Below are positions 1 to 64,000 of a stretch of 64,000 nucleotides of DNA, piece after piece; position 1 is the stretch's first letter, and each line of letters begins with the position of its first letter. The notes beneath the pieces were generated by a model. That model did not search any database and was not told the DNA's origin. It worked only from the letters and a program-made list of their open reading frames with translations. Source of the stretch: Pelomyxa schiedti (lineage: Eukaryota > Protista > Evosea); contig JAHLWZ010000518.1 in assembly GCA_020536535.1 (NCBI GenBank), forward strand, positions 1 through 64,000, in the 5' to 3' direction. A program made the translations under genes and the position numbers.

Positions 1-320
1 ACCCGCCAAGGCTGACACAGGACCAGCCATTGCCACACTGACACTTTCGCTTGCTCTTGCTGTAGCCAGCGTACTCGTGTTCTGCATCATGCTATGTAAG
101 AAGGCTCCTAAGTAATCAATCACACACAACAAACGCTTTTTTGGACGATTTCGCGTAAAGTGGATCTACCAAAAGTTTTTAAACACAAGACCAAGGCCAG
201 AATCCCAGTATCGTAGTGTAGGCCAAGCGTGCCTTGTTTGTGGTGTTCGTTGTAGGCCACCAAATTGAAGAGATAAAACTGTAAAGTCGCCGCCTCTAGT
301 TACGACCACTACTACACACG

Positions 321-3300
321 ATGAAGGGTGGCATTTTGAGCACTAGTTCCATGAATGGTAGCAGCGTTGACATTGCGGAGGATTTGAGAGGTGGAAGAAA
401 CGGAAAGAAGAAGAGCTCCTCTCCAAGTGGAGGAGGCAATGGCGCCGGCCATTCACCAAAGCAACAGCACAAACCAGTGCTGCACACTCCACCTACGACT
501 AGGACTTCTTCTACTGCTCCGAAGACTCCTTCTGTTAACATTAACACGACGCAACTGTCCCCCAGCAACAAACTGTCACCTCCCACTCAAAAGAAACCGC
601 GGTTTTCCCAAGTTGGCTCCCCTGTTAATACCACGCAACGGAGCGGCAAGGATTTCACACAAGAACAGCAGGAAACTATCCGTGATAGGTGGCATTCCAT
701 TTCCACTCATGTTGCTGCTAGCAGTGACTGGCAAATTGCTGAGGAAATTTCCTCCAATTTAGTTGCTATATCTGAAATCTGCACCTTCTTCCTACACACC
801 CAGCCATCTGAAAATAGTGTTGATCACGATGTTTTAGAAGTGTTAAGGCTATTTGCCTGTCATCAGGTTCTTCCTTTCCCATTGAAATGAAAATTGAATA
901 CACCATAGATTGAGGATACCTTAGGATGTGCGGTGAGTAGAAACTTTGTCGACAGCTTGGTAGTTCACCCTCTTGTGTGCTTGATCAGAAACCTTCGGAG
1001 ATATGGAAGTTCTCCACTGGAGGCAGCAAAATTCCTGGTGGAATATAAAGTAACAACTTACCAATTCTCACCTATTCTTTCTAACAAATCAAGATCAAAG
1101 CTTGTTGTCATATGGATCTCACCTCATATAGAATCATCAAGGAATTCCTGGATAACTTAAATTTTGAATCTCTTGTCATCTACTATCAAGAGACATATGC
1201 CTTAACCTTGTCTTTGGCCATTCATAAGGTTATTCTTTCAAAATTACTAGAGCTCATTTTTTCTAGATGAAATCTTTGAACTGTGACTTTCAATCACTTT
1301 TAGCTCTATTCTGGACCCTCAGGACCGAAACGAACCTTTTCTCTTTGGTGCAAATGCTTTTCATTGCAGCTTCAGCTTCCGAGTTTCTTCATCAGCTTTT
1401 GACAGCTGAGGTATGAGTGAATTCTTTACACTTTCATTGAATTCCTAAAAGAAAAAACGGTTGTATTCTCTTGTTGGGAGTCTACAACGCCCTGCTCTTA
1501 CAAAACAGCAATTTATCAATAAAATAAATGGTATGGATCCATCAGAGAAAGCCTTGAAGACAATGCTATCCATGACTTCAGCGGATGATTTGATTGCCAC
1601 CTTGTCATCAGAAAAAAAAGAGGATGTGACAAAAGAAACAATCGATGCGCTGATAAAACCTTTTGAGAAGGTACCTGCAAGGTCCGAACTCAAGAAACAC
1701 CTGTTGGATACCCCTTTGGCTGTGCCAATACCTGTTTCTTCTGATTCTTCAGAGATTTGGTTGCATGAAAGGTTCCCAGGAGTATTCCAGTTTGACCTCT
1801 CAAGGAGTTGTACTGGTTTGAGTGAGGTTTATTCTGGACTGAAATATCGAAGAGAAGGCATCAGAGACAGCTCAGAGGCTTCCCTTGCTCGCTGGATTGA
1901 CAAGTACTTTGCAGAAACTTTTCACCAATGGAGGAAGTACAATCCAGATGTGGCGGCAAGAAGCAAAGCACCACCAAGGAACAGAACAGAGAAAACTGCA
2001 TCAGTGTCACGAACACGACCAGGCTGGTGGTTTGAGTTTGATGGGAAACTTATGGTCAAAGGTAAGTTTCTCTTGCTTTCAAACTAATTTTCGGAGAAAC
2101 CAAAAGGTGAAGAAAAATGTGCAGACCACCCACAAGGAAAACCAACAAAAGGGTTAACGGAAAAGATTGGTGACGATCCCTGGTTCGAGACTACTTTCAT
2201 CAATTACCTTGTGACCTATGAGACCTCTGGGGCCACTTTTCAGCCCTGCGTGTGTTTTAAAGGAAAAAACCAAAAATATGTCACAGAACACCTGGGTCCT
2301 CCCCTGGACATACTTCAAGAAAATGTTTGTTTAGTTTCATCTTCCTTTTTTTTTTTGTACAAACCTTTCATCACACAGGACAAGCTGCAAATGTTCATCT
2401 TTGCTGTGAATGTTTGCCGATTGATAAAAACATTTGATATGTTTCACCGGGTATGACCCAAAAAACAACAATGTAAACTCATGGCACACAACACAAAAGA
2501 TACCTTTGACTGCAGATATCACACTGAAGAATGAAGAATCAAAGTGTGTTGTTACCCTAAAGAGCAATAGACACATCCACAAGAAGATATCACTCACTTG
2601 GTTTGTTGTTACAATCTCTGGGGTCGGTATAGGGGAGTCCTCTAGCTGACACTTGCCACAGCTCCACTTTGTCTGTTGAAACTTTCCACTCAGTCTACAG
2701 ACGATTACAAGAATATGTCGACGAAACATTGAAGCCTTTCGTAATTCATGCTGTGGATTTCCCAAGAGTTATCAGCAGTGGTAGGAAGACAGCCAGGGAC
2801 ACAAAGAAGAAGAAAACCAAGAGTGCAGAAGAATTAGAAGTAACACTGGCGCCACTTGGTGATGCTCGGCACCCAACCAATGAACTGGAGCTGTTCGTGG
2901 CAGCAGTGAGCACTCTGTTCGGTCTGGCAGGCCTTCACAGCCTTGGAATTGCCCACCGCGATGTGAGGTGGCCCAATCTTGTGTTCAACCCAGAGACGAA
3001 TGCCTGGCTTCTGATCGACCTGGAGTATGCCGCGGAGTTTGGAACATCTCACTCAAAAACTGTTCACCTTCTCGAAAAACCCGTTGATCGCAAGTGCAGT
3101 CCCAAATCAGATGTTTACATGCTGGGAACAATGCTTCGCCGTGCCCCTTTCTGCCAGACCCACCCTGAGAGCTGCACAGAGGTGAAGAAATGGGCAGAAC
3201 TCCTCTCCAGGGAACGGCTTGAGGAACGCCCATCAACAGAAGAGGCCCTCAAGTACATCCTGGAGAACCCACCGCCAAGTGCAAACAAAGATTCAGTGCT

Positions 3301-3778
3301 GAACTGCTGCCCAGCTTTGGCCACACTTCTCAAGTACGATTCCGGAGCAAATCAGTTTCGGCTCAAGAAGCCACTACCCCCAATTCCCGTGCTTCCATCA
3401 CCGAGTGTTGGGGAGGAAGGTGCCACAGACAATGGCAACACTGATGATGATGATAAGGCGGGCACCGCCTCTTCCTCTTCCTCTTCCTCTTCCTCGTCCT
3501 CGTCCTCCTCGCCCTCGCTCTCGTCATCCTCATTCTCGCCATCACCATCCCCGCTCTCCTCAACAACACCACAGGCAAAACCCAAACGAAAGAGAAGACC
3601 CAAAAGAAGGTACGTCTACATTCCAACAAAAAAGGGGACTCCAGGCCATGCAAAGAACTCAAAGAGTACTAGGAGGCCCACAAAGCGCACAAAGGGCAGG
3701 AAGAAACGGGCACCGTCAACTTCTTCTTCTTCTTCATCCTCGTCTTCAGCAAGTCGGACAAAGAGGAAAAAAAGATAA
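321..3778 (+). CDS. Multi-exon Crinkler(CRN)-like protein: PD-(D/E)xK REase-like domain + atypical protein kinase, with Ser/Lys-rich disordered ends
   Basis: Splicing intron 2062-2106 gives 'RPGWWFEFDGKLMVKGEEK', matching the CRN REase 'RPD...GEEK' motif. Introns 2451-2499 and ~2601-2661 keep the frame into the kinase exon with 'AHRDVRWPNLV', 'LIDLEYA' and 'SDVYMLG'. Exon structure of 870-1450 was not fully resolved. Confidence 0.7.
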
Positions 3779-3892
3779 CAAGGCCCTCTTCTTCCTGAGG
3801 AAAAAGCATTCCGCTCAGTCTTTTTGTTTTTTTTCCTTTCGGATCTAGTAGAACTTTCCAATTAACAAAGAAAATCTGTTGGTGTTGGGTGA

Positions 3893-3994
3893 ATGCCGCG
3901 AGTGAAGTCGTCGAAGGAAAGGCCACCAGAGGGATGGGAGGTCGTCGAAGAAACGCTGAACGAACTGGATAAAAAGATGCGCGATGGTGAGTTT

Positions 3995-4042
<48 letters not shown>

Positions 4043-4353
4043 AACTTGTGGACGGTTCGGTGCGCACTGTGTTAACGAGGTATTTCTTAGTGGAAAATGA
4101 ACCGCATGAGGGTAAGAGAAAGGTGGAATCCACGTGGCCAATATTGCGAATACACCACGAACGCACTCGGTGTGTACTCTTCTGACTCAACTAGTTTTCT
4201 TTCTGCTCGTTTTTTGCAGTTAGAAATTTCTTACACTGGTTTCCAGGTACATATACGAAATGTATTACAAGAGGAGAGAAATCACGAAAGAAGTGTATGA
4301 TTATTGCCTTCGCCAGGGCTATGCCGACCCAAACCTCATTGCCAAGTGGAAGA
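3893..4353 (+). CDS. BUD31: BUD31/G10 spliceosomal protein (3' end lost in assembly gap)
   Basis: Spliced product [93 protein letters not shown] is typical of the G10 family. Two introns, the first with a long poly-T tract. Confidence 0.95.
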
Positions 4354-4453
4354 NNNNNNNNNNNNNNNNNNNNNNNNNNNNNNNNNNNNNNNNNNNNNNN
4401 NNNNNNNNNNNNNNNNNNNNNNNNNNNNNNNNNNNNNNNNNNNNNNNNNNNNN
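4354..4453. other. Assembly gap (100 N)
   Basis: Run of N. Confidence 1.
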
Positions 4454-4753
4454 AACCCTGGCCGAAATGTTAGAGTATTAAGAGAGGACAGAACCACAAG
4501 CTCACCTTGAATTGAAAAATCAAATGGCTTGCTGCTTTTCGCGTTCTCGTGGGTGGGTCTCTGAGATTCATCTTGCCAATGGTGCTAAAATCCAGAAGCA
4601 AAATGAAAGAGGCCCACCCACAAGTCCCAGAAAACCCTGGCCGAAATGTTAGAGTATTAAGAGAGGACAGAACCACAAGCTCACCTTGAATTGAAAAATC
4701 AAATGGCTTGCTGCTTTTCGCGTTCTCGTGGGTGGGTCTCTGAGATTCATCTT
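4454..4753. repeat. 121-bp identical direct repeat (4454-4574 and 4633-4753) next to the gap
   Basis: 'aaccctggccgaaatgttagag...gagattcatctt' occurs twice with period 179. Each copy contains a minus-strand intron-like GTGAGC...CAG. Confidence 0.9.
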
Positions 4754-5229
4754 ATGCCGTTCTTTTATGTTTCTTCCATTATTAAAGAACACCAACAAAA
4801 GACCTTCTATTTGTGTTGCATGACATGTTGCGCTTTTGGCATCTCGATTTGCTGGTGTAGCCATGAAACGTAGTATTCGCATCAATAATTATGTTTGCAG
4901 GAATGGGGGCTTCAATGAATGTTTGTTTGGTGAAAAGAAAAAAAAACAAAGAAACGGAAAAAACAAGCAACACAATCAACAAAAACAACAAAAACTAGCA
5001 ACAAACCAAGAACGAAGGAGACTAAACACGTGACGACGATTGCGTTGTGCCCGGTGTTGTTTACGGAATCGAAAAGAAAATTAAAAATGAACTTCCGAAA
5101 AGAAAATAAAGAACCGCTGAAAAGAAAAAAACAAAAAGAAAAAAAAAAAAAAGAAAGACGAAGTCTAAAATTACGCACTTGACGCACTGTGATTGGTTTT
5201 TTTGGAGGTGGTGACGCGAGTTGTGGGAG

Positions 5230-7070
5230 GAGAACAACGCACCCACGCCCGAATGAGACGACGTCGGGGGTCCGCGTGGCAATTGTGGGATGCGGTGCCG
5301 TATTATTGGGGGTTGTCGGCTACTACGGAGTCAGCTTGGCGATTGTGATCGTGAACGTGATTGGGGGTTGGTGGCTCTATTGGTGACATTTTTCGCTACG
5401 GCCTCCCCATGTTGCCTGCGTCAACCATTGTATTGTTGCCCCGGAAGTATTGGCAACATATATTCGTGGCTTAATTATGGGTCTGCCACATCGCGCTGGT
5501 AGTGAGTGATGCATCATCCACTCTCGTGTACATCAACTATTGTGTATATCGATGCAACATCATTTTGTTCGCCCTCCGATCGGCTTCCATTGTTGTGGTG
5601 CCGGTTATTGACCACTGAGGAAGGAAATCCATTGGGGTTTTGGTCTTGGTGGATTTTCCCCTCCAGGTCTCCGCGAGATGTGTCACTGCGCCAACCGACA
5701 CACATCAAAAAAACCGCTTCTTCTAAAATTGCAGCATGGACCAGCCTCGAAGATGGTATTGATTTCCCTCCCAGTAAGAAGTGCAATCACTCACCATGGC
5801 TTGCCATTTGTGCTACTCAACTGCTACTGCCAGTGCTAACCACTTGTTACAAATGTCACAGGGTGCAAGCTTGAAAATGGGCTTCGAAAATACTCACGTA
5901 ATTCCCCCCTTGGAGTTCTGATGGAGAGCACTCTCGAAGTTATAATTGGTACGTGAGTTTCTTCTTTGACACGTGGCTTATGTGATTTGTTGGAAATACA
6001 GGAATTTATCCACTCTAGATAATCAAGCAATAAGACATTGTGGCGTAGCAGGCAGTCAAGTCAAACAACAACCCTTTGTTACATGACTTGATTGTTCAAG
6101 CCACTCCACGGTCACGTAATTCCATTTGAGTACAAATTGAAATTTACTTTCTGGATAGTTTTTACACCCCACAGAGCGGCCACTTTTCGACCTAACTCCA
6201 CAGAATCACGTCCACAATAGAATTCTGCACGCGTTTTGTTGCATTCTAGTAATTGTTATCTGACAACAGAGTGCCACAAGTGCAGCATTTGTCTTGCTCG
6301 CATTTACATTCACTTAGCTCATCGAATTGAACCTTTTATCAAGCCACTCTGCAATCTCAGGGTTGTTGCCTGCAACTACCCGTAAAAGAGCTCCCTCAAG
6401 GTCACTGTCTGTAAGAGTGATTATCAATTACTGCTTACACAGGATGAGAACTGGACGGACTGTATCCCAACAGTGGTTGAATTGGCTCTACTGAAGTGCT
6501 TTTTTTCATCTCCATTCCTACCCTCACATAACAGCGTGCTTCAATGGCTTATGTGATTTGTCAGACATAAAGGAACCTATCTCACTGTACATATTCACCA
6601 AAGAAGACATTGTCCGTCGCCTATCAGTTGGAGGTGGCGAGGCACTATCAACCGGCACTATCGGCCAAATCTGTCAAGTGGTTGGTCCAGGAGTTTCATT
6701 TAAGTGAGGACCAAGTCAAGTCGAACAACAACTCTTTGCTACATGACTTGATTATGGACAGCCACACAAGCTGCGCAGTGGTTTGTGGTAATCCGGGGCC
6801 TTCCAAGCAATAAAGAGGGATAACTTTGGGTATCTATTATTCTTCATTTACTCTGGTTCTAGTTCGAGTTGCAGGTGCTAACTGACGTCACAGCTTGACT
6901 CTTGAGCCAGGTTGGGTCCTCAGTCTAGAGTCTAGTCATAGTGGGTGCGCCCACAGGTTGATAGCACACTCCACATCACACTGGATGAGGTGAAGTCGTT
7001 CCTTTTTTTCTTACTCAAAATCAACGCAACACAGGTTTTGAAGATTTGGGAGCGTGCACCCGAGTACACA
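5230..7070 (+). pseudogene. Degraded relic of a lineage-expanded helical/ankyrin-like repeat family, with internal partial duplication
   Basis: Fragments such as 'AWQLWDAV' and 'SVKWLVQEFHLSEDQVKSNNNSLLHDLI' are interrupted by stops. 5974-6103 is a deleted, diverged copy of 6545-6763. Confidence 0.5.
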
Positions 7071-7305
7071 GAGTGCCCCTGCTACATCAAGCTGTCAGTG
7101 TTGCGAATGCCGTAAGTCAAACAGCCACCGTGGCTGTATGAACACTGGCCAAGTCACAAACACTGGCCTCGTGATAGTATGAGCTAGCTGGGTCCGGTTG
7201 TTGCTTGAGAATAGAACATCTTTACAATTCCGATACTGAAAAACACCTGTTTTTTTTCCTTTTTTACGATCCGCACAGAGAAAGAAAAAAGTGTAAAGAG
7301 AAGAG

Positions 7306-9065
7306 ATGCAGCCACGAGCAACACAGACAGTCACTGGGCAATCAGGCAAAGTAACGTACACAATAACCAAGACAACGACGAATGTGCCTGGTTCCCCTTC
7401 TTCGTCGGCCACAGCAGTCACGACCACCACCAGCAGCAGCAACAAAAACGGCAGCGGCACACTGACCACAAACCAACCCCAACCCACTGTGCCCGCCAAG
7501 TCCCCCCCCACAACTCCCACTCCCGCCGCCGTGCCGTCCTCCCCATCGTCGTCGTCGTCATCCTCATCACCACCACCACAGCAACAGGGTGTTGTTGGGG
7601 GTGATGGAGTGGCAAAGGCAAAGAAGAGAAAGAACAAGGGGAAGGGGAAGGGAAAGGCCAATACAGCACAGCAAAACAACAACCCAAATGCAAGCACCAC
7701 ACCCGGCGGCGCTGCAACAACAACAACAACAAACATCAACATCAGCAGCAGCACCTCGGCTTCTAGCTCAACCAGTGTCACCCACCCCACTGGAATCAAC
7801 GCTGTCACTGCCACTGGTGGTGGTTCTAGTTGTGCTGTTAATCCTCCGGTTTCTGCAGCTGCACAACCCACGACTGGGGGGGGCGGAGGTGCTTGGGGAC
7901 GTGGCCGCCCTAACTTGATGGGTGTCACTTATCAGACGCAACCCCAAGCCCGCACTTCGCCTGTTTCTGCAGCTGTTCTGACACCTGTCCAGGCTCCACC
8001 ACAGTCTACCGCTAAATTCTCCAGCGGAGCTTCTTGCACACCGGCAACCGGAGGAGCCACTGCCGTCCCTAGAAGCATGAGGTATTGTGAAGTGGAGAAT
8101 TTGCAATGGAGTTCTCATTTTCCTCACTCCAATCATTTGCAGACCAAGTGGTACGAGGGAATGGGCATCACAGACACTTAACTGTGTGCTGGGGTGTGAA
8201 CATGACTGCAAGTATTGCTATGCGAAATATGACGCATGTGAACGCTTTGGTAGAATTCCACCTGACCAATGGTATGTCTCCATTCTCTCGCGTTGTAAAC
8301 TCATCTAGCCTTAGGACCAAGCCAGTCATAAGATGGAAAGAAGTTAACAAACCACGCCCTTTTGTTGAGGGAACAACAATGTTCCCCAGTACGCATGATA
8401 TTACTCCATCAGTCGAAGGTCCCTGCATCACAATGCTCACGAATATACTTGTATGTGAAGCTCATTATGCGACTTCCTTCTTACACAAGTTATACAGCGT
8501 TCAGGAAACCAAGTTCTCATTGTGAGCAAGCCGCATTTGTCTGTTATCCAGCACATGTGTGAAGCGTTCACCCCATTCAAGAATCAAATACTCTTCCGCT
8601 TCACAATAGGTGCCATGGACGACACAATACTGCAGGTTCTTTCCTTTAACTTCTTTATGCACTGTGTAATACTCACTTCTTACTTAGTTCTGGGAACCCG
8701 GAGCACCGCCATTTGCCGAGCGGCTTGCTTCTCTGAAGCATGCCTTTTCACAAGGCTATGGCACTAGTGTGTCTGCAGAACCTATGCTCGATTCAGACCA
8801 CGTGATTGACCTATACTCCACACTGGAGCCATTTGTCACCGACTCGATATGGATCGGGAAGATGAACAAGCTGGACACCAGGTGCACTGCGTTGCTCTCG
8901 ACTCCAGAAGGAAGGCACCACATAAAGGCTATAGAAAGGGGTCAGACTGACCAGAGAATCCGTGAGATATACAATGCTCTGCATTTGGCTGAAAAAGTGA
9001 AGTGGAAGGAGTCAATAAAGCAAGTCATGGGGCTACCATCAGGAGGTGTTGGTGATGATATGTGA
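7306..9065 (+). CDS. Radical SAM protein, prokaryotic SplB/DNA-repair-photolyase-like type, with a long low-complexity N-terminal extension
   Basis: Introns 8082-8142, 8272-8314, 8451-8497 and 8636-8687 give one continuous frame: 'SGTREWASQTLNCVLGCEHDCKYCYAK...MFPSTHDI...LIVSKPH...FRFTIG...WEPGAPPFAERLASL...TSVSAEPMLD...IWIGKMN'. The CxxxCxYC [4Fe-4S] motif is intact. Confidence 0.85.
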
Positions 9066-9166
9066 GAGTTTGGAAAATGAATGTTTATTGTTAAAAGAAA
9101 AGCTGTTTTTCTGTTCATTTTAGCTCATAGCTTTTTACATAAGCTATTGGTTTGGTTACTGAAACA

Positions 9167-10135
9167 CTACTCGTAGAGGTGATTTTGTGCCATGTACGTG
9201 ATTACGGAATCAGGAACAAGGTATTTGACAGACTTGTGGTCATGTACGAGGTTCCTGTTTAATAATGAGAATGAAATAAGCTCTTGTTAAACAACCTGAC
9301 AGTAGTGGAGCTAAGGTCATTGACATGGGAAGCGGGAATGATATGCACACGGTCCTTTTTTTTGGTGATTAATTTAATGATGAGACGTGTATTGCGTACC
9401 ATATGTGGCATCAAAACGGGGTATGTAGCAAAACGGGAAGTATCGGTGCCTGGTCTTTCAACACATACTACACCGTACTGAGAGAGAATTTCTTCCATCT
9501 AAAATAATAAGGCTTTGAATTAACAAATTCACATCTTACTTGTTCCGGAATCCAACACCCTGGTTTATTAAATGAATCCAGTAAGTCTGCTCCACACACC
9601 AAAAGTGGAATAACCTCTGCCAAAAAAAGTTACGAAGTAGAACCAAATAATGATTTACCTGCGCCAAGTTTCTCAGTCATTAATTGTCTGTAATGCCTGA
9701 GAACGATGAGGGTTCGTGTATAAGTAGGTTGACTGCATTCCCAGTCCTCTGCAGTCCAGTCGGAACTGGCAACAGCGAGCTTTTTATCGTATATTAGTTT
9801 CCCAATGAAATCCAGCCAATTAAGATAATACTATGTGTGCCATACGGTGCACATGGCAAGTCGCTGAGCAGAAGGCAACAGACCAGACTTGGAGTATTTG
9901 TCATTGGCTGGTGATACGCAGCCTCCCACCACATTGGCACCCAAAGAAACACAGTAATCTCTCACGGTTTCTGGATGATAATGAAGACATAAGTAAGTCA
10001 CGCTACCCAAGGGGAAAAAAGAAAGACGACGGAGGCACCTAAGTTACGAAGATGGATGTAGTGAATGGGATTGAAAGATCCGCATTGAACCAGGTACACG
10101 TTCTTCGGCATGACTTTAGTAACGGCACTGGCCAT
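9167..10135 (-). CDS. NMNAT: Nicotinamide/nicotinate mononucleotide adenylyltransferase
   Basis: Motifs 'CGSFNPIHYIH', 'SPANDKYSK', 'CGADLLDSFNKPGCW', 'YGVVCVERPG', 'NDLSSTTVR' and 'SVKYLVPDSVITY' across several exons. Confidence 0.95.
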
Positions 10136-10280
10136 TTCTTTGGTTTCTTTGTTTTCGAGAAGAGACCTTGTCAAGTTCCAAGCCAAAAAAAAATTGATTG
10201 CCCTGCTCTCGATCTCTCGTGTCAAACGAACGAAAACACAACAAAAAAACAAAATAAACCAAAGGCGAGAGGGAGGTCCA

Positions 10281-13200
10281 ATGGCCGCAGCGGTGGCGGA
10301 CCATCAAAGGAAGAGATTGTACTATCGCGAGGAGATTGTTGAAGTTGAAGAGGACAAGGAACACGAGTGCGTATAATACACGCCCCCACACAATGCGCCT
10401 CGCCACGTCAAAGGCGGGTACCACCGCTTATCACAACTGCTTACTGGTGTGGTGAAACAAAAAGATTCAAAGCGGCCAACAACACAGAAGACCCAACGAC
10501 TTACATCAAATCCATTGCCGTGGTATTTCCTTCCCCTACTGGTGTTTGATGTTTACACGCCAAGAAATACTTGAATGCCTTCTTGAATGCAAACGGCGGA
10601 ACCATTTACTTTGGTGTGAATGATGATGGCAAAGCCGTTGGCGTTATCCTTGATCGCGCAGCAAGGGACAACATCAGACTTAGTATTGACTCTGCAGTCT
10701 CCCGTAATACTCGCAGAATCTTCTCTTATTAATGACTAATATGCCAAGATTTTTCCCCTGAAGTGGACCCTGATATGTACTCTATTGCTTTTATTCCTGT
10801 TGTAGAAAGACCCTCCCAAGGTTACCGAAATTTTGAACGACCTACTCATTGACACTCTACTTCCAAGACCCCAGTTCTGTTCCCGAAAAGTCCCTAGCTC
10901 CTGCTACAGATACATATATTGTAGAGATGACCATACATCGTGGTCGTGCTTCTGTTTACACTGATGGAGTTGGAAAAGTATTTTGCCCTCTCTGACAATT
11001 CACACCTTGGGAAACGAAACATAGAACGCCAAAGCATATGTAAGAAGAGAGGGAAGTATTACAGAACTAAGCCCTCGCAGCATTGATGACAGGCGGTCCA
11101 TGGGGCGACCTGTATTCTCCTGTATGCTTTACCACTATTGGATGTAATTCACAAAAATATCTAGACTCCGTCACAAATCCTGCAACCCAAGTAGTTGGAA
11201 GGGAACATGAAATGAATATAATATCTTCCTTCATTTCAGCTGCACCACAAGGTAAAGCGAGTCGATTGATAAAATTCAAGCTCCAGTTAAAGAAAAGCAG
11301 GCATCCCTATTGTTGTGTCAATATTTGGTCTTCCATATGTTGGGAAATCGACCGTGGCACAGCACATTGCTCGAACATTTAAATATAAATTCCCGGATTT
11401 CACTTGCCATATCAATATGAAAGGATTCTCCACCTCTTTTATTAGTGTACCTCCCATCAAATTGTAATTTTTAATATTAATGTATTGAAACCACAGGTTA
11501 CAGAAGCCATGGCAGGTGTTTATCGAGTTCTACACCCAAATGCACCTACTCCATCAAATTCCACGGAGGCAGCTGCACTTTTTCAATGTATTTTCCCATT
11601 TATATCACAGTGGCTCTTATGGTTCCCATAGCTTGCTTTGTCAATAAGAAGTGCATATTATTTGTTGAAAACGTGGGCACTGTAGACCAAGTCAAGGCAC
11701 TTGTACCAACAAATTCCGCAGCTTGTGTGATCATTGTGACTTCACGCAAAGACCTTGGATTAGATGCCTCACTTGGTCTGTACTTTCTACTTCCAATTGA
11801 TGTTAATAACTCTGACACCTTTAAGACAACTGTTACAGCCTACAGGTCAAACTTGGTGCACTTCAATTGACTGATGCAGCTGCTTTATTGAGATCTCTCG
11901 TCAAAAGTGTCTCACTCTCTCAGCCGGATGCAGAAAAACTCGCAAGTGTGGCCTGTTGCATGCCACAGCTTATTCGAATTTTGGCCTGTGAGGTGAATGC
12001 CAAGCACAACCCAAATGTCACTGAAGTCATCGAGCAACTTGCTTTGAAAGGTGGAATATCTTCATTAGTTTCTGAATGTCTGGGGAATGTTGTTGCCCGA
12101 GAAGAAACAGCTCGTTATGTTCTACCTCTTGTAGTTTTCAGAGGTTCCTTTCTCTCATCCCCCTTAATTATCCCTGTTGATCATGTCTATTTTTAGGGTC
12201 GTTTGATGCCTCTGCTGCATGTTCTGTTCTTAATGAAGAGTATACTGCAGTTCATAAAATTCTACAGTCTCTACTGGAGTACTCCTTGTTAGATTTTGAC
12301 CCTGTCAGTGTGCGCTATTTTCAGTGTGAAGCTGTGAGGTCACATGCATTGCAGCAATTAAAGAATTGTCCTGGCGAACTGAAAGTTTGGACTGAAAGGT
12401 AATTGTTCTATATCCACCAAAAGAAGCATTCACAAGGAGGGAAAAACAACAAAAGATTTATCAAGCATTATTTGCGTATCTTGGCGCATATTGAAAATCT
12501 TGTTCTGATGGTAACACCAGATGATGGGCTCAATACCTCAAATCTCTCCAGTGCACACCGCCAAAACATGATGGAAGCAACCACCCTTTTGGCAAAGGAG
12601 GAAAGGAACATGGAGACGATGTTACAGTATTGTAGAGACCTATGCCTAGGATCAGAAGTGGCTAGGATTGTCTTCATAATGTCATCACCCAAAGTCCTGG
12701 CAGCGATGGCAGTATATTCAGCTGAGCGATGGAGAGGTCTTGTTCAACTCTTTGATCAGAGACCCAAAAGCAGTCTAAGTGTTAGCTCTCCAGCCAAACC
12801 AAGTCAAAAGCGAGCTGGAGAACTGGAAAAGAAGCACAAGCATAGACACAAGCACAAACACAAAGAGGGTGAAAAAAAGAAAAAATCAAAAAAAAAAGAC
12901 AAGGGGGAAAAGAGGAAAAGAAAAGCTGAGCCTGAGGATGCAAAGCCAGATGCAGTGGGGGAAACTACTGCAAAATCTAGCACTGAGAAACCTGATGACC
13001 CTGAGCCTGTAACTTCGGAAGTACAAAATACAGGGGAACCAAAGAGCACGGCAACGCAAACAACCACTACCCAGATCACCAGCAAAGATGCACCCGCCTC
13101 TCAAACAAGTGGCACTGACAAAAAAAGTGCAAAACGACGAAAAGATCCTCTGAAGATAAAAAAGACAATTCTGTCTCTCATTGTAAGGGAAAGCAAGAAG

Positions 13201-14697
13201 CGGAAAATTGATGGCATGAATTCTAAAAGAAAAGAATCAGGTGCCTCTACCACTGCAGAAGCAGAGCCAACAGAAAACATAACAACAAATATTGATAGCA
13301 CAGAGCCTGCTAACCAAAAAATTCCACCAGCTGTGCCAGGGAGTCCCAAGTGCACAGCTACTGAACAACCTGATGATATCAACTCCAGCAAAATCATTGA
13401 CTCCACAGCTACCTTCACTACTTCAAAGACAAAGCTTAAGTACAGTAAGAAACTGAAAAAAACACCTGAGACTGCACCACCCTCACAGGATAACGGATCA
13501 ACTAATACACCAATTGAACCGCCAACATCAGACAATATTATTCGTGAATCAACCAAAGCAACTTCCGAGCCAAACAAACCCATGGCTGAACCTATCAAAC
13601 CCGCTCCCCAACCAATCCAACGCACTCCTGAAGCAACTAAACCTGTTACACCAGAAAAATCCTCCGTAGGCCGGGGAACACCGAGAGCTTCCCTTCTGAC
13701 ACCAAATCCTTCTGACAGTGTAAGTCCCAGAGGAAGAGGGAGAGGGAGAGGAACTAGAGGTGGCAGAGGGGCTGGAATGGTGGGGAGAGGTGCTGGAATG
13801 GTAGGGAGAGGTGTTAGTATGGTTCCCTCTTCACCTACCCCACCCCCAAATGTTGACCCAATATCCGCTGTTTTAAGTTCCCTGGCAGCATGGAATGTCG
13901 AAAAAACCTCTAAACCCAATGACAAGTCTGTATCTCAATCTGACACTAACACTCCAACTCCGCACCCAAGAAAACCAACTCCAGTTTTGCCAGTTTCCCC
14001 AAAACCTAAAACCACACCAACCACACCAACACGCGCTACACTCCCTCATAACACATCCCCTGAACCTCCTCCACCTCAAGGCAGCCACACTTTATCTGAT
14101 TCCCTACCCTCCGAGGAATCTGGACAAGCCGAACCAGAGAAAGCAGAAAAAAGGTGTGAAGAGCCGAGAACAGATATGAAGGCAAAAAAAGGGGGGAAAA
14201 ATCTGGAAGCAAAAACCACCGAAGCGGAGCAGGATTGCGTATCACGAAAGCCCGAGACCCACTCAAGGAAAGAAGATTCAGACACAGAAACAGAAACAGA
14301 AAGCACGACCGCAAGCAACCTCCACGGCGACAAGATTACCGCAACAAAGGAAACTCCAAGTAAAGAGAACCAAGAAGGAAAATCCAAAACAAAAGTGGCA
14401 AGTACCAAGAAATCTAAATCCACACAACCTTCCACCAAAAGCAAACCCTTGAGAACCACAAAAGAAAAACATAAGAGGAAATCAGCCAAAGAGAGCGATC
14501 AAGAGAAGGATGAGGGAGCCAAACCAAAAGCTGCTAAAGGAAAACGTTCCACTTCCAAACCGGATACAAAACACGCCAAACCACCCAATCCCAAGAAGAA
14601 GAGAACACAAGTATCATCCTCTACAATCACTGAAGAACCTGAAGTCAATGCCCCTAGCAACAATACTTCTGATGCTGAACAAGATGGCTCTTCTTAG
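10281..14697 (+). CDS. Schlafen (AlbA_2, SLFNL1-like) domain + NB-ARC/STAND P-loop NTPase + ~700-aa basic disordered tail (NLR-like)
   Basis: Introns 10367-10464, 10523-10564 and 10704-10748 give 'EEDKEHEFK...KYLNAFLNANGGTIYFGVNDDG...FSPEVDPDMYSIAFIPV...AYVRREGS'. This is followed by 'VVGREHE', Walker A 'GLPYVGKST' (~11327-11353), Walker B 'ILFVENV', sensor-1 'VIIVTSR', GxP-like 'CCMPQLI', winged-helix 'SLLEYSLL' and MHD-position 'RYFQCEAVR'. Confidence 0.85.
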
Positions 14698-14964
14698 GGT
14701 ACTCCGTTTTTTTTGCAACCCACAACTTCGTTTCTCGACTCCGCAATAACCAAATAACAGATGGAGAGCATCAGGCCTCCGCACAGGGATGAACACTAGC
14801 CAAATCAGACATCTAAGCCACTTATTGTGGTTTCTTTGAGTGACGTTATCGAGAAGGGTAAAGTCTGAGTCCATTTTTTGTTTTGTTCAAAAGCCACTAT
14901 TTTCTCTTTACCCGTGGCAACACAGGCTAGAAACAAAAAAAAAACCATTCGTCTACTGCTTTTT

Positions 14965-17900
14965 TTAGTAGATTTTTCCATCCCTGTACAATTTCAACAT
15001 CCTTTTCACAACCTTTCTTGTTTGTTAGGAAACCACAGGCAGAGAAAACCGGAAACTAACCTTGTCAGTGGGGTGTGAGGAGGTATAGTTCTCCAGTGCC
15101 TCTTGGGGAATCTTCTTCCCAGAGAGCAATGCTTGATCGATCGGCTGAAAATCTTGTATGCTGTTGGTTACAGTGTTGGCTGAACCCAAAAGTTCATGCA
15201 CAAGAACAGGCCGGTGCAATCCTCTGACCAGTACATGCCCAAGGGCACGGAAGAGAAGCCTGGTGTAAATCAGTTGGTTAATGTGGAAGAAATTACTGTT
15301 ACCTGTCCTTACAGCATTCCCGTACAGTCGTGGAAACACATGTGGTGGTGTAAAATTCCTTATTCAAAGGTTCAAGCCTTGCTGCTAAATTTACATTGCT
15401 CCCTGAAATGTAAAATTAGGTATCTAGGAAAAGTACTTCTCTCCAAACCTAAAACTGTGAAGTTCAGTCTGTGGGAACAGCCAACATTTCCAGCAAGACA
15501 CGACCCAGAATGAATCCCCATTCGTACCTTAATGCTAATTCCGTACATGGAGTCAAACCGTTCGTTGAGGTGTTTAAGAGATTCTTTGATCTCCAAAGCG
15601 GCTTTGCAGGCAAGGAATTCCGCATCTTCAACTTTTTCAAGTGCACCCCACACAGCCTACAATTTCGTGAGAACATAGTTTTAGCATTATCGCCTGTACC
15701 ATGATGGCATCTCCAATGTACTGAATGAAGAGTATGTTATTTAGTAATACAAATCAGGAGGAGTGTGGTTCACCTTATCTATGACTGCTTTGTTGATAAC
15801 CAAAATATTGGAAAAGGACTCGAAAAGTTGGTGTAGGATTGGAACAACCATGTCAACGCCATATTCGTCCATCATTTTGGTCTAAACATTTCTGAGATTG
15901 ATTACTATAGACTTGAGGGAGCATACAAAATCTACAACATCTAGGAAGAAGACAGTGCACGTTTTCTTGTGTACTCCAACTTCTGCTACCATGTTGTTGC
16001 GACATAGATGCTTTACAGCATCAATTGGTACGTACCTAACTTGAATGAGTTCCATGTATCATATTAAAAAAGGGGGGTATTCATACTTGCTGAACACATC
16101 TAAAGCGTTTCTCATGAGTCTTACTTGGTTTTCAAGCTAGACAAAATAAACAGAAAAAGGAGGAAATAAGCCTTCACTGACCTCAAAGAGTTCGGAAACA
16201 AAACTGTAAGAGTTTTCTGTAGGTGAGGTGGGTGCTTCAAAATCTCCATGTGAAACACATTGAAGGTAATACAATACCCTCCTATAATGTTCTTAGATGG
16301 ATTTTTGTGTGCTTAAATTGGGTCTCAATACCTAAGATTCCTTCCGAGGAGGGTTACAAAGACTAATCCCATGATTAATACACAAAATCCAAGCACACAC
16401 TCCACCCCAATAACGCCAACCATCCATATTTTGGCTTGCTTCACGCCATTGCCGGTACCAGAAATGATTTCACTCATGAAATCCTGCGCCAAGCTTCACT
16501 TAGGAATCAGGTATGTGCACCAAATACCTCTGAGGGAGTAAGCATCAAAATCCATAGGATAAGGCCTCCTTCCTGTTTCACTTCTGAGACATCCACATAG
16601 GTATCATTCATTTTAAAGCTTATTGGGACGCGCGATAGAGATGTTTGATTCAACCACTACAATTTGAATTAAAAAAAAAAAAAAGAAAAAGGTCATTGGC
16701 TAACTTGGGCAATGTAAGTTGCAGCAAAAGTATCATTGGCAGAGAGGGGTTCCGTAGTGTTGGGAAGCCTAAACCCTGATGAAGCAGCAATGATCATTAA
16801 AGAGTCATCCATCAGCAAAGCTTCCCCGTTTGGTGTGGCATTCCAGGAAGAAAAGAGTTCACTCAGAGTTTGAAGACTCATGGTAACTTGAATTACTGCA
16901 CAAGCAGTAGTTGGTGGCACCAATGAGCTCAGTGATAATTTTCCCGTTAGAGATATAACATTTTCGTCAAAAACCAGAGAGTGGGACACCTCTGTCCAAA
17001 CTAGCGCCGGCTGTGATTGTGTTGCAACTCTCCTGCACATTTCGGTTACAATTAGGGAAATGTTTCACGTTCATGCCGAGAAACACACCACCATGGGCAA
17101 TCCATGAGATGGTAACCTGACCTAACTTCATTTACATCAGTTCTCACTGTGGTCGGGTAGATTCCAGAGTACTCAAAGAAGGATACATTGGGTGCAAGAG
17201 CGCTATCATAAACACCAAAATTTTTCTTCTCTATCAAAAGCATATGTTCACCATAGTCATTGATCCATCCAAGATTCTGTATAGCACCACAAATGACTTG
17301 TAATGAAAGAAATTGAAGTCTTACACAAAACCGGAAGTCAAAATGGTCATTGAATGAAGCTTTGAGCAGAGGGTGAAATTTATAATGTGTGCTTGAGACA
17401 GGTTCGTTCACCGCGAAAGCAGAGTCCATAGTTTGCAATGATAAAAGTGCCTGTTTTACAAAGAGAACCTACATGAAAAGTTCTTATTAGCAATTGAGAA
17501 ATGTTTAGCAGGTATCGTAACAGGTTCATTTAGTTTGGTGGAAATACTATCAAGTGTGTGGCCAACCATCGCTTTTCTGAATTCCACCAGTCCCTTTACT
17601 TGTTGTTAACCTTTAATCACTCCTCCAAAATTGACAAGAAACCAATCAAAGGATATAACCAAGCAATGAAAGGAGCCACCAAAAAACCAGCATAAAAGGA
17701 AAAAAAAAAACGAGTGAGTGAGGAAGTAAACAGTTTCCAGGCTGGCAGTCGCCGTTTCACTGAAACGCGCGAAAGTGGACAGCCACCCAGCCATGAGGGG
17801 CACAACGGCAACCACAACCAAAACAACGAGCATCACTGCTGATGTGCATATCAACGCCGTTCGCAGCGAGACAGTCACGAAAGGAGGCGCGGCCCCGCCC

Positions 17901-18124
17901 TTTGAATCGTCGCCGCCGGGGTTCGCGCCGCCGAGGCCGACCTTGGAGGGGCACGATGACGTCATCGCGCAACTGCGGGAGTCGGCAGTTGCAGGCGTCG
18001 CTGCCGCCGCGGCCGCGCATTGGCCGCGAGAGAGGCTGCGGGCGGTTACTTGTATGAACTCGTCTACTACGCTGCGAGAGGTGGGGATAGTGGCAATGGG
18101 ATCGGCACAGGGAACAGTGCTCAT
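14965..18124 (-). CDS. Receptor-type class III adenylyl cyclase (two TM helices flanking an extracellular sensor domain)
   Basis: N-terminal TM 'AVMLVVLVVVAVVPLM', second TM near 16380-16430, catalytic motifs 'VFFLDVVDFT', 'DKYIGDAIM', 'RMGIHSG', 'NFTVLG', 'NLAARLE'. The last exon boundary is approximate. Confidence 0.88.
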
Positions 18125-18184
18125 AAATTGTTGTGGTTATTCCCCTTTTTTCGTGCGAAAAAGGGGTTCGATCGAACAAGTTCC

Positions 18185-20035
18185 ATGCAACGCGCTTTCT
18201 CGGTGGATGATGTTCTGTTTACCACGGTGAGCGACGGCGGAAAGGTGCCAATTCGCAGTGGAGACACTTTGAGTCTGGTGCCCGCGCCTGTACCGAATGG
18301 CAGCACCAAACCCTACAGCGGACGGTTGTATATAGGCGCGTATTACGCGATTTTTGCCGCCGCCGAGGGGCCGACAGAGAGTGCGGCCGTTACCGGCGAC
18401 CCGACCGCGTCGTCGAACAGCGTGAAGTTCTTTGCCAAACTGTGGAGCGAACGGGAGATCGGGGCATACAGGGCTCTTTCTTGTACTGACGCAGCCAAGC
18501 ACATTTCCCCGTGCGTCGTGGTTGGGAAGTTTGCCGACGGGCAGTACCGGAACAAGGAGGCTATTCTCGTGCAAGACGTGGGGGATACACATCTGAACAA
18601 GAGCCACGTGGCTGACCCTCAGTGCACAGAGCGGGTAATAAGCGCTGTGTGGGCATTGAACCGCTCTGGAGTGATTATACTGGACATGAAGCCTCAGCAC
18701 ATCATCGTGCCACCAGACACTGCTTCCCCAGTTAAAATAGTGGATTTCGACTTGGCTGAAACTGGAAGCAACACAACTGCAGCCGAAACGACAGCCACAA
18801 CAACAATGTCTACGACTGCGAGTATGGGGCCCTTCACAGCCACAATGTTTGATTACTCCACGGCGTTCAGAGGGAATACCCTGTGGGCCTCAATCTTCCA
18901 GCACCTGGGGCTCCTTACAATGGCTTGTGATCTGCAATCACTCTGCTTTATTTTTCATGGGCTTTCCTTTCTGAGGGATTTATGTCCAAGCCCGCCTTCT
19001 CGTGGTGACCCGTACCGGGCCAGCTCTGAAAGTTTCAATAGGGACAGGATCTTTATGTTGCTGCGCAAGCTGAAATTACTACAGACTTTACCATCCTTGG
19101 ACCATGACCACACTTGGCTGGATAAGGCTAAAATGTTGTGTGAGTCACATTGCCAGGAGGTTTCTTATCCGCTTGTGGAAATTATGTTGCCGAAGTGTTA
19201 CGTGCACGTCCTTGATTCCACCACATCTACTGCAGATCCAGTTGAAGTACAAACTAATGCAGTCCACTGTGAAGGAGGAAATACTGACGGACCACCTCCG
19301 GCACAACGGGAGATTCCACTGAACCGTGAAAAAACTACAAGGCCCAGCCCTGCAAGTGGCCGTAGCCCTGTTTCTCCCCAGGCATCTTGGTTAATACAGT
19401 CGTCCAGCTGCAAGCGATGCGTTATTGATGATGCAGAGAAAATGTTTGTTGAAGCTATGACCAGGGGGTGGCTATCAGATCTTTGTGGGGTAGAACTCCA
19501 GAATTTCCAAGATTCTAGTCGGGAGATTGCTTGCCTGGGAAATTTTAAGAGCAGGAACCAGGCAAGCCAGTTCCTTCACCAATGTCAGTCTCAGTACAGC
19601 TTACACATGTTTCTCCCAAATGAACCGGCAAGTAAAGATTTGCTCTGTAACCCAGATTTTTTGCCGTCTCAGGTTTCTGACAACACCGGAGTATCAAACC
19701 CGGACCAAGTTATCTGTGAGATTGCGTACATCCCTGAATCATTCACCAGGGAACAGGCCAAAGAACTACTCCACCGCAAGTTCATTCAACTGCAGTCCAA
19801 CATGCTAAATAGGATGGATATATTCCCCCCAACGTCTCCTTTGTGCCTTGCATTTGCTTCTGATGAAAACCGAAAGGCCATGCAGTGGTGCTGTGGCCTG
19901 CTGGTGTATACACAAAAAAAACAGTCTGAGATCAACAGTTGGGCAACCTTTGCTGAATTTAATCCACCTTGGCTGGTAGTAATGGCAGCAATGGGGAGGT
20001 ATCCTCCCTCTCTTCTCACAACACAACACCGCTGA
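18185..20035 (+). CDS. Intronless divergent protein kinase (CK1/FunK1-like) with uncharacterised C-terminal domain
   Basis: 'FFAKL', 'IILDMKPQHIIV', 'KIVDFDLA', 'FRGNTLWASIFQHLG', 'DLQSLCFIF' (compare CK1 GTxxYAS...HLG...DLESL). First ATG at 18185. Confidence 0.7.
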   Translation: MQRAFSVDDVLFTTVSDGGKVPIRSGDTLSLVPAPVPNGSTKPYSGRLYIGAYYAIFAAAEGPTESAAVTGDPTASSNSVKFFAKLWSEREIGAYRALSCTDAAKHISPCVVVGKFADGQYRNKEAILVQDVGDTHLNKSHVADPQCTERVISAVWALNRSGVIILDMKPQHIIVPPDTASPVKIVDFDLAETGSNTTAAETTATTTMSTTASMGPFTATMFDYSTAFRGNTLWASIFQHLGLLTMACDLQSLCFIFHGLSFLRDLCPSPPSRGDPYRASSESFNRDRIFMLLRKLKLLQTLPSLDHDHTWLDKAKMLCESHCQEVSYPLVEIMLPKCYVHVLDSTTSTADPVEVQTNAVHCEGGNTDGPPPAQREIPLNREKTTRPSPASGRSPVSPQASWLIQSSSCKRCVIDDAEKMFVEAMTRGWLSDLCGVELQNFQDSSREIACLGNFKSRNQASQFLHQCQSQYSLHMFLPNEPASKDLLCNPDFLPSQVSDNTGVSNPDQVICEIAYIPESFTREQAKELLHRKFIQLQSNMLNRMDIFPPTSPLCLAFASDENRKAMQWCCGLLVYTQKKQSEINSWATFAEFNPPWLVVMAAMGRYPPSLLTTQHR

Positions 20036-20178
20036 TACATATTCAGATTCTTCTTTTCTGTCAGTGATGAAATGGTAAACCCGAGGTCATTGACCTCGCA
20101 TAAAAGTCTGTAACACAGCAAACAAAACTACACACATGCTTACAGATAAAACAAAACATTCTAGAGGTCTCTCATATT

Positions 20179-20817
20179 ATGCAGTCAAGTGACGAACTGG
20201 AGAATATTTTATACCAACGTGAAAAAGTCCTGCAGGAAGAAAGTTCACATCACCGTGAGATCATACAGAACCTAGAAGACTACTCGGCCAGATCCGGAGA
20301 AGCCGGAAAGGAGCTGGAAAGCACGAAGAAGGAACTGCAAGCCACTAAGAAGGAACTGGAAACAACTAAAAATGACTACAGAAGGACCAAGAAGAAACTC
20401 AAAGAACTCACGGCTACACTTCTGATTAAGAAGGAGGTGGGAACCCTGATGCATGACAGCGCACTTGCGGAGCTACAAACAAACCACAACCAACTCATAA
20501 CGAAATACGACGTCCTCACCACAACACACAACGCTCTCCAAACAGAACACAACCGTCTCCAAACAGAGCACGGCCGGATCCTAACAGAACAAGGCCGTGT
20601 CCTAGCAGAGCACAACCGTCTCCTAACAGAGCACGGCCGTGTCCTAACAGAGCACCACTGTCTCAAAACAGCACACGACCAGCTGCAAGCAGAACACGAC
20701 GAGCTACAATCACAACACCAGCAGCTACAAAAAGAACACAAAGTGCAAGGGAAGAAGGCTATCCACGTGACAAGGCAGACGATGCAGTGTCGTCGTTTGC
20801 TGTTCTACTGGCTGTAA
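20179..20817 (+). CDS. Coiled-coil protein with heptad repeats; possible frameshifted C-terminal TM anchor
   Basis: Heptads LQTEHNR/LQTEHGR/ILTEQGR/VLAEHNR/LLTEHGR. Confidence 0.6.
   Translation: MQSSDELENILYQREKVLQEESSHHREIIQNLEDYSARSGEAGKELESTKKELQATKKELETTKNDYRRTKKKLKELTATLLIKKEVGTLMHDSALAELQTNHNQLITKYDVLTTTHNALQTEHNRLQTEHGRILTEQGRVLAEHNRLLTEHGRVLTEHHCLKTAHDQLQAEHDELQSQHQQLQKEHKVQGKKAIHVTRQTMQCRRLLFYWL
20536..20730 (+). repeat. Imperfect 21-bp tandem repeat encoding His-containing heptads
   Basis: Units like 'ctccaaacagaacacaaccgt' and 'gtcctaacagagcacggccgt'. Confidence 0.8.
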
Positions 20818-20933
20818 TCCTTGCATTGTGGTACTTCTTCACCCAACCCCAAAGGAGCTCTATCTCACCCCAAAGTGGATAAAAACATTATTCTTTTCCA
20901 CAACAAACACTCAAGTATGTTGGTCGCAGTACA

Positions 20934-23322
20934 TCAGTGCGAGTAGTAGTAAGGTTTATAGAGCATTGTGAACTGGTCGAGAGCATCCCAGAACTTCTCG
21001 AAGGCGGCATTGTCAAGGTGCCTCTTGGTTTTATTTATCTTTCAAGACTTAGTTCACTTAAGGTATTTGGTTGGACCTACCGTAAGAATCAGTACATCCC
21101 AAGCTTTTATGAGTGGAGGAATGGTCTCGTCATCGAAGCGAAGGAAGAAACCTCTCACTAAAGAAAGAGTTTAATAGATGAGACTGGAGTTGCGGAAGTA
21201 ACCAACCATGCTTCAATATATCGGCAACAGAACCCCATTTCCAGCCATTGAACTCCCAATTGTTCCCCATTACAAATACAGCAACAATTCGGTCCCTGTT
21301 ATTTGTGGGTTTCTTGTGAATTACTTACTATTGGTTTTTTACTAACCAGTCATTCACTGTGATTTTTGCTATTGTATCATACACAGCATATTTGACAGGT
21401 ATCAACTTTCCTTTCCTTCGCTCCACTTCGAGCATACTCGGCTTTCGTTGTCCATCCAGGCGGAGTTTGTCAGAACTCATCCATCTGACAGTGAATTGTA
21501 TTTAGCAGGTGATGGCATCTGAAAGTGCTTACATACTCTCCTTCCTGCAAAAACGTTTTCGCATTGTATAAGGTGATTGGACATGTTCGGAGATTGGGCA
21601 CAATGATAATTGGTGGACCTAGGAAAAAAAAATCAGTTATGTATTTCCATTTTGTGTAAGATGAGGTCATACCATTCGGCCTGGCAGATGGCGTTTTGGT
21701 GAGAGGCGAAGGAGGAGGCCTTGTTGTGAGATTGCCACTTGGTCTTGTTGAAGATGTAGTAGCCGATGTTACCGCGGTTGAAGGGGGTGGAAGTGGTGAC
21801 GATTGTGGGGGAGGGGGAGGAGGTATAGCCTCGTCCAGTGGTTTAATCTTGGTGACTTCCGGAAGGGACTCGATATCTTACATTAAAGTTTTGTGCCAAA
21901 TTGCACAGGAGGGACCTTTTACCTGCCTGTTTTGGCTTGCCATCGACCCAACTGGGGTGGTTTCTGTTGTTGGCAGCTCTCTGTGAATGCCTTGCCTTCT
22001 TTGGGTCTGATTCATGTTTCATCATGTACCCCAGAGGAATAAAAATGTTTCCAAACTTCATAACTTATTGATTTGGGTTGTGACTTGCGAGGTAGTACCT
22101 GCTTTGTTGACTGGAAGATTGAAACACGAGTCCGTGCAAGGCACTCACGTTCTGTTATGTCCCTTGTAACAGGAGCATCTGCTTCCACGAATGCCCCTGT
22201 TTCCTGGTGTGGACAAGACCCAAGTCAGAAAACACATACTCAATTTTCAAGAGGTATACCTGCATTTCTGATTGCATGAGTGCATCATCATCAGGCACAG
22301 CAATTTTTTGCTCCCTTTGTTTTCGCCATCGACTGCGTACATCCTTTAATTTGTCTTCATTCAGTCCAAATGCTTCCAGATCCCTTTGCAAAACAATCAA
22401 TTGATGAAAAGGCAGCAGGAAAAAGGATGCTCACACAGATGCGGTTTGCTGCTGTGCCTGTGACAAAGATTTCTTGGCTGCTGTTGTTGTGACTTCACGT
22501 TGATCTAGCTTTTGAGCCAGTTTGGCCTTTTCGGCCATGAGTTTTTCATTCCAGACAATATCTGGTGCCTTGTGTTGTGGGGAAAATTGACCCATTTGAG
22601 TGAGGAAAATATTGATGAACAAGACTCACAGTTGGTTGTGGCCGCAAAATTGGTGCAGATGGCTTTGTAGTTGTGGGGACAGGAATTACAGGAGTTACAG
22701 TTTTTGATTTCTGCACAAAATAAGTACTGTGTTCATGCTTCATAGTGAAAAGATTGATTGAAATCTACTGTGATTAGTGTGCATGTGTCTTTTTTCCCAG
22801 TGAGATATGCAACAATTTGAAGGAAATCTCCAATATTAACTGGAGGAATCCCTTTCTGGTGGCATTGCAGTGTATATTGAGGATATGACAGGGAACTATT
22901 CTTTGCAACAAACCACAACACTTATTTACAGTAAGATGCAAGTTAATTTCTTTTTTTTTGAAAAAAAAAAAAAAAAGGGCACACCTTCCAAAGTGTAGTA
23001 GGTCCCAAGCTCCTTTGACGATGCACAGTTTGTCTCAATTGACCTCTGGAACCTCAGACCATCACTGAACACAAAACAGTCACCATCCAGTGTGACTTCA
23101 TCCCCTGGTGTTTTTTTGGTGATTAATTGTCCCATTATCCCACGTTCGTTTTGTCGTTAAAATGCACCATTAAATCAGCACAAGCAAACGCAGGATAGAT
23201 TGATAACGCGTTACGCAAACCTACAACAAGAAAAAACAACCAACCAAACTAGCAGTCTCACGTAGATCTCACGCCCACACACCTGACATGACCGAGTTAC
23301 GCAGCAGAGAAAGAGGGTCCAT
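20934..23322 (-). CDS. CDC73: Parafibromin / CDC73 (PAF1 complex)
   Basis: N-terminal 'MDPLSLLR', 'YYTLE'; C-terminal 'PIIIVP...ITLYNAKTFLQEG', 'DWDRIVAVFVMG..WEFNGWKW', 'KRHLD...FWDALD'. Confidence 0.92.
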
Positions 23323-23422
23323 CTCGTCGTCGTATTATTATTTGATTTGATTGCATCTTTTGGTTTCCGGTTAAGTCGTTCAAGATGACCGTAAGGAGAG
23401 TGACCTGTTTCCCCGGACACAA

Positions 23423-24586
23423 ATGGACCTTTCGGAGGTGCCCGTGGGTGCGCCGAGGCCGATGCCACCGGCCGACCACGTTGCGTGGGCGCGGGATCAA
23501 TTCATTGCGTGGTGCTCGGGCGGAATTGTGGGACGTTGCGGGCCGCTGTCGCCGGTGCGCGGGCTCCCGCTGCACGTGCTGTGCTACGAGATAGGCAGGA
23601 ACTGGGTCATGGGTGTGGCCGTGGGCGTGGCCGTGGGGTCGAGCCAGCTACATCGGGAGGCGCTGTGGTTCGTGGCGGTGTCGCACACGCTGGGAGTCGT
23701 CGCGATCGAGCGCGAGAAGAACGGGGCCACGACATTTAATTATGGGTGGGTGGGCGTCCACCGCATGGCAACCTGCCTCCATGGCCCTGGTGGTGCCCGT
23801 CACTCAGCCATTCTCGACACAGAAACAACGACTGTGGTGGCCAAGTGGGAATCAAACCAGAACAGCCGTTCGGCGGTCGTGAGCAACGAAAAGTGGCAGG
23901 CTGTCTACTCAGACCGCAAAAGAGCAGTTGCAATTTGGCGAAAACCACTCGTGTCAGAAACCAACACGGGAGGAAGAGCGTATGACGTGAAGAGCGTGTC
24001 CCCTGATGATGGTGCTTATGTAGACTGGATTGACCTCCTTTACACAGGCAATGGCAACATGGCCGCCGTTTCAGTGGTGATGAGAGGAAGAACTCGTGCT
24101 CTGTGGTTTGTTGACTTGGAGACAACCCACAAACAAGGTGCGTTTTCCATCACTCAGGAGTTCCGCGTGGAGGTCTGCGAGGACGTGTATTGGTCCGACC
24201 AGCACGGATTCATTGGTGCACCCCAGCTTTGCCAACTATCAGGCCGCCACATATTTCCACAAAAGGATCACTATTTCCTGATGACTGTTGAAACAAACAA
24301 AGTGAAGAGGCGTTGCACATCAAAGCCGGGCAAAGTTGACAAGAGCCACTTCTACGAGGTTTCTTGCGCAGCCGGAACTGTGAGTGTGTTCGCTGCGAAT
24401 GACGAAGTTCCCTGCCGTGTGTTCCACCTGGGCAATGACCGCAGCTTCAAGCTCTGGCATGGGCTGATTGCATTCCAAGGAGAGGACCGCATTGACCTTG
24501 TCGATGCTGTCACTGGACGTTGGTTGTGGTACCTGCCTGTGCCTATGCAGGATTTCATGTACGACCTCCAATTCAACTCTTTCTGA
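23423..24586 (+). CDS. Intronless member of a lineage-expanded hypothetical family (beta-rich)
   Basis: 387-aa ORF with N-terminal 'ARDQFIA...GRCG..SPVR.LP...EIGRNWVM'. A decayed paralog lies at ~52540-53010. Confidence 0.75.
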   Translation: MDLSEVPVGAPRPMPPADHVAWARDQFIAWCSGGIVGRCGPLSPVRGLPLHVLCYEIGRNWVMGVAVGVAVGSSQLHREALWFVAVSHTLGVVAIEREKNGATTFNYGWVGVHRMATCLHGPGGARHSAILDTETTTVVAKWESNQNSRSAVVSNEKWQAVYSDRKRAVAIWRKPLVSETNTGGRAYDVKSVSPDDGAYVDWIDLLYTGNGNMAAVSVVMRGRTRALWFVDLETTHKQGAFSITQEFRVEVCEDVYWSDQHGFIGAPQLCQLSGRHIFPQKDHYFLMTVETNKVKRRCTSKPGKVDKSHFYEVSCAAGTVSVFAANDEVPCRVFHLGNDRSFKLWHGLIAFQGEDRIDLVDAVTGRWLWYLPVPMQDFMYDLQFNSF

Positions 24587-24633
24587 CAAGTGACCTGGTT
24601 TTGTGTCTTTGCCAAAAAACAATTTTGTTGATT

Positions 24634-25964
24634 TTACACGGGAGCTCCATTGGCGCCAACAGAGGCGGGTTGGTCTTCGGTGGCGGTGTGAGCTACTGCC
24701 TTTGCTTCGTTGTATGTCAGGAGTGCCTGTGTTTTTTTGTTTTGGAGGGGGAATCATGAGAACGCCAATGGCCAATGGCATTGGTACAACGACGAGTCCT
24801 GTGGCGACGAGAAGCGAGCCCAGTATCTGCATAATGTTTGGAACCATGTGCAGGAAAATAGCCGACAGCCCAACGGTGAGCACCGGGAGTGCCAATAAGA
24901 ATACTGAAGCCACCATGGCATTGCTTAACCAAATGCCTAGAGTGATACCGACATATGCTACGGATGTTCCAAAAAAAGCAGCGTATATTCTTGATTGAAT
25001 GGGTAAGTCAAGCCAGTCAATACAAGGTAGATACATGCTCAGCCATGCAAGTGGAGACACCTTGGCGAGGCCTTTGATTGCATCCCAATCATGTAGTAGG
25101 CAGGAACACAGTACATGTGCCGAAACTAGCGGTATTCCATATATGAAGGTCCACATTGTTAGAGCAACAGGCCTCACATATTCCAAAATATGTTTTTGCA
25201 TGATGTAGTACAGAGAGAAAAATATGGAATTGAACACTAAGTATCTACGAGGAATAGTTAAACCACAGAGGAAATGTATTGCTGATCTTACATAATCCCA
25301 AGGGCATAATAACTGCTAGGATGTAACAATCCGAAAGAAGATGCAGCGGCCTCTGCCTTTCCATATATCGCTACAAGGAGGCACCCTACAATGGAAACAG
25401 CCAGAATAAAGACGCTCACAAACGAAAATTTCTCCTGCCCGATGCCTGTTATGAATGAGTGCCTTATATTCTTTGGTACAACGTACAAAGAAGTACAACA
25501 AGAGTGCAAGCTGGTACCACTGTATCAAATATCGCTCCTATTACGGGTGTTGTGTATCTTAAACCCTCGATATAGAGAATTTGGCTTGCAGAAACACCGA
25601 ACTTGAGGATAGTATGTAAGCCACTGTGTTTTAAAGAGGTACCCTACATACACACAGTTGCAAGAATGAAGAACTGCAAGTGAAGTCTCCATGTGCCTAC
25701 TGGCGGCTCTTGGAGGGCCTTGTCATTCAAAAACTGCCTCTCTAATAGGACCAGAGGTAGCAGCGCTGGTATTGCTAGAACTGTTCTTATCAACAAAAAC
25801 ACTGATGGAGCTATTTCTGAAATTCCACCAAAAGTGACAATCTAATTGAGTTGGAAATGGCTATAAAGCAGAAAGAGCTGAACGTTGTTCCCAGCCATGA
25901 GAGACTCAGCAAACGTGAATAGTAACCCCACTACCACAACCCTTTGCCACTGTTTCAAAAGCAT
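24634..25964 (-). CDS. EamA/DMT-superfamily transporter
   Basis: About 10 hydrophobic segments across exons; motifs 'GQEKFS', 'FGTSVAY', 'PVLTVGLSAIFL', 'QILGSLLVATGL'. Start is approximate. Confidence 0.75.
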
Positions 25965-26216
25965 CTTCGTGTCCTCCAAGATCTCAGCAATAGCAATCTC
26001 CTCTATTTACTAGTTCCAACCGTCCGGTCTGGCTCCCACCCCATGTCATCCTTATTAATCTTCGAATAATGAAATAAAAACACGTGTCATTTGTTAGTAC
26101 CATCAAATAGATTGAAGCATTGGTTGCCCTGCGGGGGTGCCAATTTTTTCGTTCGTTCCATCACAGAACGAAACAACCCCAAATCTTGAAAAAAAGCAAA
26201 GTACACACATACTACG

Positions 26217-29200
26217 ATGTCCACCACGGGACCCTTGGCTGTGCCTGTATTACCGAATGCAGTGTCTTCGTCACAGCCCGGAAACACGACAGTGGTGGGT
26301 ACATCTCAAATGCCCGCGCTAGGTCCTGCCGTAATTACTGTCCCCCAGGCTCAGCTCGTTCAACAACCGGCAGTTTCTACGTCTACGCCGACGGCTATGC
26401 CTGTACTTCCGCAGGTGTCTGTAAGCGGCATGGCGCCGCGCGGCCCCTTGCCTCCGTTAGTACCCACACAAATGCCCATGTTCACGGCTTCAGCTGTTCC
26501 TGGTGTCTCTCAATTTGGCAGTGCAATGCAACAACCACGAGTGGTGTATGTGACACAGCAACCTGGTGCTCTGCCTCAACAGGCGCGTGCGATGTACGTC
26601 ATTCAACCACAGCAGCTGAGTCGAAACCCACTACAAGTAGGACCTGCAGTGTTACCAACATTGCCACAGACAGGACCGTTGACTACTAGTTTACCACTTC
26701 TTCCACCCCAACCTATGCAAAGCTCCACCATCCAGATGGTGCAAGCACAACCTCAAGTACTTTCAATTGTACCACAACCTCAACTACTGCCAACCTCAGC
26801 CACTCCTAATATGCCCTCATTTTTGCCGGCTCAACAAAGCATGGTGGTTGTGCAAGGGGTTCAATCCCAACAAACTTCTCACATTGTTGTTCCAACAATG
26901 CCAGGGATTCCCCAGAACTTTGCACTTTCTTCATCACCATCACTTGTGGTGTCGCAACGCAGCAGCCCACAACCCCTCAGTCAATCATATGATGGTGTTC
27001 TTCAGTTGCAATTACCTCTCTTTTGTAATGGTTCTTGTAGTTGTGGAAGTAGATCTTGATAAGTTACTGTCCTTTTCTAGCTCTGCTGATCCAATAAGTG
27101 TTGACTCACTCTTTGAGTCACTGGATAGCAAACTTCCTGCGGTTTGATGATGAACTCCCACATTCTCATTTATATACTTTACAGTTGTTGGAGACAAAAC
27201 ATTGTGATACAGCACGACTTAGTAAAAAAATACAGAGTACATGCTCTTTAGCTGTTCAACATTCCTCTACAATGGCATACAAAACAACCTTGTAGTGCTG
27301 TTCTACCCACAAAATTTAATTAAGCTCTGTACAGGGATCTTCAAATACAAGGGCTTGTATCAGGGATGTGGACCGTCACCACAGAGCATAGGACAGCTTC
27401 TGGAGTTTGTGGTTGTGGGCATACGGTCAGCCACACGTAAGCTGGTACCAATGGTACCTGAATTAAATTCCACGTTTCACTTAGGTATCATTACAACTGG
27501 ACTAGTGTTAATGAAACTGTTGTTGGCCAAGCTAGTGCAAAAATCAAAGAGTTGCATGACCACATATTTAGGTGCTCTACTGCTTACAGTTGCACCTCAT
27601 TTAGTAACTACCTTGAAGGCCTGTTTTTTTGAGTTTGTATGAAGAGACTATGCAAGAACTAGCTTTATCCCTGTTTCTTGCTCGCGTGTCAACATCTCTT
27701 AAAGAAGATACACCTCTCCTTCGGTCTGTCCTGTCAGTATTATTTGCAGCACTTCGTATTCAATTTCTTTATTTGGGCTTATCTTAAGGTCTTTTATTAG
27801 AAAGGGAAGATATTCAGCGGTTCCCTTATCTCACTACTGCTATCGAAAGCAGTATTGTTTCGCTTGGAGCAACACTTTCAGCACAGCATCCTCAAGATAA
27901 TCTACTTCTGCTAGATTCTTCATCCTCTCCAGAGACTGGAAGTCTTTTCTTACTGTCTAATTTACTGAAAGTGAATGGATTACATTGGGGATCTTCTCTT
28001 TTAGGGGTATTTATCCTATGCACCATAAGTATCAAAAGCATCACACCCCTTTGTTACAGGTAAGTGACTTAAAGCAGCTTGTGTACAGCAAAGGTCTTCA
28101 CTCAATCCTGAGTTATGCCCCAAGTTCCCTGGAGGAGCCGTTCTGTGCTTTCCTTTCTCAGCTAAAATGGCCTGATACCTCTCTCTTGAAGTCATTGCAC
28201 CTTCCAAAAGATTTCTATTTAACCTGTTTTCAGACCTGAGGACATAGAATCAATCCTACTGCCGCTATTGCAGGACTCGTTTGTTAAGTGCTTACAAGCA
28301 AGACACTTCCAGACGGCACTGTGGCTTGGCAAAATTATAACTGTAAATTCACTCAATCAAAAAATAGTTAACACAGCCCTCAGGTCATTGCCAACATTTT
28401 CCCGAAAGTCTCAATGACTTGCCTGCTCATCCTCACAAGATCTCCTTGGCCCTCCAAAATGTTGTGTTCTTCCTTGATTTCTATGTTCCCCTGGCACAAT
28501 GTGTCAGCGGAAAATTTAATTTCGGCGTTTGGAGAATTGTATGTCAAGTAACCTTACCGATACATTCTTATCTTCACCAGGTATCATCTCTTTGGTTTAC
28601 ATCCTGACCACTTTGCGGTGCAACCTCCTGCCAAGAAGAATGCACATAGAACTGTACGCTATTTAACAACCATACCATTCCTGAAACCAGACTACTAGGA
28701 ATTTGTGAACTTTCTTCTTAATCAAGAATCAGTTTTTCTTGCCTACAAGTTTGACCCGGTACTGTCAGCAGCTTTCTCTTACCCCAAGCATGGACAATTC
28801 CCCTTACTTTCCACGTTTTCCCAACTTGCACTTTGCTCAGCTTCAAGTACATAGATAGTCACTCCTTTCCAACACAGAATCTAATATACATTAAGTATCA
28901 GGACACAGCTTGCACAAAGTGATAATCAGTGAACTATTTTGGATGGCTTTTGTCTGCAATGACTCGAGCCCATTTGTCTACTTGAAAACTGAAGCCATGT
29001 TCCAAGTATGTTGCTGTTCACTGAAACACTGCTTTATTTTTCGTGTTACAGCTTGCTGTACTGGTGAAACTGAATCCAGCACTATTTTCTCTTATTATTG
29101 CTTCGATCGGAGGTTTTGCTCTCGACCTTCAGATAACAGTACTTATTTGTACCTGGTGTCAATGAAAGTTAATTTACTGCAGCCCATTTCTGCTTTTATT

Positions 29201-32200
29201 ACTCAACTTGGATCTGCATCTTGCTGTGGGTATTCCACATCGTCTACAGGCATTGTTTGGATTTCGCACTTCTTGGCTCACACACCTCCCCCACTCAATG
29301 AGCTCACTTTCACTGAGCCAATTAGTTCCCCTGCCATTACCTCGGCCAATATATCCACCTACCTTTTCCAACCAGCGGCAGGTCTAACACTAGCGGATAC
29401 AACTTAATCTCACTCTTATCTCAGTTCAAATGCAACCACAGATATCCTCACTTCTATGCAATATAGGGTGTCAAATTGTACAAGCAATTGATTGGTCCAA
29501 GTCTTGCAGCATTCACCGTTTTCAGGTCCTTCCTAGGCAGAACTAATTAGCATTAATGCATGTTAGGTGATATTATTAATTCTCGCAAGTGGGCAGTTTG
29601 TATCAAAAGAGTGGGTTTGCACATTTTTCTGCTCTATGGCAGGCTTGAAGTTATTTGAAGGTTCTCCATCAAAAAAATATTCCAGAATTACCAATATACT
29701 TCAGGGCCACACGATCCCCATTTTATAGATCAGTTGTTGCGGCTTAACCCCAGTGAGGTTGTATTTTACCCTCTGAATTGTCACTAACTTTTCGCAAAGA
29801 CTCTGTGCCCTTCCGAAGTTGACTTTGTACAGTCGTTACTATTGATGAACTTGTGTTCCTTTTACAGCAAAACAAAGACAGGACCCCAGTACTGTGTCCC
29901 TATTTCCCTATGTTTATTGACATTTTTCAGGCTAAATTCGGCCTGGCTAGCCCAGTCAGGCTTGTTTACGCGCCTAAAACAACTCTTTGTATTGAACAAG
30001 TCACAGCTGTTCCTTTTACTTCTCCCTTCCCTTGTGTCAGCAATTTCTGTGTGTTTGAGGCCAGAATGACCAAAAAAAGTCTAATATTTTTCAGGAGGAT
30101 CCCTCTTTGTGCATGAATGACTTGGAACTGTTGGTAAATAGTCTGCCCCAAGCAGAATCCCTCTGGGAACCTCTTTCCAAATCACTGAGTTCCTTGGATC
30201 AAGATGCAAAGAGTTTAGTGTGGGCAAGACTTTTATGCAAGATGGTAAGCTTCAGCTGTTTTTTTTTATGATCAACAACTCCCAGAGCCAATTACATCCA
30301 AATCCACCTTATATAACGATGTTGGAAACTCTGCTTCTGTCATTATTTAAAAAAGGGACTCTCTCATCTTTAGCACAAAATCTGCGACCCTTTGTAGCAG
30401 GAAAGACAAAAGAAGAAATTATCACACTTTCAAAGCAGAATTGTATTTCCTTATTTTCACAATCTCAAATTTAAACCTTCGTTATTGGCAGTTATTTGTA
30501 CCGCATTGCTCTTTTTACTTCTCCGTGACAACGTAGTTCCTTCACCAAATGCTGTTGCATTAAATGACGTACTTTTTCTGCCACACTTACACTTGATTGA
30601 AAACCTACAGATTTCAATTAAAGAAACTTCCCTTTACGTTCTCTGTGAGATATGCAAGGAACTCAAATCTGACATTCGGGTAGAACCGTGTAGAAATTCT
30701 GTCACATACACTTATTTCTTCCTCAGGCAATACCATTTTATGATCTTTTGTGGCCCTTGTATTTCCAATTTTCGGATCGAGGAGGCTAGTGAAGTTAGCT
30801 TACATTCCTGCATTTATTTCCTGCAGAACTTCTCGACATAGAAATGAAGACATCACTGGGCACATTGTGGGCCGAAAACTCACAAGTATGGAATGCAAAT
30901 AGGCAGTTATCAGATATGTTTGACTCTTTCTTAACCTGGAAAAGAGAAACAATTTTGTACGCCTCAATCCCAATTTGGGCACCCAACAAAATTTAAATAT
31001 TCTAGGAAGCAAGGACGACTTCCACAGGAATCCCTTCTGTGCTTTACCTCAATTGCCCGGTCTCCTATTCCTATTTCCCCCCCCTCAAGTAGTTCGCAAG
31101 TCGATGTAATTCCCCCACAAGTCCTCATCCAAAAAGGTTTTCTCTAGAACCTTTACCATGAAAATGTTTGACAAAACTGCAGGGAAAGAAGTTTTAGAGT
31201 TATTGCTCAAGAGTCTATCCATAAGCACTCTAGTACCCCAAGTCAAGAAACACCTTTCTCATTTAGAAAGAATTCTAATTACTGTGGATAACACTGTAAA
31301 AGCTATTAAAGCCTCTTCTCTGAATGAAGTACCTTTTTTTTTTTTTTTTTTGCCATAGAGCTAAGTAGCTAAACAATAGGTACAGTCCGACAATTATGGC
31401 GAAGGGATTCCACTTGTCAGGTGTCTCTATACCCTGATGGATCATTTCACTACTTTGAAAAAAAACCTACAAGTATTCATCAATAAAATTATAAAAGAAA
31501 ATAACCTCTGACAGCACTCTGACGAAGAATTGTTAAGTCTTGCTGCACACTTGTATACGAACTTAGAGCAACCATATTCAAGTTTTCTATTCATCCCTTT
31601 CTTTTATTTCCGTCTCTTAAAAAGTGAACAGTGGAAATTGAATGCACTACGAGGCCTTGCAAAGGCGCAGCTGTTTTAAAGTGCAGTAAATACAGTGCTT
31701 CAATGCAGTCGACTGAAAAGTATGGACCTTAGGAGAAAATTGTGACTAAGTCATCCATTTCCATATATATGTAGGGAAGCAATTAACAAGAATAGATCGC
31801 ATTTCACTTCTCTTTGCAATGATATCCGACATACATCTCGAAGTCTATCCTATGTTGTCTTTACTGTTTTGAAAGTTATCAAAAAATTCACTAAAGGTGG
31901 GCCGTTAGCACTCCCTTTCTTTCCCAATTTTCCTCCACAGACCCTAAACCCGGTTCTGAGTCATCTGCTATTCACCTCTTCTTCAACCTTGCTCCCTTAG
32001 CTCTTCAACAGACCACTCCCCCACACTCCCCCTTTTTTACTGATATTGTGACTGGATTGATGCAAATTGGCAACATGTATATTGCCAACAGGCCCCCGCA
32101 TCAAATGCGACTGCTGATGCTGATACTCCAACTTCGTCAAGGGTGTCCAGAATGTACATCTTTGAAGGTAGGGTTTCTTATGTTGCTGGTTTCCTCATTT

Positions 32201-35200
32201 TTCCAGGCAAAACCTTCCGAAACAGTGAGCACAACAAATTCTGGTGTGCGGTTCTTCAGTGAAGACCACCGAACCCTATTCCAACTGTTCACTCCATTAT
32301 GCTGTCTACAATCAACTGAAACGCGGTAAATATCTTGAGACTGTGTAAGAAAAGGGAGGGAAAATGGTAGTAATGAAAAAAAAAGGGACCAATTCTACTT
32401 GCTCATAGAAGCGTTTGTGGGAGCTTCAAACCAGCTCGCTAACAGTGATAATTTGGCTCTTTCTGCCAGATTTGAAATATCTTCAGAAATCCATGTAGGC
32501 TATTCCTTATGCAGGTTCCCCTATCTAATCCATTTCATCTAAGTTGGATTTTGATGACCACTTGGCTACCACTTTATTGTCCCTCTTTCCATCAATCCTC
32601 CACAAGGAGTACTTCGATCCTTTATCTGCATCACTGTTACAAGCAATCGCCATGGTAAAAACAAGTCTAAACAAGCTCTGGATTTATTTTCTCTAGTTCC
32701 ATTTCCCCCAACGCCTGCCTGCCGTAATTCATGCTCTGTTTTCAGCACCCAAGAGCAATGTCACTGACATGGTTTTGGCCCATATAGATTGGGATAAAAT
32801 TGATCTTCAAAGTGCTTCCGATTTAATCGCACAACTTTCATTGTCATTGTCAAGTCCAACTCAATCAGCCAATGACACCCTTGTTAATGTTGCAAGGTAC
32901 CTATCAGTTTTATTATTTATTGTGACCTTCACAAGAAAGATATTTACTTCAAAAGTCTATATGGAAGCCATTTCAAGCAGTGTTTCTCATGGAATATCCG
33001 CCTCTAATGTGACTGGAAGTTTTCCGGGGGTCACTGAAGTGATGCAATTCATCCAAAATTGCCTGACCTCAAAATCGATGGTACAACTTCATAAGAAAAA
33101 AAAAAAAGTCACCAAGCCCAGGCGACCACGGGAGTTGTACAGAGCATTACCTCGCTCTTGCAGTCTGTTTTCTGTGGGGCTCCTGCTCTGCTTCAATGTT
33201 TTTGGCAATTCCTCTACAGTGTTGTTATTCCCTCTTTGAGTGGAACCTCGGCAGGTAGCAACTTAATTCTCCTTCCGTGGGGTCACTTCCCCTACTAGAT
33301 CAGACACAACCATGGATTTGCCTTATCCGGAATATTCCAGCAGAGCTGTGGTCTAAAGTAGGTTCACAAACTGGATCTTTTAACTTTTTTCCGTTTTTGA
33401 GGAAGTAAAAGGTTTCCTTCCATCATAAAGAAGAAGTCATATCTCAGATGATTGATCTTCTCTTTATCAATCCAGTAGTGTCCTGGCTCTTTTCGTATCC
33501 TACTGACATTAGAACAGGACTACGCAAGGATTGTTATTGAACTGTTTGCCACTCTTGATTGGGAATTATTCCTCTCATCCCTTCCATTTGCCCCAGCTCA
33601 AGTAGCAAAGGAGGCACCGCATCCACCTGTCATTCTTTTGGGTTCGTTTGCGTGCTTGTCTTCAAGTTAATTTTCTGCAGAACAACTTTTTGGCGGGACA
33701 GGCCATCAATCAACAACCCTGTCTTCTGCAGCTTCCAACACTGCACCACTCATTCACCTAGACGAGCTCCCTCCCACCTCATCAACCTCCACATCAGCCT
33801 TTATGACAACTTCAACAAATCCAACAACTCCGGTTGACGTTACTCCTTCTGCATTTATGCCCTCTTCAACAGCAACTCAACCTTCGGTGGCACAAACATC
33901 TTTAATAGACATTTCTACTTCTGAAACTCAACCCACACATACCACAACCTCAGCAGCACTTACCCAAACTACCACAGTGAACACAACTCCGAGTTCAGCA
34001 CCAGCGGGCGCCTATCACAATGAATCCAAATTACTTCTAGCATTCCTCAAGCTTTTTATTAGCGTGTATCTGCTTCATGTGTGTACCTTCATCTTTATTG
34101 ATTAATAGCTGGAAGTAATTATGCAATAGCCAGATGCCATTTCCAAACAGCTTATCCTTAAATTATGCAATCCACGCAAAAATGGACGGCTGGTGGAATG
34201 GTGGCGTGTAGAAATGGACTCCTTCTCATCATTTTTTGACTCTTCACTTCTGCTTCGATTAGTGAAAGGTAATGGGTTTTCCTATCTTTGTTAGTGATGT
34301 CTCGCACTTATCTATGTAGCGCCTACTATGCTTAAAGACCCATCTGGAGGCATTGTGGATATGGCTAAACTGCTTCATGATGTTGCAGTTGAGTCGAGAT
34401 CCCCATATGTTGTGTGCACAGCGGTACAAGAAGCCAGAAATGTCATGTTTCTCCTTTTGAAGAGCACTTTCAACCAAAGTTTTCCCCACAGAAGATATTT
34501 CACATGTAACAAAATAAATAAGAAATGTGGAACCTTGGTTTGGCGGATCATACAGGGCTAATGCGTGACGTAATGCTTCCTCTTGTCAGATTCCTGGGCA
34601 CACTTGCTCATCTACCCCAATCACAACCAATTTTCCCCAAGGTTTTCCCTTATGTAGGGCACTATTCTGTTTTTGATTATTGGTTTGTTTTTGAAACAGG
34701 TATTACAGTCTATACTCTCTTGTCTTGAAATCCCCTTATCTGAACCAATTCTGGCTCCTGCACCTTTTGCCAAATCCGAGGTATGATTTCCTGGTTTTTT
34801 TTTGAAATAACAAGCTGCAGACGGGTGAGTTATGCCCTGGGCCTCCATTACAGACATTGGAAAAGAAATTATCTGGACTGATACTTCAGTTTTGTGCATC
34901 ATGTACACCAGAAACAGCTTTGCAGATTCTATCTTCAGGCGCTGAGTGTGTGGTGGGTTTAAGCACTTTGGTGACTCTACTGGAGGAGACCTTGCGGTCA
35001 TATTTCACCCAGAGCGAATCTGAAAATGCCGTAAATACTGCTGCTACTGCATTCAGACCACCTCCCGTGTCCTTAGATGGCTTTGCCCTGGTTTTCCCAA
35101 TTTGTTTTATTCTGACCTTATAAGTTTCGTCAATTAGGCGTGCAGTGACAATCATACTGCGTTAACTCTGTATATATATCTCGATCAACAACGCAGGGGT

Positions 35201-35959
35201 GGGCTTATTTGGCCTCATCTCTGTGTACTTGCCGAAAAAGTTCTTGCTTCCACGCACCATACGTATTGACTAAGATGACTAGGTCATTTCGTTTTGCCCC
35301 AGTTTAAACCATGAAGTCGACATGCTCGCTTTATGGTTTCTCATTCTTGGCATTGTAGCAGACGATCAATGGATTAATGATAAAAATTCTGATGCTGTTG
35401 TACGTCCCTCTCCACTACATTCCCTTCTTGTTTACTTCACCCAAGTTGCAATCTTTGCATCGGCATCTACAGTCGTGGGCCACTGGGAAACCAGTGAGCT
35501 TGCCATCTTTGTTCAAGACTTTGTCCTCTTCCAGTAAACCTTCAACAGCATTCACCACCAATCCCCGCATCCAGGTAAAAAAAACACAAGTACTTCAGTC
35601 ACTACTAACATTGCCTAGCTTGCTGCCCGCTCTTGTAGAGTATATCTGGCAAGGATTTACACTCACAAAACAAAAGATGACCCAAAGTATACACCAGAGG
35701 TAACAACCCCTACCACCCATTTTCAATACCCACTGATACATTCTACCAACAGTCCGGAGCTCTTGAGCGAGCTGCGGCCGAGCTGGAGTCACTACGCAAT
35801 CAACTTCTTGCCCTTCGTGATGACCCTTCATACCGCGACCTTAGACCCTTCTTTGATGACATGGAAAACATATGTTCACCATTGTGCACCATGTTTGACT
35901 TCAAGTCCTCTGTAGCAAAGCATCTTTGTCCCACAGCACCTTATCTGGCCCACCTATAA
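26217..35959 (+). CDS. EPG5: EPG5-like autophagosome-lysosome tether (very large, many exons)
   Basis: Spliced 'MWTVTTEHRTASGVCGCGHTVSHTYHYNWTSVNETV' resembles EPG5 as I recall it ('[34 protein letters not shown]'). C-terminus 'LCPTAPYLAHL*' resembles 'LYPEVHYLDHI'. Size fits; N-terminus is Pro/Gln-rich. Not every exon was resolved. Confidence 0.72.
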
Positions 35960-36104
35960 CCCCGCCTCCTGTTATAGAGACAAGTAGTGTTGTAGAAGCA
36001 AAATAAAAGCCAAAAAATACTGAAAAAGCATTTCTTTTTCTTTACGTGGCTGCTTGTTCTTCCTTGGGGTGTATTAGGTGTGATGAGCATAACATAAGTA
36101 AAAT

Positions 36105-37366
36105 TCAATCAACAGAAGCAAGTGGTGCCAAGAAGATTTCTATGCCGCCTATGTCGTCTCCCAAATCTCTTCCCACAGGTGAATATGAAAAACGGTACTG
36201 GTGAAGAAACACACAGGGAAATAGACAGAGGTGCATCGTCACCAAGTTGGATAAGGCATTCTTTCACTTCAGCAACCTTGCAGAAATTCAGTTACAAGGA
36301 TAAAGACTTCACAACCCAAACTGATATAATTTTGCCAACAGTGGACAGAGATGGGAGCTTGAAATCTCTGGAAACTGGCTTCTTGCAGAGAACATGCACT
36401 TGTCCCCGTGGCTGTGCCAAATAAGTATGTCATTCCCAGAACTGTGGATTTACCTCATCATTTAGCTCCACTTTGGCAGAGAGATTGGCATCACTTGATT
36501 CAAATACAACCGCTGCTGTTGAGAAGGATATTGTAACTTTCTCTGAGAAACCTTTCAGTGCTGAAAAAATCTAAAAAGGTTGAGCTGCATCTAGGTTGCC
36601 ATATCGAACTTCAGTGAACAAAGAGCCAGGAAGAAGAAGACCAGTGTTATGAGTCATATCCGGTACCACGATTCTATCTGCACCTATAAACAATGAAGTA
36701 CGTGCCTTTCTTATACCTTGAATAGCATTAAGCAACACGAGCCGGTAGCTTTTAGTTCTCGACTTCACACTAGAAGTGATTTTCTGATTTTAGGTTTTCA
36801 GTGGGTTGGTGTCTCTCGAATTTGAAGCCACTACCACAACAATGACATCCTGCTGTATGACAAGGGTGACTGCATCCTCAATTTTAACATGTTGTAAACA
36901 CTTTGATAGCATTTCCAGCTTCAAGGCAATTGAAACAGGTTTGGAAGAAGTACTGGAACGTTTAATAAGTTGTAAAGGACCTTCCTAACCATATCAAATT
37001 GATGAAGGAGCTTCGGGGAGCTAGGTGCCACTGTAGAAGAAAGGTCATAGAACCTTTACGAATAAGTCATCTAAACGCAACGAGGGTAGTACCATCGGTG
37101 CTCGAAAAGGAAACACCTAGGGGAAAAAAAAAAGGATACAGTAAACAAAGAATGTGAGATAATGCAGACCTTCACTCGAGAAATCCATGAAAGCAACATC
37201 TACCTAACAGACGGTTTTGTACCACACAACGGCGAAAAAACGTACAAAAGCAGACAAAGAAGTGATCAAACGTGCAAATCTCACAGGCTGCCGCACTCTG
37301 CACTTGGCTCAACAACAAAGGCAAAGAGGACTACCTTCCCGCATACACCAGCTGTACATCCCCCAT
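36105..37366 (-). CDS. Highly divergent PCNA-family sliding clamp (multi-exon, mostly missed by the ORF track)
   Basis: Spliced 'YAGRVRQPVRFARLITSLSAFVDVAFMDFSSEGVSF...PVSIALKLEMLSKCL...LPGSLFTEIFSALKGFSEKVTISFSTAAVVFES...KPVSRDFKLPSL...QLGDDAPLSI...IFLAP' is colinear with PCNA along its whole length. Confidence 0.75.
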
Positions 37367-37533
37367 GCTGTTTAGTTATCGTTCTCCCAGATCTAAGATA
37401 CTTGCAAAAAAACCGCCACACAAGGTGTCAAGCTGTCAAAGTGCCACACCACATTAAGTTTCCCTTTTGAGACAATCCCCAAAACAAGGGACCGACGAAA
37501 AAATCAAACGCAAATCAAATTGAAAAAGGGAAG

Positions 37534-39439
37534 ATGAAGGGTGCCGCTCTGTTGTTGTTAGTGCTTCTGTGTGTTGTGTCAGCATTGAAGACTCCGGCCC
37601 CACACGCAAAGGGATGGTTCCATTTCCCTCAGTATTTCAACAGAATGCACAAGCCCGTATGCCCGCCTTTTTTTTTTTTTTCTTTCTCACTAAGTGCCAA
37701 AAAAAAGCTGCGTGATGTGGAACCTCAATGGTTCGATCAGAAGCAAGACCACTTTGATCCTACAAATAAAGGTGATTAGAGAAGAGCAAAAGGTAAAAAA
37801 ATGAGTTACTTACTCTTTGATAGTTACGTGGAAACAGTTGTACTACGTCAATGACGAGTGGTTTGACGGCACAGGCCCTGTTTTCTTTTACTTCAATGGG
37901 GAGGGTCCACTCAGCCCAAGTGCTGTGACATCTGACTAGTAAGTTTTTTTTTTTTTTTGCATGGCCTAATCGCAATTCGCCCCTTCTTCTGTGTAGTTTC
38001 GTAACAGAACTCGCTCACCGCTATGGCGCCCTTCTTGTCAGCCACGAGCATCGTTATTACGGACAGTCATTCCCTGTCCCTGTGAGCCCTTGGTCCATGG
38101 CAGTCAAGTATTTTTTACATGCTATCAGGATCTTTCGACTGCGAATATGAAGTACTTGACTGTCGAACAGGCACTGGAAGATGCTGCCTACTTCCAGGAG
38201 TGGATGATGGATACATGGAATCTTACTACCAACCCTTGGGTTATAACTGGTGGCAGTTATTCTGGGTTCTTGGCCACAGCGTATGTTCTTCGTCGATGGG
38301 GTAATCGTTCTCATAGTGTTTAGTTACCGCGTTCGGTATCCCCACCTTGTTATGGCAGCATATTCTTCCTCTGGGGTTGTTCTCCCAATTGTCGATTACT
38401 ACCAGTACTTCGAGGTTGTTGACCAAGACTTCTCTTGGTATCCCAATTGCTACACGGCAATGCTCAACATAAGTGCCGAAATATCCGCAGTAAGCGTGCA
38501 AATACACTCACTAGCGGTTGTAACATTCAACAGATTTGGAATAGCGGTCCCTCTGGCCTTGCCACCCTTACGGACATGTTTGCCCTTTGTGAACCACTTG
38601 TTCCAGCTGATGAAGTTGACTTCTGGGAAACAATCATTGTAAAGCTCCTACTCCTTTGGCGAGTTTAACCTTCTTCACAGTCTCCATCGGCCGGTGGTGC
38701 TCAGTACGGTTATACTAAAGACGTTTGTGCTGTGGTCCTTGGTGCACCAACCCCACTTCAGGGCTGGGCCTTGTTCTTCAAACAAGCTGGTGCTAAGTTC
38801 GCTGGCATCGACTGGGCAACAGTATTCTTAACATTTGTATTACAATGCATTTTAATCCCAACACAGAGCTGCAATAATATTCATTGGACTGATGAGGGGT
38901 CTAACATAACCATTACTAAGCCCTACACTGGCTGGAGGACATGGGTATGGCAAACTTGCATCGAATTCGGTTGGTTCCAAACAACTACTACAAGTCAGAT
39001 GTGGCCCCACGTGGTAAGTTTAATAGTTTTCAAGTTTTCCACAATTAATTTTATTTAAAAAGATCGATTTGCAGTACAACTTGGATGGATGCGACGTTCT
39101 GTTCGGCCCAGGATTCTACCCAGATACTGAGCAAATTATTACTGACTATGGCGGCTTACATCCTGAAAGCGACCAAATTGTCTCATGTGCCGGCCTTGCC
39201 GACCCATGGCACCCTGCTTGCCAGCTTTCCACTTACAAGGTACTCCGAGTCATTCAACAAGTATAGAACAAGCTAACAAATTTCCGCAGGACACCGAACC
39301 AGTCTATTTCATCCAAGGACACGATGCATCCCACTGCAAAGACATGGATGCACCCTCTGACAAGGACTCACCTGAAATGACTGAAGCTCGTGCTGGAGTT
39401 CAGTACTGGCTCGACACTTGGCTCAACTACAAAGCCTAA
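37534..39439 (+). CDS. Secreted/lysosomal serine carboxypeptidase, family S28
   Basis: Signal peptide, 'WFDQKQDHFDP', 'GEGP', 'EHRYYGQS', nucleophile 'GGSYSG', 'WQTCIEFGWFQT', 'DPWH', 'HCKDM'. Confidence 0.93.
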
Positions 39440-39621
39440 GCAAACAACCCAACCAACACAAGCACTTCTTCCCGTTTCGATAAAGTTTTTTATTTTTACA
39501 GATGTTCTGTTGAGAATTGAATTAGTGTAATCACCAAAAACAACAACGCTCGAACAAAAAGCGAACGAGATTGCACTTTATTTTCCAGTACGGGCAAAAA
39601 TAAATAAAAAAAAAAAAAGAA

Positions 39622-42518
39622 ATGAGCAGCGAGGCAGCTACCAACACCAAGAAGAAAAAGACCGTCAGCAAGTCCAAGGTCACTACGTCCTTAACACAGT
39701 CAGATCCATGCATGGCGTCTGCAATCTGCGCCACGCCGACGACTGCGGCGACACCGGCGATCTCTAATTCGTGTGGCGGCAGTGGTTCCTTCGCGAATAT
39801 CGCTACGAGTGCTGTTGGCGCTCTTTCATCTGCGATGCATGGCGCTGCTGCTACAACGACTACTACAACCGCGACTACGACTATTGCGGGTAATGGTGCT
39901 GTTGTTGGGAGTGGCGTGGGAGAAAGGAAAGAAGGAGTTGTGGACTTGGCCACTCTCAAGAGCTTCGTGGGCTCCTTTCCGTCCCCCCGTCGTTCTGCTG
40001 CAGTCTCTTTGGTTACCAACGCCTTTGGGCTTATTAGTGTGCTTCCTACAATACAATTTCTAAATTTTTTTCATATTTATCGCTTATGGGTGAACAGTTG
40101 GTGTGGTGCTTTATTTGAATTACTTGTTACTCCAGCCTTTCATAGAGCCTTTAATGTGGGCTGTTATTCTAAGTATTCCTCTCCATGCTGTGAAGGTAAT
40201 TTTCGCTATTCCTGTTTTATGCATGTAACGTTGCCTACAAGACACAACTTCAAGCCAAGTTGGCAGCACTTCCAGATGATTCTGGGATAAACACCTTAGT
40301 TTCCAATATGGCCACGGCACCGTATTGGTTTATTTTTGGACCAGTGCACGATATTATTCACGCCTTATTGAGGTGTTATAGAGCTATTCCGTTCGTCTTA
40401 AATGCCTTCAAGAATCCTTCTGTGAAAGTAATGTCCCAGCCACAAAATCAAGTGCCTTGTTTTACAATACTAGGGAGCTATCAATAGAGGGTTGTTCTGG
40501 AGAATATATTCTGTTTGGAAACAAATCATGGAATTCATTTCTCCGGAGGATTCTGCTACTTATTTCCGTTACTTGTTCTGGAGTTTTAGATTGTACCTTG
40601 CAATATCGGTAATGGAAATGCTGGGCATGCAGGTTGTTATGGTGATCGCGGGCATTGTGGTGGTGTTTGCATTCATGAAGGGCTTTACTGCCTTGTGCCT
40701 ATCCATGATAAAATTAGTTTTCAGAAAAGTCAACCGCTTATTGAAGGGTATCCCCGCGGCAGTTCTCGGAGGGTATTCGTATTCCAATCCTATATTCTCT
40801 AAAATGAAATACAGACTTCTATGGGCAGTAACATACTTCCCAAGGAAGATTGGAGGCCGCACTGTCCACTTCCTTAAAGAGAACACAGCTATGGTTTCCT
40901 CCTGGGCCATCATCCTCGTTTTCTTCCTTGGGGCCTTTGTTGCATCTTTCTTCTGTTTGTATCAGGTAACCTGTAGATTTTTTCCCCCATGAAGCCAACA
41001 ACGTGTGAAGATTGGATCTGAGACATCAACACTCGTCTCCACTTCAGTGCAACTCATTGAAAAGACTCTGCCCAAGGAAGTAGGTGAACAATTCTCTTCT
41101 TTAGTCCAGTCTGGACTTGAACAGGGCGTACAAATGGGCAGGGGCTGGGTTGATCAGCAAGTACTTTCTCATTTTCTATACCTTACACTTACAAGTAATA
41201 GATTTCTGCTGTATACCCTGAGGCCAACTCAACTTACTTAATGGATACTGTGTCCGAATACACGACTGGTATTTATCACAGATTTATGTCTAACTCCACG
41301 ATGGCAAACGAAACGAAACTGTTTGACCTTCCACCTAAGACTGCTGAAATTGTTGACTTGCTGTCGAACTCAAGGTTTAGATTTTCCCACCTTCCCCAAG
41401 TCTTAGTCATGCAGCGTTCGAGAAGCTGTCAAAGCTGTTCCCGCTGTTTTCTATGAGTTGAAGGGCTTAGCAAAGGATCACGTTGAGAAACTCAGTGCAC
41501 TGAGGGACACATTCCTTGGGGAAACAGTAATTCAGTTATCACCAACCTTGCTCTTTTTAATTGTATTAAATAGGATGTTATGGAATATGCTCAGACCTTC
41601 GGTGCTGCAGCACTAAGCAGTGGAACTGCTGCCATTGGGACTGCTTTCTCAGTGGTTCAATCTGTAAGTTCCAGTCTTATGGCTGGTATGTAGGAAACTG
41701 GGAATTCCGTCTGTAATCTTCACTCAGGATTTGAGACGCTTATGCAATTCTTCCTTTTCTTTACTGCCCTTTTTGAGCTTTTACAAGCTGACAGGACTTG
41801 CTTATCTGTTTTCTCCATTTTCGGGTCCCAGGTATGGGCCTCCCAATCTTATCGTTTCTCACCTGGAGAAGGACCTTGTGGACTCGATGGAAGAAGTAAT
41901 GAGTGCAGTTTTTATTTCTACCTCCAAGCTATTTGTCTTCCATTCAATATTTTCTTGGCTGCTTTTTGGTGCCATGGGTGTTCATCTTCACTACATTTTG
42001 GCACTACTTTCGGGGCTCTTTGCCGTACTTCCCTTATTCGACCCGTTATACATTTGTTTCATAGGAGCCTTGCAGCTTTTCCTCCAAGTAATTCTTAAAC
42101 AACAAAAACAATCTGTAACAAGATGCAGGGAAAGCGGATAATGGCTGTTCTGCTTGTGGTTATTCACTATTATGTCTCTGGTGGAGTTGATGGCTTGATT
42201 GTGGACGAAATTCCCGGCACACACTCCATGCTTGTTGGCATTAGCATGGTTATGGGATTTGAAGCTTTCGGCAGCAGAGGCGTTTTTGTCGGACCCCTTA
42301 TCTTCAGTAACAACCCCTGCCCTCATGTATTTCTCTAACTCAGTTTAGGCCTCCCAGTCATAGCCTATAACTATTTGCAGCGGCAAACAAAGAAGAAGAA
42401 GAGCAAAGATAAGGACAAGAAGAAAGAGGATGACCACAAGGAAGAGCCAAAGGAGGAGGCCAAGGAAGAAAACGAGGCCCCTAAGCAAGAACAAGAGGAG
42501 AGCAAGAAGGACAAATAA
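39622..42518 (+). CDS. TMEM245-like (AI-2E-related) multi-pass membrane protein
   Basis: Many TM segments; C-terminal 'LSGLFAVLPLF', 'IVDEIPGTHSMLVGISMVMGFEAFGSRGVFVGPLI', and an acidic/Lys-rich tail. Confidence 0.7.
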
Positions 42519-42719
42519 AAGCAAAATCAAGGAAAATACAAAATTTCGGCTTCCCAAAAAGGCACCCAAGTTACAGTTAGAACAGTTGCATGTCGGCTTA
42601 TTTTTTTTCCCACTTTCTTTGCTTTCAATCCCCTGCGCCCTCGTTGCTGCCTTTTTTTTTTCCCTTCGGTGTCTGTCAACACTTTAACCACTATTTCTGA
42701 TTTATTTTATTTCCACGAC

Positions 42720-45700
42720 ATGGCAACAGAATCAACAACATCAAACACAGTCACAGGAGCAAAAACACAAGCAGAAACACAAACACCCACACAACCACAA
42801 TCAACATCCACTATGGATCTAGATTCACGCTACGACTCACGTAACAGCAAAAACGACGCACCAGACGACATCGACAAAACCCGCGACGCCAACGACGCCA
42901 GCAAAAACAACACCACCACCACCACGACACCTTTACCTGTACCGGCACCAACATCGTCCCTGCCTTCCTCCGCCCCTCTCCCTGCGCCGCCGACGTCGTC
43001 GACAACAACGGCAACGGCGGCGTCTTCGTCGGCTTCGCGGCTCCCTACTCACGGCGCATTTTTGTCCGGGGGTGTGTTTGGGCGCGGCGTGAGCAGGTCG
43101 GCGATGCGCAAAAAGGTGTCAACAACGTCGACGCCTCCAATACCGTCGCCGCCGAGCACTCCTGGAACGCCGACTGCCACTAGTACAACAAGCTGTGGTG
43201 GTTCAAGCTCCAATGCTGCCCCGTCTGCAACACAAGGCACTGATGTGGGGAAGAGTGGCGCTAGTACGGTTAATTCAACACTCACAATTGCGCATTCTGC
43301 ACTGGCTGTTGACACAACCAATTCATCATCCGTGTCGTCATGCTGTGTTAATTTGGGAGATGTTGTTCAACAAGGGACACAAAACGGTGGACTCTCCACC
43401 ACACCACTAATGCCAAATGATCAAATACACACTGAACAAAACCCAAAGGACACAGAAACACTCACACCAATACCGACAAACACTGCAAATAGGCCCACTT
43501 TGCCAAGCAGTATCACACCCAAAGTCACTCAAAAGCAAAAGCAAAAGCACCACCACAGGTCGCGTTCGTCATCACCGCCGCACGGGGCCAAAGGGGAAGA
43601 GACACCAAAACACTCACATTCCCGTCATTCGAGGAAGAGAAAGCAATCCAGATCCAAGCACCACAGGCGTGATGTATCAACTAGCTCTTCATCGTCTTCA
43701 AGCAGCTCGAGCACATACAGTAGTAGTAGCACTGACAGTGCCCATAAAAGAAGGAAACAACGGCACAGCACAAAGGACGGCAAAGAGAGTAGTAAGAAAA
43801 ATCGAAAGGAAAAGAGGTACAGTAGTAGCAGCACTAGCAGTGACAGTAGCTCATCTTGTAGCAGCTATAGCAGTTCCAGTTCTAGCAGCAGTGACGATAG
43901 TAAGGATCACCACAGGAAAAGAAGAGGCAGAAGAAAGGGGGAGTTGGTCTTGTCCTCTAAACAGAGGGCAAGTGAGAGGCAGCGACACAAGTCACATGAT
44001 AAGGACACACACAAGGCTGAATCATCCAAAGATAAAAAAAATGTGAAGACCAAAGAACACCGATCAAAATACAAACACTCTGGTGTGGAGGATAATGACT
44101 CTGACTCCAAAAGAAATTTTGATGCTGATTGGCAACCTAGCTCCCAAGTAAGAAGGCGGATAGAAGAAAGGCTCCAAGAAAAATTATCGAAGTCGAAAGT
44201 AGCAAAGCAAGCAGACACAGAAGAACGAGAAATGGGTAAGGACGAGGCCAGAAGCAAGGAAAAAGAAAGGCTAGAAGCAGAAAAACAGGAGCATGAAGAA
44301 GTGGAAAAACAAATACAAGAAAAGGAAAGGAAGAAAAATGAATTGGCTCTCAAGGCGGAACGAACAAGACAAGCGAAAGAAGAAAAAGAGAGAGAGAGAA
44401 GAGAAAAGGTGAGACAGAGAAGATTGCAGAAAATAGAGATGAATCAAGACATAGTCTCCCAATTGCCTCAAGGTATGAAAAAGCTCATACTGAATAAAAC
44501 CAATTGTTTCCTTGTGCAGCTACAAACACTGAAGCAATTGAAGAAAGCACTACGTGCAACTCCTCCAGTACATGTGCACGGATACAAGAACCCCCAACTC
44601 CTCCCACACCACCTGAGGAGCCACTTGATGGTGATCAGGTGACTACCACTTGTGACAGTGCAGAAGAATCAGTGGAGGTGGGAAGAAAAGACCCAAAGTA
44701 TTCTCTCTAACAATTTTCTCAGTTCAATAACGCTAAACCAGAGCTCCCCCTGCCAAGCGTAGAAAAACAGCACCCCTCCGTCACAGAAAATTGAACTCGA
44801 ACTTGGCTGGGTATAGTCTGGACAAAGTAATCCCCAGTGAATGGAACTTAACAGAGACAATTAATAATTTTAAAGAAAACTGAGAAAGTCATTGGGTTGG
44901 ACCTGCAGCAAGAAGGTTCTCCTGCTCAAAACGAAGATTCAGATAGCAACTTCAGTGATACTAAAAAGAAAATCGGTACCAGGCCCTATCGGTCGCATTC
45001 CCGAAAAGTCCCACTTACTCCTCCTTTGACATCATCGACATCAACGTCACCGTCTCCAGCAACTATAATTCAAACACCAGTACCCTCTGAAGAGCGCGTC
45101 GAACTGTCCTCAAATGAAGTTACACTTGACTCTGTTTCTAGTAATGCACCAGTGAAAAGCCGCGAAGATACCGCTACTGTAAAGCACGGATATGACCACC
45201 TTAGAGTTACCAAAAAAGACCAAAAGAATGAACGAGAAACCAAGACTCGAAAAAGCACCAAGAAGCCGTCCAGAATCACCATGAGGATAACAAGACAAAG
45301 TTTAAGGAAGGACAAGAGCTCATCAAAAAGCGTTAAACAAAATGCAGCTTCAAAGCATGTAACCCTGCCATCCTCCTCTGTTGTGGTTTTTTTTATTTCA
45401 CCCTAATTTGCCTTTTTGTTAATTCACAAATCGAACAGAAACACAAAAAGAATAATGATTTGGGAGTTGTCCCCCCATCTCCTCTTAGTGATACACCTGA
45501 TACTCAGTATCCCACAAAACCGAGTAAGGGGATCCTTAACACACCACACACAAAACCCAACAATACCGTCCCAGGTCATCTGAAAGTCAGTATCCATACT
45601 AACAGTACTGTAACTGCTGAGCCAATCGAGCCCCTTGCGGATTTTGGCTTATCCAAAGATCAATTGAGGATACATTGCCCACCAATCAAACTTATCCTCA

Positions 45701-48249
45701 AGGGTGAGCCTGATAGTAAGTCTCGGACCAGCTGTGAGACTGAGGAACCTTCTGAACGCCACAAAGTAGAAGAGACAGTGATGGAGGAAGTAGAGTGTCC
45801 TGAATTGCATTCTACCACATCCGAACACCTCAAGGTACATGGAGCGATTGGCCCGAAATCCACATCTTCATCTGCATACCACACCTCGGTGGCACATGAT
45901 ACCTCACCACCCCCAACTTCGGGTTCTCCCGAAATCCCTTTTACAAATTCACCTGAACCGCCACCTCTCGATGCATACCTCCCCGATGTTGTACACACAC
46001 CTCCATCTCCCTCTCCACCGGTCCCTTCTCCCCCAACACACGGCAGGCAACACTTGGGAAAGCACTCCCAGTCACGATCACCACGGTCCTCTCCAAAGAA
46101 ACGGAAGTCCCCACATCTTCGAGCACAAAAGTCGGAAAGCATTGCAAGTCCTCCCGAAGGAGAAACTTTGTCTCCCGAACCCCCTGTCAATAGCGATGCC
46201 TCCCCCTCCCCTGCCATGAAACATCAACCTAGTGAACCTCTACTGGACGCCTCTGTGGAAAATGTAAAGAAAGCAGTCAGTAAAGAGAAGATACCAGTAG
46301 TTCTCACTGGTGCCGATAAGAACAATGGCGATGGAGAGGGTATCCTTGACGAACCTATTGTTGATGCAGAAATAGCGGAAATCGAGAATGCGAAGCAAGA
46401 ACAACAATCTTGTATGAAAATGATAGATAAAAATGACCACCAAAATAATGCTTGTTTTCAAGGTGGACCAAACACGGGACATGTCGGCCTCAAAACTCGA
46501 GACCACAGTAACCACCGACACCACACCACAGGTGGCCGATCCTCTCGTGGTTCACGGGGTCGGGTTGTTCCCAGTTAAACACCATTGGATCCGCTAACCA
46601 TTATGTAATGCAGAAATCATCAGAAGACATATTGGTCTCAGTGGCTCTTCACAAATGCAAAGAAATTCTGCAGGAGATGATGGAACAGCCAGAGTGCATG
46701 CCTTTCAATCAGCCAGTTGATCCCGAGAAACTAAACATCCCTGACTACTTCGATTTAATCAAAGAGCCGATGGATTTCGGAACAATCATGGTTTACTGTT
46801 CTTCCTTTTAATACCTTTTATAATTTATTTTCCTTTATGGTGAAGGCACATCTCAATCGTCGAGCATTTTCTTCACCAGGAGAGTTTGCAACCCACATGC
46901 ACCTGGTGTTTTCAAATGCAATGACATACAATCCACCAGGTCATCCTATCCACACAGTTGCCCAGGCTCTAAAGACCTCATTTGCAAAACAATTCTCCGC
47001 TTTGGAAGCAGAAATAGAGAAAGGTTTACCATCTTTTCCAGTAAATCTCACCAACAAACACCTAGACCGATCTATGACCCAAACAGATTACGAGAAGGAG
47101 ATAGAACTAATGTTCAAAGCTGTCCAACAGCTGTCCGCAGAAATTTCTACCATTAAACAGACACAAAACACAGAGGAAACACATGAACCAGAGCTTGCTA
47201 ATACGGCAACAGAGAAAGAGAACCTGGAAAATCAGGACGCAGATGGTGGCAGAAACTCTGCTGCTAGGCACACTTCTAATCAAGCAAGTTCCAATGATGT
47301 GGGGTCTTCAAGCGCAATTCATTCTTCTGCTAAGAGTAACTCTACAACGGAAAGGCCAAGTTCTCGACCCTTGTCATCTGAAGAGAAGAGGCAATTGAGT
47401 CGCCAAATAAACAGGCTGTCTGGAGAAAACTTACCCCAGGTTGTCAAGATCATTCAGGATCATATCCCCAGCATGAAGTTGCAAAATACGCTTGCGGAAA
47501 TGGAAATTGATTTGGATGCGCTCGATACAGGTAATTTCCCAATGCCCTTTTATGTTCACCATAACGACTGCCGCACAGACACGCTGCGTGCATTAGAACG
47601 GCATGTCATATCTTCCAAGCCTGGCCACGCACCAGCAAGGCCTGCTTCCCGCAACGCACAGCACGCATCACCCGCAGTTGCTGCAAGAGCAAGTCCTCCC
47701 AATTACCTGAGGGCAATTTTGAACAGTGGCTCACCAGTCATGTTCTTGGTTGTACCGCCGCACCTGCAGCCCACTCAGCACCGGCCAGTGCAGCCACAAC
47801 CAAAGGTGCAACCACAGCAACACCACACACAAGCCCAACCGCAACACCGCCCTTCACAGCCACCCCATGCAGCACATAACCAGCACCCACACCCACACCC
47901 ACAGCAGCAGCAGCAACAACATCAGCACCAACACCAGCACCCCCAGCATCAACAACCCCAGCAGTCACCACACCCACACCCCCACTCACACTCACAACCA
48001 CAACACCACCATCACCAACAGACCCACAGCACTGAAACCACAGCAGGCAGTGGTGTGGCACCCAGCACTAGTGATGCTGTGACAGGCACAGGCACAGGCA
48101 CAGGATCAGGGACAGGGGGGGGAGGGGGAGGGACGGCAGACATTGTAGGAGTAAGTGGCAGTAGCAGCAGTGGTGAGGATGGGTCAAGTTCAGAGTCAAG
48201 TGATTCTGAAAGCGAACCTGACATCCCACCTCATGAGTTTAATGTTTGA
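42720..48249 (+). CDS. BET/GTE-type bromodomain + extra-terminal (ET) domain protein with a long disordered N-terminus
   Basis: Bromodomain '[29 protein letters not shown]...[11 protein letters not shown]' and ET '[16 protein letters not shown]...[10 protein letters not shown]'. Upstream exons splice in frame (e.g. introns 44473-44519 and 44698-44741). Confidence 0.82.
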
Positions 48250-48354
48250 CATTTACTTAATGGCTAGTTTCAAAACAAAACTTACGAAGCACCGGATTTG
48301 ATGTACCGCGAACCCTCGGAAACGAAGTCAAAACAAATCAAATTTCCAAGGGGG

Positions 48355-50036
48355 ATGGACGTAGTTGCACACGCTCCGGTGTCGGACTCGCAGAGTACCG
48401 CGGTAGATCCAACAATAACAACAAGCGGTTCGACATCATCGTCGCCTGGATCTACGACCGCCACTACGTCCAGCAGCACCAGCGCCAGTGCGTCTGCCGT
48501 AAGTGTCAGCGGCGATCGCGCAACGGCGTGGCCGTCGTGGGTCAAGTTTGACTTCGTGAAACGGCACGAAGAGGCGCTGGGCGAGGCGGCCAACGCCTAC
48601 GTGCGGAAGTGGCTGGACCAGAAGTGGTTGCCGTCTTTGTGTGCCAACCCTGTCTATCACTCTTTCTTCAATCACAAGGACATAAGGAAGGCATGCAATT
48701 TCCTTTATTTTTCGTTTTTTTTTCTCCTCCCTTTCGATAGCACTCACTGCGTTTATTTAACGATGGGCAGGAATTCTCTGAGTCCTGGGCAATTTACAAG
48801 CAAGTAAAATTAATGCTTGCAAGTATGGCTTTGCCTCCTGGTGTGAGGCTTGTTCTCTTCGATGTGTGTAGTGGCAAAGGATTTTCTGGGGTCCTGTTAG
48901 CACACAAGTTCCCTTCTGCTGATGTGATCATGATTGACAAAGTAAGTGTGCTTCCCCATTAACTTTTTTCTTACCTAGTACTTTTTTTATCCTCTTGAGA
49001 GAACTTCCGAATCAATGCCAAGCACCTTGTGGCCTTACCAAGAGTTAGAATGCAAGTTATGGATATCTTGAAGGACCCAGAGTTGCTACCTTATTTTGTT
49101 TTTGGCTGTTTACCACCAAATAGCATTGGAATACTAACAGGTTTTATTATCATGATAAGGCAATTTTTTTTTTTAACTTCACAAGGCATGCATCTGTGCG
49201 GACCTCTCTCCAAGAGTTTTATACACTGTTTCAGTGTCGTGGAGCAAATTGCTAGTATGATTCTTTGCCCTTGTTGCCTGGAGGTAAAGCCCCATTTTTT
49301 TGTAAGCTGTCTAACGGTTTTGTAGTCACATAAGAAAAGTGGAATCGCTGCAGAAGCTCGTAGTCTCAACGTTGACAACTACTTGCATTGGACATCACAC
49401 CTGCTGCAATCACTTCCGCAAGAATCTCTCCGCACAACTTGCATTCAAGGTTGGTGTTGAAGAACAGTGAAGATGAGACTAACTCTCACAGATGAACACA
49501 TCCTTACAATAAAGAACAAAATCATTACTGCCACAAGGTTGAAACTAACGTTCAACCCAACGCCGCTATCTTCCTTACTATCCAGCATCCAGCAGACTGA
49601 ATCAACAAAACCACCCAAACAAAAAGCTGTCTGCTTATACAAACTCGCCAGTGAAGACCCTGATTTCCAAGGAGCTTCAGCAGTAATTGCCAAACGGTTC
49701 ACATGGTGTGCCATTGATGGGTGCCCAGGCAGGTACACCCTTTCGCCTGGACAAATAACTGGGAGTGATGGCATTTCCGCCCTCGTTACTGCAGCAGGAT
49801 TGGACCCCAAAATCACAGTTCAACCGGAAGTTGTTGGCAGCTCAATCAGGGCCAGGGACCCTGTTACCACTGCCGCATTCATTAACACCACACCGGACAG
49901 CACCGCAAGTGCTTCCACACAATCCAACAACTCATATGGGGGATTTATATCCTACCGGCACAGTAATGGGTCCTACCTCCACACACTGTGCACGGCTTCA
50001 GGCTTTGCTCGCAAGAAGAACCAACTTGGACTCTAA
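48355..50036 (+). CDS. Class I SAM-dependent methyltransferase (Methyltransf_32/TRM13-like) fused to a small uncharacterised C-terminal domain
   Basis: 'LFDVCSGKG', 'MIDK', 'GMHLCGPLS', 'LCPCC'. First intron is GC-AG (48691-48770). Alternative start at 48301. Confidence 0.75.
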
Positions 50037-50081
50037 TTCCAAACAAACAAAATGTCGGGGAAAAAAAGAAGCTATTCACAA

Positions 50082-50582
50082 TCAATTAGCTTGCATTTGA
50101 AATGTGCCACTACATCCAGGGAGCGACCACCTTCCTGACATAGTTTTCGCAGTCCTTTTCCCCGTGTATGAAACAACATGCGTCCGATATGACTTGGCGA
50201 AATCGACCTGTCCTCCCCAATTGGTCCCTATCCAGAAGTTAAAAGTGTGGTAAGTTTGAAACATGTATGAGACAAGGCAGCACGTGAAGAAGGGAAACTT
50301 ATTGTTGGCTACACAAAACACCGTGTACTACATGCCTTGAATAGTGAAGGTTCCTATGGAATCGCAGCCGGATCCAGACATGGACCCGTCGGCAGTGTTC
50401 TCCACGCACATGAAACTCCAGTTGGACTTTGCTCCATTCTGCTCGTACCACCCAGACCACTTCACGGCCACTTCCTTCGGCGGCGACGATGACGCCACAG
50501 CGACAGGCGTTGTCGGTGTAGTAGTAGGTGGCGGCTGCGTGGTTGTAGTCGTCGGCGCGGTGCCGGAGTTCTGCCCTCCCAT
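50082..50582 (-). CDS. Small beta-rich hypothetical protein, possibly N-myristoylated
   Basis: MGGQNS start; 'WSGWYEQ...GSGCDSIGTFTIQG...VDFAKSY...YTG...SGRW...GTF'. Confidence 0.65.
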
Positions 50583-50756
50583 CAACCTACCCATTTTTCG
50601 TCTTGTTTTTTTTTTTTTTTTTTGTTTATTGGAAAAAGTTCGTTTATCGGGCCTCGAATGATATCAAATATGTTGGTGCAGACACATCAACCAAACCCTG
50701 TGCGCTTGTTTGTTCCGTGTTTTCGCATTTTACTGAACACCGGTAATTGTTGGTTG

Positions 50757-52172
50757 TCACTGCTTGGTGCTCCTTGTTCCAATGTGCTCTGCCACACGGT
50801 TGCAGTGAGAATCCAGTGGGTCACATGCTTGCCTGTTGCGCCACACGCTCGCGGTGCAGTGCCCACGGAGGGTGTGGCAGTTGGTCATCTCACACTCAGG
50901 GTCTGTTCCGGCAAAGGGGCTGCATAGGGCCAGCCTGGAGCGGTCATACACTGCAGCGCCATTGGTGTAGCCTCCCCATTGGCACGGCGAGTCCGGGAAC
51001 GCCTGTGTGTCAAAGCACCTCCTCACAATCACTGTGGTTCTGGCCGATTCCCCGGGTGGTGATGATTCTGCTTCCGCACTGGAGCCGGTGCCGTTGTAGT
51101 TGGTGGTGTTGTAAGTGATGCTAGTGTGGATGGGTTGATTAGTATGTTGCGGAGTAAGGGTAATCATGGTGGGGTCTTGGGAATTGACGGAGGCAGTCAA
51201 GTTGATCACCTGTTTCGTTGCGTACCACTCTCTTTCACCTCGCAGCAACACCCCCGTGAGATTGGAATCTGTGTGAAGGATGGCTATGGCTTCTTCAATA
51301 AACTTTGACTGTTGGATCGTCTCTTCTATGCCAGGAATTATTTCCCAGTCTTCTTCCATTGAGGCAAGGTACGGTGCAGTGCACATCCCAAAGAACGCCA
51401 CTGTGTACCGTTAATTGGAAACGATAAAAGCACGTCAGTTTCATACAATTGAAAGGCCAGGAAAATCCCATCGGTTTTGGAGCAACTGCCCTTGCATCAA
51501 ACTATGCCAATAAGAAAAAGCCAGTCAATAGTAAAATCAACAAGGAATGTCAGGATAATATGCCATCATTACCTCATACTGATGAGCCAGTTTGTCGATA
51601 ACCTGGGAGTTTGTGGCCTGATCTACCCACACAAGCTCATAAGGGAGTGACTCGTGCACTTCCATGTGCCTCACTATTCCCCACACGGTCCTGTTCAAGT
51701 ACTCTGGCCTCTGGTTGGATATCACCACAATGCACACCACCGGGTCCCCGCTCCTCTTCGCTCTCGTTATAATCGGCTTATTCCCCTCAATCCCACCCAC
51801 AATTTGTTCCCCCTCTCTGTGGCAAGTTCCTGTCACCACCTCTCCTCCCGCTACTTGCGCTCTCTCTTCTGATGTTGGTGATGCATCCGGCGCTGTCGTA
51901 TCTAGTGCTGGTGCATCGATTGCGAGGGGCTGATGCAACACCGTGGTGACTGTAGTCGTGGTGGTCGTAGTTGTGGTTTTGGCTGCTGCAGCCACTTGCT
52001 CCTGTTGCTGGTACGTGAATGACGTGAGATCTGATGCGACTACGCTGTCGGTGTTGTAGGCGAGATGCCAGTTGCTGAGAGATGGAAATGACAAGTAGAC
52101 GAGCGACGCGAAGATCATGGCGACAAGACCAACTACCGCACCAACTGCACACACCGTAAACTTGTCCATCAT
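50757..52172 (-). CDS. Type II membrane GT-A/GT2-like glycosyltransferase
   Basis: N-terminal TM anchor, Thr-rich stem, 'RPEYLNRT', 'ELVWVDQ', 'MEEDW' (DxD-like), C-terminal 'EHIG'. Confidence 0.68.
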
Positions 52173-52539
52173 ATGTTGTTTTGTTTGTCTTTGTGATTCA
52201 CATAGCGAAGCTCTTCACGCCCCGCAAGGCGCCGGGTTTTGACTCTTTTTCGAAGTGACATCTTCTGTGAATACTTTCCAGGCGTGTGGAACTGCTGCCT
52301 AGACAGACCGGTGACGCTGGGGCGCTGCGAAATAGGCAGGAATTAGATAGTGGGGGCCTCACAGTGCCGGTTCGCGACAATGAAATTTCATCAGGCGATG
52401 TGATTTGTGTGTGGAGTGTCACACTTCGCGTAGTTGCAATTTATAATTTATGGCGAGAGGAGAGAGCGCGCAGCATACAATTATGGGTGGAGAACTACAG
52501 TTGCAATTTGGCGACAGCCACTATCAAAAACCAGCACAG

Positions 52540-53010
52540 CTGTGAGCGTGTCTATTGGCCATGATGCCTAATGCCTTTATTGTATTGACCTCAGGAACAC
52601 AAGCAGTGGTGACATCGCAGCTGTGTCCGTGATGATGAGGGAAGGAAATCCAGTTGTGTGGTTTGCTGGCAGTCAGGAATTCCACGTCGAAGTATGTGAG
52701 AACGTTTATTGGAATGAGCATTCTTGGTGCACCACACGATCACCTGCTACCCAGACCACCAAACAACAAGGGAGCAGCATTACCTTGTGAGCCTGGAAAA
52801 GAACAACGTGGTGAGGAACTGCATATCAATATCAGTGCCGGGCAAGGTTGGCAAATGCCACTTCTATGAGCACAGGGACTCTGGTGATTGCTGCAAACGA
52901 AGAATCTCCCTGCCACTCCACACTGGCCCTTATTGCAGTTTGTGTTACGCAATGGGTTGGTTGTATTCCAAGGACAATGCCTTATTGGCCTTGTTGCCGC
53001 CACGGCTTTG
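52540..53010 (+). pseudogene. Decayed paralog of the 23423-24586 gene
   Basis: Nucleotide and peptide similarity (e.g. 'QEFHVEVCENVYW' vs 'QEFRVEVCEDVYW'; 'PGKVGKCHFYE' vs 'PGKVDKSHFYE') with indels and stops. Confidence 0.75.
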
Positions 53011-53235
53011 TTGGGGGTAACATTTAAGTCCGAAAGTATCACCACAAATTATTATGATCCCAGCTAAGTAAGTGCAACAAAACAATTGAGCCAACGTCGT
53101 CAGTTGTACTTTTTTTTTCTGTATTGCAACAAAGACAGGACTTTCGCCTTCTCAACGCGAAACGCGCCGTTCATAGCAGAAAAAGACGTTAATTTTTGAT
53201 CAAAAGTTAACCCAAACCGAAATTTAAGCAAGCAA

Positions 53236-54654
53236 ATGGGCAGACAAACGGGCACCGCGACGCCTGCGTCGTCCACTTCGACAACAACCTCCTCGGCGTC
53301 TACAGCCAGCTCGCCTGAATCTTCGCGACCTCAGGTGGCTGTGTATCCGCCGTCTGAGCCATACCCCGCAATCGAGAGCGGCGCAGTTGTCACTGTATGC
53401 TCATAATTATGGGTTGTTGTAATAAAGTCAGTACCCAGCAACACCTTGTTTCACTTTTTTTTCCCCATGTTAGACATCTACAGAGTGGGATCCATCACAT
53501 AGGGCTGAGAGGTGCAGATTGGGATATAAACCACGTGAAGGAGCTCATGCGTGGTGCGCCGGTTCGTTACTTCCTTTTTTGTACAAAAAAAAAACCCATT
53601 TTTCTGGGCTATACGCACACTTAAAATACAACTTCTAGGATTCAATGACAGTGCACAGTGGCTTCAAGTGAGCTTTCTCGCTCCAAGAGTACTGGTTTCT
53701 GTTGTTACACAAGGGAGGGGAGACTGCAACCAGGTAGCCATCACTGGCACCACCTTTCGTTTTCTAAAATCCCATTATCCAGTATGTGACAATGTATACT
53801 TTGAGATACACTGTTGATGGAATCAACTGGCTGGCAGCTGATAATGGACGAGTCTTCCAAGGAGGTGGTCCTTGTGATGACTGTAAAAAGCATGTACGTT
53901 TCGAAGTTTGTTCTACGAAGACCAAGGCTTATTCAAACACAGAACCTGCTGGCACCAGTTCAAGGAATAGCCTTTAGAATTTGCCCTACAAGCTGGAACG
54001 AGCATATATCTATGCGGTGTGAGTTCTTTGTAACCACTGGCGGAACCCCTGTTCAGCCATTACCTCCACCCGGTGCCACTCCTTTTCCAGCAATTGAATG
54101 CGGAGCACATGTCACTGTATGTGTCCCGGTTTTCTCCAATCCAAAATAATAATTAGCGCAGGCATCTACTGAATGGGACCCAGGGCATGCAGCCCATAGG
54201 TGCCGCCTGGGATATACCCCAAGGGAAGGTGCACATGCATGGTGTGCAGGTTCGTTGTCACATTCCGACTCATATCATCCATTCCACTCATTTCAATGGT
54301 TTGGGTAGCTTTCAATGATCCCGAACAGTGGCTTCAAGTGAACTTTCCTTTCCCGAAGTCTCTCGTTGCTGTAGCAACACAAGGAAGAGGTGACTGCAAT
54401 CAGCATGTGAGGGCCTACACAATAAAATACACACATGACGGCATAAATTGGGTATCTGCTGAAAATGGGCGTGCATTTGTAGCAGGTGGACCACGCCATG
54501 ACGTCAAGAGACAGGTAATCAATCTGGAAATGAAAGAAGGCATCTAATTCTTGGGCAGGAACTAGCATCTCCCATTGAGGGAATAGCGTTCAGGATTTGC
54601 CCTGTTGAGTGGAATGAACACATTTCAATGCGTTGTGAATTCTATGTTCTGTAA
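53236..54654 (+). CDS. Tandem discoidin (F5/8 type C) domain protein
   Basis: Two copies of 'AWCA...QWLQV...VxTQGRGD...Y...YT.DGINW...FRICP..WNEHISMRCEF'. Confidence 0.9.
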
Positions 54655-54701
54655 CAGACCAACAACAAAAAAACAAAATTCTTTTTCCAAAGTTTTTTTT
54701 G

Positions 54702-56362
54702 TTATGGCACAGTCCTCATAGAAATGTAGAGCCAAAACAAACTGCTTCTCCCTCCTTCGAGTCTGGCAACCGGGAAATCCCCACCTGTTTTATTGTCAAA
54801 AGAAAAGCTTGGTGAAAGGTATTTTTCAACCCGGGTATTTTTCATTTTGCTTGATAGGAAACCGAATCCCATGGAAGGGGTATTGTGTGCCCAAACAAAT
54901 TGGTCTCTTCCATAGTCCACATTGGTAACTGTCCGAGTTTTAAAATGAATGTTATTTTTGATGGAGAGGGGTTCTCACCTAATATTAGACCTCCGTAATT
55001 TGTGAGGGGATCGTGGCATTGGCACTGACAATTATGGTGTGTCATGGAAATTGTGGAGGTCATCGAGGAAGCGAGTGTATTGCGTACTACCTCTCCAACA
55101 TCTACTAGATTACTCTCTTCCGCTTCATGCTGCTGTGGACTGGAGAAATCAAGAGAATACACCGCTGTTGACACTTTGTTGGCAAGGAGAGACACCATGA
55201 GTTGCTCCCCTGTTCCGGTTGTGCTAGTGGCAACATACCGTCTGGTTGGCAGAGTTCTGCTTTGAGCCCAGCAGCCACTACCATAGTGTGCGGCCTTATC
55301 ACCTTCATAAGTGTTGCGCTGGGATAATTTAATTTGCCTTACCTCACCAATTCTCCCACTATACTTCATTGGTATACCACCACTGGATACTGCAGATGCA
55401 GCATTCCCGGAGGCGTCGTAGGCTATTGCCCCGACAGTGTCCCCTTCCAAAAACTCTAACAGGAGTAAACACGGAAGTGCAAAGAAAGGTATACCACATG
55501 ACTTGCCGCATTGCAAGAAGAGCAGTGACAATATTTACAACTTGGAAATGGCGCTGAGGCTGCAGAGGCCATCTCTGCACTATACTCCAGCCAATGGTTT
55601 CTTGACTCTTCTGTGATGTGCCATTGAGTGAAGTCTGCCACTGAAGTGGACATGAGAAAAATGTGGCAAGGAGTTCCAAGCAAAGACCGAACAACCTGAA
55701 TGTGCAACTCTCAGCCCCCTTGAGAGTGCCCACTTCCAAGCTCCAGAACCAGCAAGAAATCTGAAATGTATTCAGGTTGTTAGCTACAATCATTACTCCT
55801 AATTTGAGCATACATGGGCCTGATTCTTCCCAAGGGCAAAGGTCCGAGACGTGAATCCAGGAGTAATTGGGCCGCAACACATATCGGATTTTGTAAACCA
55901 GGAGCAGCACCAACACTCCCAAAAGCACCATCCGTCCCATCCATTACACTTGCATCACATTCCACAGTACCATCCAACCTTAAAAACATGATAAATATTA
56001 TACTAAATAATACAAAAGCTATGTTGATGAATTCATATTTAGCTTGGGAAAAAAAAAAAAAAAAACGGAAAAGGGGGATGGATACGTGAGGTTGGAGCCA
56101 AATCCGGCATTTGTGCAGGAGCTGTCCTCGAGCAAGGCGACTGTTCTAACAACGCAATCCAGTGCCGATCCCCCGTCTCTGAGCACAGTCCCACCTCCAC
56201 GGCAGCACTATTCGGTCGAGTAGATATGGGGTTGTCGACTTTGGGGTGAGTGTAAGTGGGGCGATTGGGCTCACAACGCACACGGGAGATGGTCTCGGTG
56301 TATTCGTCGTTGCGGTCAGGTGAGTGGTACCCCGCACCTACGTGCAGCCCGACAAACCACAT
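54702..56362 (-). CDS. TASP1: Threonine aspartase 1 (taspase-1, asparaginase-2 family)
   Basis: 'LHVGAGYH', 'NAGFGSNL', 'VECDASVMDG', 'LGRIRPM', autocleavage site 'DTVGA', 'SSGG..MKYSGRIGEAA.YGSGCWA', 'TGTGEQLM'. Confidence 0.9.
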
Positions 56363-57099
56363 GTGCCCCAAGCCCGCTCGCCGATCGCTCACTATGGGAC
56401 AAATCAAAACAAAGGGGTAGTGGTGAGGCCCGTGGGTAAATGATTCCGTAAGAATCGTGGCTTCATGAAGCCTTGGGAAATTAGTCAATAACTCTGTGCC
56501 AAGGGGCAGGGTATTGGGCTTGAGATCTGGCGCCCAAAATAAGTTTGACATTTTTGTTTCAATCTCCCAAGAAACTAAAAAAATAACACAGTTCACCCAC
56601 AAACACGAGCGGAGCTGGTGGAGGTGTCGGAGGAAGACAAAGAGTACAGCTATTTTTTGTGTGCCAAGACCAAAAAGAATAGGCATTCCATGGTTCGACG
56701 TCTGTACTCCAAGCAGTGCGGTTTTTTCCTCTTTCAGATCTCGTGTGCCGAGGTAGATTGGGTTGGGATAGTGACCACCACACTGTGAGGTGTGCTGGGG
56801 TGTTGATGGTTGTTGTTTTACTTGTGTAGTAAGGGAGAAAGAAGCCCGAATACAAACACAAGAGTTTATTGTTTATTACTTTAGCTTTTGCTTGCTATAA
56901 CTACGATGGTGTTGTTCCCGCCTTATAAAGGCGCTAGAATCAGTTCTAGGTGTCGCCTGGATCTCCCTCAGGGTCCCAACAGATTCGCGGTAGTTTTCCC
57001 AGAAATCCATCAGTGATTAGAACCGTACTTAGAACTACAGCGACGCGAAGTCACCTCGCCACATCTCGCATGTTTTTTTTTTCCGCTTCACAACACAGT

Positions 57100-58850
57100 T
57101 TTTCAACCAAAGCCGATCTAATAGACTGCACCCTGAACACCCTTTCGAGGCGTGGTGTGGCCACATCCTGTTTGTTATCTTTAAGTCAGAAGGGGATAGA
57201 TACTATGCCCTCACCCACCCGCCCCCATTTAAATGGTTGACTGAGGCTCAGGTTGAACAACTCGGTGTGTTGCCCCAGCATGTAAAATCCTCGTGGCATG
57301 AACGATTTCAAAATCGGCAGGCCTCCACAGCTGCCTCATCAGCCCACCAAGCCTTGACGTACCCCAGTGCCGACGCCAAAGCCAACAACTTGCAACACAC
57401 CAGTTATAGTGGTGCTCTTGCGCCATCAACTTCTGGCATCAGCCAAGTTACTGTGGAGAGTGGCGATTGTTTCGTTGAGGATGTGAGGCCAGCAAAGAGG
57501 CCACGTATAGCGAATACAATTAAACCTGCAACACTCTTGGGTATTGGAGTAGGGACAAATCCAAGTTTGACAACACCAGTTCAACAACGTGAAACTGTCA
57601 ACTCAGACTCAGATTTAGCAAGAGCAACTGCCGAAATTTATACGGCTCCACAGATTGCATATGTCGACAGATTTGAAAAGCACACAATCATCACAGAGTT
57701 TGGTTCAGCGCAGTATGTTGCATATTCCCTGGGCAATGTCTTTGTTGCCTTGGTCTGGTATATGGAATCTCCAATTGACCCCACTGCACAACACAAAGAT
57801 GAGGGTTATATACCCGGCACTTGTATGTCGAAAATGCAGAAAAAACACTATCAAGCTCATTTCGAGAAAGTTGTAATCAAGGTAGACCCCGTTGTCATAC
57901 AAATGGCAATGTGCTCTTTCAACCAAGTGGACGACCCCCCTTTCTCTGAGGATTGTTTGATTCAGTACATACGGAACTTCCTCGCCCCACTTGTTAGCCA
58001 AGGCAGATGCTACGTACATGACATACGATACAGTGATATGTGGCGTGCTATATTGGCAAGAGGCAACCAGTGGACGGCCGGCAACAGTGACGTTGGAGTT
58101 AGTGTCTTTCCAGTTGGATCGAGCACCGCCTCTCAGGCTCACATATTGGATGTGTGTTTCTGGCACTGCAGTAGAAGTGGTGCCGCGGCGTGCCCAAAAA
58201 GAGGCCGAGAGGGAAAACGTTACAACCAACAGCACCTTCGTCGTACTCGCGGAGGGATTTAAAGTGCAGTACGTGGTGGAGAGGAAGGGACCCGCTCCCG
58301 AGACCCTTGTGGGAGAAGAGGATCGCTCCGACGGGAATGCTTACAATCATCGCCATCAGCAACATCACGGCGGTGGACAACATAATTGCCCCTCTGCAAA
58401 CGCCGTCATTATGGGTGAGAAACAAGTTATCGAAGACGACGACGCGCTCGACGAGAACATGACTGGAGAACAAGATCAGCAGCAGGAGCGACATGATGAA
58501 GAAGAAGAACAATTACGATGAGGAAGTGCCACCCCTCCAACGCCAAGTCCTTCAGCTGTAACCGAGATCCGCAGCGGCACCACCATAGTAGCACATATAA
58601 CCACAGCACCAACAGCTGCCGCAACACCAACCCCAACCCCAGCTAGCTCTGACAGGAACAACAGGGGCTGCAGCACCAAGGATACGAATGGGAACGGGAA
58701 CGGGAATGGGAACGGGAATGGGCATGGGAACGGGAATGGGAACGGGAACGGGAACGGGAACGGGAACGGGCACGGGCATCTGCATCAGCAGAGTGGCCAG
58801 CGGGCCTACTCGCCGTCCCATCTGGAGCGATCAAGAAAGGAGAGCCTCTC
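57100..58850 (+). CDS. Hypothetical protein or frameshifted pseudogene (orphan)
   Basis: Overlapping long ORFs 57237-58262 and 57991-58521 with protein-like composition but frame breaks; no recognisable domain. Confidence 0.35.
58687..58778. repeat. Hexanucleotide tandem repeat (GGAACG/GGAATG)n
   Basis: About 15 imperfect units. Confidence 0.9.
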
Positions 58851-58907
58851 AGGGCTGGTGGTGAAGGAACTGTTTCAGAGGTGTGTGAGATTCTTTCTCT
58901 GTGTGTT

Positions 58908-59392
58908 TAACATCATTTTTCACACAGCAACAATGCTGAGTGTCCCATATGCTATGAAGGAAATCCCTCTTTGCGGAGATCACGCGGCAGCTCTGGAAGG
59001 TATTAAATACGAAGCAGCACTTGCAAGGCTGGCTAGTCACCCATCCATAATCGAGCTCAACAGTAAGTCATGAGTCCAACCTCCCTGGTCGCCCCAGATG
59101 TTTATGTGACTGCCAATTCCGTTGTATTCCTGATGCCTGTCATGATCTGCGACCTCAGAAGCTCATAACCGGCCCAGGGAGAATACCAGGGGTCCCAAAA
59201 ATCTTCCTGCCCCATATGAACATCCCAGAACAGCTGGATACCGTATTTAACGTGTACGGGTGACTGGCCAGCCTTGTCAGCGTTGCTTCGTATTTGACCC
59301 CTTCCAGAGCTGCCGCGCGATCTCCGCGAAGAGGGATTTCCTTCATAGCATATGGGACACTCGGCATTGTTGCTGTGCGAAAAATGATGTTA
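58908..59392. repeat. Inverted repeat 1: arms 58908-59042 and 59258-59392 (135 bp, 12 mismatches)
   Basis: Direct reverse-complement comparison; both arms encode 'SVPYAMKEIPL...ALEG.KYEA.L.RLASHP'. Confidence 0.92.
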
Positions 59393-59574
59393 CACACAGG
59401 TTAGCCCTCACTTCACTCGTTATCCATTCCCTAATCCCACTCCAGAGACATTAAGCCAGCATCTACTTTCCTTTACTTATTCCTACGCAGGTACCTCTCT
59501 GGGTCCCGAAATGTTGGGGGATCCTTATGCCCCATAGGCACCACCCAATGCTCCAAAGCGACTTCTCGAGCAGA

Positions 59575-60026
59575 GGTTTTGAAGTCTCTTACCAACAAGT
59601 GCGACCCTTTCAGGGGGTTCATCCTTGCAGAACTGACCCTCAACGCGGCAGATAAACTGGAAGCAAAGCAAGTCCAACCTACTTCCACACTAGACCCAAA
59701 GTAGGACACTGGACCCAAAGTAGGATCGCCTAATGACACCCACTAAATAGGCAGCTGCAATGATCGAACTAATACAGAGTATGTGGGATCATAACCCTGC
59801 GCTGAGGCCGAGTATCCTGCTCGTCACAGAGAAGCTCATGAGAATTAAGCAGGCACTAGACGTCGTGGACCCCACAGCACTGCACTGATGGCGATCCTAC
59901 TTTCGGTCCAGTGTGGAAGTAGGTTGGACTGCTTTGCTTCCAATTTATCTGCCGCATTGAGGGTAAGTGCCGCAAGGATGAACCCCCTGAAAAGGGTCGC
60001 ACTCGTTGGTAAGACACTTCAAAACC
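59575..60026. repeat. Inverted repeat 2: arms ~59575-59730 and ~59890-60026
   Basis: Both arms encode 'CFAS.LSAALRVS.ARMNPLK'. The left arm carries an internal ~19-bp tandem duplication. Confidence 0.88.
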
Positions 60027-60882
60027 CTGCTATTGCTACCATCATCAGCCACCACACAGATAAAAGCACTGGGGAAGATATTGTGACGGCCAAGAAATTC
60101 TCCACACTTGTGAGATGCTTCGGCCCGTTCTTTGATGCGCGCACTGCAGCACACCTTGTCGAGGTATGTGGCCAATTTTTGGTGCCAACATGGGGCTTAA
60201 CCCAACCCCGATAAACAGATGGAGCGACTTGGCGAACCCAGCGAAGAACTGCTGTTTGGCAAAGAAAAAACCAGTACGAGTGTGGCTACAGCACCAAACC
60301 GCCGGGGCCTTCGTTGTGAGAATTAAGCTTGCAGGGCCCTCTCAAAACTTCGAGGTTTGCCTGGTGCACCAAGCTGAACTACAGTGTCAGACGTATGACT
60401 CTACTCCCGCTCCAATCCCAATCCCAATCCCAATCACTGACACTGTGATCCCAACCAACCCCACTAACTCTTCGCGCAGCATACATGGAACTTGTGGAGA
60501 CTACGAGCACGTTCGCACTGGCACCCGTGGCCATTCCAAAGCAGACCTGCTGTGGAAGCTTCGTAAAAACCGTTAGCTTGCCGACTCCCAAACCCCGCCG
60601 GGATTGAGCATCGGCTCCAAGTTCCCCATAGGAAGAACCCAAACCAACCCCCTCGATGCCAATAAACAAACCCCAAAAGACCTTTCCCACACCCACGTGC
60701 ACTCACAACTCAACTCAATGTTTGTACCAGGAAAAAAAGAGTGAGAGGCTGAGACTGCCTTCTCGTCATATTTTCACAACAGCCATCACACAACATGTTC
60801 CGTATTTGGGAAGAAAGCTGATGATCAAAACTTTTTTGTGGGCTCTATTCTGCACAATGTGTTTGTTGGGGCAGGCATATTC

Positions 60883-63800
60883 TCAGGATCTGTGAGCCAG
60901 CCCGTGGGCAATATCGTTGAGGGTTTGGCTCTTTGCTGAAAGTGACTCGTTGATGAGCTGTGTGAATTTCTCTGTTGCCTGAAGATTGTCTAGGTTAACA
61001 CCAAGGGCACTGCGGAGGTACTCTATATCCGCTTCTGACTGCAATTCCGGTATTCCAGTGGAAAGCATCTGTTGAGAACAAAAGGTGGTTAGAAAATAAA
61101 GTCTGGATACGAGGCTGCTTTGTTTGTTGAAAGTGGCGCCTACCAAGCTGAACAATGATATAAACAAGTCTGTCTCGGTTCGAAGGAGACTGTAAGCATT
61201 ACAACAGGTTTCCTGTAGGGGGGGAATTTAGCAACCTCTTCTTGGCTGGGAGGTTAGTGAGTTGACAGTCAGTAACTTACTGTGAATTCGCGGAACATAG
61301 CACTTTCTTTGCCACCAAGAATATATGCATATTGTGGTGTAAACTTGAAAGGTGCACGTTCTCTTTTGACTCCAAACTTCGATTTTACCTAAATGTCTTT
61401 TGAACAACCGGCACTCCGAAGAAAATTGAGGAGTTACATGGCCAAGGAAGTGACCGAAGTCAATGTCTAGTATGGCAGTTGTTAGCTTTTGCCGAATAGA
61501 AGGAGAGTAATTTACGGAAAAATTGTCCTCTCTTAGTTATCATAACATTATCGGCATGTCTGTCCCCAATCCCAAGTACGTATCTATTGTTGCCAGAATG
61601 AATACATGCTAATGGGGGAAGAAGTAATAACACACGTTGCTACGCAGTAACCTGCGCATGAAAGCAAGAAGTTTTCAACTGCTTCTTTGTATGCTCCCGC
61701 TATTGGGACATCATCAATTTAAAAAGGTCAACTTTTTAAGTTAGCCATAGTTACGTACGCGTAGGGTTGTTTGCATGGAGCCATTCATCCATAGTACTGT
61801 CATTGAGAATTGCTGTTGTCCCTCCTGCTTTCTGTTTTGATGGGTGAGCGAACGAGCCAAGTTTACGATGAACACTGGCCTTATTTATATTCGCGTTTGT
61901 CGTGGAATTGAGAACGATTTCTATCATTCCTATCCCGTCACCTGTCGCCACACATCGGTATGGCTGCATTCGAAGGTCCATGTTTTGTTTTCGCCACATC
62001 TTTCAAAATATGAGAATTTTGCTTGGAGTAGAAAAAAAAAAAAAAAGACTGAAGCCATACCGAATCCATCAGTCTTATCATCTGGTATTGTTATATTGCT
62101 TAAGTTGATAGGCGTAACACATGAAAATGGCTACCTGAAGTGTTAAGATATCTTGGCGAAGATCATCACCCTCTTTGAAGAGGATATAGATAGTGGGTGC
62201 ACCTGGCTCATAGTTTTGGAAGGCAAGCCATAGCGGCAGCTGTATTTAGTCATGGTGACGTAAGGGAAAGTGTGCTCTAAGAGATCACGGAGGTACCTTT
62301 TTGGAGTCCATGTACTTACAGTTCTCCAGTATCAGACCGTTCACAGTGAACCTGCGAAATTTAGTGACAAGAAGAGATAAATGTGAACAAGTAAGTACCG
62401 GGGATCAATTGGGAGCTGAATGGGACCAGGAAACACAATCCTCGAGAGATTTTGACGTAGCATGCTCAGTCTGTTCTCCTTTGGAGTTACCTTCAGAAGC
62501 TTGGCGGTTGTTTCAAGCTCTTTCAGAAGATTGTGCTTTGAAGAAGTTAAAAAAAAAAAACCACGTCTCCAAAAAGCTATTTTAATTGCCTGTTTGACTA
62601 TCTCTTCTTTATATGTGCCGGAAGCCCTAATGAAAGCCTCCAGCAGAACTCCGTAGCGCTCGGAGATTGTGTCGATGTGCATTTCAGCCTTGGAGAAATA
62701 AGGAAGCATTGGAAAGAAACGAAGTGTACCCGCAGACACCAGTAGAACATGTGACCAATTTTGTTTGTATTAGCAAGCGCACGTTGGAGGAGAAAACGGG
62801 CCAAACATGAATCGTGACTTCTCTCGTATTTCAGCACCTTTGGTTTGGGGGGGTGAGAATTTGTGAAGAGAGAGGTGTGTGGTCCAACAAAACCTGTGTC
62901 AGTTGAAGCAAAAAATCGGAAACTTCCGCGTCAGTCAGGCCGCTCAAGCAATTAACGGCATACTTTCTGGCGTCCTCATCTGCGAACCGTGCATCCAATA
63001 GCTCAAGTGCATGAGTTGGTTTGAGAAGTGGCCAGGAGAGAAGCAATTTATGGGCTGTTACGACATGGGAAGGGTTGTTCCAGTCCGCACTCCTTAAAAG
63101 TTTTGGCAAAGCTCTTGGCTTGGATTTATGGCTTTCACGAGTTTGCCACAGAAGGGCACGTGCTTCTTTGCTGAGGGATACAAGAGGATCTAGACTACCA
63201 ATAAGAGATAACGCACATTCGTAGTGAACATACCCAAATGAAAAATGTCCTTAAGGAGACGAAGTTGGGAAGGATCAAGAGGTGGACACACATCTGGTGT
63301 TCCTTCAGTATCAGGGAGAGAAAATACTACACGGTTCCTAAACTGTTCAAATTCAACTTCAATAAGAGCCGGGTTTGCGCTAATGGTATTTTCCACACAA
63401 GTTCCTGTCATAAGTTAAGTAGAGCTGAGGCCAATAATCGATCTTTCCTCATACCAATTGGGTTGGGAGCACCTTCCCACATCTTATATCTGTGCCGACC
63501 AGAAATAAGTTCAAGTTTGTGGTTATAAAGCTGGCATCCAAACCATCCAAGTGCCACATCTTTTCTGATTTAGGGTAAGTACTGGGTAGGTGATAGTGGA
63601 AAGTCTCACGAGTCGATTCTTGTGGGGGTTGTTCCCACGGTTTCTTGTGTGGCGAAAACACCAAAACAAATTCTTGCTTCCTACAATTGGAATTAATACA
63701 AAATAACATGAAACTGCAAATCGTGCCACCTTGGGAATGCACTTGATGGAAATAGAAAATGGTGTAAAGAGGCCCCACCCTAAGTAGTGACAGCAAGTAT

Positions 63801-64000
63801 CTTGATATGTTACAACAGGAGTAAAAATTTGTTGTGCAATAGGACTGCCACCATGATAGCTGTGGAACAAATAAGTTATATTGTGATTACACTAGGAATA
63901 TACAGTGATGCTGTTGCATATATATTATATACAGAGGGTACTGGGTTTTGTTTTCCCTTGTCGTCGTAGGTAATGGGCCATTTGAGATTAAGAGTTGAAA
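60883..64000 (-). CDS. Class I phosphatidylinositol 3-kinase catalytic subunit (C2, helical and kinase domains; 5' end beyond the window)
   Basis: 'ALELLDARFAD...AVNCL', 'QLTQVLKYE', 'MDSKK', 'FKEGDDLRQD', '[20 protein letters not shown]', 'HIDFGHFLG', 'RERAPF', 'MLSTGIPEL'. Confidence 0.95.

Follow-up and report, generated by a model that had tools for sequence, protein, structure and literature searches.

A Schlafen-type AlbA_2 domain joined to an NB-ARC module in a protein of the amoeba Pelomyxa schiedti

A single gene on the forward strand (10281..14697) of the analyzed window, a stretch of 64,000 nucleotides from contig JAHLWZ010000518.1 of the anaerobic amoeba Pelomyxa schiedti, encodes a protein in which a Schlafen AlbA_2 domain is followed by an NB-ARC module, with conserved catalytic and nucleotide-binding residues. 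It is an undescribed protist variant of the SAMD9/Avs9-like Schlafen-STAND design; the protein itself is already deposited in GenBank under a misleading name. By analogy to characterized systems, the N-terminal single-lobe AlbA_2 domain would be a putative metal-dependent endoribonuclease of the Schlafen type, which would be controlled by the NB-ARC (STAND) switch and would cut RNA as a stress or conflict response, a reading to which we give an even chance.

The coding region comprises 13 exons and 12 introns, all of the latter bordered by GT..AG and 42–98 nt in length (Table 1). Its 1263 codons, followed by a stop codon, encode the same protein as the public entry KAH3761552.1 (P0001, 1263 aa). 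The exon cores deduced via three-frame translation all map to this protein in order (residues 1–28, 30–48, 49–94, and so on up to 518–1263). Full-length analyses were run on the database protein, whereas the exons themselves were searched individually. RNA contigs revealed expression of the gene in ordinary single-cell transcriptomes. They cover 12452–14697 without a joint, showing that exon 13 is uninterrupted, and verify just the last two coding introns. The region 10234–11930 with exons 1–10 lies outside their coverage, so that the joints between the Schlafen part and the P-loop are supported by the gene prediction and by conservation. A further spliced intron was assigned to the 3′ UTR, because it starts 2 nt past the stop codon. 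The original prediction had placed the feature at 10281–12460; 12460 is just the beginning of exon 13 and coding continues to 14697. Rfam and tRNA scans across the window were empty.

The earlier claim of a single gene with a complete Schlafen/AlbA_2 domain in frame with a STAND NTPase agrees with the public model, the Pfam assignments, the predicted folds, and the relatives. With a public model that is itself a prediction and a stretch outside RNA coverage, two adjacent genes for AlbA_2 and NB-ARC might have been merged erroneously. This is very improbable, as exons 6 and 7 are just 43 nt apart, separated by a GT..AG intron, and the order and spacing of both parts recur in other genes: the second Pelomyxa paralogue, the orthologue of Mastigamoeba balamuthi, and those of at least three environmental eukaryotes. 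The latter are represented by several intron-bearing environmental contigs, among them L020/L024, L025, and L028 with identical domain order; in L024 both parts are read in one continuous open frame, which has no stop codon between RRAGS at the C-terminus of AlbA_2 and GLPVVGKS of the P-loop.

Table 1. Features of the AlbA_2–NB-ARC gene of P. schiedti (positions within the window)
Feature	Position	Strand	Residues	Remarks
Exons 1–6, Schlafen AlbA_2	10281–10366, 10465–10522, 10565–10703, 10749–10820, 10868–10977, 11025–11121	+	1–188	
E24 codon	10350..10352	+	24	Counterpart of first catalytic Glu in SLFN nucleases; alignment to 5yd0 chain
E29, split codon	10365–10366 plus 10465	+	29	Alignment to 5yd0 chain
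D68 codon (GVN-D-D)	10622..10624	+	68	Counterpart of catalytic Asp in SLFN GVDD motif; 5yd0 alignment
Exons 7–12, NB-ARC module	11165–11251, 11301–11446, 11497–11587, 11632–11775, 11826–12143, 12197–12398	+	~189–517	
Module layout: NBD, helical ARC1, winged-helix ARC2	11165..12398	+	~189–517 (~190–500)	
Walker A/P-loop GLPYVGKST	11327..11353	+	226–234	
Walker B ILFVEN	11655..11672	+	304–309	E308 at site of NB-ARC Asp
RNBS-B/sensor-1 VTSR	11736..11747	+	331–334	
Intron 10	Donor 11776, acceptor 11825	+		Public model, supported by homology with P0002
GLPL equivalent CMPQLIRI	11957..11980	+	388–395	P390 invariant, including comparison with bacterial LPLAIRI
Intron 11 (53 nt)	12144..12196	+		RNA contig, joint 12141>12195, cut +2
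MHD equivalent QCE, winged helix	12322..12330	+	492–494	Cys in place of His; hhalign RYFQCEAVR/bacterial RYQFHDLIR
Helical cap, five helices	12346..12765	+	~500–620	AF2 helices 508–617
Intron 12 (57 nt)	12399..12455	+		RNA contigs from two runs, joint 12394>12452, cut +4
Exon 13, coding part		+	518–1263	Stop codon 14695–14697
Disordered tail, ~640 aa	12766..14694	+		K 15%, T 13%, S 12%, P 11%
3′ UTR intron, GT..AG (62 nt)	14699..14760	+		RNA joint 14697>14760, cut +1

In the whole protein, Pfam assigned residues 24–169 to AlbA_2 (PF04326; 5.3e-15, 56.4 bits, cut-off 25.3; profile positions 1–116 of 118). This lobe is single, NB-ARC comes next, and Pfam matched no helicase family. Exon 3 by itself matches SLFN_AlbA_2 at 7e-9, over the gathering score, and was the only diagnostic exon in the exon-by-exon Pfam search. 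The AF2 model shows an AlbA-like fold (pLDDT 85), for which all top 30 Foldseek matches were SLFN or SAMD9 nuclease domains. The best were SLFN12/5/13/11/14 and the SAMD9 tRNase domain (prob 1.00, TM up to 0.71). Against the PDB, the family profile gave 1e-15 to 1e-16 with the Slfn13/14/12 catalytic lobe (Slfn13-type 4e-16) and 1e-8 with SAMD9. The Schlafen motifs listed in the original prediction, E-x4-EFK (E24...E29-F-K), AFLNANGGTIYFGVNDD, and YVRREGS, are present. The acidic residues used for metal binding in Schlafen RNases, which had been proposed to be retained, were indeed found: E24, E29, and D68 align to E-x4-E-FK and GVDD of 5yd0, and this triad is invariant across 12 subfamily members from bacteria and eukaryotes.

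For the second module, NB-ARC (PF00931) was the top P-loop family in the Pfam search of P0001, with 3e-4 and 20.5 bits below the cut-off of 23.5; the M. balamuthi orthologue (P0006) lies over this cut-off with 28.3 bits. The P-loop exon alone gave generic weak Pfam matches, and the NTPase class is not settled from the exon-level search. Among solved structures, AfsR is nearest to the NTPase module (PDB phmmer, 7.8e-11, residues 166–483). The alignment of the family profile to a bacterial SARP-NB-ARC-TPR protein by hhalign (99.7%, 3e-25) extends to column 562. The NBD-ARC1-winged helix fold was modeled by AF2 with a pLDDT of 85–95 and matched Apaf-1, NRC3, RPP1, Roq1, and CED-4 in Foldseek (E 1e-9 to 4e-12, prob 1.00).

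All STAND motifs recognized before are present (VGRE, GLPYVGKST, ILFVENV, VTSR, CMPQLIRI, and a winged helix). T332 and S333 of sensor-1 are invariant and R334 is nearly so. In the Walker B motif, E308 and N309 are invariant in four aligned members and the paralogue has ED, which gives hhhhE(N/D) for the family. The MHD site reads QCE, QCD, QSD, or MND across the family; the His is absent and the acidic residue is retained. Neither the hhhhD(D/E) form of Walker B nor a canonical MHD motif is found in the family. The suggestion of an atypical switch, with E in Walker B and QCE for MHD, holds in the sequence and in the alignment of the relatives. With the loss of the MHD His and a Walker B Glu, the module may cycle unlike a classical NB-ARC.

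The NB-ARC module is followed by a helical cap, which is homologous to the linker preceding the TPR array of bacterial relatives according to hhalign. TPR, LRR, or WD40 repeats were not found by Pfam in residues 480–1263, and AF2 predicts five helices and then disorder for this part. The functional core is compact (~620 aa). The disordered tail carries basic clusters (KKKK, KRKRK), which are NLS-like, and an RGG box at 13729–13812. The lack of sensor repeats, the family-wide loss of the MHD His, and the D-to-E exchange in Walker B would also fit a housekeeping or stress RNase, whose NB-ARC module has degenerated to a constitutive oligomerization scaffold without ligand-gated switching or an immune role. 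Expression in ordinary single-cell transcriptomes is in line with such an enzyme, as is the low copy number (two paralogues), which also counts against an expanded receptor repertoire. However, four conserved elements favor retained nucleotide binding: Walker A, the Arg of sensor-1, the Pro of GLPL, and the acidic residue of MHD. In addition, a tRNase without regulation would be costly for the cell. We consider a mere scaffold distinctly unlikely.

The AlbA_2 profile matched only twice in the P. schiedti genome, both times upstream of an NB-ARC paralogue. The NB-ARC Pfam model gave no match to the raw genome, the exons being too short for the profile. The paralogue adjoins the sole TerD gene of the genome. 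In the M. balamuthi orthologue (m51a1_g1172, 660 aa), AlbA_2 and NB-ARC are both over the Pfam cut-off. The AlbA_2 subfamily is sharply delimited and is found elsewhere in CSD-AlbA_2-TerB-like proteins of KSB1/Calditrichota bacteria and in CSD fusions of uncultured eukaryotes. The NB-ARC part is nearest to actinobacterial AfsR/SARP-type NB-ARC-TPR proteins. The gene has the appearance of a chimera, with both modules of bacterial type. In an AlbA_2 tree with 12 rows, the two NB-ARC-fused proteins cluster with two putative eukaryotic CSD fusions, and no branch is well supported. A cluster of bacterial 840-aa proteins with AlbA_2 plus NB-ARC in the ESM Atlas is a lead only. A plasmid search by tblastn matched the NB-ARC part alone, mainly in Streptomyces, and left AlbA_2 unmatched. 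A viral origin was considered and dismissed, as scanning viral_contigs with the AlbA_2 and family profiles yielded no relatives. A defence island in the window was rejected as well: ten neighboring open frames gave only a bromodomain/BET protein, along with leucine-zipper matches below threshold in two cases (JIP_LZII, HALZ). The models of PADLOC 2.0, which is older than Avs9, matched P0001:1–640 and P0006 with no family at E ≤ 0.01.

The neighboring open frames of the bacterial CSD-AlbA_2-TerB relative L013 look ordinary (judged by eye), which counts against a defence role. Together with the CSD nucleic-acid-binding domains of this relative, they would suit a nucleotide-gated nuclear regulator of transcription or RNA metabolism, whose AlbA_2 domain binds DNA or RNA in an AfsR-like mode of action instead of being a killing nuclease. 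The transcription activator AfsR has its N-terminal DNA-binding domain under NB-ARC control. For SLFN5 and SAMD9, AlbA_2 structures were solved as DNA/RNA binders according to their titles, and the NLS-like clusters and the RGG box of the tail point to the same function. On the other hand, the subfamily keeps, without exception in bacteria and eukaryotes, the three acidic residues that only catalysis requires, and neither a SARP/BTAD nor another dedicated DNA-binding domain was found by Pfam. A regulator of this kind is unlikely in our estimation.

The architecture had been thought to be unknown from eukaryotes, which does not hold: SAMD9/9L already pair AlbA_2 with STAND, as do Avs9 and bNACHT34 in bacteria. 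The animal SAMD9/9L are SAM-AlbA_2-SIR2-STAND-TPR-OB proteins, in which AlbA_2 is a tRNase and its acidic active site is needed for SAMD9 function (PMC12680541). In bacterial Avs9, AlbA_2 is likewise placed on a STAND module and toxicity requires the acidic site; experiments back this effector–module pair as antiviral in mammals (SAMD9/9L) and cell-killing in bacteria (PMC12680541). bNACHT34 carries an N-terminal Schlafen RNase on a NACHT/STAND module (10.1101/2022.07.19.500537). Like SAMD9/9L, the Pelomyxa protein is eukaryotic and carries one AlbA_2 nuclease domain on the N-terminal side of a STAND P-loop NTPase in the same chain; by TM-score (0.69–0.71), the best structural match is the tRNase domain of SAMD9. 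In contrast to SAMD9/9L, SAM, SIR2, TPR, and OB domains are absent (Pfam), the NTPase belongs to the NB-ARC (AfsR-like) clade, and the C-terminus is disordered. In sequence, AlbA_2 is more similar to the catalytic lobe of SLFNs (1e-16) than it is to SAMD9 (1e-8), and AlbA_2 alone matches the SAMD9 chains. With Avs9 and bNACHT34 the protein shares the order of effector and switch, the effector being predicted to act upon oligomerization. Unlike these, the gene is eukaryotic and intron-bearing, it is without a PADLOC match, and TPRs or other sensors are absent. Its AlbA_2 domain is most closely related to CSD-AlbA_2-TerB-like and not to Avs-type proteins, with Avs9 itself compared by description.

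Animal Schlafens (SLFN5/11/12/13/14) have the same AlbA_2 fold and, in their C-lobe, the same E...E...D active site. However, they possess a two-lobed N-terminal core and, in the long forms, an SF1 helicase, whereas the Pelomyxa protein has one lobe and then NB-ARC. The homology to AfsR and SARP-NB-ARC-TPR regulators covers NBD, ARC1, ARC2, and the downstream linker. Different from AfsR-type proteins, the SARP/BTAD domain and the TPR array are absent, Walker B has E for D, and the MHD His is gone. The GenBank label "SARP family transcriptional regulator" was rejected, since P0001 contains neither PF03704 nor PF00486, whereas the bacterial proteins P0008–P0014 have both domains. KAH3761552.1 owes its name to the resemblance of its NB-ARC to AfsR/SARP-type proteins. 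Apaf-1, CED-4, and plant NLRs have the nucleotide-binding switch fold in common with the protein but not its remaining parts, as it lacks both the effector (CARD, TIR, or CC) and the sensor (WD40 or LRR) of those proteins. The sequence similarity to plant NLRs is marginal (NRC4 0.04, Roq1 0.2 in PDB phmmer).

For the switch-controlled endoribonuclease, we propose that nucleotide-dependent opening and oligomerization of the NB-ARC module would gather the AlbA_2 domains. Once assembled, the nuclease would cut tRNA or rRNA and thereby halt translation when the cell is under stress or in conflict, for instance with a virus or an intracellular invader. With a repeat sensor absent, the helical cap or the long RGG-/lysine-rich disordered tail would have to receive the trigger, unless it came via a partner protein. 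We infer an immune function only by analogy to Apaf-1/NLRs, SAMD9/9L, Avs9, and the dimeric SLFN nucleases.

A comparison from 2025, which included a dedicated search, reported that counterparts were not found among protozoa, algae, plants, or fungi (PMC12680541). The Pelomyxa/Mastigamoeba family fills this protozoan gap with another NTPase clade and another AlbA_2 lineage, which supports a repeated convergent assembly of the effector–switch pair. The misleading public annotation is corrected. Tentatively, Archamoebae and related uncultured eukaryotes may possess a third, independently assembled Schlafen-RNase/STAND receptor made of a CSD-associated AlbA_2 and an AfsR-type NB-ARC, which would be a sensor-less, tail-regulated immune effector acting by translation shutdown. 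Mastigamoeba balamuthi is kept in laboratory culture. The compact core and the culturable host of an orthologue would make tests of the RNase, of nucleotide gating, and of the tail in place of a sensor feasible.

The frame of the Schlafen–NB-ARC gene of Pelomyxa schiedti was traced by three-frame translation (10200-12800) from the ATG at 10281 through 13 exons to the TAG at 14695-14697. All 12 introns are GT..AG introns of 42-98 nt; very short introns occur in the window DNA, which is eukaryotic. The exons were searched singly. Among 1.8 billion representative proteins, exon 11846-12142 was 100% identical to a protein of 1263 amino acids (P0001, NCBI KAH3761552.1), and exon-by-exon translation mapped every exon core to a consecutive stretch of it (1-28, 30-48, 49-94 and so on to 518-1263). 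This database protein was used for all full-length analyses. Intron 10 lies at 11776-11825 in the public model, which is backed by homology. The protein is thus already in GenBank, under the wrong label "SARP family transcriptional regulator".

Transcription was assessed for window positions 9900-14900 in three single-cell RNA runs from one study, in which 32-38% of the sampled words were present. RNA contigs over the gene spanned 11931-14900 and left exon 13 unbroken. No contig from the three runs covered 10234-11930; the joints between the Schlafen part and the P-loop are therefore without RNA confirmation. The original prediction of a single gene, with the Schlafen domain joined in frame to a STAND module, was confirmed as an observation, with RNA backing limited to introns 12144-12196 and 12399-12455, both confirmed by RNA contigs.

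It is very improbable that the AlbA_2 and NB-ARC parts are two separate genes. A whole-genome search yielded exactly two AlbA_2 matches in Pelomyxa, in the window gene and in a gene on contig C957, in both cases with an NB-ARC paralogue a few hundred bases downstream. Both domains are present in the 660-aa Mastigamoeba balamuthi protein m51a1_g1172 (39% identity; the m51a1 prefix is confirmed for this species in PMC8136499), and the AlbA_2-then-NB-ARC order is shared by intron-bearing environmental contigs (L020/L021/L024, L025, L028). In L024, a single stop-free frame runs from the C-terminal RRAGS motif of AlbA_2 to the P-loop, and in the window gene nothing but an intron of 43 nt lies between the two parts. 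The first three exon boundaries of the C957 paralogue seem, by eye, to be placed as in the window gene.

Features of the window, the paralogue contig and bacterial relatives
Feature	Location	Strand	Remarks
Divergent upstream gene	9468-10252	minus	Expressed; 68-nt intron 9971-10038 confirmed by RNA
3'-UTR intron, 62 nt, GT..AG	14699-14760	plus	One RNA contig; assigned to the 3'-UTR because it starts 2 nt past the stop codon
Second Schlafen–NB-ARC paralogue	G000:C957, about 34900-38150 (L003)	minus	AlbA_2 match and NB-ARC paralogue
TerD gene	C957:31916-32368		No other TerD match genome-wide; paralogue at a distance of about 2.5 kb
Bacterial CSD-AlbA_2-TerB family	L013:3698-4894; L011:2225-3394; also L012, L014, L016, L017		KSB1/Calditrichota

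The first exon of the divergent upstream gene reads ...CGSFNPIHYIHL... and by eye recalls NMNAT-type nucleotidyltransferases; Pfam gave no match for this exon alone. An ordinary chromatin reader with no relation to the Schlafen–NB-ARC gene is encoded elsewhere in the window, by the open frame 46837-48249, in which Pfam recognised the end part of a bromodomain together with a BET extra-terminal domain (4.8e-15).

Exon 3 alone matched Pfam SLFN_AlbA_2 (7e-9), and the whole protein matched it with 5.3e-15 (residues 24-169, profile positions 1-116 of 118). Against PDB sequences, phmmer retrieved the catalytic lobes of Slfn13-type (5yd0), SLFN11, SLFN12, SLFN5 and SLFN14 proteins; a 12-member profile raised the SLFN-lobe matches to 4e-16 and added the SAMD9 tRNase domain (1e-8). 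E24 and E29 (E-x4-E-F-K) and D68 (GVN-D-D) align with the E-x4-E-FK and GVDD positions of SLFN proteins, the catalytic carboxylates of SLFN11/13, and are invariant in 12 of 12 subfamily members. The Schlafen domain is therefore complete and retains its acidic residues, as had been proposed. The AlphaFold model from the 12-member alignment reached pLDDT 85 for this domain. Its best 30 Foldseek matches were all SLFN or SAMD9 nuclease domains, with the top TM-score for SAMD9 (0.71). The domain has a single lobe, unlike the core of animal Schlafens, which has two.

NB-ARC ranked first among the P-loop families in Pfam, with 20.5 bits, below the cut-off of 23.5; the Mastigamoeba orthologue exceeded the cut-off with 28.3 bits. 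NCBIfam gave only partial matches, to AfsR, HaaT and FxSxx TPR proteins. AfsR was the best solved sequence relative of the NTPase part (phmmer, PDB; 7.8e-11, residues 166-483), and hhalign aligned the family profile (columns 190-562) with a bacterial SARP-NB-ARC-TPR protein at 99.7% probability (E 3e-25). The confident AlphaFold model of residues 200-600 (pLDDT 85-95) retrieved Apaf-1, NRC3, RPP1, Roq1 and CED-4 in Foldseek (E from 1e-9 to 4e-12). The AfsR and hhalign matches and the Apaf-1/NLR-type fold uphold the predicted NB-ARC/STAND class. The family has kept Walker A (GLPYVGKST), VTSR and the proline of GLPL. The Walker B glutamate and the QCE at the MHD position, rightly called atypical, are common to the whole family: Walker B reads hhhhE(N/D) in all members (IED in the C957 paralogue), and the MHD position is QCE, QCD, QSD (as in the C957 paralogue) or MND.

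Five helices follow the winged helix (about residues 508-617, AlphaFold model) and are homologous to the linker preceding the TPR array in bacterial relatives; neither Pfam nor the predicted structure revealed C-terminal repeat families in the window protein. The low-complexity tail (residues 640-1263; K 15%, T 13%, S 12%, P 11%) includes an RGG box (residues 942-969) as well as clusters of basic residues. The tails of relatives are also of low complexity with differing composition, S/T/P-rich in the C957 paralogue.

In pattern scans, the AlbA_2 domains of KSB1 and Calditrichaceae MAGs were 40-42% identical to the window domain, about as close as that of the Mastigamoeba orthologue (45%). These bacterial proteins of about 400 aa consist of a cold-shock domain (CSD), AlbA_2 with the acidic triad intact, and a TerB/DUF533-like domain; the family is conserved and apparently uncharacterised. 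Among 101 relatives of one such MAG, 7 genomes encode this protein at 225 bits or more; the remaining AlbA_2 matches scored 65 bits or less, a gap that sharply delimits the subfamily. Metagenome contigs add eukaryotic-looking UBA-CSD-AlbA_2 and other fusions. Putative eukaryotic members are L018:1541-3358 (UBA, CSD and AlbA_2) and L015:3-959 (CSD-like N-terminus and AlbA_2); L019 combines a zinc-finger-like N-terminus (by eye), AlbA_2 (Pfam) and a TerB-like C-terminus (by eye). In a small AlbA_2 tree, the two Archamoebae proteins grouped with two putative eukaryotic CSD fusions at weak support (84/95, 81/83, no starred branch). The closest relatives of the NB-ARC part are actinobacterial AfsR/SARP-type proteins. 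No bacterial protein was found to join AlbA_2 and NB-ARC of these two lineages. As a lead only, the ESM Atlas contains a cluster of bacterial proteins, 840 aa in length, that carry both domains.

On the sequence evidence, the window protein combines the AlbA_2–NB-ARC architecture with a conserved predicted catalytic triad and nucleotide-binding motifs bearing two systematic deviations. Oligomerisation of the NB-ARC module would activate the nuclease, which may then cut tRNA or rRNA and arrest translation. By analogy, and given the TerD gene near the paralogue, an immune or conflict role may be inferred. Against a classical receptor stand the mere two copies in the genome, the absent sensor domain, the lack of recognised defence genes among the tested window neighbours and of matches to PADLOC models, and the ordinary-looking open frames (by eye) adjoining the bacterial relative in L013. 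Rival readings are a nucleotide-gated regulator that binds nucleic acid and an RNase whose NTPase has degenerated to a scaffold.

The architecture had been thought unknown from eukaryotes, but SAMD9/9L (SAM-AlbA_2-SIR2-STAND-TPR-OB, with AlbA_2 as tRNase) already pair AlbA_2 with STAND (PMC12680541). In bacteria, cell killing by Avs9 requires the acidic site of its AlbA_2 effector (PMC12680541), and bNACHT34 carries an N-terminal Schlafen RNase (preprint 10.1101/2022.07.19.500537). The effector–switch pair is therefore of a known kind, eukaryotes included, and the interpretation first proposed is supported in part. The 2025 paper recovered no analogues in plants, fungi, algae and protozoa (PMC12680541), full-text literature searches for Mastigamoeba with NB-ARC and AlbA_2 with NB-ARC returned nothing relevant, and NB-ARC and Schlafen go unmentioned in both Archamoebae genome papers. 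Unlike SAMD9/9L, Avs9 and bNACHT34, this family has another NTPase clade, another AlbA_2 lineage, altered Walker B and MHD motifs and no repeat sensor. The window protein represents a previously undescribed variant, from a protist, of a known effector–switch design.
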